Below, piece after piece: positions 1 to 42,174 of a stretch of 42,174 nt of DNA. Origin of the DNA: Rhodothermales bacterium (GTDB taxonomy: Bacteria; Bacteroidota; Rhodothermia; Rhodothermales; UBA10348); contig JAURNP010000207.1 of NCBI GenBank assembly GCA_030830105.1, positions 1 to 42,174 on the forward strand. Direction: 5' to 3'. The notes below the pieces were generated by a model. That model was not told where the DNA came from. It ran no database searches and saw nothing but the letters and a program-made list of their open reading frames with translations. Every line of letters begins with the position of its first letter. Position 1 is the first letter of the stretch. The position numbers and the translations under genes were made by a program.

Positions 1-108
1 CGCATCGACGACACCAATTTCTGGACCATTTCTGCCGCGTCTGTCGATGGTATCTGGGCGGCTGGCCCGGGTGGTGTCGCACGACTGCAGAACAGGTCGA
101 ACGAGTAA
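1..108 (+). CDS. 3' end of an upstream gene (possibly a beta-propeller/YCF48-like protein), partial
   Basis: Frame 1 is open from base 1: RIDDTNFWTISAASVDGIWAAGPGGVARLQNRSNE, TAA at 106-108. The WAAGPGG pattern resembles propeller blades. The family call is weak. Confidence 0.5.
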   Translation, partial: RIDDTNFWTISAASVDGIWAAGPGGVARLQNRSNE

Positions 109-131
109 GTCACCCTGTCGGATAGGATAGC

Positions 132-1622
132 ATGGCATCCATAGCAGCCATTCTGGATCAAACACCGTACGTAGCCCTGCTGCGCGAGGTGGGTCAGATT
201 GCCGCGCAGGAAGGCATCGAAACCTACGCTGTGGGCGGTACGGTCCGAGACGCTCTGCTTGGGCGCGAGACCACGGATATCGATTTCGTGTCCGTCGGAA
301 ACGGATCTGGACTCGCTCTGGCTTCGGCCGTACAGAAGAAACTTGGTGGATCGGAAGTCCATCGCTACGAAAACTTCGGCACGGCGGCCATCCGACTACA
401 CGCAACAGCGGATCGGGCAGCACTCGTACTTGAATTCGTCGGCGCACGAAAAGAGAGCTATAGTCGAGACTCGCGAAAGCCCGCTGTAGAGTCGGGTTCG
501 ATGGAGGATGACCAGCAGCGACGAGACTTCACGATCAATGCCCTTGCGGTCGATGTGCTTCCGGAACGATTCGGAACTCTGGTAGACTCCTTTGGAGGTA
601 TTGCCGATCTGAATGCCGGCGTGATCCGCACCCCTCTTGATCCGGAGACCACCTTTGATGACGACCCGTTGCGCATCATCCGCGCAGCCAGGTTCGCCGC
701 TCAGCTCGGATTTGAGATCGATCCGGTGACGCTTGCGGGGATGCGTTTGCGTTCGGACCGAGTAAGCATGCTTTCGGGCGAGCGCGTCAGCGATGAACTC
801 AACAAGATCCTTTGCTGCGCCAAGCCTTCTGTTGGATTCCGTTTGCTCTATGATGCGGGTGTCTTGCATCACATCCTACCCGATTTAGTCGCACTTCAGG
901 GCGTGGAGACCATCGATGGCGTCCGTCACAAAGACAATTTTTTCCATACGCTGAAGGTTGTCGATAACCTCATAGAAATTCTGCCAGAGAGAGACTGCCC
1001 TGAAACGCTCTGGCTGCGGTGGGCAGCCCTCCTGCATGACATAGGGAAGACGTCCACAAAGCGATTCTCGGAAGGTCTCGGCTGGAGCTTCCATGGGCAC
1101 GAGGAACGCGGGGCACGAATGGTCAAAAAGATTTTCCGCAAGCTGCGGCTGCCGGTGGACGAGCGCATGAAGTACGTCCAGCAGATGATTCGACTTCACC
1201 ACAGGCCCGTGGCGTTGGTAGACGATCATGTGACCGACTCTGCCGTGCGCCGCCTGCTTTTCGATGCAGGCGAGCGAATTGAGGATCTGATGCTGTTGGT
1301 CCGCGCCGATATCACGTCCAAAAATCCCCGGCGTGTCCGACGCTACCTGAATGCCTTCGATAGCGTTGAGGAAAAATTTCGGGAGGTCGAAGAAAAAGAT
1401 GATCTGCGCAATTTCCAGCCACCCGTTGATGGCGGTGAAATCATGCACGTCCTGGGCATCCCTCCGTCACCAGCTATCGGAGTGATCAAGAATGCCATCC
1501 GCGAAGCCATTCTGGACGGCAAGATCCCGAACGAGCACGACGCTGCCTACGCTTACATGATCGAGATCAAAGATGAACTGCTGGCCGGTCTGGATGAAGA
1601 TGATTTCCGGGATCGGCGCTGA
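132..1622 (+). CDS. cca: CCA tRNA nucleotidyltransferase (class II) with HD domain
   Basis: VGGTVRD, DIDF, RRDFTINA and DDPLRIIRAARF motifs, plus HT...LLHDIGK HD domain. Confidence 0.92.
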   Translation: MASIAAILDQTPYVALLREVGQIAAQEGIETYAVGGTVRDALLGRETTDIDFVSVGNGSGLALASAVQKKLGGSEVHRYENFGTAAIRLHATADRAALVLEFVGARKESYSRDSRKPAVESGSMEDDQQRRDFTINALAVDVLPERFGTLVDSFGGIADLNAGVIRTPLDPETTFDDDPLRIIRAARFAAQLGFEIDPVTLAGMRLRSDRVSMLSGERVSDELNKILCCAKPSVGFRLLYDAGVLHHILPDLVALQGVETIDGVRHKDNFFHTLKVVDNLIEILPERDCPETLWLRWAALLHDIGKTSTKRFSEGLGWSFHGHEERGARMVKKIFRKLRLPVDERMKYVQQMIRLHHRPVALVDDHVTDSAVRRLLFDAGERIEDLMLLVRADITSKNPRRVRRYLNAFDSVEEKFREVEEKDDLRNFQPPVDGGEIMHVLGIPPSPAIGVIKNAIREAILDGKIPNEHDAAYAYMIEIKDELLAGLDEDDFRDRR

Positions 1623-1734
1623 TCCTGATACAGCGTGCATCCCTGACGCCAAATGACCGTAGACCCATCCTGAGCGTGACCAGAGACGAGATCGCTCTGA
1701 ACCGATTCTGTTCACCCAATCCGTTTACGTGACC

Positions 1735-1902
1735 ATGGCCGACTTGATTCGCGTCATCCTCTCTATCATCATTCCGCCGCTTGGCGTCTTTTTCAAAGTC
1801 GGATTTGGCTCGCATTTCTGGATCAACATCTTGTTGACCCTGGCCGGCTACATCCCGGGACTGGTCCACGCCATCTGGATCTTGGCCAGCTACAAGGACT
1901 GA
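1735..1902 (+). CDS. YqaE/Pmp3 family small membrane proteolipid (55 aa; absent from the ORF track)
   Basis: Manual translation MADLIRVILSIIIPPLGVFFKVGFGSHFWINILLTLAGYIPGLVHAIWILASYKD* carries the PPLGV...FWINILLT...YIPG..HA signature. Confidence 0.93.
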   Translation: MADLIRVILSIIIPPLGVFFKVGFGSHFWINILLTLAGYIPGLVHAIWILASYKD

Positions 1903-2109
1903 TTGGCGCTGCTAGTCTGTTGGAGAGTCGTCCCGACGCATCCGGGACCGTCGGCATCGCTCAGAACAGAATACCACCTCGTCCCACACGTCTGCCCATT
2001 TCTTGCGCCAGGCGAATGGTCGTTCGCACACCGGACACACTTTGGAAGGCAGATCCCGTTTCTTCCGCATCTTCGGCATGAGTGCCGACCTGAATAAGTT
2101 TTCGTCCGA

Positions 2110-2526
2110 TTACTCGGCGACAGCTTCCTTCGTCGGACGGATATCCCACATCAGCATCTGCTCGATGTCGGCGTAGTCTTCTTCGCCATCTGCGTCCGTG
2201 AAGGAATAATCACCAAGCTTCTCACGCTGCATGGGTGAGAGCAGCTTCCAAGCCTGGCCTTCCTGATCCGCGAATTCTGCGGGATAAGGATTCGTCACGC
2301 GGTATGATGGGTGGTAGGACTTGTACGTCTTTTCAGCTTCGTACAAAGCCGCCCGACGCGCACCGGCCATCGTGGCACTTTTGCCCGTCACCTTGAAAGG
2401 CGTGATCGTGATGCTCGCAACAAAGAAGCCATCCTCCTGCTCCAGATACTCCGGGCGCATGACTTTGTAATCGCCTGGGTGAGGATATGCGCTGCGTTCG
2501 TTGAAGTCCATGATAATGCGGGCCAT
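2110..2526 (-). CDS. Hypothetical cytoplasmic protein (138 aa), possible HicB-/dsRBD-like fold
   Basis: Clean ORF with normal composition, divergent from nrdJ. The fold guess rests only on the segment EDGFFVASITI...TGKSATMAGARRAAL. Confidence 0.75.
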   Translation of the reverse strand: MARIIMDFNERSAYPHPGDYKVMRPEYLEQEDGFFVASITITPFKVTGKSATMAGARRAALYEAEKTYKSYHPSYRVTNPYPAEFADQEGQAWKLLSPMQREKLGDYSFTDADGEEDYADIEQMLMWDIRPTKEAVAE

Positions 2527-2563
2527 GTGCTGATGAGGGATACCCAGGTCCGAATTCTCCGTT

Positions 2564-2939
2564 CGTGGAAAACTCGGTTGGGGAGAAGACGCGGTTGTAC
2601 CTCCGAACCGGTTTCGGGTTCAAGATCCGGATGGAGAAGTTCGTGCAAAAGGCGCTTTTCTAAGGCCACGGGCCAAAAGCCGTTATTGGGCTCTCTTAAA
2701 TGCCGTTATTGAGGATTCGAAGAAGTCTGCTGTGGAAAAGATCGTGGACAGATTTGGGTTGTCCACAGGACCTCTTTTGCAATAACGGACGTATGCTCCC
2801 GGGATGTTTGAATTTCGGGCCTATGATCGCGTCAAAAGGGCCTCCTATCAGCTCCATTGACTGCTCTTGAAGTAATGATGTAAATGTGGACAAAAAATGG
2901 TTGCATAACGGCCATTCCACCCATTTATTGGTATCCGCA
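2564..2939. promoter_or_regulatory. Cluster of DnaA-box-like 9-mers (candidate oriC or DnaA-regulated nrdJ promoter)
   Basis: Best sites: TTTTCCACA (rc, 2731-2739), TTGTCCACA (2759-2767), TTGTCCACA (rc, 2885-2893). Weaker: TTTTCCACG (rc 2564-2572), TTTTGCACG (rc 2642-2650), CTGTCCACG (rc 2743-2751), GTATCCGCA (2931-2939). They lie in a long, relatively AT-rich intergenic region. Confidence 0.6.
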
Positions 2940-3005
2940 CCAGCCGCCACTTTGCGCTTTTCGGTTCACTCGATAGCCAGTTACAGCTTGACGTGAACCG
3001 TTATT
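2679..3005. repeat. Five dispersed copies of CCGTTAT(T/G)
   Basis: GCCGTTATTG at 2679-2688 and 2702-2711; reverse-complement copies CAATAACGG 2780-2788 and CATAACGGC 2904-2912; CCGTTATT 2998-3005. Confidence 0.7.
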
Positions 3006-3229
3006 TTTTCGGTCCCGCCGGATTGCAAAATGGCGAGAAACTGCCCAGAAAGCGGTCCCACTGTCGTCTGTATAAAGGCCTTGAACCGGCCCATACGACC
3101 CATCCGCCCCCACCGGTACGTGCGACGATGCCTGCTCGGCATCACCTCTACCCTTTGACACACCCACGCGGGTGCACCGCCGCGCCGGCTCGTCCGGCAA
3201 GCCCTGCACCCGAAAATTGAAGAGTTGCC

Positions 3230-6200
3230 ATGCCTGAAACCAACCGGGAATCCTTGTTCGGAGACGAAACCACGATGGACGTGACACGCGGTCTTACGAT
3301 TGACCGTGTTTTTTCTGCGGAAGGAGAGGATCCTTTCGATTCTGTGAAATGGGAGACGCGCGATGCGTCCATCAAGAACCACACCGGCGAAGCCATTTTT
3401 GAGCAGACCAATGTGGAATTCCCAGAAGGCTGGAGTCAGCTGGCTACCAATGTGGTGACCAGTAAGTACTTCTACGGCGAACTGGCCAATAATGGCATCC
3501 ACCCCAGCGAAGGCGGCAGGGAGAATAGCCTGCGTCAGCTCATCCATCGTGTCACGCGTACAATTGCCGATTGGGGTACGAAACAGAATTATTTTGCGAC
3601 CAAACAAGATGGTGAGACCTTCTACCAGGAGCTGACCTGGCTGTGCGTCAATCAGTACGGTGCCTTCAATAGCCCGGTTTGGTTCAACGTGGGTCTGAAT
3701 CAGCAATACGGGGTCACAGACTCCGGCGGTAAGACCATTTTCGGATGGGATCGCAAGAAAAAGAAGGTCGTCCCGGTCGACCCGTACATCCGCCCGCAGG
3801 CTTCCGCTTGCTTCATCATCTCCGTCGAAGACTCGATCGATGATATCTGGCAGCTCATGGGCGAGTCGGCCCGCCTGTTCAAATTCGGATCCGGAGTAGG
3901 TGCGGACTGGTCCAAACTGCGCTCCAGCCGTGAGAAGCTCTCTGGTGGCGGCGTACCGTCTGGCCCAGTCTCCTTCATGAAGGTCCAAGACGCCACGGGT
4001 GGTACCATCAAGTCAGGTGGTAAGACGCGCCGCGCTGCCATCATGCAGACGCTCAAGAGCTGGCACCCGGACATCAAGGAGTTTGTCGAGGCCAAGCAGG
4101 AAGAAGAGAAGAAAGCTTGGGCCCTCATCGAAGAAGGGTACGATGGGAGCTTCAACGGCCCAGCTTACGGCTCAGTAGCCTTTCAGAATGTCAACCAATC
4201 CGTTCGCGTCGACGACGCCCTCATGGCAGCCGCCGACGATAACGCGGCTTATGGCCTGCGCGCTGTCAAGTCGGGTGACGTGATAGAAGAAGTGGATGCC
4301 GCAGGCATCCTGGAGAAAATTGCTGAAGGAACCCACGTTTGTGGCGATCCGGGTGTCCAGTACGAGGACACTATCCAGCGCTGGCATACGTGCAAAAACT
4401 CGGATGCCATCAACTCGAGCAATCCTTGCTCCGAGTACATGTTCTTGGATGATTCGGCCTGTAACCTGGCTTCGCTGAACCTGCGTAAGTATCAGAATGC
4501 AGATGGCACGTTTGATGTGGCTCGCTTTCGCGCTGCAGCCCGCATCTACATCACGGCCATGGAAATCCTGGTTGATAACGCAGGCTATCCGTCTGCACCG
4601 GTTGCCGAAAACTCCCATCTCTACCGTCCGCTCGGTCTCGGCTTTGCCAACCTCGGTGCGCTCCTGATGTCGATGGGCCTGCCATACGACAGCGACGAAG
4701 GACGCGCCGTGGCTGGTGCCGTCATGGCCATCGAGCACTGCGAAGCGTACGCACGCTCGGCTGAGATCGCCGGAAACCCGAAAATCGGCACGTTCGACGG
4801 CTTCGAAGCCAACCGCGAGCCCTTCCTCGAAGTCATGCGCATGCATCGCGACGCCGTGGATACAATCCACACGTCGTGCCCCGAGTATTTGCTGGAAGCG
4901 GCCCGCGAATCGGCAGATAAAATGGTGGCCCTCGGCGAAGTTCACGGCTATCGCAATGCGCAGTCGACGGTACTGGCACCAACTGGCACCATCGGTTTCA
5001 TGATGGATTGCGACACGACAGGTGTTGAGCCAGACATTGCCCTTGTCAAGTACAAGCTGCTGGCGGGCAAAGGAGATGGTATGCTCAAAATCGTCAACCG
5101 TACGGTCCCCGAAGCGCTCGAGCGCCTGGGCTACAAGAAGAAAGCCGTAAAAGCGATCATCAAGCACATCGACGAGGAAGACACGATCGAGGGCGCACCT
5201 GGTCTCAAGGATGAGCACCTGCCGGTGTTTGACTGCGCTTTCAAGCCATTCAACGGCGAGCGTTCGATTCACCACATGGGTCACATCAAGATGATGGCAG
5301 CCACGCAGCCATTCATCTCGGGCGCCATTTCCAAGACGGTCAACATGCCGGAGAGCACGACGGTCGAGGAAATTTCCGATGCCTACATGCAAGGCTGGAA
5401 GCTCGGCCTCAAGGCAGTCGCCATCTATCGCGAAAACTCCAAGCGTAGTCAGCCACTGGCCACGTCCAAAGGCGGTAACACGAAAGGAGCTTCTACGGAA
5501 GTTGCCTCCGGTGACGGACAGGCAACGACCGTCGAGCCCGAAATCAAAGTCGTTGAGCGCGTCGTGCACAAGTCGGTTCGTCACCGTCTCCCGGACGAGC
5601 GCCCGTCGCTGACGCACAAATTCTCGATTGCCGGACACGAAGGTTACCTGCACATTGGCATGTATCCAGATACAAAGATGCCGGGCGAGATCTTCATCAC
5701 GATGGCCAAGGAAGGGTCGACCATTTCCGGCCTGATGGATGCCTTCGCCACATCAATCTCGATCGCACTTCAGTACAACGTGCCGCTCGAAGACCTGTGC
5801 AACAAGTTCAGCCACATGCGCTTCGAGCCGAACGGGTTCACCAACAACCGGCAGATTCCGATCGCCAAGTCCATCATGGACTACATCTTCCGCTACCTCT
5901 CCATGCGCTTCCTCTCCCAGCCCGAGGCTGAAGTGAAAGCAAAGGAGACGGCCTTGGACGAACCGGCATCGGATCTCGAGCAGATCGACATGTTCACAGC
6001 TGAGCCGACCGAATCCTCGGTCGACCCACTCGTGGGTGACACGGTTGAGGACTTCCTTGGACGCTCCAGCGCTGAAGCTTCAGCTGTGGCCACGGCCACG
6101 GCGACAGCTACGGAAACCGAAACCACCTTTGCCAACCAGGAGGATGCACCTCCTTGTTCAAATTGCGGCAGCATCACGGTGCGCAGCGGAGCATGTTACT

Positions 6201-6238
6201 CATGCCCGAACTGCGGTAACACCAGCGGATGTGGATGA
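3230..6238 (+). CDS. nrdJ: Vitamin B12-dependent (class II) ribonucleotide reductase with C-terminal TSCPD-like region and Zn ribbon
   Basis: FNSPVWFN, PQASACFI, GGKTRRAA, SNPCSEY (thiyl Cys), APTGTI and ISKTVNMP motifs; terminal CSNC...CPNCG. No N-terminal ATP cone is visible. Confidence 0.95.
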   Translation: MPETNRESLFGDETTMDVTRGLTIDRVFSAEGEDPFDSVKWETRDASIKNHTGEAIFEQTNVEFPEGWSQLATNVVTSKYFYGELANNGIHPSEGGRENSLRQLIHRVTRTIADWGTKQNYFATKQDGETFYQELTWLCVNQYGAFNSPVWFNVGLNQQYGVTDSGGKTIFGWDRKKKKVVPVDPYIRPQASACFIISVEDSIDDIWQLMGESARLFKFGSGVGADWSKLRSSREKLSGGGVPSGPVSFMKVQDATGGTIKSGGKTRRAAIMQTLKSWHPDIKEFVEAKQEEEKKAWALIEEGYDGSFNGPAYGSVAFQNVNQSVRVDDALMAAADDNAAYGLRAVKSGDVIEEVDAAGILEKIAEGTHVCGDPGVQYEDTIQRWHTCKNSDAINSSNPCSEYMFLDDSACNLASLNLRKYQNADGTFDVARFRAAARIYITAMEILVDNAGYPSAPVAENSHLYRPLGLGFANLGALLMSMGLPYDSDEGRAVAGAVMAIEHCEAYARSAEIAGNPKIGTFDGFEANREPFLEVMRMHRDAVDTIHTSCPEYLLEAARESADKMVALGEVHGYRNAQSTVLAPTGTIGFMMDCDTTGVEPDIALVKYKLLAGKGDGMLKIVNRTVPEALERLGYKKKAVKAIIKHIDEEDTIEGAPGLKDEHLPVFDCAFKPFNGERSIHHMGHIKMMAATQPFISGAISKTVNMPESTTVEEISDAYMQGWKLGLKAVAIYRENSKRSQPLATSKGGNTKGASTEVASGDGQATTVEPEIKVVERVVHKSVRHRLPDERPSLTHKFSIAGHEGYLHIGMYPDTKMPGEIFITMAKEGSTISGLMDAFATSISIALQYNVPLEDLCNKFSHMRFEPNGFTNNRQIPIAKSIMDYIFRYLSMRFLSQPEAEVKAKETALDEPASDLEQIDMFTAEPTESSVDPLVGDTVEDFLGRSSAEASAVATATATATETETTFANQEDAPPCSNCGSITVRSGACYSCPNCGNTSGCG

Positions 6239-6330
6239 CCGCACTGACATCCCGCCCTGCGCACGGGAGCGTAGGTCGGGATAATTCACCCCAGGGTGTG
6301 GGCATCAGTACCACGCCCGGTTAACGGGGA

Positions 6331-6370
6331 GCGCCCGGCGGTTGGTGGGACCGCCGGGCGCCTTTTTTTT
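6331..6370 (+). terminator. Intrinsic terminator of nrdJ
   Basis: Stem GCGCCCGGCGGT (6331-6342) / ACCGCCGGGCGC (6350-6361) followed by a run of 8 T. Confidence 0.9.
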
Positions 6371-6610
6371 GTAGGAGCCATCAGCTCTCATGCCTGTGAC
6401 GTCACGAAGGCGACGGCTAATGACCCCCAAAAAAAAGCCGTCGCTCGCGGGGGCAGGTACAAGTTCACTCCGGAGAACTCGATCCAGCCACCCGCAAACG
6501 CCGGCACTCTTAGAAACGTAATCCCCAGGGTATTTCACGACATCGACTCCGATTCGTAACCTGATCCTCGGCTGAACAACACATGAGAGCTTCAAATCTC
6601 CAGGTACTCT

Positions 6611-7372
6611 ATGGCTCGCTTCGAAAACAAAATTGTCCTTATTACCGGCGCCAGCTCCGGCATAGGTGAAGCGGCCGCGTATGCGTTTGGTCGCGAAGGC
6701 GCCAAGGTATTTCTCGTGGCGCGGCGTGCAGATCGTGGTGAAGCTGTCGCCCAGCGGATCCGCGAAGAAGGCGGAACGGCTCTCTTTTACCAGGCCGACA
6801 TGGCCGACCGTGCGCAGATCGGTGCTATGGTGGCCGCCTGCGTAGAGAAATTCGGTGGTCTCGATGTCGCCTTCAACAACGCGGGTATAGATGGAGCCTT
6901 CAACGTCAACATCCCCGATCACCCGGAGGATGTCTGGGACGATGTTTTGACCATCAACCTGACCGGTGTGTGGTACTGCATGCGCCACCAGATTCCGGCA
7001 ATGCTGGAGAGAGGTGGAGGATCCATTGTCAACATGGCATCGATGGCCGGTGTGAAAGGATTCCCGGGCAGCTCAAGCTATGCGGCCAGCAAGTTCGGTG
7101 TGGTTGGCATCACCAAGGCCGCCGCACTCGAATATGCCGATCAGGGCATCCGAGTAAACGCAGTCTGTCCGGCCGTCATTCGCTCCGAGATGGCTGATCG
7201 CGTCTTCGGCACAGACGAGGCAGACAACGAAGCACAGGCAGCTTCTTGGCACCCAATTGGTCGCATCGGAGAGCCCGAGGAAGTAGCCAACGTTGTTTTG
7301 TGGCTCGCCTCAGATGAAGCCTCCTTTGTCACGGCGGAAACCATCCAGATTGACGGTGGCCTCGGAGCCTAG
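6611..7372 (+). CDS. Classical SDR oxidoreductase (glucose-1-dehydrogenase/FabG-like)
   Basis: TGASSGIG, NNAG, YAASK catalytic motif, IRVNAVCP. Confidence 0.9.
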   Translation: MARFENKIVLITGASSGIGEAAAYAFGREGAKVFLVARRADRGEAVAQRIREEGGTALFYQADMADRAQIGAMVAACVEKFGGLDVAFNNAGIDGAFNVNIPDHPEDVWDDVLTINLTGVWYCMRHQIPAMLERGGGSIVNMASMAGVKGFPGSSSYAASKFGVVGITKAAALEYADQGIRVNAVCPAVIRSEMADRVFGTDEADNEAQAASWHPIGRIGEPEEVANVVLWLASDEASFVTAETIQIDGGLGA

Positions 7373-7579
7373 TCGTGAACGCTGGCGCCTGAATGGCACA
7401 TGAGCGTCATTAAAGACGCGAGAAAAAAGTCTGTGATGGCCCTCGCACGGCGTAATTACGGGCAGCGTATGCCTGAATAATTGACACCAATTCGGTTTAA
7501 ACATAACAAAATGCCCCCTCGACTCGTTAGGGGGAGTGAACAGCCAGAAACATCATAGCCGCCCTCGGTTGTAAACCCC

Positions 7580-8539
7580 ATGGGAAGGTTTTTCAAAGAG
7601 TACGGACTGATCGCAGTCCTTACAGCGGTTGCACTCAGCGGATATTTCCTGATCGGTGACCGACCTGGAGACATCATGGAGTACACCCTGGATATGATGG
7701 GCACACGCCTCATCGAATTGGCTCAGGGCGACGATGAGAAGCAGGAAATTGCCCGTCAGTTTGCTGCATTTTCCGAGCGAGTGGAACGTGATGAAGTTGC
7801 GCCTGAAGTGATCGAGTCGGTAGCAGCGAACGTATTGAATCTGCGTGCTCGAGGAGCAGTGATCACGCCGGAAGAAGCAGAGCTGATGCTTTATCCCGAG
7901 GCTGTGTCGACATTACCGATTCCTGCTGATTCTTCGGCAACAGTCCCGGCGCTACCGGCATACTCCATCGCCTCGGCGGGATCCGCTGTTCACGTTGACA
8001 TGAAGGAGCTGGGAGACCGCATCACCTACATGTTCGAAATCGCGGATGCTGTGGGACAACACGACGACTCTGGCCGTACGCATGTTCGTTTTGCTCGAGA
8101 TACAGACGGGATACACGTAATCATGGATCCGCGTGTGGAATCGTTCTTCGAGACATCGTCCGCGGGTGACCTCTACTCAGAAATGAGCGAAAAGGAATGG
8201 GTACGGTGGGAAGTGGATTTAGCGGAACAGCAGGAGCGGGACGCAAAGCGCCTGGAGCGCCAAGCCGAACGTATTACAGTACTTGAAAACTCCCAAGAAG
8301 CTGTCCTTGAAGTATCCCAGGTCCAACGACTGAAAGCCCTGAAGCGTGTTCAAAAACTGGCCATGATGGGGGCCATGACCGACTTGGACACGTTGGTGCT
8401 TTATCAGGAAATGGAGTCGCTCCTTGAGGGCCTTACGTTCGAGCTCCAGACGAGGATGGACACGGAAGAGACCGATGTTGCCGCACAGCCTGGATCCGTC
8501 AGCATCGTCATCCAGTCCGACTCGACAACCAACCGGTAG
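7580..8539 (+). CDS. Hypothetical protein with N-terminal membrane anchor
   Basis: 319-aa ORF with hydrophobic YGLIAVLTAVALSGYFLI and an acidic, helical/coiled-coil-like remainder. No recognisable motif. Confidence 0.75.
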   Translation: MGRFFKEYGLIAVLTAVALSGYFLIGDRPGDIMEYTLDMMGTRLIELAQGDDEKQEIARQFAAFSERVERDEVAPEVIESVAANVLNLRARGAVITPEEAELMLYPEAVSTLPIPADSSATVPALPAYSIASAGSAVHVDMKELGDRITYMFEIADAVGQHDDSGRTHVRFARDTDGIHVIMDPRVESFFETSSAGDLYSEMSEKEWVRWEVDLAEQQERDAKRLERQAERITVLENSQEAVLEVSQVQRLKALKRVQKLAMMGAMTDLDTLVLYQEMESLLEGLTFELQTRMDTEETDVAAQPGSVSIVIQSDSTTNR

Positions 8540-8659
8540 TAGTCCTCCCACCAGCATGGGACACCCCCTCCGAGAGGCGGTCAGGAACGCACGCGGGGAT
8601 TGCACCGTTCATGGGCCGCTAATCCCACTCCAGTCCCCACCCCTCTCTCCCGATACCCC

Positions 8660-9091
8660 ATGAAAGTTGCCAAGCGATTCCGCTGGGAAGGTGCCCATCG
8701 ACTTCCCTGGCACGAAGGACGTTGCCGTGACCTGCACGGCCACTCCTACGAAATGTTTGTTGAAGTGGAAGGAGAGCCGGACGCGCAGGGCATGCTCATC
8801 GACTTCAAGCATCTGAAACGGGCGCTCGCGCCAGTGGTCGACGAGTGGGATCATGCAACGGTTGTCGCCGAAAATGACACCAAGCTCCTGAACATCATGA
8901 AGGAGAGCGGCTGGCGTCATGTGGTCATTCCCTACGATACGACGGCCGAAAACATCTGCGTCTTCTTTGCCGATCACCTCGTCAATGAGCATCGCGATCT
9001 ACTCGAGGCACGCAAGATCCACACAGTCCGCGTCCGCATTGCGGAAACGGAGACGTGCTACGCAGAAGTCGCGCGTTCGCTGAGCGACTGA
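8660..9091 (+). CDS. queD: 6-carboxy-5,6,7,8-tetrahydropterin synthase (QueD/PTPS family)
   Basis: AHRL...CRDLHGHSY (CxxxHGH), IDFK, WDH, TTAEN, ETET. Start re-assigned to ATG 8660 (MKVAKRF). Confidence 0.88.
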   Translation: MKVAKRFRWEGAHRLPWHEGRCRDLHGHSYEMFVEVEGEPDAQGMLIDFKHLKRALAPVVDEWDHATVVAENDTKLLNIMKESGWRHVVIPYDTTAENICVFFADHLVNEHRDLLEARKIHTVRVRIAETETCYAEVARSLSD

Positions 9092-9160
9092 TCCCTGAAG
9101 ATATCCCTAACCAAGCAGCTAATTGGTGTAAGCGTGGTCACACCCTGTTGGGCGTTTGCA

Positions 9161-10570
9161 TCACGGGAAAATACCCATCTCAGCGTAGGTGACAGCTACC
9201 TTGTTGATGGCGTTGATGAACGCGGCAGTTCGCATATCCGTCCCTTTGGAAAGCGCGATTTCCCGGGTCTCCTGATAGGCCGTTGACATCGTTTCTTCCA
9301 GACCTGAATTGACCAGGTCCACCTCGTCAGCTCCGGCGGTCAATCGCATCATCTCCGCTGGCGTGATTTCTACCTTCATGGCACCGGCAAGAGCTTTGAC
9401 AATGCGTTCGTTGGATGACTGCTCAAATCGCTTGCTCATCCGTCCAAAGCGGACGTGCGACAGGTTCTTGAGCCACTCGAAGTAGGATACCGTCACGCCT
9501 CCCGCATTCAGGAATACATCAGGCAAGAGGAGCACGCCCTTTTCGAGAAGCATGGCGTCTGCATCTGCCGTAACGGGGCCATTGGCTGCTTCTGCAACGA
9601 TTTTAGCCTGGATACGCGGTGCGTTTTCTTTGGTAATCACCCCTTCCAGCGCAGCCGGGATCAGGATATCACACGGCAGCTCCAATGCTCTCGCTGTTTC
9701 AGGGATATCGGTGGCACCCGGGAAACCGAGAATGGAGCCGGATTCCTTGCGATGCGCCATTACGGATTCCAGGTCGAGACCATCAGGATTGTGGATGGCT
9801 CCCTCGTATTCGGCGAGGCCGACGAGGACGGCGCCACCCTCCTGCATGTACTTGGCGGCATGATAGCCCACGTTTCCCAGGCCCTGTACTACTACCGTCT
9901 TACCTTCGAGACCGGGCTTCAGCCCTCTATTGGCCATATCGGTTTCAAATGAGACACTTTCCCGGATACCATAGAAAACACCGCGACCGGTGGCTTCTGT
10001 TCGTCCCCGAACACCGCCCTGTGCGATGGGCTTGCCCGTGACACAAGCTTGTGCGGTAAGTGGATCGTCAGAAAGTGTTCGATAGGTGTCAACAATCCAA
10101 GCCATTTCCCGTGCGCCAGAGCCATAATCAGGCGCCGGTACGTCCGTGCCAGGACCGATGAAGTTTTTTGCGAAGAGCTCATAGGTATAGCGTCGCGTGA
10201 TCCTCTCGAGTTCAGCGTCCGAGAAATTGTTGCGATCGATCTGGATACCGCCCTTGCCGCCACCAAAAGGGACGTTTACGATCGCACACTTGTAGGTCAT
10301 GAGCGTGGCCAGCGCCGCAACCTCATCCTCGTTCACGGCCATACTGAATCGGATCCCGCCTTTTGTCGGCAGTTTGTGATGACTGTGCTCGGCGCGCCAA
10401 GCCTTGATGACTTCGATGGATCCGTCGTCCTTTACGAGGGGAAATTCCATCTTGTATACAGAGTTGCAAATGGAAATCTGCTTGAGAAGCCCTGGCGTGT
10501 GATCCGTCAATGCGGCCGCCTTGGCGTACATGCGATCAACCTGCTGCAGAAAGCTGGGATGGGAAGCCAT
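9161..10570 (-). CDS. gdhA: Glutamate dehydrogenase (Glu/Leu/Phe/Val dehydrogenase family)
   Basis: [52 protein letters not shown]. Confidence 0.92.
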
Positions 10571-10627
10571 AAGGGACTATTTCGGGGATTGAGGGGATAG
10601 GAAACGGACAGAGAGAATCAACGTGCT

Positions 10628-10634
10628 TACCTTG
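10628..10634 (+). promoter_or_regulatory. TAnnTTG promoter element just upstream of aroE (possible leaderless transcript)
   Basis: TACCTTG ends 4 nt before the ATG at 10639. The same pattern recurs at 11506, 24245, 31453 and 35296 (minus). Confidence 0.45.
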
Positions 10635-10638
10635 TAAG

Positions 10639-11493
10639 ATGCAACGCGACCAATCCGAAAATATCGCTGATCCCTCTACGCCGCAGACCTGCTACCTCAT
10701 CGGTCATCCCATTGGGCATTCGCTCTCTCCCCTGATCCATTCGGTAGCCTACGAAGCAACCGGATTGGACTGGCATTACGCCGTGATGGATGTCCTCGAA
10801 AGAGATCTTGACGCTGTCTTGGCCGGAATTGACGGCGTGAATGTTGTGGGAGTCAACGTGACGATTCCGCATAAACAGGCCATATTCCGACGCGTGGATT
10901 CGCTGACAGAAACGGCCCGGGCAGTGGGTGCGGTGAATACAGTATATCGGCGTGACGGCAAGCTGGTGGGAGACAATACAGACGTAGCCGGTTTCATCGC
11001 TCCGCTGCGGGAATTGACCGGTTACAACTGGTCATCCAAGTCAGCGCTGATCCTGGGAGCGGGAGGTGCGGCGCGCGCCGTGGCCCATGCCCTGACTCAG
11101 AAAATGGGACTGGCAGAAGTGGCCGTATCGGCGCGACGTGAGGCCACGGCGCGCGACATCCCTAACGTGACCGTCACCGCATGGAACCAGCGAGAGGTCG
11201 CTGCTGCAGAGGCAGATTTGATCGTGAATACCACCCCGGTCGGTATGAATCCGAATGCAGACGCCTCTCCACTGCCAGACACCACGCCCTTCTCACCTCA
11301 TCAGATTGTCTACGACCTGATCTATGCGCCTCCCAGAACGCAGCTGCTTGATCGAGCTCGGTCGGCGGGCGCCCAAACGATTGGCGGCCTACCCATGTTA
11401 ATCGGTCAGGCTGCCGCCGCATTTCACATCTGGACTGGACGCGAAATGCCAATAGAATCGGTCATGAATGCCCTCCGAGACCATCGGGCCTGA
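10639..11493 (+). CDS. aroE: Shikimate dehydrogenase
   Basis: GHPIGHSLSP, NVTIPHK, GAVNT, DNTD, GAGGAARA, YDLIYAP, GLPMLIGQA. Confidence 0.95.
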   Translation: MQRDQSENIADPSTPQTCYLIGHPIGHSLSPLIHSVAYEATGLDWHYAVMDVLERDLDAVLAGIDGVNVVGVNVTIPHKQAIFRRVDSLTETARAVGAVNTVYRRDGKLVGDNTDVAGFIAPLRELTGYNWSSKSALILGAGGAARAVAHALTQKMGLAEVAVSARREATARDIPNVTVTAWNQREVAAAEADLIVNTTPVGMNPNADASPLPDTTPFSPHQIVYDLIYAPPRTQLLDRARSAGAQTIGGLPMLIGQAAAAFHIWTGREMPIESVMNALRDHRA

Positions 11494-11505
11494 ATCAGGA
11501 ATTCG

Positions 11506-11513
11506 TAACTTTG
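11506..11513 (+). promoter_or_regulatory. Bacteroidota-type -7 promoter element TAACTTTG
   Basis: Exact TAnnTTTG match in the short gap between the aroE stop and the Rieske gene ATG (11537). Confidence 0.55.
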
Positions 11514-11536
11514 AGTCCCATCAACAACGTCTGACC

Positions 11537-12652
11537 ATGTTGCCTTCCTCAGTCACAAATCAGCTGACGGACGAAGCACTCTCCGAAGCTCCGCTCGCCC
11601 GCTCGAAAACTATCCCGTCCGCATGGTACGTGGACCCGGCGTTTCACGGATTCGACCGGGACGCAGTAATTGCTCGAACCTGGCAGTATGTGGGCCCGGC
11701 CGAACGGGTACGCAACCATGGGGACTTCATGAGCGATCTGATCGCGGGCAACCCCATCGTGATTGTCCGCAACAAGGACGGAGATCTCGCCGGGTGGTTT
11801 AATGTTTGCAAGCACCGCGGTGGCCCGTTGGCCATGGAAGAATGTGGTCACGCCAAGGTCCTGCAGTGCAAGTACCATGGCTGGACCTATCTGTTGGATG
11901 GATCCCTGCGGGGCGTGCCCCGATTTGACCGCACCGAACTATTCGACAAGAAGGATTTCGGACTGGACCCGGTAGCCGTACGTGAATGGCAAGGGATGAT
12001 CTTCTGCTGTATCGAGCCCGATCATGCCCCGCCGTTCGAGGAGGTGATCGCTGGAATCGTGGAACGCATCGCACCCCTCGAGCTGGGAGACCTCGGCTTC
12101 CATCAACGCGATCGCTACAATGTGAAGGCCAACTGGAAAGTCTACGTAGACAACTACCTCGAGGGCTACCACATCCCGCTCGTCCATCCCGATTTGTGCG
12201 ACGTGCTGGACTTCCGCTCCTACCAGACGGACACCATGGAGCACTACTCCGTGCAGCACAGCCCTCTCAAGGATGAGGACAACATCTACGGCTCAGCAGA
12301 CGAGCAAGCGTTCTACTATTTCATTTATCCGAACATCATGCTGAACATCCTTCCGGGGCGCCTTCAGGTGAACCGCGTGGATGCGCAGGCCTGGAATGCA
12401 TGCCAGACCGTTTTCGACTATTACTATACGCCCGCAACGCTCGAAGCCAATCCTGAACGTGTCCAGGCCGACCGCACTTTCAGTGACCAGGTTCAGGCCG
12501 AGGACATTGGTATTTGCGAGCGCGTACAGGCAGGCCTCGAATCTCGTGCCTATGATCAGGGCCGTTTTTCCTACGATCTGGAGGGAGGCGTCCACCATTT
12601 TCAGCAGCGTCTTAAACGCTCTTACCGGAACGCACGGGACGCTGGTTCGTGA
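11537..12652 (+). CDS. Rieske non-heme iron oxygenase alpha subunit (choline monooxygenase-like)
   Basis: Rieske CKH...CKYH motif, mononuclear iron motif NYLEGYHIPLVH, and ED..ICE.VQ.GL. Start re-assigned to 11537. Confidence 0.88.
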   Translation: MLPSSVTNQLTDEALSEAPLARSKTIPSAWYVDPAFHGFDRDAVIARTWQYVGPAERVRNHGDFMSDLIAGNPIVIVRNKDGDLAGWFNVCKHRGGPLAMEECGHAKVLQCKYHGWTYLLDGSLRGVPRFDRTELFDKKDFGLDPVAVREWQGMIFCCIEPDHAPPFEEVIAGIVERIAPLELGDLGFHQRDRYNVKANWKVYVDNYLEGYHIPLVHPDLCDVLDFRSYQTDTMEHYSVQHSPLKDEDNIYGSADEQAFYYFIYPNIMLNILPGRLQVNRVDAQAWNACQTVFDYYYTPATLEANPERVQADRTFSDQVQAEDIGICERVQAGLESRAYDQGRFSYDLEGGVHHFQQRLKRSYRNARDAGS

Positions 12653-14358
12653 ACGCACGCATGAACATTGCCCTCGCACAATTCAATCCGATCGTCGGCG
12701 ACCTGACCGGCAACGCTCACCGTACGGTCAGATGGATCGAACGGGCCCGCGAAAAGGGTGCTGATCTCGTTGTGTTTCCGGAGCTGAGTGTGGTCGGCTA
12801 CTCCCCGCACGACCTTCTGGACAATGTCCATTTCATGGACGCTGTGGAAGTAGCCATCCGCTACATTCACGCGCACGTGCCTCCCGACATGGGCGTGCTG
12901 GTCGGCGCGCCGATCCGCAATCCGAACCCAGTCGGAAAGAAGCTCCTCAACGCGGCGCTCCTGTTGGAGAGAGACGTGCCTGCCCGCACAACGGCCAAGA
13001 TGCTTCTGCCCACGTACGACGTCTACGATGAGTACCGCTATTTCGAGCCGGCAGAGCGCCAGGAGGTGATGGAATTCCGCGGCATGCGTCTCGGAGTCCA
13101 TATCTGTGAGGACATGTGGAATCTGGAGGAGTATGCGACCTACCACATGTATGAACGAGATCCTGTAGCCGAACTGGTGGCACAGGGTGTCGATGTATTG
13201 ATAAACCTGTCTGCCTCCCCGTGGGCGCATGACCGCCACGTAGTCCGCACTGGCATTATCGAGTCGCTCTGCCATCGGCACAACGTTCCCTTCGTGATGG
13301 TGAATCAGGTCGGTGCCAATACGGAGCTGATATTTGATGGAGACTCCAGCGTGTTTGGAGCAGATGGGCAGCTGCTCGCTTGTGCTCCCTCTTTTGAAGA
13401 GTCCCTGTTGTTGTGGAATACCGATCACACCGTGGCCTGTGAACGGCCGCCACGCGAACGTATCGAGGATCTTCACGATGCACTCGTGCTGGGTATCCGG
13501 GAATATGTGGACAAAACCGGCGCCTTCGATGAGGTCCTCATTGGACTGTCTGGCGGAATAGACTCGGCCGTGACGGCCGCGTTGGCAGTCGAAGCGCTCG
13601 GACCCGAACGTGTCACCGGGATCACGATGCCGTCGGTCCACTCATCCGAGGGCAGCATCAATGACTCGGAGTCACTCGCCCAAAATCTGGGTATCGCCTT
13701 CCATGAGTTGGCCATCGAGGATATTGTCGATTCGTTCGAAAAAACGCTGACCCCTTTGTTTGAAGGCACGCCCTTTGGCATCGCCGAAGAGAACATTCAA
13801 GCCCGCTCGCGCGGGGTTCTCCTTATGGCAGTCGCCAACAAGTATTCCCGTATGGTCTTGACCACGGGCAACAAGAGCGAGCTCGCCATGGGCTACGCAA
13901 CGCTCTACGGTGACATGTCAGGCGGCCTGGCCGTCCTCGCCGATGTGTTCAAGATGGACGTCTACGCCCTTGCCCGCTTCATCAATGACCGGGCAGGCAC
14001 CGTCCGCATTCCGGTTTCCAGTATTGAAAAGCCCCCGTCGGCCGAGCTTCGACCTGACCAGAAGGATGAGGACTCACTTCCTCCCTACCCGCTCCTGGAC
14101 GATATCTTGCAGCGCTACATCGAAGAGCGCCAGGACGAGGAGGTCATTGCGCAGGCCACCGGCCAATCGGTCTCCTTCGTTCGTGGTATTCTGGACGCCG
14201 TCGACCGGAATGAATACAAGCGTAAGCAGGCGCCCCCCGGGCTGCGGGTGAGCGTCAAAGGATTCGGTAGCGGCCGGCGTATGCCTATCGTAGCCCGGGT
14301 CAATCGCAAGGATATCGAACGGATGATGCACGAGCTGCAGGAGGATTCCACCGCATGA
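12649..14358 (+). CDS. nadE: Glutamine-dependent NAD+ synthetase
   Basis: Nitrilase-fold E-K-C (FPEL, K..LP.Y..YDE, ICED) plus synthetase motifs GLSGGIDS, TGNKSE..GY.TLYGD and KPPSAEL. GTGA overlap with the upstream stop; alternative ATG at 12661. Confidence 0.95.
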   Translation: MNARMNIALAQFNPIVGDLTGNAHRTVRWIERAREKGADLVVFPELSVVGYSPHDLLDNVHFMDAVEVAIRYIHAHVPPDMGVLVGAPIRNPNPVGKKLLNAALLLERDVPARTTAKMLLPTYDVYDEYRYFEPAERQEVMEFRGMRLGVHICEDMWNLEEYATYHMYERDPVAELVAQGVDVLINLSASPWAHDRHVVRTGIIESLCHRHNVPFVMVNQVGANTELIFDGDSSVFGADGQLLACAPSFEESLLLWNTDHTVACERPPRERIEDLHDALVLGIREYVDKTGAFDEVLIGLSGGIDSAVTAALAVEALGPERVTGITMPSVHSSEGSINDSESLAQNLGIAFHELAIEDIVDSFEKTLTPLFEGTPFGIAEENIQARSRGVLLMAVANKYSRMVLTTGNKSELAMGYATLYGDMSGGLAVLADVFKMDVYALARFINDRAGTVRIPVSSIEKPPSAELRPDQKDEDSLPPYPLLDDILQRYIEERQDEEVIAQATGQSVSFVRGILDAVDRNEYKRKQAPPGLRVSVKGFGSGRRMPIVARVNRKDIERMMHELQEDSTA

Positions 14359-14954
14359 TTGACTACGTATCAGGCAGTCTGGCAACCAAAAAACCGACCG
14401 AAGCCGTGATTGACGTCGGGGGCATCGGGTATCGGGTCCTGATTCCGACATCGACCTACGAGCGCCTTCCCGAGCCAGGTGAGGAGACCGTCCTGCTCAC
14501 GCACCATCATGTGCGCGAAGACGCTATCACGCTGTTCGGCTTCGTTTCAGCCGAGGAACGTCGAGTGTTTGAATTGATGCTGGGTGTCTCGGGGATCGGA
14601 CCAAAGCTGGCACTAGCTGCACTCTCTGCACTGCGGCCCTCCGAGATCAAGCAGCGCATTGTGGACCGGGATGTCGCTATGCTGACCCGCATTCCGGGCG
14701 TCGGCAAGAAAACGGCGGAGCGACTGTTTATTGAGCTCAGAGACCACTTCGAAAAAGACGGGCTGGAAGAAAGCCATTCACATGGCAGCGGCGAGACGGC
14801 CGCGGGTGGAAATTTCCGAGCCGATGCCATGGCCGCGCTCGAGTCGTTGGGCCTGTCCCGATCCGCCGCCGAAAAGGCCGTGATCGGTGTGCTCCGTAAG
14901 GATCCTTCGATTCGAAACGCCGAGGAGATCATTCGGCTGGCGCTTCGCTCTTAG
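14355..14954 (+). CDS. ruvA: Holliday junction branch migration protein RuvA
   Basis: VGGIGY, VRED..TLFGF, HhH motifs VSGIGPKLA and IPGVGKKTAER, C-terminal AL.SLG domain. ATGA overlap with nadE. Confidence 0.96.
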   Translation: MIDYVSGSLATKKPTEAVIDVGGIGYRVLIPTSTYERLPEPGEETVLLTHHHVREDAITLFGFVSAEERRVFELMLGVSGIGPKLALAALSALRPSEIKQRIVDRDVAMLTRIPGVGKKTAERLFIELRDHFEKDGLEESHSHGSGETAAGGNFRADAMAALESLGLSRSAAEKAVIGVLRKDPSIRNAEEIIRLALRS

Positions 14955-16027
14955 GAATCCGCCCGCTCGATGTGCAATGTCTGTGTGGGGAACGCGAAAT
15001 CGATGCCCTGATCCGTGAATGAGCGGTGTATGGCCAGGTTGATGGCCTCCTGAGTGTCCATGAATGTCGCGTAGTCAGGCACAAGCATGTAGTAGACGAT
15101 TTCAAAGTCGATCGAGAAGTCTCCGAACCCTTTCAGATGGGCCCGATCAAAACGCACATTTTCTTGCATCTCTACGGCCGACTTCAGGATTTCTGGAATG
15201 GACTGCAGCACCGCGTGCTTCGTGTCGTAGGTGACGCCAATTGAAAACAAGGCCCTGCGCTCATTCATGCGCTTAAAATTGCGCACGCGGCTACCCAGCA
15301 AATCACTGTTGGAAAAAATGATCTGCTCACCGCTCAAGCTGCGAATACGTGTGGTCTTGATCCCAATGTGTTCGACCGTACCCGAGTGCTCGCCGATGAC
15401 GAGAAAATCTCCTAAGACGAAGGGGCGGTCGGCGATGATGGAGACGTAAGCCAGCAAGTCGGCTAGTACGTTCTGAACGGCCAGAGCAATTGCGATCCCT
15501 CCTATACCGAGACCCGCAACCAATGCCGTGACATCTACTCCGAAATTGTCGAGAAGGGCCAGGAAAACGATGGTCCACAGTACGAGGCGACCCACCATTG
15601 CAACGGCTCGTGCCGCCGTTATCTGACCCTCATCGCCATCACGTGCTTCCACATACCAGCCGGTGGCAGCTCGGATCAGGTCATTGCCCCACAGACCTAT
15701 CTGGATCAGGAAGCCTACAAAGACGACCCGCAACAGCCATGGAATGACCGGAGCATCGGAGGCAACGAATTCAACGGCCAGATAGAATGCGACCACCAGC
15801 AGAAACCATGTTCGCATCCCGTGCAACAACTCTGCAATCACATCATCGACGCGGTTGGACGTGCGCTTGGCCAACGCTGTAAAGCGCCCGAAAAAGAGGC
15901 GTCGCACGAGCATGAGCGCAAGGGTCAAACCAAGTGTGATGCCTACAAGCTCGACCCAATCTACAAGGGCCAATCCAAGAACTGTCCGATCCATGAATGC
16001 GAGAGCTATGTCAGTACTTTCCGGCAT
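14951..16027 (-). CDS. Small-conductance mechanosensitive channel (MscS family)
   Basis: Several TM helices, LVAGLGIGGIAIALAVQ pore helix, RPF..GD, GTVE.IG...T, C-terminal GIDFAFPTQ. Confidence 0.93.
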   Translation of the reverse strand: MPESTDIALAFMDRTVLGLALVDWVELVGITLGLTLALMLVRRLFFGRFTALAKRTSNRVDDVIAELLHGMRTWFLLVVAFYLAVEFVASDAPVIPWLLRVVFVGFLIQIGLWGNDLIRAATGWYVEARDGDEGQITAARAVAMVGRLVLWTIVFLALLDNFGVDVTALVAGLGIGGIAIALAVQNVLADLLAYVSIIADRPFVLGDFLVIGEHSGTVEHIGIKTTRIRSLSGEQIIFSNSDLLGSRVRNFKRMNERRALFSIGVTYDTKHAVLQSIPEILKSAVEMQENVRFDRAHLKGFGDFSIDFEIVYYMLVPDYATFMDTQEAINLAIHRSFTDQGIDFAFPTQTLHIERADS

Positions 16028-16133
16028 GGTAGTGTCGTCAGTGGATGGGAATGATTATAACACAATCACAAAAATACGTCGCAGTGCGGCCCGATTACCT
16101 CGTGGAGCGAATCTACCGCCATTATTCGCCAGA

Positions 16134-17198
16134 TTAGACTTTTCGTCGAGCCAACAGACCCCGAGAAGCCAGTAGCTCGGCGTTGAGGATCGCCCCTCCC
16201 GCAGCGCCTCGGATCGTGTTATGGCTCAAGACCACAAATCTGGCATCGAAAACCGGACATGAACGAACGCGACCAACCGAAACGGTCATGCCCGCGCCGC
16301 GATGTACATCGCGGCGCGGCTGCGGCGCGGCGTCGGCGTCATCTACCATGAGACACGTTTCTGGAGCCGACGGCAAACCAGCAACTTCATCGGGCGTCGT
16401 GAAGCTTCGCAGGGCTTGCTCCACTTGGTCAGCCGTCGGAGAGCCTGCCAGTTTGACCGAGACACATTCCATGTGGCCTTCGATAACAGGCACGCGGTTG
16501 CACTGGGCGGATACAGGAAAAGAGAGGGGCGTGACCGACGAACTGGCACCTTCCCCTTGGCGCGGTGCGAGGATGCGTAGCGGCTCGGTCTCCAGCTTGT
16601 CTTCTTCACCGCCGATGTATGGCACCACGTTGGCTACGGCATCCAAGGACGCCACGCCGGGGTAGCCAGCTCCGGACAGGGCCTGCATGGTCGTGACATG
16701 GACCGCCTCGATCCCGAACACATCTTGCAACGGCTTGAGAGCTATGGTCATTCCAACTGTGGCACAATTCGGATTCGTGACGATGAACCCCGTTTCCGAA
16801 TACGTCTGGCGCTGAACCAGGTCAACATGCTCCGGATTGATCTCCGGGATGAGCAGCGGGACATCATCATCCATGCGATGATTCTTCGCATTGGAAATGA
16901 CGGGATAGCCCGCAGCGGCAAACGCCTTTTCAACCGTCCCTGCTACGGAGCTGTCAAGCCCTGAGAAAACCAGATCACAATCCAACCTAGGCTCGCAGAG
17001 CTGTACTTCCAGGCCTGCCACACTTTCCGGCATACGAGTCGGCTCGATCCAGTGGGCTGCATCCCGATAGGATTTGCCAGCTGAACGCTCTGAAGCGGCA
17101 ACTGCTGTGATGGTAAACCACGGATGATTCTCCAGCAGTCGCACGAATTTCTGTCCTACGGCGCCCGTTGCGCCAAGAATACCAACGTTGAGTTTCAT
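16134..17198 (-). CDS. asd: Aspartate-semialdehyde dehydrogenase (archaeal/fungal-like branch)
   Basis: ILGATGAVGQ, TNPNC (catalytic Cys), QALSGAG, RVPVIEGH, HNTIRGAAG. Start re-assigned to ATG 17198. Confidence 0.94.
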   Translation of the reverse strand: MKLNVGILGATGAVGQKFVRLLENHPWFTITAVAASERSAGKSYRDAAHWIEPTRMPESVAGLEVQLCEPRLDCDLVFSGLDSSVAGTVEKAFAAAGYPVISNAKNHRMDDDVPLLIPEINPEHVDLVQRQTYSETGFIVTNPNCATVGMTIALKPLQDVFGIEAVHVTTMQALSGAGYPGVASLDAVANVVPYIGGEEDKLETEPLRILAPRQGEGASSSVTPLSFPVSAQCNRVPVIEGHMECVSVKLAGSPTADQVEQALRSFTTPDEVAGLPSAPETCLMVDDADAAPQPRRDVHRGAGMTVSVGRVRSCPVFDARFVVLSHNTIRGAAGGAILNAELLASRGLLARRKV

Positions 17199-17272
17199 GA
17201 GAGTCGAGTTCAATTCAATGCAGGAGTGCCTCGAAACAACGAGTAATACCCAAGGCACACAAGGGCCAATAA

Positions 17273-18256
17273 CTACATCGCCGCGTTGGATCGATCCATC
17301 AATTCGCGCGCATCCTTCTCAACCCGCTTGGGAAGATGAGCCGGAAGAATGAGCGTCCCATCACCCTGAGGCTGTCGGGTAGACCGTACATGCACCGGAA
17401 TGCACGCATGTAGCACAGGCTCGAAAGCATGCGCATGCATACCAAGCTGATTGGCCTCGTTCCATGTCGTTGCATCTTCCAGAAGCAGGTACAGGAATCT
17501 TCCGGCCTGCTCGTTCTTGCGCGGATCGGCCGTGTAGAGCCCGTCCACATCGGTCCACCGATCGAATTTGGATGCGCCAACTGCCTCGGCAATGAGGGAA
17601 GCCGAATAATCACTTCCCCCGCGACCCAATGTCACGACGCGACCGTCGTCATCAGCACCCAGGAATCCGGTGATCACGGGGAGTTTGTCAGCTGGGAGAT
17701 GGTGGAACCACCGCTCGGCCTGAGCACGTGTCTGATTGCGGTCTACTACCCAGGATCCAGATGCGCTTTTAACGACATGGATCAACTTACGTGCGTCTAC
17801 CCACTCTGCATTGAGGCCGTGCTGCTGCAAGAGCAATGCAACGAGCGGAGCCGACATCCACTCGCCGCTGGCCCAGATGGCATGCGAACGTAGCGCACTG
17901 GGCCCGCGACGAACGACGTCGCGCAGGTTTTCAATTCGGTCCGAAAGTCTGTTCAAGTACTCCGCGTGCCGATCGTGATCCAGGACTTCTCCTGACAATG
18001 CGAGGTGGCGACGGGCGAGCTTCCGCATGAGCACCTGTTGCCGCTTCGGCTCGGACTCCTTTTCCAGGGCGTGTAGTAAGTCGGTTACACCCGACAGAGC
18101 TGAAACCACCAGTAATGGACGCGCCATCTTGGACTCCGCCGCCACGATACCCACCAGGCGTCCGAGCGCTTCTGCCGATCCGACAGAGGTCCCCCCGAAT
18201 TTGAGCACCTTGACGAGGTGGTGCCCTCCCGCTTCCTGTATGGGGTCAGTGGACAT
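17273..18256 (-). CDS. Aspartate kinase, catalytic domain only (327 aa; no ACT or homoserine dehydrogenase domain)
   Basis: KFGGTSV, VVSALSGVTD, GE..SA, TLGRGGSDYSA, WTDVDGLYTADP, GTLI followed by a short tail. Start at ATG 18256 overlaps the SDR stop. Confidence 0.85.
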   Translation of the reverse strand: MSTDPIQEAGGHHLVKVLKFGGTSVGSAEALGRLVGIVAAESKMARPLLVVSALSGVTDLLHALEKESEPKRQQVLMRKLARRHLALSGEVLDHDRHAEYLNRLSDRIENLRDVVRRGPSALRSHAIWASGEWMSAPLVALLLQQHGLNAEWVDARKLIHVVKSASGSWVVDRNQTRAQAERWFHHLPADKLPVITGFLGADDDGRVVTLGRGGSDYSASLIAEAVGASKFDRWTDVDGLYTADPRKNEQAGRFLYLLLEDATTWNEANQLGMHAHAFEPVLHACIPVHVRSTRQPQGDGTLILPAHLPKRVEKDARELMDRSNAAM

Positions 18257-19004
18257 AACTGGCAGCGTTGATATCGATGGAACACCCGGTGGCGTGATCG
18301 GACAGGCCGCTGGCAAGCAGAACGATAGTCGGCGCCACGTCAGAGGGTTCTGTGAGTCGATCCAAAGCAATTCCGCCCAGAACGAAGTCCTCTCCGTAGG
18401 CATCAATGGCATCCTGTGCCATCGCCGTGCGGACGAATCCAGGGGCGATAGTGAACGCTTTGATGTTTTGTTTACCGTAGGCTCGTGCCACCGAACGGGC
18501 CAGGGAGACCATGGCTCCCTTCGAGGCCGCATAGGCCAGATAGTCTTCAGAGTCACCACGGAAGGCTGCGCGGGAGGCCATGTAGATGATGCGTCCGCCA
18601 CCGTTTTCGATAAAGTGCGGAATGGCTGCGCGCGTCAGGATGCCTGACGCGCGCGTATTCACGTCCATGGTCTTATCCCATTGCTCCACCCACTCGTCCA
18701 AGTCGCGCTCAACGGGAGAGTGAAGGGCAATTCCAGCGTTGTTGATCACGCAATCCACGCGCCCGTAGGCACCGACCACATCCCGGAAAAGGCGGTCAGC
18801 CTCCGAGGCGTCCGAGAGATCGGCCCGGAAAGCCTCGCTCTTGCCACCAATCTCCTTGCACAAGGCCACGGCCTCGTCGGAGGACGATGAGTAATGCACG
18901 GCGACGGTAGCTCCGGATGCAGCCAGCTGTTTGGCGATTTCCCGTCCAATGCCGCGGCTGGCGCCGGTTACCAGAATGATCTGTCCTGTCAGGTCGATAT
19001 GCAT
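18246..19004 (-). CDS. SDR oxidoreductase embedded in the methionine operon
   Basis: TGASRGIG, NNAG, S...YAASK. Overlaps metX by 16 bp and the aspartokinase by 11 bp. Confidence 0.9.
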   Translation of the reverse strand: MHIDLTGQIILVTGASRGIGREIAKQLAASGATVAVHYSSSSDEAVALCKEIGGKSEAFRADLSDASEADRLFRDVVGAYGRVDCVINNAGIALHSPVERDLDEWVEQWDKTMDVNTRASGILTRAAIPHFIENGGGRIIYMASRAAFRGDSEDYLAYAASKGAMVSLARSVARAYGKQNIKAFTIAPGFVRTAMAQDAIDAYGEDFVLGGIALDRLTEPSDVAPTIVLLASGLSDHATGCSIDINAASYVH

Positions 19005-20143
19005 GTCTTCAACGCGTGATGTCGTGGATTGGCTGGGGCGTCGAGGCGCTCAGACCAGTCACGGATAAGGACGTCGAGCCGGTCTGCATCCAGCAAGAAT
19101 CCATCGTGTCCGTGTGGCGAAGGCAGCGTAGCTACTTCCGCGTTAGTCAGGTGAGCAGCCAGCGCCTCGATATCAGCCAAGGGGAAAAGGATATCAGAGG
19201 GTATACCCACGAGCAGCACAGGTTGCTCAAGTCCAGATCTTTTTTTTCCGGATTCAGATGGGCGGGCAAACCGATCCGGATCGGAAGACAGTTTCTCCAG
19301 TCCCAGATCATGCGAATTCGCCATGTGTGTCAAACACACATAGCTGTTCGCGTCAAAGCGCTGGACCAGTTTACGGCCCTGGTGATGCAGGTAGGACTGC
19401 ACGGAATAAGAGGGACGGGGTCCGGTCTGATCAGAGGCCTGAACCTGGGGGGTGACAGCCACCGCTGCGGCAGGCTCCCGCCCAAATCGCTGCTGGAAAG
19501 AGTCGGAGTTGCGGTAGGACAGCATGGCCATCATGCGGGCTGCGGCCAATCCGGCCGCAGGCGGGCGATCTGGAGCATAGAACCCATCTTCCCACGCAGG
19601 GTCGGCATAGATCGCTTGCCGTTGGGACTCGCTCCAGGCAATACACCAGGCCGAGTGGGCGGCTGAAGTGGCCACGGCAACCACGCGCCGAACCGAGGGG
19701 TCCCATGCTGCCCACTGCAGTGCGAGCATACCGCCGAGTGATCCTCCAATGACCATATCTACGCGATCGACGCCCAGATGCGCGCACAGCTGTCGCTGTG
19801 CGCGCACATTGTCCCTCACGGTCACATCTGGAAAGTTGGCCTGCCATGGCTTTCCAGTAGCCGGATTGATGGACGTGGGTCCCGTGCTTCCGTAGCAGGA
19901 TCCCAAAAGGTTGGCGCAAATGACATAATGCTGCTCGGGATCGACCGCTTTGCCGGGTCCAAACAACCCGGACCACCACGTGGTCACGTCGGCATCGCCC
20001 GTGAGCGAATGAAACACCACCACAGCATTGTCCCGTCGCTCATTGAGCCGACCCCAGGTCCGGTAGGCCAGACGTGTCGCGGGCAGGATCGCACCGGATT
20101 CCAGCGCAAAGTTGCCGAGCTCAAAACAATCGGACTCAGCCAT
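18989..20143 (-). CDS. metX: Homoserine O-acyltransferase (MetX family)
   Basis: HSLTGD, WW..LFGPG, GGSLGGM nucleophile elbow, ARM.AM.SYR, FDANSY, SDILFP, HGHDGFL. Acetyl versus succinyl specificity cannot be read here. Confidence 0.93.
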   Translation of the reverse strand: MAESDCFELGNFALESGAILPATRLAYRTWGRLNERRDNAVVVFHSLTGDADVTTWWSGLFGPGKAVDPEQHYVICANLLGSCYGSTGPTSINPATGKPWQANFPDVTVRDNVRAQRQLCAHLGVDRVDMVIGGSLGGMLALQWAAWDPSVRRVVAVATSAAHSAWCIAWSESQRQAIYADPAWEDGFYAPDRPPAAGLAAARMMAMLSYRNSDSFQQRFGREPAAAVAVTPQVQASDQTGPRPSYSVQSYLHHQGRKLVQRFDANSYVCLTHMANSHDLGLEKLSSDPDRFARPSESGKKRSGLEQPVLLVGIPSDILFPLADIEALAAHLTNAEVATLPSPHGHDGFLLDADRLDVLIRDWSERLDAPANPRHHALKTCIST

Positions 20144-21356
20144 GGACTGTCACCCCATTCGTTGAGGCCCTCGGGACATGATGTCCATTTGTCCGCGGCG
20201 TCCCTCCTTCAGGGCGAATCGCCACGTCGAAGGCCTGCTCAAGATCAGCAATGAGATCATCGACGAATTCGATGCCTACGGACAGGCGAATTACCTCGTC
20301 CGTGATTCCAGCCGCTTCACGTGCCTCCGGCCGCATGGAAGCATGACTCATGGTAGCCGGCTGCTCGATCAGGGACTCGACACCTCCCAGGGATTCGGCC
20401 AGCGTGAACACGCGTGTGGCGGACAGAAGTCGCGATATCGGAAATCCTTCGCGAACCCGGAAAGAGAGCATACCCCCGAATCCAGCCTGCTGACGCGCGG
20501 CCGTTTCGTGCCCCGTGTGACTCGACAAACCAGGATAGTACACCTCTTCAACCGCGTGATGCGTAGCCAGGTAGCGCGCTACTGCATCGGCGTTCTCCTG
20601 GTGCTGCCGCAGTCGGATCGGAAGCGTCTTGAGGCCACGCAAAATGAGCCAGCTGTCAAACGGTACAGCTGTGGCGCCCTGGGCATTTGCGGCAAAGTGA
20701 ACAGCCTCGTGCCCTTCCTTGGTAGCTGCGATGACGGCTCCGCCCACCACGTCCGAATGGCCATTGAGGTACTTGGTCGTTGAGTGCACGACATAGTCGG
20801 CTCCGAAATCGATTGGACGCTGCAGCAGGGGTGTCAGGAAGGTGTTATCAACAATAAAATCGATACCCGCATCCTTGGCGACGCTGCCCACTTGATACAG
20901 ATCCGTCACGCGCAGTAGCGGGTTCGAAGGCGTCTCCACCCAAAGAGCCCGAGTCTGCGGAGTGATGTGCAGCGCCAGCTCAAGCGGATCGGTAAGGTCT
21001 ACAAAGGACACGTTGATCTTGCCTTGACGTTGCCACCAAGACAAGAGCCGCTCTGTACCGCCGTAACAGTCATGCGAACAGATGATGTGGCTTCCTGCGG
21101 GATACAGGGAAAGCACAGACGCCACGGCGGCCATACCACTGCCGACGCATACAGCGCCGGCACCTCCTTCCAGGTCTGCCAGAGTTTGCTCGAGAGCCGT
21201 CCGGGTGGGATTCCCACTGCGGCTGTAATCGTACTCTGGTTTCGTTCCGTCCGCATTGAAGCGGAAAATGGCCGACTGATAGATGGGAAGCGATACGCTG
21301 TTGAATGTCGAATCGGTTGACTGTCCGGCCAGCGTAAGTCGGGTCTGCGGATGCAT
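20136..21356 (-). CDS. metB: PLP-dependent trans-sulfuration enzyme, probably cystathionine gamma-synthase
   Basis: YSRSGNPTR, SGMAA, ETPSNP, VDNTF, HSTTKYLNGHSD (PLP Lys), AESLGGVESL. First gene behind the SAM riboswitch. Confidence 0.8.
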   Translation of the reverse strand: MHPQTRLTLAGQSTDSTFNSVSLPIYQSAIFRFNADGTKPEYDYSRSGNPTRTALEQTLADLEGGAGAVCVGSGMAAVASVLSLYPAGSHIICSHDCYGGTERLLSWWQRQGKINVSFVDLTDPLELALHITPQTRALWVETPSNPLLRVTDLYQVGSVAKDAGIDFIVDNTFLTPLLQRPIDFGADYVVHSTTKYLNGHSDVVGGAVIAATKEGHEAVHFAANAQGATAVPFDSWLILRGLKTLPIRLRQHQENADAVARYLATHHAVEEVYYPGLSSHTGHETAARQQAGFGGMLSFRVREGFPISRLLSATRVFTLAESLGGVESLIEQPATMSHASMRPEAREAAGITDEVIRLSVGIEFVDDLIADLEQAFDVAIRPEGGTPRTNGHHVPRASTNGVTVHG

Positions 21357-21531
21357 GAGAGTCTGCTGCGAGGCAGCTGTTGGATGGATGATGAAGATCC
21401 TTCCATCCTGAACCGCTGATGGCTCGCCTGCCGCAGTGACCGATTCCCCGATAAGCAGTGCTGGAGAACGGGTTCGTCACTGTTGGGGTGACCGGCTGCA
21501 TGCCGCTTCGTTCTCCATCTCACCCAGATAC

Positions 21532-21567
21532 AAAAAAGCCCTCGCAGGCTCAGTGGCTCTGGGAGGG
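21532..21567 (-). terminator. Riboswitch expression-platform terminator
   Basis: Minus strand CCCTCCCAGAGC...GCCTGCGAGGG imperfect hairpin followed by CTTTTTT, just downstream of the SAM aptamer. Confidence 0.75.
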
Positions 21568-21593
21568 ACACAACGAAGCGTGGCTTCGTTTTT

Positions 21594-21703
21594 CCTTCCC
21601 ATCTGCCTCGTATCGAGCAGGATTTAGCACCTTTGGTCCCTTATCGGGCTCCCGGTTGCTACGACGTCAACGGGCCTGTCCCTCGGTCGTTCTTGATGGA
21701 AGT
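21594..21703 (-). ncRNA. SAM-I (S-box) riboswitch
   Basis: Minus strand reads CTTCC-ATCAAGA-ACGACC-GAGGGACAGGCCC-GTTGACGTCGT-AGCAACC...GGTGCTAAATCC...GATGGGAAG. The SAM-I core motifs and P1 are present, upstream of met genes. Confidence 0.95.
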
Positions 21704-23184
21704 GGGGCGAGTATACGGCAATGGACGGTTGTGTTGCAAGCCCATTCGCAATCAGGACAATCGACTTGACAGCGGATTAACCTCGCCTGCCAGTCGCGGG
21801 TTGCCTGATCGCTCCCGGTAATGGAGGAGTTGGTCCAGGCTGATCCTGAGTGCAGCCAGACACCCGCATGGTAACTGGCCAGAATTGTCCCATCCCGGGT
21901 GACATCCAGATCCCGGATGGCTGGCATGCCCGGTGGCCCGAGTGCAGCCCATCCATCTTGAGGATCCAGTCGCCATACGCCTGCTCTGGTGGCCGCCAGA
22001 AGGCTGCCGTCGGCATCCTGTGCCACATCGGTCACAGATTGTATGAGTGGAAGGTCCAGAAAGGCGCGTTCCCAGGTGCTACCCAGGTTTCCAGAGAGAA
22101 AGAGGCCTCCAGTCGTCCCGGCAACAACACGTCCATCGGTAAGGGTGCGCACCGTTGTAATCGAGCTTCGAAGGCCATTGTTGGAGGCGTGCCAGGTGAT
22201 GCCGCTGTCTGATGATCGCAGAACTCCCTGTCCGTGCGTACCGATGAGCAACGTGGAACCCAAGAATAGAATGGACTGGACATTCGAGCCTGCTGCCCGG
22301 CGGGACAGCCACGTTCCTCCCTCGTCGCCCGTCGCGTAGAGATTGCGGAAGCCGCCCGCGAACAGTGTTCCGTCAGGTGCCACCTTGATCATGGGGACCG
22401 TGAGCGGATCTGTGTCAGGCTGGATGCATGTCCACAGGCTGCCGTTGCCTCGACTTCGATAGAGAGCACATCCTCCCTGCCCCGGCTGAGCGCCAGCGAA
22501 AAGATGCCCAGATTCGTTCGAGGTGATGGAACGCACGTCATATTCCTGCAATCCAAACGAAGAGAATTCCCAGGTCAATCCTTGATCGACCGACCGAAAA
22601 ATTCCCAAGTAGTTAGCAGCAAAGGCGAAGTCTTCGTTCGCCGTCAACGATTGAACGTTGACCGAATAACCTTCCAAGGAGCGAGCGGACCAACTCGATC
22701 CCCCGTCTTCACTGCGGTAGACGAAACTATTGGCTCCGACCAGGAAGACTCCGGGTTCAGGTTCTAGGAGGCTGGTTGTATAAATGTTTTCCAGGCCGGC
22801 CGGAGTCCACCCCGCATCTTGCGCGCCCCGGCTGAAAAGACCATGACCGAATGTTGCCACTCGAACGACTCCGGACGCATCTACATGGATATCACGTACA
22901 TCGAACAAGGTCAATCCATCACTGTCAGAGGTCCACGTGTAGCCATTGTCCAAGCTTTTGTGAACACCGTTCGATGTTGCCGCCAAAATGGATCCGTCGG
23001 CCAGCCGTTCCAGATCCCAAATAGTCGTTCCGCCATAGGGACCATCGACTGGCGCCCACCAATTGGTCTGCGCACTGGCGTCGAGGACAACCAAAAACGC
23101 GAAGAAACCCACCATCAAACCAAGGAATACTCGATTCCAGGCTCTGGCGGCCACTAACGTGATATGTCGGAAAGGCATAGGCAT
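21667..23184 (-). pseudogene. Secreted BNR/Asp-box beta-propeller protein, apparently 3'-truncated near 21795
   Basis: Signal peptide ending ASAQ and many S.D.G.TW repeats. The last ~42 codons are non-repeat, Cys-rich read-through across the met promoter and into the riboswitch. Confidence 0.65.
21710..21739 (-). promoter_or_regulatory. Sigma70-like promoter of the SAM riboswitch/met operon
   Basis: TTGCAA (-35, 21734-21739), 18-nt spacer, TATACT (-10, 21710-21715), ending about 7 nt before riboswitch P1. Confidence 0.7.
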
Positions 23185-23243
23185 CCTTCCTCATTATCGA
23201 CCGTCAGGCGCTGGAATAAAGCGTTCGCAAACTGAGGGGAAGC

Positions 23244-24179
23244 TCAGGATTCGTTCGAATTCTGGACCTGCCGGATGAGGTCTTTCTGCTCGTCTGTCAG
23301 TTTCTGCGGAAGGAAGATATCGAGGTGGACAATCAGGTCGCCCGTATCGCTGTCCGACGGAACGCCATGGCCTTTCACTCGAAGACGCTCACCAGGTTGA
23401 GAACCTTCGGGAATGGTGAGCTTGAGCCGCTTTCCGTTGGGAGACTCGATATGCGTCGAAGCGCCCAGAAGCGCATCGAATACGGAAACACGCAGATGGG
23501 TGTGGATCGATGATCCGTCCCGAACGAACTGATCGTCATCTTCCACCCGGATCGTCACATACAGGTTGCCGCGCCCTCCATTCGGTGTCGGTCGGCCTTT
23601 CCCGCGGATACGCACCTTGTGACCGTCCTTGACACCTTTGGGAAACGGAATGGATATCTTTTCGGCATCGAGAGAGAAACTGATCTTGCCCCCTTTGAGC
23701 ATTCGATCGAAGGCAATTCGAACCGTTCGATTGCGGTCGTAGGTTTTGGGATCAGCCTGGCGGCGCGTCCGCCCATGACCAGAAGCAGGTTCTCCCATTC
23801 CGGGCCCAGCTCCTCCGAAGAATCGATCGAAGATGTCAGAGAATCCTGCACCGGTATCAAATTCGGGGTCCATTCGCTCGAACGTACCGTCCGGCTTCTG
23901 TCGATAGCGGAAGCCCGAACGTGTCTCGAACGGTGAGCTGCCGCCTCTGCCGCCTCCCATGCCTCCGAAGCGCTTCATCCGATCGTACTGCTTTCGCTTT
24001 GCCGGATCGGATAACGTCTCGTAGGCGTGCTGGACTTCTTTGAATCGGTCCTCCGCCGTTGCATCATCCGGATTTCGATCCGGATGGAGTTCACGAGCCA
24101 GTTTGCGATACGCCTTCTTGAGAGCGTTCGCATCTGCTTTCTCGTCAACACCTAACGTTTTATAGAAGTCCTGTTGCAT
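23244..24179 (-). CDS. Class II J-domain co-chaperone (CbpA/DnaJ2-like, no Zn finger)
   Basis: DFYKTLGV, HPD motif, G/F-rich linker, DnaJ C-terminal domain (GNLYV, G.G.P..GDL). No CxxCxGxG. Start taken at ATG 24179 (MQQDFY). Confidence 0.9.
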   Translation of the reverse strand: MQQDFYKTLGVDEKADANALKKAYRKLARELHPDRNPDDATAEDRFKEVQHAYETLSDPAKRKQYDRMKRFGGMGGGRGGSSPFETRSGFRYRQKPDGTFERMDPEFDTGAGFSDIFDRFFGGAGPGMGEPASGHGRTRRQADPKTYDRNRTVRIAFDRMLKGGKISFSLDAEKISIPFPKGVKDGHKVRIRGKGRPTPNGGRGNLYVTIRVEDDDQFVRDGSSIHTHLRVSVFDALLGASTHIESPNGKRLKLTIPEGSQPGERLRVKGHGVPSDSDTGDLIVHLDIFLPQKLTDEQKDLIRQVQNSNES

Positions 24180-24380
24180 GCCCATTGGGGTCATTTTGGC
24201 AGGATCTGGCCGGAAATCTGCTGTCGGGCGGCGTCCGTATCCCCTATCTTGCCCTTGGCGAGGTCGACTAAGGGGGCATGAACGCACCCAGAGATCGCGA
24301 ACCGCCTATTTCCGGGCAAAATCACCGTTCTTCGCCCAAACACGCACCAAATTCGTGCCAACCGGCCCGTTCATGCAGAA

Positions 24381-25901
24381 ATGACAGGAATTCGCCCGAT
24401 CACGAAAGTCCTGATCGCCAACCGCGGGGAAATCGCCGTGCGCATCATGCGCACGTGCCAGGAGCTGGGTATTCGGACGGTAGCCGTGTATTCGGACGCA
24501 GATGCCACGTCGCTGCATGTTCGTATGGCCGATGAAGCCTACCATATCGGCCCCGCTCCTTCGGCAGAATCCTACCTTCTCGCTGAGACAATCCTGCAGG
24601 TCGCCAAAGCGAGCGGTGCGGACGCCGTGCACCCGGGGTATGGCTTCCTTTCGGAAAACCACGTGTTTGCCGAGGCTTGTGCTGAAGCGGGGATCGCATT
24701 CATTGGTCCTACCCCTGCTGCCATCCGGGCCATGGGCGACAAGACGGCTGCACGTGCTCTGATGGAGAAGGCCGGCGTGCCTATGGCTCCTGGAACCATC
24801 GATGCCATATCCGACCCCGAAGAAGCCGTCGGCAAAGCTGAGGATATAGGCTTTCCCGTATTGATCAAGGCAGCGGCTGGCGGTGGCGGTAAAGGCATGC
24901 GCATCGTGCGCAGTATCGAAGACTTTTCCGCGGCACTCAATACAGCTTCCAGCGAAGCAAAATCCGCGTTTGGCGATGGCCGCGTGTTCATCGAGAAGTA
25001 CATCGAAGAACCGCGCCATATCGAATTCCAGATCATGGCAGATACGCACGGCAATATTGTGCATCTGTTCGAGCGCGAGTGCTCCATCCAGCGCCGACAC
25101 CAGAAAGTGGTCGAAGAAGCGCCTTCTTGCGTGCTCACCCCCTCCGTCCGTCAGGCCATGGGCGAAGCGGCCATCCGTGCTGCCAGATCCTGCGATTACG
25201 TAGGAGCAGGCACGGTCGAATTCCTGCTCGACAAGGACATGCAGTTCTATTTCATGGAGATGAACACGCGCTTGCAGGTCGAACATCCCGTGACCGAGTA
25301 CATCACCGGGCTGGATCTGGTTGAGCAGCAGATCCGGGTCGCGGAAGGGCATCCCCTGTCGTACGGACAGGAAGATATCAGAATCCACGGTCACGCCATC
25401 GAGTGTCGCATCTATGCCGAGGATCCGTCGTCCGGATTCATGCCAGGTCCCGGTACCCTTTTGGCTCACGATCCGCCGTCTGGACCCGGGGTCCGTGTAG
25501 ACAGCGGTGTGGAAGAAGGATCGGAAATATCGCTCTACTACGATCCGATGATTTCCAAGCTCACAACATGGGCTGCGACGCGCGAGCAAGCCATTGCCCG
25601 AATGATCCGTGCGCTGGACGAGTACGGGGTATCAGGCGTGCCAACCACGATCGGTTTTTGCAGATTTGTGATGACGCACGAGTCCTTTGCGAGCGGGCTC
25701 TTTTCCACTCATTTCGTGGACGATCACTTCTCAGCAGATCGGATCGACTCCTTGAATGAGACCTTGAAAGAAGATCTGGCCATAGCCGCGGCGCTCTATG
25801 CCGATCTGCATAAGCACGCTTCTTCAATCGGCTCGGCGCCCGTCGCACCGTCCAAAGGATACAGTGCCTGGCGGCTCAATCGTCAGCAAGGCGAAGGCTG
25901 A
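24381..25901 (+). CDS. accC: Biotin carboxylase subunit of an acetyl/propionyl-CoA carboxylase
   Basis: ANRGEIA, HPGYGFLSEN, GGGGKGMR, ERECSIQRRHQK, EMNTRLQVEH, RIYAED, YDPMISK. No fused biotinyl domain. Confidence 0.9.
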   Translation: MTGIRPITKVLIANRGEIAVRIMRTCQELGIRTVAVYSDADATSLHVRMADEAYHIGPAPSAESYLLAETILQVAKASGADAVHPGYGFLSENHVFAEACAEAGIAFIGPTPAAIRAMGDKTAARALMEKAGVPMAPGTIDAISDPEEAVGKAEDIGFPVLIKAAAGGGGKGMRIVRSIEDFSAALNTASSEAKSAFGDGRVFIEKYIEEPRHIEFQIMADTHGNIVHLFERECSIQRRHQKVVEEAPSCVLTPSVRQAMGEAAIRAARSCDYVGAGTVEFLLDKDMQFYFMEMNTRLQVEHPVTEYITGLDLVEQQIRVAEGHPLSYGQEDIRIHGHAIECRIYAEDPSSGFMPGPGTLLAHDPPSGPGVRVDSGVEEGSEISLYYDPMISKLTTWAATREQAIARMIRALDEYGVSGVPTTIGFCRFVMTHESFASGLFSTHFVDDHFSADRIDSLNETLKEDLAIAAALYADLHKHASSIGSAPVAPSKGYSAWRLNRQQGEG

Positions 25902-25902
25902 T

Positions 25903-26844
25903 CTAGACCCACGCTTTGCGAAGGGTCAGTCCCTGACCCACCAGCCAATCGGAAACGGCCATAACGGCTTCGCGGACGCCTTTCGTGGTCATGGGATTGC
26001 CAAACGGTTGCAAGCTGACAAGGACTCCGCCATTTTCGTGCGGCCAAGCCTGAATCATGAGTTCCTGGCGCAGATCCGACTCTTCGCTCACTGCTTTGAA
26101 AAGGAGTCCATCACTGGACAAATCCCTGTATGCCTCCAGGACGATGGCGTGACCACCTTTGAATGGGCGTACCTGCTTCTCGAATGAGCCGACGTCGGAC
26201 AGACTTCCGTCCAGAATGGCATGTTGCATGGGAATCAGCATGTTTCGTGGCTCGGGAGCGTCCACGACGTTGTTGACGGTAAACCGCGCATGATAAATGG
26301 GCTTGTCTTGCTCCAGCCATTTCATGGCGTACTTGGTCCGAAGCGTTGCCGGAGGTGGCGTGCCTTCCTCCACATCAAAACAACCGGAAGCCTTTCCCTG
26401 CTCGACTGAAAAGGCAAAGTACTCGGGATGATCTGTTGTGAGCAGCAGATCCCCTCCTGGCTCCAACCGGCTGGACAAGATCTGGAAGAAAGGCACCTGC
26501 AGCAGGCGATTCTTCAGATGCTTCTTGCGTGGCCACGGATCCGGAAAGTTGACATAGACCCGGTGCAGCTTCTGCTCAGGCATGGCGTCGCGAACCACAA
26601 AACGACCGCTACCCTTGTAGAGGCGGACATGATCGGCCCCACATCGTTTCATGCGGCGATACGCGCGCCAGACGGAGCCCAATGACACCTCGGCACCGAG
26701 CAGATTCCACTCTGGGTGCGCCGCGGCCAGATGTTCGAGATAACGACCGTCACCGAATCCGACTTCCAGCACCAGCGGTGCACTTCGACCAAAAAGGTGG
26801 TCGAAGTCCGACGGGGTATCAAAATCAGAGTTGTGGGTCAACAT
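25903..26844 (-). CDS. trmB: tRNA (guanine-N7)-methyltransferase with C-terminal extension
   Basis: LEVGFGDG, NFPDPWPRKKH..NRL, TDH.EY, TKY, plus about 110 extra C-terminal residues. Confidence 0.9.
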   Translation of the reverse strand: MLTHNSDFDTPSDFDHLFGRSAPLVLEVGFGDGRYLEHLAAAHPEWNLLGAEVSLGSVWRAYRRMKRCGADHVRLYKGSGRFVVRDAMPEQKLHRVYVNFPDPWPRKKHLKNRLLQVPFFQILSSRLEPGGDLLLTTDHPEYFAFSVEQGKASGCFDVEEGTPPPATLRTKYAMKWLEQDKPIYHARFTVNNVVDAPEPRNMLIPMQHAILDGSLSDVGSFEKQVRPFKGGHAIVLEAYRDLSSDGLLFKAVSEESDLRQELMIQAWPHENGGVLVSLQPFGNPMTTKGVREAVMAVSDWLVGQGLTLRKAWV

Positions 26845-26874
26845 GAGGGTCTGCGCGCTTTCAAGGCCGCTATT

Positions 26875-27342
26875 TTACGTCGCGACCGGCTCCGAGCCAA
26901 GTGAGGATCCTGTGGACACGGCCGCCTCGTGCGTTCCCGTATTCGCTTCGTACTCGAAACGTGAGGTGTCTTTTCCCAGGAATCGAAGCACATGGAAGCG
27001 GACCCTGTCTTCAAGGATAACGAGCGCCGGAACGAGCACCAGAATGATGAAGGTGGCGAACAGGATGCCGAAACCTAGGCTTGCGGCAATCGGAATCAGG
27101 AATTGCGCCTGCAGACTACGCTCCAGGATGAGCGGAAGCACGCCTAGAAATGTGGTCAGCGAAGTGAGAAGGATCGGGCGGAAACGCACTTTGGCCGCCA
27201 CAATAACTGCATCGTGTACGGAGCGGCCTTTCTCCCGCTCCCGGTTCACATAATCGATAAGTACCAGGGAATCATTGACTAATACCCCGGCGAGTCCCAC
27301 AATTCCGAAAAGACTCAGGATCCCTACAGCAAGTCCTGTAAG
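26875..27342 (-). pseudogene. C-terminal fragment (~150 aa) of an AcrB-family RND permease
   Basis: [38 protein letters not shown] and P.A..LGFG match the last TM helices of an RND pump. The frame is closed upstream by the ferritin TAA at 27352-27354, so most of a ~1000-aa protein is missing. Confidence 0.85.
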
Positions 27343-27351
27343 ACGCTTTGA

Positions 27352-27855
27352 TTATTCCTCTTCCTCCTCGGGAGCGCGCTGACCCAACTCGCGATCGACC
27401 AGGAAAAGGCCCTGACCACTCTCACCAGCCAATCGGAGGCTATCGATGATGGCTTCTGCGTTCTCTTCTTCCTCCACCTGCTCGTCGATGTACCAGTGCA
27501 TCAGTGTCTGCAGCGCATAGTCCTTTTCCTCGATCGCCACTTCGTACAGCTCGTGAATAAGCTTCGTGACATGCTGCTCATGCGCCAGGACCTGCTCAAA
27601 GGCATCCAGCGCTGACTCGAAGGAAACCGTTGGCGCATCGAGCGTCTCTAGTACGGGGGCTTGACCGCGGCGGATGAGGTGATCAAACAGCTTCATCGCG
27701 TGCGCCGTTTCTTCCTGCCACTGGATGCGCATCCAGTTGGCCGCACCGCTCATCTTCATGTCCTCAAATCGGCCGGACATGGCGAGGTAGATATATGCCG
27801 ACTGGAATTCGGCCTGGATCTGCTTGTTGACTGCGTCGAGCGTACGGGACGTCAT
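27352..27855 (-). CDS. ftnA: Non-heme ferritin
   Basis: QI..E..S.Y.Y, EE..HA, HE..VT, QVEEE ferroxidase ligands; 167 aa. Confidence 0.92.
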   Translation of the reverse strand: MTSRTLDAVNKQIQAEFQSAYIYLAMSGRFEDMKMSGAANWMRIQWQEETAHAMKLFDHLIRRGQAPVLETLDAPTVSFESALDAFEQVLAHEQHVTKLIHELYEVAIEEKDYALQTLMHWYIDEQVEEEENAEAIIDSLRLAGESGQGLFLVDRELGQRAPEEEEE

Positions 27856-28070
27856 GGCGATGGAGTCTTGATGGGATGGGGGCTGGTGATACTATTGGTG
27901 GGTGAGGAGCGTTCCGCATTTCTGGGATCATCTCGTGTCTTCCTCTGACTGCCTGTCAAACCCCGAACAAAGACCTGTGGGGCGGGTACACCGGGTCCTT
28001 TCCACCAGCCCGTTCAACACTCCGACACTCGTTACGAATTTCCCAATCTGAGGACGAATCACGGAACCGA

Positions 28071-29642
28071 ATGGCAACGCATTCCCGCATTCTTTGGGCT
28101 GACGATGAGATTGATCTCCTCAAGCCCCACATCCTTTTCCTGGAATCCCGTGGGTACCAGGTGACCAGCGTGACCAATGGCACAGACGCCATTGAGCATG
28201 TCCGTTCCGGCGGCTGCGATCTCGTTCTTCTCGACGAGCAGATGCCCGGAATGGGAGGACTAGATACGCTGACGGCCATCAAGGACATCAGCTCCGAGAT
28301 GCCAGTCGTAATGATCACGAAAAGTGAAGAAGAGCGCATCATGGAAGAAGCGCTCGGTGGAAAAATAAGCGACTATCTGACCAAACCAGTCAACCCAAGT
28401 CAGGTCCTGCTCACGTGCAAGCGCATCCTGGACGGTCGTCGAATTGAGGCCGAAAAAGCGTCCGAAAATTATCTGCAATCGTTCGGCCAGATCACGGCCG
28501 CGCTCATGAACCCCATGAGCCATGAAGAGTGGGTCGAGTTGTACCAGCGACTCATTCGCTATGACCTCGAGCTGGACTCGGACGAGGGCGTTCGCCAGGT
28601 CTTCGAGGATCAGGCCCAAGAAGCCAATCGTTCGTTCTCCAAATTCGTCGAAAAGGCCTACTCCCAGTGGATTGCCAACGTGGACACCGCCCCGAATGAG
28701 GATCGACCTGCCCTTTCTCACGAGGTCATTCCGCGATGGGTGGTTCCGGAGATGAAGGGGGGCAAGCCTGTAGTCTTCTTCGTGATTGATTGCATGCGAT
28801 GGGATCAGTGGCTCGAGTTTGAGCGGTTGTTGGCTCCGCTTTATTCCATTGAGCGGGGCTACCACTATTCCATCCTTCCCACGGCGACCCCTTACTCGCG
28901 CAATGCCATCTTCTCGGGTCTGCTGCCCAAGGACCTGGCCGAGACCTACCCACGCATCTGGGCTCAAGGGGAAGACGATGAACACAGCAGAAACCGCAAC
29001 GAGGAGCAATTTCTAAACGATCTCTTGGCGCGCCGGCACCTCAAGGCCCGGGTACGCTACGACAAGTTGATCGGCACCAAAGACGGTCGGGAATTCCAGG
29101 CCTCTGTGCACGACCTCCTGCAAAGCGACTTGAGCGCAGTGGTCGTGAACTTCGTGGACATCCTGGCCCACAGCCGCTCGGACTCAGCTGTCTTGAAGGA
29201 GATTGCTCCTGACGAACGCGCCTACCGCGCCCTGACCCGGACGTGGTTCGAACATTCATGGCTGTTCCAGGCCCTGCAGCAGCTGGCCGAAACCGATTGC
29301 ACCGTCGTGATCACCACCGATCATGGCGCCATCCGCAGCCTGCACGACACGAAGGTCATCGGTGATCGGGAGACCTCGACCGCGTTGCGCTACAAGTACG
29401 GCAAGAACCTGAAGTGCGATAAGCGGCATGCTGTCTTCGTACGCCACCCAGCAACGTTTGGACTTCCAGCGGACCACCGCGACACCAACTTCATCATCGC
29501 CAAGGAAGACTACTACTTCGTCTACCCGACGAATTACAACCGGTACCAGAGCAAGTATCGTGATACGATGCAGCACGGGGGCATTTCCATGGAAGAGATG
29601 ATCCTGCCGGTGATGAAGCTCAGGCCACGCGCCGGAGGATGA
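28071..29642 (+). CDS. porX: PorX-like response regulator (receiver + PglZ/alkaline phosphatase-like domain)
   Basis: ILWADDE...LLDEQMPG...ITKSEEE...YLTKP receiver; IDCMR, LPTATPY.RNAIFSG, TTDHG and QHGGISMEEM. Adjacent to tsaE, as is typical in Bacteroidota. Confidence 0.88.
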   Translation: MATHSRILWADDEIDLLKPHILFLESRGYQVTSVTNGTDAIEHVRSGGCDLVLLDEQMPGMGGLDTLTAIKDISSEMPVVMITKSEEERIMEEALGGKISDYLTKPVNPSQVLLTCKRILDGRRIEAEKASENYLQSFGQITAALMNPMSHEEWVELYQRLIRYDLELDSDEGVRQVFEDQAQEANRSFSKFVEKAYSQWIANVDTAPNEDRPALSHEVIPRWVVPEMKGGKPVVFFVIDCMRWDQWLEFERLLAPLYSIERGYHYSILPTATPYSRNAIFSGLLPKDLAETYPRIWAQGEDDEHSRNRNEEQFLNDLLARRHLKARVRYDKLIGTKDGREFQASVHDLLQSDLSAVVVNFVDILAHSRSDSAVLKEIAPDERAYRALTRTWFEHSWLFQALQQLAETDCTVVITTDHGAIRSLHDTKVIGDRETSTALRYKYGKNLKCDKRHAVFVRHPATFGLPADHRDTNFIIAKEDYYFVYPTNYNRYQSKYRDTMQHGGISMEEMILPVMKLRPRAGG

Positions 29643-29646
29643 AACG

Positions 29647-30081
29647 ATGACCAAATTGGTCAGTCAATCCGCCGAGGAAACCATCCGGGCGGGTGAGGCT
29701 TTCGGATCCGGATTGAGGGCAGGAGCTGTGGTGGGTTTGGTTGGCGACCTCGGTGCCGGCAAGACCCATTTCGCCAAAGGCGTCGCCCTTTCCCAGGGCC
29801 TCGATCCAGAGCAGGTATCCAGCCCGACGTTCACCATCGCCCATGAGTATCGCGGAGATGGAATCCCGATATATCATCTCGACTGCTATCGACTCGAGGA
29901 CGAGGACGAGCTTGAACGCAGCGGCGCGCACACCTACATCGCATCGGACGGCATCTGCCTGATCGAATGGCCCCAGCGGATCGAGGCACTGCTCCCTCCC
30001 GGCACAATCCTCGTCTCTATTCGCCACGAACCCGAGGGGGGCCGGCTTATACAAATCCTCCCTCCGGACGGCCATGGTTGA
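29647..30081 (+). CDS. tsaE: tRNA threonylcarbamoyladenosine biosynthesis ATPase TsaE
   Basis: GDLGAGKT, SSPTF, H.D.YRL, LIEW. Confidence 0.95.
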   Translation: MTKLVSQSAEETIRAGEAFGSGLRAGAVVGLVGDLGAGKTHFAKGVALSQGLDPEQVSSPTFTIAHEYRGDGIPIYHLDCYRLEDEDELERSGAHTYIASDGICLIEWPQRIEALLPPGTILVSIRHEPEGGRLIQILPPDGHG

Positions 30082-31384
30082 TTCAACATTCCCGGCCCTG
30101 GACAGACTCCTGGCTATGCCTGCCTTCGCCACCAGCGGTGATGTAGCGCTCAAGCCCGGATTTGACCGCATCCGAGCGCTGCTGAAAGGAATGGGGCATC
30201 CAGAAGAGGGACGCGAAATAGTCCTCGTCGCCGGTACCAATGGTAAAGGCTCTACTGCGTCCATGGTGGCCGCTCTCTCGACGGCAGCCGGGGTGCGAAC
30301 GGCGCTACACACATCGCCCCATTTGAAATGGGTGGGTGAGCGGATGCGTGTTGATGGTCAGACTCCCAGCAAGACTTGGCTGGCTGATGCCTTTGAATCC
30401 TGGGAGCCCCTCTTTCAGGAGGTTCAACCCAGTTTTTTCGAAGCCACGCTCGCACTCTCCTTTTGCTGGTTTGCGAACAGGAAGGCTGACAGATGGGTAG
30501 TTGAGATAGGTCTTGGTGGACGACTGGATGCGGCAAACGTGCTCGACGCGGATGTTGCCATTCTGACCTCAGTCGGCAAGGACCACATGCACCTGCTCGG
30601 ACCCACCCTATCCGACGTTGCCCGCGAAAAGGCCGCCATTGCAAGGCCGAACAAGCCCTTCATTCTCGGGCCCTTGGAAAAGGTGGTCCGCTCAAGCGCA
30701 CTGGACACCCTCCACAAAATCGGTGCGCGGGTGATTGAGCCATCTCATTCGGTCGGCTCAGCATGTATCCTCTCCACTTCAAAGCGCACCGTGAGCGATG
30801 TCCGCTTATCCATCGACGCCCCGCACCAGCGTTCCAATGCCTTACTGGCTCTGGAGGCCATGGATATACTGCACGAAACACCCATCCCCGAGCAGGTGGT
30901 TCGTCACGCCTTCAGCCATGTATCCCAGCTGAGCGGGTTACGCGGTCGGCTGGACTGGGTCAATGCAAGAACGATGGTTGATGTGTGCCACAACGAAGAA
31001 GCGCTGAAAGCGGCAGTGTCTTCTTTCCTGGCCACGGCCGCAGCATCTGAAACAACGCCTCTATCCGCACGATTGATACTGGGTTTTCTGGCGGATAAGG
31101 ATATAGGGCAATTCGGGAGCTGGCTGCCCAAAGCTCTCAGCGATGCAGCCATTTCTGATGTGACCTTTCCTGATGTGACCATCGTGGCCGTCTCCACCGA
31201 AGGAGCGCGCGGACAAAGCGCCGTGGCCACGTCCCGAGCACTGCTTCAAAGCGGGTGGACCGGCATGATTCAGACATCAGACACATTGGACGAAGCGCTG
31301 ACCAAAGAGCATTCGAAGCAAGGGTGGACATTCATCGCGGGGTCCTACCTGATCGCATCAAGAGCCCTGGAGGTGCTGGATTAG
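30074..31384 (+). CDS. folC: Dihydrofolate synthase/folylpolyglutamate synthase
   Basis: VAGTNGKGST, TSPHL, E.GLGGRLDA.NV, DH...LG, EKA.I, GR, D..HN. Confidence 0.9.
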   Translation: MVDSTFPALDRLLAMPAFATSGDVALKPGFDRIRALLKGMGHPEEGREIVLVAGTNGKGSTASMVAALSTAAGVRTALHTSPHLKWVGERMRVDGQTPSKTWLADAFESWEPLFQEVQPSFFEATLALSFCWFANRKADRWVVEIGLGGRLDAANVLDADVAILTSVGKDHMHLLGPTLSDVAREKAAIARPNKPFILGPLEKVVRSSALDTLHKIGARVIEPSHSVGSACILSTSKRTVSDVRLSIDAPHQRSNALLALEAMDILHETPIPEQVVRHAFSHVSQLSGLRGRLDWVNARTMVDVCHNEEALKAAVSSFLATAAASETTPLSARLILGFLADKDIGQFGSWLPKALSDAAISDVTFPDVTIVAVSTEGARGQSAVATSRALLQSGWTGMIQTSDTLDEALTKEHSKQGWTFIAGSYLIASRALEVLD

Positions 31385-31430
31385 CCGACTCTGGGTTCAC
31401 GCAAACTTCCGGCAGTAGACTGAACCGGCC

Positions 31431-31459
31431 TTGTATTTCCCTGAAAATGGGCTATCTTG
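31431..31459 (+). promoter_or_regulatory. Putative rho promoter, leaving a ~270-nt leader
   Basis: TTGTAT (31431-31436), 16-nt spacer, TATCTTG (31453-31459). Confidence 0.5.
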
Positions 31460-31734
31460 AGGTAATTGCCTGATCTGCGTTGACCCTTTTGGCTGTCCGC
31501 AGGTCGCTTTTGGATCTGCCCAACTCCTTTCCGGGATCTGATCCACTCTATTTGGCGGACCATCCGCCTACCTTGACCTATTTCAATCCCTTTCCCTAAT
31601 CGAACAGCTCTCGATTGATCGAGGGAATTCTGCCTGACCCATGCGCGTGAGGCATTTCTCCCGGACCTCCTGTCCATTTCTCTCTGACGACGCGTTCTCT
31701 GCGTCGACCCAGTCGCGGGCTATCATTCCAATCC

Positions 31735-33702
31735 ATGAAAATTGCTGAACTTCAGGACAAGAAGCTTCCTGAACTGAAACAGATTGCAAAGCAGATGAAC
31801 CTGGCTGGGTTCTCGGCATTGCGCAAGCAGGACCTGATCTATCTTATTCTCGAGGCCAAGGCCGAAGCCGCTGCCGGCTCGAACCGTCGCCGCGAAGATC
31901 AGGCCCAGAAGAAGGAATCCTCCAAAGAATCCCCAAAGTCCTCTCGCGAAGAGGGTGATGGCGACCAGCGCCGTCGCAACCAGAAATCAGACGATGATGC
32001 TGGTGGACGGGGTCGGCGTGGACGCCGTGACAAAGACGATGCATCCGGCGACAACGAAGAAACGTCAGGTCGTGGACGCCGAGATCGTGACAATCGCTCA
32101 GATCGTGACGAAGATGGCGATCGCGACAACCGTGGTTCCCGCCGTGGTCGCGATGGCGGTGAGGAGCGCGGTGACCGAAACCGCGATCGTAACCAGGGTC
32201 GTGGTCGTGGCAAAGATGATGACCGGGGCCGCGACCGTAAGGACGATAACCGCGGGCGTGGTCGTGGCAAAGATGACGACCGGGGCCGTGACCGCAACGA
32301 CGACAATCGTGGGCGTGGTCGTGGCAAAGATGACGATCGCCGAGGCAAGCGCGACAACAACAACGAGCGCGGTAACAGAAACCGGGATCGTAATCGTGAT
32401 GGTGGCCGCGATGGAAATCGTGACGACAATCGCGGGCGAGATCGCCACAATGATCGTCATAATGATCGCGATGGCGGCCGTCGCAGCCGCAGGGACCGTA
32501 ACCGCGAGTCCCGTGAAGAGCGTCGCAAGCAGGTATACGCCGATCAGCCCGAATACATGCAGGAGTACAACCCGAAAGAGGTTGAGCTCGATGGCATGAT
32601 TCGCAAGATCGGTGTCCTTCAGATCCTGCCGGACGGTTATGGATTCCTGCGCAGCGCAGAATTCAACTACCTGCCCAGCCCGGATGACATTTACGTCTCC
32701 CCGTCGCAGATCAAACGGTTCGCCCTCAAGATGGGGGATACCGTTGACGGGGAAATCCGTCCTCCGAAAGAAGGCGAGCGCTACTTTGCGCTTATTCAGG
32801 TCAACTCGATCAACGGGCGCGAACCGGGCGAAATCGACGAACGCTCGAGCTTCGACTTCCTGACGCCATACTACCCCGAGGAGCAGCTCGTGCTGCAGAC
32901 GCTTGGCGGCGAGTACTCCACCCGCGTCATGGATCTCTTTTCCCCCATCGGTAAGGGACAGCGAGCACTGATCGTTGCACAGCCGAAAACGGGTAAGACG
33001 ATCCTGCTTCAGAAAATCGCAAACGCGGTCACGACCAATCATCCGGAGTGCCATCTGCTGATCCTGTTGGTGGACGAACGCCCCGAAGAAGTCACCGACA
33101 TGCGCCGTCATGTACAGGGTGAAGTGATTGCCTCGACGTTCGACCAAGACCCTGAAAAGCACGTCGAAGTGGCCGACATCGTGCTGCAGAAAGCCAAGCG
33201 TCTCGTGGAAGCTGGTCAGGATGTGGTCATCCTGCTCGACTCCATCACGCGTCTGGCGCGTGCGCACAACTCTGTGACCACATCAACCGGTAAGACGCTT
33301 TCCGGTGGTATGGAAGCCGGCGCCCTGCGCGGCCCCAAACGATTCTTCGGTGCTGCCCGCAACATTGAGGAGGGCGGCTCGCTGACCATCATCGGTACGG
33401 CCCTCATCGACACGGGCAGCCGCATGGATGAGGTCATCTTCGAAGAGTTCAAGGGAACGGGTAACTCGGAGATCGTCCTCGATCGCGAGCTGGCTGACCG
33501 TCGCATCTTCCCGGCCATCCACATCGTGAAGTCGGGTACGCGTCGCGAAGAGCTCCTCATTCCAGAGGCCAAGCTCAAACGTATCTGGATCCTGCGCAAG
33601 CTCCTGGCGGACATGAGCCCCATCGATGCCATGAACTTCCTGCTCGACAAGATGCGCGGCACGAAGAAGAACGACGAGTTCCTGGTCACCATGAACTCGT
33701 AG
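31735..33702 (+). CDS. rho: Transcription termination factor Rho with long R/D/G/N-rich N-terminal insertion
   Basis: N-terminal helix bundle (ELKQIA...LRKQDLI), [58 protein letters not shown]. Confidence 0.97.
32197..32340 (+). repeat. About 2.5 tandem 57-bp coding repeats ([19 protein letters not shown]) in the Rho insertion
   Basis: Units start at 32197, 32254 and 32311, a period of exactly 57 bp. Confidence 0.9.
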
Positions 33703-33745
33703 GCTCCTCTTTGGCCTCTGTCCTTTTAGAGGACGCAGATACAAC

Positions 33746-33780
33746 AACGCGCCGCCGACCCATGGTCGGCGGCGCGTTTT
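33746..33780 (+). terminator. Intrinsic (possibly bidirectional) terminator between rho and the MFS gene
   Basis: AACGCGCCGCCGACC-CAT-GGTCGGCGGCGCGTT perfect 15-bp stem ending in TTTT, between convergent genes. Confidence 0.8.
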
Positions 33781-33836
33781 GCATTTCAAGGGCGAAGTAC
33801 CCAAATCAAGCGACGCATATCCCGCGTGCGGGTCAA

Positions 33837-35087
33837 CTACATCTCGGGAGCGGGGGGTGACTCTGCGTTCGAGACACCCTCTTTTCCCTTCGACATTTCC
33901 TCTTTCGGCTCTGGTAGCATCCAATGTACGAGCAGGGCCATTCCAAGGATGGCAACCGCACCGGTAATGGTGTTGGATACGTATCCATACTTGACGTAGG
34001 CGATGCCGGCAGCCGCACCCCCCAGCCCAATTCCGACCTGCCCGATAGCTACGGCAAGCGCCAACAATGCTCCGCGCCGCTGCTCTTCGACGATGGCCGT
34101 CATGAGTGACTGCAGGGGAGAAATACGAAGGGCAAACATGATCATGGCGAATCCGAACAGGATGTATGCCATGAGCATGGACGTTGTCAGATAGGTAGTG
34201 ACAACCATCACAAGAGCCAGACCCAGACAGGAGACGATAATAAGCGGCTTTCGCCCTGTTCGATCGGACAGCTTTCCGGCAGAAGGTCCTGCAATGACGT
34301 TGGCGATCCCTCCGACGAAGAAAAGTGAGGCGATGGCCGTGCCATCGACGCCCAAATGCTGCTCCAGCCACGTTGGCAGATAAATCACGTATAGCCCGAT
34401 GCTGAAGAACATCAGGAAATAGGTCGCGCTCGCAGCCACTACCACCTTTCTGCCCAGCAATTCGCGATATCCAGCAATGGCCGAGGACAGGGTCAGTCGT
34501 TTTTGATTGCGCTGCACATCGGGTTGCGGCACATAGAACCAGATCAAAATGGTGGTCAGGGTCATGACGCCGGCAAACATCAGGAAGGCACCCTTGAACC
34601 CGAACCAGTCAGCCAACAGCGTTCCAATGGGAATACCGATGATCTGCCCAACCGCAATACCACTCATCACCCATCCATTGGCCCAACCGCGCTTGTTGTA
34701 TGGGAAATAGTCTCCCACATAAGAGACCGCTGCACCGCTGAGCATTCCTCCTGCAGCGCCCGCAGCCGCACGCATGATCAGAAGTTGGGTAAAATTCTCC
34801 ACCATTCCGTGCAGCCAGAGCGCCACAGCCATTGACCCGCATCCCAGCAGGATGACCAGACGCCGGCCGAATTTGTCCGAAATGGGACCGATGATCAGAG
34901 CAAAAAGGCTCAGAAAAACCGCGTAGGACGTAATCAGCCAACCCTGATAGGCTTCGGCGATGTTGAGTGCTTCGCCGATCCGTGGAAGAATGGGCGATAC
35001 GATGATGACCTGACTGCTGGCGGAGAACACCATCAGCCATAGGGCAAACAAGACCAGATACGGGTGGGAGTTGTCTCTCCGGGCCAT
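33837..35087 (-). CDS. MFS transporter (DHA1-like)
   Basis: About 12 TM segments; motif A GPISDKFGRR and its repeat GKLSDRTGRK; motif C-like G..IG.PIG..L. Confidence 0.92.
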   Translation of the reverse strand: MARRDNSHPYLVLFALWLMVFSASSQVIIVSPILPRIGEALNIAEAYQGWLITSYAVFLSLFALIIGPISDKFGRRLVILLGCGSMAVALWLHGMVENFTQLLIMRAAAGAAGGMLSGAAVSYVGDYFPYNKRGWANGWVMSGIAVGQIIGIPIGTLLADWFGFKGAFLMFAGVMTLTTILIWFYVPQPDVQRNQKRLTLSSAIAGYRELLGRKVVVAASATYFLMFFSIGLYVIYLPTWLEQHLGVDGTAIASLFFVGGIANVIAGPSAGKLSDRTGRKPLIIVSCLGLALVMVVTTYLTTSMLMAYILFGFAMIMFALRISPLQSLMTAIVEEQRRGALLALAVAIGQVGIGLGGAAAGIAYVKYGYVSNTITGAVAILGMALLVHWMLPEPKEEMSKGKEGVSNAESPPAPEM

Positions 35088-35295
35088 GGGCGCTGGGTAC
35101 GCGAATCGTCACAATGGCGATCAATCAAGATCGTGCCCGACCGCAGCCCGGATGCAAGCTTACCGGCGGGCGGCACAGTATACGCATTGCAATACGTCGA
35201 TACGGTGTTGCATCCGTCATTTCGTGTTTGAGGTCGCCGGACAGTCGTCGGATTGGGAAATCCGGAACGCATCTGCCTCGGCAGCTCAAGTATCC

Positions 35296-35350
35296 CAAAG
35301 GTAGCCTGATCGTGTTACGGCAGTGTTACCCGCCGTTAAGCCAGTGTTAT
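35296..35350 (-). promoter_or_regulatory. Four phased TAAC(A) boxes upstream of a TACCTTTG element (OmpR/PhoB-type activated promoter)
   Basis: Plus-strand GTTA cores at 35314, 35325, 35335 and 35346 (spacing 11/10/11). Minus-strand TACCTTTG at 35296-35303. Confidence 0.6.
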
Positions 35351-35380
35351 CCTTTGCGTGAAGGCTTCTGGAAGGGAGTG

Positions 35381-37285
35381 CTACTCAGCTCCTTCTTCAG
35401 GGGCCGGCTTGGTGGACTGCTCCATGAACGCCATCATACGCCGCACGAAGTCGGCCGGGTTGTCGAGCGACCCTTCCAGAAGCAGGGCTCCTTCGTAGAG
35501 TTGCTCGATGGCCTCCTTGATCCGCTCCTCCTGCCCGGGCACGTCGCGCAGCGCCGACAGGTTCTTGATGAGCGGGTGAGCCGTGTTGACCTCGAGCACC
35601 TTCTTGCTGCCCTCGAACGACTCGTCCATCATCTTCATGACGCGCTCCATCTGGGCGTCCATGCCGGCCGTGCCGGTCACCAGCGTCACGGCAGAATCGA
35701 CCAGGCGATCCGACGAACGAACATCCTCCACCCGATCCCCCAGGACATCCTTGAAGCGCTCGACGAGCTTCTTGGTCTCGCCTTTTTTGAGACCGCCTTT
35801 CTTCTTCTTGTCCAGCTTCAGATCGGAAGATTCGATGCTGACGAGGTCGAAGTCCTTGTACTTCGGAATGCCCGGCATGATGAACGCATCGACGGGCTCG
35901 GTCATCAGGAGCACCTCCATATCGTTCGCCGTGAAATACTCCATGTTCGGATTGCGAAGCGCTGCCTCGCGTCCGTCAGCCAGGACGTAGTAGATCTTGT
36001 CCTGATCGCTCGGCATGCGGTCTGCATAGGCCCCAAAGCCGGTCCATTCGCCTTTATCCTTGATGGACGACTCGAACCGGAAAAGGTCGATCATCTGGTC
36101 GCGATGCTCGAATTCAAACTGGATGCCGGACTTGAAGAGCGGCCCGAACTCCTTGCTGAACGTGGCGAATTTCTCCGGCTCGCCCTCAGCCCACTCTTCC
36201 AACAGTCCCAGGATCTTGCCGGTCAGGATCTTGCGGATCTTGGCCAGGACCGGGCTGTTCTGCGTGACTTCGCGCGAAACGTTGAGCGGCAGGTCCTCCG
36301 TGTCCACCACCCCCTTGACGAAGCGGCACCAGTCCGGCAGGAGATTCTTGGCGTCGTCCTGGATGAAGACCTTCGACGAGTACAGGTGGACGCCGTACTT
36401 GTAATCCTCTTGGAACATGTCCCGCGGCGCTTTCCTCGGAATGAAGAGCAAGGCCTTGAAGCTGACCACACCTTCTAGGCTCAGCTGCAGGTGCCCGAGC
36501 GGTTCGTCGGTGTCATTGGAGACGAATTTGTAGAACTCGGTCAGCTGCTCGTCGGTGATGTCTGACTTGCTCTTGTGCCACAGCGCATCGACGGTGTTAA
36601 CCAACTCACCGTCCACATGCACAGGGAAGTCCACAAAGTTCGAGTACTTCCGGATGATGCTCTTCACGCGCCACTCTTCTGCGAATTCGCCTTTGTCCTC
36701 TTTCAAATGCAGGGTGATCGTTGTGCCGCGTTCGGTGCGATCGGTCTCTTCGATGGTGTAGGACCCGCCTCCGTCGCTCGTCCAGCGCAGGCCCTGGCTA
36801 TCCTTGTCGGCGTGCCGGGTGTCGACCGTAATGGTATCGGCCACCATGAAGGCCGAATAGAATCCGACACCAAACTGGCCGATCATGCTGGCATCCACCG
36901 GACCATCTTGCTTCTTCAGCTCCTGCACGAATTCGAGGGTCCCGGACGAGGCTACCGTACCGATCCGCCTCAGTAAATCGTCCTTTGTCATCCCGACGCC
37001 AGTATCGGTCAATACAAGCGTGTTCTCGTTCTTGTCCAGCTTGATGTCGATACGCTGCTCGGCGTCTGCGTCGACAACATCCCGGTCGGTCAGCATCCGG
37101 AAGCGGATCTTGTTGAGCGCATCGGAGGCGTTCGAGATCAGCTCGCGCAGGAAAATCTCCTCGTGCGTGTAGAGCGAGTGGATGATCAGATGAAGCAATT
37201 GCTTCATCTCGGCCTTGAACTCGTGGACTTCGGGAGCCTGAGTACTTTCTGGGGCTTCTGGAGTCGTGTTGGTTTCGTCAGCCAT
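35381..37285 (-). CDS. htpG: Molecular chaperone HtpG (Hsp90)
   Basis: HSLY...IFLRELISNASDA, DTGVGM, IGQFGVGFYSAF, GVVDTEDLPLNVSRE, LEVNT.HP. Start re-assigned to ATG 37285 (MADETN). Confidence 0.96.
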   Translation of the reverse strand: MADETNTTPEAPESTQAPEVHEFKAEMKQLLHLIIHSLYTHEEIFLRELISNASDALNKIRFRMLTDRDVVDADAEQRIDIKLDKNENTLVLTDTGVGMTKDDLLRRIGTVASSGTLEFVQELKKQDGPVDASMIGQFGVGFYSAFMVADTITVDTRHADKDSQGLRWTSDGGGSYTIEETDRTERGTTITLHLKEDKGEFAEEWRVKSIIRKYSNFVDFPVHVDGELVNTVDALWHKSKSDITDEQLTEFYKFVSNDTDEPLGHLQLSLEGVVSFKALLFIPRKAPRDMFQEDYKYGVHLYSSKVFIQDDAKNLLPDWCRFVKGVVDTEDLPLNVSREVTQNSPVLAKIRKILTGKILGLLEEWAEGEPEKFATFSKEFGPLFKSGIQFEFEHRDQMIDLFRFESSIKDKGEWTGFGAYADRMPSDQDKIYYVLADGREAALRNPNMEYFTANDMEVLLMTEPVDAFIMPGIPKYKDFDLVSIESSDLKLDKKKKGGLKKGETKKLVERFKDVLGDRVEDVRSSDRLVDSAVTLVTGTAGMDAQMERVMKMMDESFEGSKKVLEVNTAHPLIKNLSALRDVPGQEERIKEAIEQLYEGALLLEGSLDNPADFVRRMMAFMEQSTKPAPEEGAE

Positions 37286-37495
37286 GGGTCGAGCGGGAAT
37301 GGGATACAGATGGGAAGGTTGGGCGACTTGAGCCGCTACTACAGCCCCGTCTTTGGCGTTTCCCGCCTGATTGTTCCGTGAACATGTGTCAAAGGAGGTC
37401 CTAGCTCCCCCATCCGTCCTCGAGATAAGTGCAACAAGGGACCTCACGGGAATCAAAACAGAAGTCCAAGGTCACGAAAAAGGGTAGATACAAGT

Positions 37496-37533
37496 AGGCG
37501 CGGGAGGCGTGCTCTCGCACGCCCCCCGCGCCT
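37496..37533. terminator. Strong GC hairpin downstream of the small minus-strand gene (possible terminator)
   Basis: AGGCGCGGGAGGCGTGC-TCTC-GCACGCCCCCCGCGCCT. The U tract is poor. Confidence 0.5.
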
Positions 37534-37596
37534 GAAAAGGCCCTCAACAGTCCAGCGCTTCCCATCAATCAACAGGAGCGCCGGGTCCGCTAAATG

Positions 37597-37866
37597 TTAT
37601 CCTACTCGCCGCGTCCGGAAGGAGCTAGGCATGGCGCGACGATCCTGACGACGTACGCCGGGACGGGATGCTTCCATACGTGGAGCAATCCGGGACATGA
37701 TGCCGTCCGATTCACCTGCTTTCCCGGCAGCCAGTGCTTCGGTAGCCATGGTCAGCCACTGGCGCATGCTGCCGTCCTTTAGAAGCGCGAGGGTTACTTC
37801 CGAGCGCTGTTCATCGTTCAATTCACCGGAGATATACCCGGCGAGAGTGTGTTCGTCAATTTTCAT
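37597..37866 (-). CDS. Small hypothetical protein (89 aa) resembling an anti-sigma N-terminal domain
   Basis: MKIDEHTLAGYISGELNDEQRSEV..L matches the L..Y..GEL...E..V pattern of anti-sigma domains but lacks HxxxCxxC. Start at ATG 37866. Confidence 0.6.
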   Translation of the reverse strand: MKIDEHTLAGYISGELNDEQRSEVTLALLKDGSMRQWLTMATEALAAGKAGESDGIMSRIAPRMEASRPGVRRQDRRAMPSSFRTRRVG

Positions 37867-37973
37867 GGTCTTTCTGAGGGCTGCAGAATAAAGTGGTGTC
37901 CGCTGAAAAGGGACACCTCGCCCGTCAGGTATCGGCCGTGGCTCTGGAAACTTAAATCGCCTGCCGACAGAAC

Positions 37974-38894
37974 TTAATCCCGCGACTCTACCGCAGGAAG
38001 CGCCATCAACCAATCCATCAGCGCGGGTCCTATTTCCTGCGACCAGGCTTCAGAATTCGGCGCAATAACCTCGAAATGACTCGCTTCCTCAAAGAAATGA
38101 ACCCGTACCTCATCACCAGCTGAGGTAGCCACTTCGGCATACGCCGAGATCTGCTGCCACGGAATGACATAATCCTGGCGGCCGTGTAAGAAAAGCTGTG
38201 GCGTACCCAGGGGAAGACGTTCGGCGGGTGATGCTTCGGCGTAGCGCTCAGGCAAATCGTCGGGAGTGTCGTCCATCAACTGCAAGACGGCCTCCCCACA
38301 TGGATTGACCTCCTGCGCTACGTGAGCCCTAAGGTCTGCGATACCACCCAGACTCACCGCCCCTGCCAGCTGAAGCGGGTCGGTCGCATAGAGGGCATCA
38401 CCCGGCCTGTAACCATCTCGTCCCGCTGCCCAGAGAGCCAGATGCCCACCCGCGGAGTGTCCCATGGCGACTACGCGCGAAGTATCCAGGTCAAAGTTCC
38501 CGGCGAGTTCGCGAACGTAGTCGACACCCGCTCCTACATCATCAAATGTCCCGGTCCACCCTCCGCCATTATCATTGGCCTGGCGATGGGAGAGACTCCA
38601 TGTAGCCCAGCCACGATCTGTGACCGCATCCATGAGCGGCTCAACATGCCGCGGTCGGTGCAGGCCCACCCAGCAACCCCCGTGCATCATGACCACCACC
38701 GGATGAGGGCCCTCTCCTTCCGGAATACGCAAGACACCCCACTGTAAGGAGTCAGCCCCGTAGGCAATGCGCTGATCCTCTTCGATCTGCGGGTATTCGA
38801 AGTCACCAGGTCCGAGAAACTGGGCGCTCGATGGAAGGGCAAGCAGGCCAAGCAATGCAACCGTGAGGCACTTCTTGAACAGGGTCATGATCAT
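37974..38894 (-). CDS. Secreted alpha/beta hydrolase (esterase/lipase-like)
   Basis: Signal peptide ending SSAQ, HGGCW oxyanion motif, GHSAGG nucleophile, HG.QD, HF. Start at 38894 or 38888. Confidence 0.88.
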   Translation of the reverse strand: MIMTLFKKCLTVALLGLLALPSSAQFLGPGDFEYPQIEEDQRIAYGADSLQWGVLRIPEGEGPHPVVVMMHGGCWVGLHRPRHVEPLMDAVTDRGWATWSLSHRQANDNGGGWTGTFDDVGAGVDYVRELAGNFDLDTSRVVAMGHSAGGHLALWAAGRDGYRPGDALYATDPLQLAGAVSLGGIADLRAHVAQEVNPCGEAVLQLMDDTPDDLPERYAEASPAERLPLGTPQLFLHGRQDYVIPWQQISAYAEVATSAGDEVRVHFFEEASHFEVIAPNSEAWSQEIGPALMDWLMALPAVESRD

Positions 38895-39007
38895 GCATGC
38901 TAAATGGAAGGGGTCGCCAAATCTAGCGACCGCGCCAACCACACGTTGGCGGGTCATCGAATTTTACGAACGCGAGCAAGGATGTCTGCGCGCCGTGATT
39001 GAACGGG

Positions 39008-39556
39008 TCAGAACCTGAACTCCGGTGCGACCCAGGTAAGTGAATCACCCAATAGACCATCGGCAAAACTGACCACCTCACCGTTTTCCGGCTCGAAGCG
39101 GATCAGCATAAACATCGCCTCCCGGTCCGGATAAAAAGAAGCCCAGGAGGGACGCCAGTACCGCTCTTTCATCTCAGGATCGTCCACCATTGTTGCCATG
39201 CCACGCAGCGTGACGTAGCCACCTCCATTCGGGGCCTGGTAGTACAACGTCGCCCGTGCATCGTTTTGGATTTCTTGCACCTTGGCGCTGTTGCGGTTCG
39301 TTCCCATCCAGATCACGAACTCTCCCGAGTCCGGAGGCGTGGCATCAAGAATGCGCGCCTGCGGATGTCCTTCGGCATCCAACGTGATCAGCGTGACGTG
39401 CCGGGAAGAAGCTACGATGTCCCAGCCAGCCTGGTGAACCTCGCTCCATTCCATGGTACGATCCGCAACCGGTTCAGGCGAAGAGGGATCGGCTGGCTCT
39501 TGACATGCCGCCATCATGAGGGCTACCAAGGCAAGAAGCGTACATGTGGTGCGCAT
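39008..39556 (-). CDS. Pyridoxamine-5'-phosphate-oxidase-like (general stress protein 26-like) lipoprotein
   Basis: Lipobox MAAC; LITLD..G.PQAR, TN..S.KV.EI, YV.L.G.A, K..YW...W..FYP. Confidence 0.8.
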   Translation of the reverse strand: MRTTCTLLALVALMMAACQEPADPSSPEPVADRTMEWSEVHQAGWDIVASSRHVTLITLDAEGHPQARILDATPPDSGEFVIWMGTNRNSAKVQEIQNDARATLYYQAPNGGGYVTLRGMATMVDDPEMKERYWRPSWASFYPDREAMFMLIRFEPENGEVVSFADGLLGDSLTWVAPEFRF

Positions 39557-39560
39557 GAAA

Positions 39561-41264
39561 TCAGCGCCCTACCGCGGCGAGTCCCTGCTCGAAGACGATG
39601 TCTACCGGAATACCCTCTGCAGCCAACCGATCCAGGTCGGCCTGCAATTGCTGCGGAACGCGCGCGTATTCGGCCACGAATGCCGCAACGCCTTCGTAGT
39701 CCCCATCACCCTGGAAGCGGAGGATTTTTTCCGTCAAAGCGTTCATCGCGTCGATCATCTTGTCGTAGTCGGCGCTGTACCTGCCCGTTTCCCCATCGCG
39801 GGAGAAGGCGCCCATCTCCAGGAAGTAATTGAACCGGATCATGTTGGCGCGGCCATGGGCGCTCGAAGCTCCGAACCGCACACTGCGGAAGATTCCGGCC
39901 AGGAAGGTGACCATGTTGTCGCGGATGTCCCCTTCCACTTCGCCGGCGTCCATCAACGCGGATACCATGTAGAGACCGAGAATGTCCGCTTTTCCCTCTT
40001 CAAGGGCTGACGCGTGTTCTTTCAACGCTCCACGTACGGTATTCGAACCGTCGAGCGTGTTCTTGATGCCCAGGCCGTGCGCCACTTCGTGGAACATGGT
40101 ATTGCCAAAAAAGGCATCAAATGTCACGTGCTGACGCTGATCCTGTGCGATCAGCACTTCCGAAATCGGAACCAGGATCTTGTCGAACTTGGCTTGCATC
40201 GAGTTTTTGAGCTGAAGACGACGCGTGCCTTTGGCCAGCTGCACCTGCTCGTCATTGGGCAGGTTGATGGCGATGGTCTTCGAGCCTGCATTTGTATCCC
40301 CAGCGTAATAGATCGCATCGTATGCATTCAAATCGGAGTCTGTACCGGGCGTCTCTTGCTTGTATTCGGGAGGCACTGATAGTCCTTCCTGCAGCATCGG
40401 AAGCAGCTGGGCATATCGGGAAAGCCGCTCACTCCAGGACATGTCTTTTATCAGAACGAAAGCTTCAGCGGCGGCCTTGTAGCCGAAGAGTGCGTCTTCG
40501 TAGGTCTCGATGGGACCAACGACCATTTCAATTCGATTGTCCTTCATGTCCATCCAGGCCATGTCGCTTTCGAAATACTCTCCCGTCACCAGCGCTTCGG
40601 CGCGCAGCGTGAGGTATGTTCGCAGACCTGGGTCATCCGCAAACTCAGCTGCTGCCAGTAATTCTTCGGAAGCGCGCTGCATTTCATCGGCGAAGGCCTC
40701 GTGATATGGAATCGCTTCGAGCGACTCGTTGGCATCACGCACGACCATGGTGTACAATCCGGCGAGGCTAGGATCTTGGGCCGCTGCAGCCTCGAACTCT
40801 TCCTTGGACACATCCCGCGGGTACATATTGGCGCCGGCAGGTTTGTCGCCTACACCACCGATGAACGGGGCGTTGCCACCAATTCTGTCCCACGGACCGT
40901 AATTGATTTTTGCGTACTCGCGCAGGGCCAGATCCTCGATGGAATTGAGCAACTCTTCCCGATCCCCGTAGGCCTGCTTCCAAAAGATGGATTCCATCTC
41001 ATCTGCGGCTGCAAAAAGGTGTGGAAGCATTCGACATTCATTCTCGCTGAGGACGCCCAGATCTGTAGCGAGTCGGAAGGACGTGTACTGGGAAAGCAGG
41101 TCGCGGCCGAACTCACTTCCTTCGCTCATGTCGACGTCAATCTGGATCATGGTCCCTTCTTAGCCGAGAAAAGCGGCGCATTCAAATTCATTGGTGGCAC
41201 TGCCGCATCCATTCAGGATGACGATGGCAGCAAGAACGGATAGCGAGGTAGTAATGCGTTGCAT
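39561..41264 (-). CDS. Zn-dependent hydrolase, DPP III (M49)-like with HEXXH; in-frame TAA after the lipoprotein signal peptide
   Basis: INYGPWD, GPIETYED, AINLPND, FHEVAHG, LEEGKAD. An upstream in-frame ATG at 41264 encodes MQRITTSLSVLAAIVILNGC but is interrupted by TAA at 41160-41162. The intact downstream ORF starts at 41150. Confidence 0.82.
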
Positions 41265-41303
41265 GGCGCGATCTATTCGGTGATACAATCAGGGTGGACG
41301 CGT

Positions 41304-42174
41304 TTAGTAGGTAGGTGCAAGGTCGCTGTCGCCCAGAACGACAAAGTCGCCCAGACCCGTGTGTGCTTCGAGATCAAATGTAGAAGGATCTTCGACACTC
41401 TGCACGGAGATGATCAGGGTGCGGGTTCCGGGGCGATACTGGCGGAGGTGTTCTGGCGTCCCGGTGCCGGATTCGACATGGAAGCCGCCAACAAAGTGGG
41501 CAACCTTCGCGCCGGGACGGCGCGTCATGTGCTCAGCGATGGACCAGGCCATCGTGGCATCCCAGAGGGCCTGAGCGTCAAGCATGGATCCACCGCCGTG
41601 CTGTGGCTGAGTGGTAGGTGCCTCGTGGGTAGCGGCTTGATCCGCAGCATCCCCATGGTCCATTCCAGCGTGGTCCATTTCAGCATGGTCCATCTCGCCG
41701 TGATCCATGGCCGCGTGGTCTGCCTCTCCTTCAGCAACTTCTTGCTGATCTTCCTGTGCCGCTCGCATGGCCTCCATGGCTGCGGCCATCACCTGATTCC
41801 ACTGCGCTTCGTACTCCTGAGAAGCTGCAGCGTAGGGTTGGGGAGCGAGATAACGGCGGGCCTGGTCGGACAGGGACTCCAGCGAAGACCGTCCGCCACG
41901 CGAGACCATGTTCGCATAGCGTCGCGGGGCATTGGCTGCGATCACCGCCAAGGCGTTTGCCTTTGCAAACTCTACAAGCGGACGGTAGTCGGTCTCGTAA
42001 TTGGACCAGGGGCTGCTCGATTGCTGGAAATGAGAGTCTGAAATCAGACCCGTCAGGTACTCGTCCACGATGTACTGCACGTCCCTGGCAAACATCTCCA
42101 AGCTGAGGGCTGCCGCGTGTCCGTGCGCATCAAACCATCCTTGCAGAACGCGCTGCTCGATGAAGTGGGAAACC
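41304..42174 (-). CDS. ChaN-family (heme-binding uptake/Tiki-like) protein, 5' partial
   Basis: LSLEMF, W.NY..DY.PLVEFAK, IAANAPR, AQALWDATMA.SI, G.FH. The frame is open to the window edge. Confidence 0.85.
   Translation of the reverse strand, partial: VSHFIEQRVLQGWFDAHGHAAALSLEMFARDVQYIVDEYLTGLISDSHFQQSSSPWSNYETDYRPLVEFAKANALAVIAANAPRRYANMVSRGGRSSLESLSDQARRYLAPQPYAAASQEYEAQWNQVMAAAMEAMRAAQEDQQEVAEGEADHAAMDHGEMDHAEMDHAGMDHGDAADQAATHEAPTTQPQHGGGSMLDAQALWDATMAWSIAEHMTRRPGAKVAHFVGGFHVESGTGTPEHLRQYRPGTRTLIISVQSVEDPSTFDLEAHTGLGDFVVLGDSDLAPTY
41652..41720 (-). repeat. 15-bp tandem coding repeat encoding (M)DHxx five times
   Basis: TGGTCCAT/TGATCCAT at 41656, 41671, 41686 and 41701, partial at 41716. 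Protein DHAAMDHGEMDHAEMDHAGMDHG. Confidence 0.85.

Follow-up and report, generated by a model that had tools for sequence, protein, structure and literature searches.

A classical SDR within a SAM-riboswitch methionine operon as a candidate homoserine dehydrogenase of a Rhodothermales clade

Homoserine dehydrogenase (EC 1.1.1.3) catalyzes a central step common to the synthesis of methionine, threonine, and isoleucine, and has been proposed as an antifungal and herbicide target. The canonical enzyme contains NAD_binding_3 (PF03447) and Homoserine_dh (PF00742) domains and occurs either as stand-alone Hom or in ThrA/MetL fusions. In the literature as far as it was searched, every described homoserine dehydrogenase falls into one family, and neither an SDR-type nor a 'missing' homoserine dehydrogenase was found. 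SDRs that interconvert the primary alcohols and aldehydes of small acids are known, such as Escherichia coli YdfG, a serine/3-hydroxy-acid dehydrogenase and malonic semialdehyde reductase.

The window analyzed here is a whole stretch of 42,174 nucleotides from a Rhodothermales bacterium (GCA_030830105.1, contig JAURNP010000207.1). On its minus strand, a SAM-I riboswitch precedes, in 5′ to 3′ order, genes for a metB-like enzyme, metX, a classical SDR, an aspartokinase without ACT domains, and asd (Table 1). Overlaps calculated from the ORF coordinates are 8 bp (metB/metX), 16 bp (metX/SDR), and 11 bp (SDR/ask); this layout had been described in a first-pass annotation of the DNA, and both the coordinates and the profile scores agree with it. 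The riboswitch match exceeds the gathering score of 44.4, covers model positions 1–108 in full, and lies upstream of methionine genes. Of 20 related loci scanned, 19 also have a SAM-I riboswitch ahead of the homologous operon, the sole miss (L006) being a sequence that begins inside metB. The hairpin and T-run in the leader are a probable expression platform, which would act by transcription attenuation. The promoter candidate sits within the 3′ end of an upstream 505-aa ORF and is a consensus match alone, the pattern having found 4 sites versus 2.3 expected in shuffles. In RNA libraries from three studies, contigs match parts of each of the five genes at ≥95% identity, and one contig of 445 nt spans the SDR/ask junction; they weakly support operon transcription and fall short of proving a single transcript. 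In these libraries the leader appeared deeper than the coding regions, on one depth figure per contig, which cannot rank regions.

Table 1. Features of the riboswitch-led operon in the window, with the profile or pattern evidence for each
Feature	Position	Strand	Evidence
Sigma-70-like promoter candidate, TTGCAA-18-TATACT	21710..21739	-	Consensus match; just upstream of riboswitch
SAM-I riboswitch aptamer (S-box)	21596..21702	-	RF00162, 72.5 bits, E 3.3e-15
Terminator-like hairpin followed by TTTTTTG	21536..21551	-	Pattern match, in leader
metB-like PLP enzyme (cystathionine gamma-synthase/sulfhydrylase family), 406 aa	20136..21356	-	PF01053 (Cys_Met_Meta_PP), 480 bits
metX, homoserine O-acetyltransferase, 384 aa	18989..20143	-	NF001209, 374 bits vs cut-off 331
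Classical SDR, 252 aa; candidate aspartate-semialdehyde reductase (homoserine dehydrogenase)	18246..19004	-	PF00106 (adh_short), 163 bits
ask, aspartokinase catalytic domain only, 327 aa	17273..18256	-	AA_kinase PF00696, 138 bits
asd (asd_EA type), aspartate-semialdehyde dehydrogenase, 354 aa	16134..17198	-	NF006416, 472 bits vs cut-off 232

The best NCBIfam match of the metB-like protein (TIGR02080, 459 bits) is under the cut-off of 504, and its exact activity is therefore left unassigned. Asd is additionally matched by TIGR00978 (425 bits vs 301), PF01118, and PF02774. The aspartokinase, which is the only one found in the window's genome, scores 201 bits against TIGR00657 (cut-off 208.7). 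Because this match is confined to positions 5–287 of a 442-position model, the kinase lacks both the homoserine dehydrogenase domain, as the first-pass annotation had noted, and ACT domains; the protein stops at residue 327, nothing in it matches an ACT domain or the last third of TIGR00657, and database records use the same start.

The SDR has the dinucleotide motif T13-G14-A-S-R-G18-I19-G20 and the catalytic tetrad N116, S144, Y158, and K162 (YxxxK), all invariant across 69 homologues, so that the intact TGxxxGIG and S-Y-K triad reported for it are confirmed. The motifs SRAAFRGD (144–151) and DINAASYVH (244–252), put forward as signatures of the operon protein, are indeed present and are common to the family rather than operon-specific. 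R145, R149, and D151, beside the catalytic serine, do not vary either and could accommodate a small zwitterionic acid. None of the 25 best NCBIfam models reaches its own cut-off with this protein (161 bits against the FabG model TIGR01830, cut-off 297.75), and there is no match to the Homoserine_dh or NAD_binding_3 domain. The AlphaFold2 model (pLDDT 91.8) has a Rossmann-type alpha/beta fold, and Foldseek aligned it with at least 500 SDR chains at E ≤ 0.001 and TM up to 0.89. The 'new fold' suggested earlier is overstated, since the SDR family differs from canonical Hom yet both use Rossmann-type dinucleotide binding. Both Foldseek and a sequence search of solved structures returned only generic FabG-like or hydroxybutyrate-dehydrogenase-like SDRs, which give no substrate clue. 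Mean pairwise identity among eight species is 68% for the SDR, compared with 73% for MetB, 66% for Asd, 63% for MetX, and 58% for Ask, suggesting that the SDR is under purifying selection like its neighbours.

A genome-wide search for the Homoserine_dh domain (PF00742) had been recommended in the first-pass annotation. It gave no match across the window's whole genome (2.52 Mb, 221 contigs, 91% complete), and the same search matched all 14 control genomes. The gap extends to the clade: none of 21 genomes of genera g1, g3, g5, g6, g8, and g9 (G000 counted) has a match, including assemblies of 2 contigs (G004, 96% complete) and 3 contigs (G011) and one that is 99% complete (G008). All clade members in the comparison are metagenome-assembled genomes. 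Class-wide, the domain is present in 275 of the 301 genomes that are at least 90% complete, and outside the window's taxonomic family only 10 of 279 genomes lack a match, about the rate that assembly incompleteness would give. The homoserine consumers are kept. ThrC is above cut-off in all five hom-less genomes tested, thrB and thrC are adjacent in G000, G004, G008, and G011, and the hom-less genera retain thrB-thrC, metX, metF, and a single aspartokinase. Since metX is present and MetF (MTHFR) was found in all five tested genomes, Hom is the only step missing; the presence of MTHFR also ruled out the SDR as a replacement for MetF. Furthermore, dapB was found in only one of the five, leaving Ask and Asd in most of them with no evident use besides homoserine. 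The pathway gap is therefore real and clade-wide. In the passages of the GapMind 2026 preprint considered here, hisN, hisI, serB, and thrB, and not hom, are given as the chief gaps still left in 208 prototrophs, and by that measure a clade-wide hom gap with its consumers kept is unusual.

Comparison of related loci revealed how the SDR and the operon are associated. The commonest order among clade genomes is that of the window (riboswitch-MetB-MetX-SDR-Ask-Asd). In G003 and G005 the operon lacks metX (riboswitch-MetB-SDR-Ask-Asd), which in G005 lies elsewhere, and in G010 it is reduced to riboswitch-SDR-Ask-Asd, metX being found on a different contig; SDR-Ask-Asd is the invariant core of the operon across these variants. 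All 13 genomes found to have the SDR inside the operon lack a Homoserine_dh match. In contrast, ten Hom-positive Rhodothermales, in which Hom is a ThrA fusion, possess a homologous riboswitch operon (MetY/B-MetX-Ask-Asd or MetX-Ask-MetB) without an SDR and have their SDR elsewhere. The proposed test for co-localisation and anti-correlation with hom gave a mixed result: both hold for the operon, and the SDR family as a whole does not anti-correlate with hom. The ancestral SDR site is SufS-DUF2480-SDR-RecG, where no riboswitch was found at any of nine loci; in G000, the ancestral slot is now occupied by a DUF2914 ORF. Since each genome has one member of the SDR family at E ≤ 1e-40, the gene has moved from the ancestral site into the operon by relocation and not by duplication. 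The SDRs from the operons group together in a single clade (17 rows, SH-aLRT 87, with a core of 15 rows at 98). A horizontal origin was considered, as the free tree nests these SDRs apart from the others of the taxonomic family, but a constraint of vertical descent within that family scores better and is not rejected (AU p = 0.65), and horizontal origin is therefore not claimed.

Independent recurrence of the arrangement was not found in scans that were shallow. A scan of genome contigs with an alignment of 18 short aspartokinases, whose patterns were too general and mostly returned generic aspartokinases, gave one SDR adjoining ask among at least 80 aspartokinase loci listed, and that one is of the same clade. 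With a single Ask protein, six loci were obtained, all from the operon clade. When metagenomes were scanned with the 17 SDRs of the operon clade, mostly unrelated SDRs were obtained among at least 80 matches listed, the sole clade member (L250) having the same operon.

Taken together, we give a probability of about one half to the reading that the operon SDR is a non-orthologous homoserine dehydrogenase, whose gene context points to NAD(P)H-dependent reduction of L-aspartate-4-semialdehyde to L-homoserine. Aspartate would be converted to aspartyl-phosphate by the ACT-less Ask, then to aspartate semialdehyde by Asd, and then to homoserine by the SDR; MetX would form O-acetylhomoserine, the MetB-like enzyme would carry out the sulfur step, and the same homoserine pool would also supply the separately encoded ThrB-ThrC. 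The whole unit would be attenuated by the riboswitch and intrinsic terminator, and such control at the RNA level may stand in for the ACT-domain allostery that the kinase is without. The ancestor of the clade would have lost the ThrA (aspartokinase-Hom) fusion, the single-copy housekeeping SDR having shifted from its SufS-DUF2480-SDR-RecG site to between metX and ask. On about even odds, then, this would be a second, unrelated class of homoserine dehydrogenase on a classical SDR scaffold, recruited with almost no active-site change from a widespread housekeeping SDR of Bacteroidota and neighbouring phyla, which let a marine/estuarine Rhodothermales clade drop ThrA and make all its homoserine, for both methionine and threonine, from one SAM-riboswitch operon with an aspartokinase devoid of allosteric domains. 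The operon SDR is well suited to testing by complementation.

It is also possible, albeit rather unlikely, that the SDR keeps a family-wide housekeeping role, that its move was neutral or served another purpose, and that homoserine comes from a different, unrecognised reductase encoded elsewhere. SDR orthologues with the same active-site motifs occur in diverse gene neighbourhoods, at 48–62% identity, across Cytophagales, Saprospiraceae, WOR-3, Latescibacterota, Krumholzibacteria, and most Rhodothermales, and all five distant SDR-bearing genomes tested were positive for Hom. Such coexistence with canonical hom in unrelated contexts, which the first-pass annotation would have counted against its proposal, favours an unchanged role and is seen in those other lineages and not in this clade. 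Operon and non-operon SDRs, with their near-identical motifs, differ at only four positions (A22E, L/V122I, G164A, and F/Y199A); A164 and A199 occur in 15 of 17 operon SDRs and E22 in all 17, and because E22 alone is universal to the clade there is no clear sign of a substrate change. The relocation happened once and so did the loss of ThrA, both in a single clade, which leaves their correlation with an effective n of 1. In addition, hom-less Rhodothermales G007, G019, G149, G253, and G265 keep the SDR at the SufS-DUF2480 site and retain thrC, and G149 has MetY-MetX-Ask-Asd without it (G046, of the same genus as the G007/G019 set, is hom-positive); in these genomes either the SDR already does the job, or another enzyme does, or the assemblies have gaps. 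However, subjecting a single-copy housekeeping gene to shut-off by SAM would carry a cost unless the protein it encodes acts in the pathway, and the SDR has been kept with ask and asd through three operon variants, in species whose Ask is only ~58% identical. Nor did any other Hom candidate surface: the sole NAD_binding_3 match, on contig C221, is a GFO/IDH/MocA oxidoreductase, and a 381-aa ORF located upstream of thrB in G149 belongs to no Pfam family, has the N-terminus of a lipoprotein-like protein, and lacks a homologue in G000.

The whole SDR family might instead already be an additional homoserine dehydrogenase isozyme that threonine does not inhibit, which the operon clade co-localised after ThrA had become dispensable and was lost; this is a variant of the preferred explanation, not its opposite, and we regard it as improbable. 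The active site is conserved family-wide, the riboswitch operon of Hom-positive Rhodothermales has a methionine-specific Ask and Asd and no methionine-specific Hom, and sporadic ThrA absences with thrC kept all fall in SDR-bearing lineages, with only 2 of 41 relatives, both fragmented assemblies (G021 and G030), lacking matches to both Hom and SDR. Yet three hom-positive relatives (G016, G027, and G040) have no SDR, SDR contexts outside Rhodothermales are unlinked to aspartate, methionine, or threonine genes, and the sporadic absences are close to the rate (10/279) expected of incomplete assemblies. Still less credible is that the clade has no homoserine dehydrogenase at all, either scavenging homoserine or having its Hom gene systematically lost from assemblies, and that the SDR serves a SAM-repressed sulfur/methionine side reaction. 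Every member being a metagenome-assembled genome is compatible with this, as is a loose sulfur amino acid link in families f19 and f14, where the SDR adjoins a MetB-like PLP gene; however, absence from 21 of 21 genomes, the 2- and 3-contig assemblies among them, is unlike random assembly loss, and with Ask and Asd kept and dapB missing in four of five genomes, aspartate semialdehyde would have no use. The side reaction, which the first-pass annotation had offered as its alternative, is disfavoured because the SDR stays by ask-asd when metX, or both metB and metX, have left the operon.

If the SDR is indeed a homoserine dehydrogenase, a textbook pathway would gain a non-homologous isofunctional enzyme, marine Rhodothermales genomes would no longer be miscalled as auxotrophic in metabolic reconstructions, and the operon would be a clean example of how a pathway can be mended by moving a gene already in the genome under a riboswitch. 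Were the activity common to the whole SDR family, a second homoserine route would have gone unrecognised in many genomes. An aspartate pathway probably attenuated by SAM at the RNA level alone also raises the question of threonine supply at high SAM.

Among known systems, YdfG-type SDRs offer a precedent for aldehyde reduction by a classical SDR acting on a small substrate that is carboxylated or resembles an amino acid; the substrate proposed here would be a 4-semialdehyde. Solved FabG-like and hydroxy-acid SDRs (3sj7, 3osu, 4dqx, and 6zzp) share the fold and cofactor site (Foldseek TM 0.83–0.89, phmmer E 1e-31 to 1e-40), whereas identity is only 26–34% and the family to which the operon SDR belongs carries a distinct SRAAFRGD loop following the catalytic serine. 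The riboswitch met operon of other Rhodothermales, with the same riboswitch, ACT-less aspartokinase, asd_EA-type Asd, and MetX in 11 related loci, is without the SDR and accompanied by ThrA in 10 of 11 genomes, whereas in the present case the SDR occupies the place between metX and ask, and no ThrA was found. Unlike canonical homoserine dehydrogenase, to which it has no sequence relationship and which sister lineages have as a ThrA fusion, the SDR is a single-domain protein of 252 aa with an N-S-Y-K tetrad; it would nevertheless catalyze the same reaction from an operon position with ask, asd, and metX, feeding both the methionine and threonine branches.

The genome that contains the window is a metagenome-assembled genome of the Rhodothermales (2.52 Mb, 221 contigs, 91% complete). 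The genome-wide search for the homoserine dehydrogenase (Hom) domain Homoserine_dh that had been called for by the first-pass annotation returned no match in this assembly, whereas the same search was positive in 14 of 14 control genomes. The sole NAD_binding_3 match in the assembly was ruled out as Hom, since it is a GFO/IDH/MocA oxidoreductase. Three AA_kinase genes are present, only one of which, that of the methionine operon, encodes an aspartokinase (Ask). Hom was found in 22 of 41 relatives and, within the taxonomic family of the window, in 7 of 24; none of the 21 genomes of genera g1, g3, g5, g6, g8 and g9 (the window's own included) gave a match, among them G004 (2 contigs), G011 (3 contigs) and G008 (99% complete). 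Of the 301 genomes of the class that are 90% complete or better, Hom was detected in 275, and outside the window's family it was missing in 10 of 279, approximately the rate expected from incompleteness. The homoserine dehydrogenase gap is thus genuine and clade-wide, the clade being those Rhodothermales in which the short-chain dehydrogenase (SDR) gene lies inside the operon.

Genomes lacking hom still require homoserine. In all five of those tested, thrC scored above its cut-off and MetF was found; thrB and thrC stand together behind an FBPase gene, an arrangement shared with a hom-positive relative that has ThrA (the aspartokinase-Hom fusion) elsewhere. In the window's own genome, thrB-thrC lies on contig C198. 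A gene for dapB was found in one of the five (it was not found in G000, the window's genome, nor in G004, G008 and G023) and, as TIGR00036, in 4 of 24 relatives of the window's family with or without hom, 2 of them above cut-off. Because dapB is so rarely found, aspartate semialdehyde has no evident fate except homoserine in most of these genomes. DapA-like genes score just under the cut-off, and in other Rhodothermales families dapB often adjoins thrA. A route other than the diaminopimelate one may serve lysine and cell-wall synthesis in the window's family.

The features of the operon are listed below. The gene overlaps of 8, 16 and 11 bp reported in the first-pass annotation are exact, and its statement that the kinase carries no Hom domain was confirmed; since the protein aligns only to positions 5-287 of the 442-position aspartokinase model in profile comparison, the ACT domains are absent as well. 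The riboswitch is full-length and is the sole Rfam element in the window. A 505-aa ORF upstream (21667-23184, minus strand) runs 36 nt into the 5' end of the aptamer, and the 3' end of this ORF also contains the promoter-like site upstream of the riboswitch; a further weak promoter-like site (17635..17606) lies within ask. Parts of each of the five genes are represented among contigs from RNA libraries of three studies, and one such contig spans the SDR/ask junction, which is compatible with co-transcription without proving it.

Features of the methionine operon and its leader
Feature	Position	Strand	Length	Basis or remark
Promoter-like site	21739..21710	minus		
SAM-I riboswitch	21702..21596	minus		Rfam, 72.5 bits
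GC hairpin with T-run	21551..21536	minus		likely attenuator, judged from sequence
Cys/Met PLP enzyme (metB-like)	21356..20136	minus	406 aa	PF01053
metX	20143..18989	minus	384 aa	above NCBIfam cut-off
Classical SDR	19004..18246	minus	252 aa	PF00106
Aspartokinase	18256..17273	minus	327 aa	AA_kinase domain only
asd	17198..16134	minus	354 aa	above NCBIfam cut-off

The SDR lies inside the operon in 13 genomes (G000, G001, G003-G006, G008, G010, G011, G013, G014, G020 and G023), none of which has Hom. In ten hom-positive Rhodothermales and in G007, the operon lacks the SDR and reads MetY/B-MetX-Ask-Asd (Asd, aspartate-semialdehyde dehydrogenase) or MetX-Ask-MetB. Two sets of loci were scanned for a SAM riboswitch ahead of the operon; 10 of 10 in the first and 9 of 10 in the second have one, the sole miss being a locus that starts inside metB. 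Since the SDR-less operons of relatives also have the riboswitch and a kinase without ACT domains, both features are ancestral, and the SDR is the only new member. In one hom-positive relative (locus L159 of G031, 6974-8971, minus strand), MetX and a short aspartokinase share a 678-aa open frame, which may reflect either fusion of MetX to Ask or a stop codon that was missed.

In Rhodothermales outside the clade, the SDR occupies a conserved SufS-DUF2480-SDR arrangement with convergent RecG, and no riboswitch was found at this site in nine loci. In the window's genome, a DUF2914 ORF stands between DUF2480 and RecG in place of the SDR; it encodes 389 aa with a C-terminal DUF2914 (locus L169, contig C101, 3503-4672, plus strand). 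Each clade genome has one family member at E <= 1e-40, which indicates that the gene was moved rather than duplicated. In a tree of 69 family members, with 2 further sequences as outgroup, the SDRs from the operon cluster together (17 rows, SH-aLRT 87; a core of 15 rows at 98), and vertical descent within the taxonomic family was not rejected (AU p = 0.65). Loss of ThrA and relocation of the SDR are one event each.

The operon takes three forms in the clade: the complete set of five genes; riboswitch-MetB-SDR-Ask-Asd in G003 and G005; and riboswitch-SDR-Ask-Asd in G010, whose metX is found on a separate contig. In G005, metX is likewise missing from the operon and a different, 46%-identical metX is carried by a separate contig; the metB of this species (L007/L148, 4617-5799) lies in two reading frames meeting near residue 106, a frameshift or a sequencing error. 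SDR-Ask-Asd is the constant unit of all three forms and would catalyse all three reactions between aspartate and homoserine. Among eight species the SDR is conserved as much as its operon neighbours, with a mean pairwise identity of 68%, compared to 73% for MetB, 66% for Asd, 63% for MetX and 58% for Ask.

The glycine motif and catalytic residues described in the first-pass annotation are intact (tetrad N116-S144-Y158-K162), but the signature motifs it gave for orthologues of this SDR (SRAAFRGD and DINAASYVH) proved to be family-wide. Operon and non-operon SDRs can be told apart at four positions only; A22E alone is kept in 17 of 17 operon SDRs, and G164A and F/Y199A in 15 of 17. No curated NCBIfam model reached its cut-off (FabG scored 161 bits against 298), the database label is no more specific than "SDR family NAD(P)-dependent oxidoreductase", and comparison with solved structures, by sequence and by fold, was uninformative. 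By a rule of the SDR classification literature, R17 in the glycine motif and the lack of an acidic residue after strand 2 may point to NADPH as the preferred cofactor. The residues R145, R149 and D151 adjoin the catalytic Ser and would be well matched to a small zwitterionic acid.

We consider it about an even chance (roughly 0.5) that the SDR is an NAD(P)H-dependent aspartate-semialdehyde reductase that took over from the Hom portion of ThrA when the fusion was lost. The enzyme would reduce aspartate semialdehyde to homoserine, the operon would run from aspartate to O-acetylhomoserine and beyond while also feeding ThrB-ThrC, and attenuation by the SAM riboswitch would replace allosteric control. 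Because ThrA is gone and the sole aspartokinase lies behind the riboswitch, threonine synthesis would then hang on a SAM-repressed operon. The expectation that SDR orthologues accompany met genes and anti-correlate with hom holds in the clade (13 of 13 lack hom) but fails for the distant family, whose contexts vary. It is rather unlikely, though a serious alternative, that the protein is an unrelated housekeeping SDR and a Hom of another kind is encoded elsewhere: the family is widespread, at 48-62% identity, in Cytophagales, Saprospiraceae, WOR-3, Latescibacterota, Krumholzibacteria and most Rhodothermales, Hom is present in 5 of 5 distant genomes carrying such SDRs, and the motifs are family-wide, with A22E alone universal to the clade. 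Neighbouring genes differ among 11 annotated loci with SDRs of 50-62% identity, and among the 35 loci outside the clade whose SDR has an identity of 48% or above, none has a Met, Ask or Asd gene within approximately 6 kb.

That the whole family already has aspartate-semialdehyde reductase activity seems improbable. Five genomes (G007, G019, G149, G253 and G265) lack hom and keep thrC with the SDR at its old site, and the operon of G149 is MetY-MetX-Ask-Asd, with no SDR in it; the genus of G007 and G019 also includes G046, which is hom-positive. Such genomes fit family-wide activity, another enzyme and assembly gaps alike. G149, G253 (family f19) and G265 (family f5) are near-complete (2-10 contigs, 94-97%), have no Homoserine_dh match and retain thrC, and may represent independent hom losses or assembly gaps. 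At three loci (L334 of G073, 5843-7759; L331 of G253, 7001-9531; L142 of G037, 7001-9777), the SDR, here still unmoved, has a MetB-like PLP gene as its neighbour, 3' of SufS-DUF2480. These PLP genes, in families f19 and f14, are 42-44% identical to the window's MetB, a loose but recurrent link between the SDR family and sulfur amino-acid genes.

In full-text literature searches we came upon no homoserine dehydrogenase of the SDR type, nor one described as alternative or "missing". Within the part of the GapMind 2026 preprint (10.1101/2024.10.14.618325) that names the main remaining gaps, hom is absent from them and no SDR is mentioned; its supplements might list further gaps. The protein belongs to the classical SDRs; it would share the function of canonical Hom (EC 1.1.1.3) if the proposal is true but is not a member, because the defining domain was tested for and is absent. 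The pathway and the riboswitch operon are already known, and the proposed new part is a non-homologous enzyme for one step.
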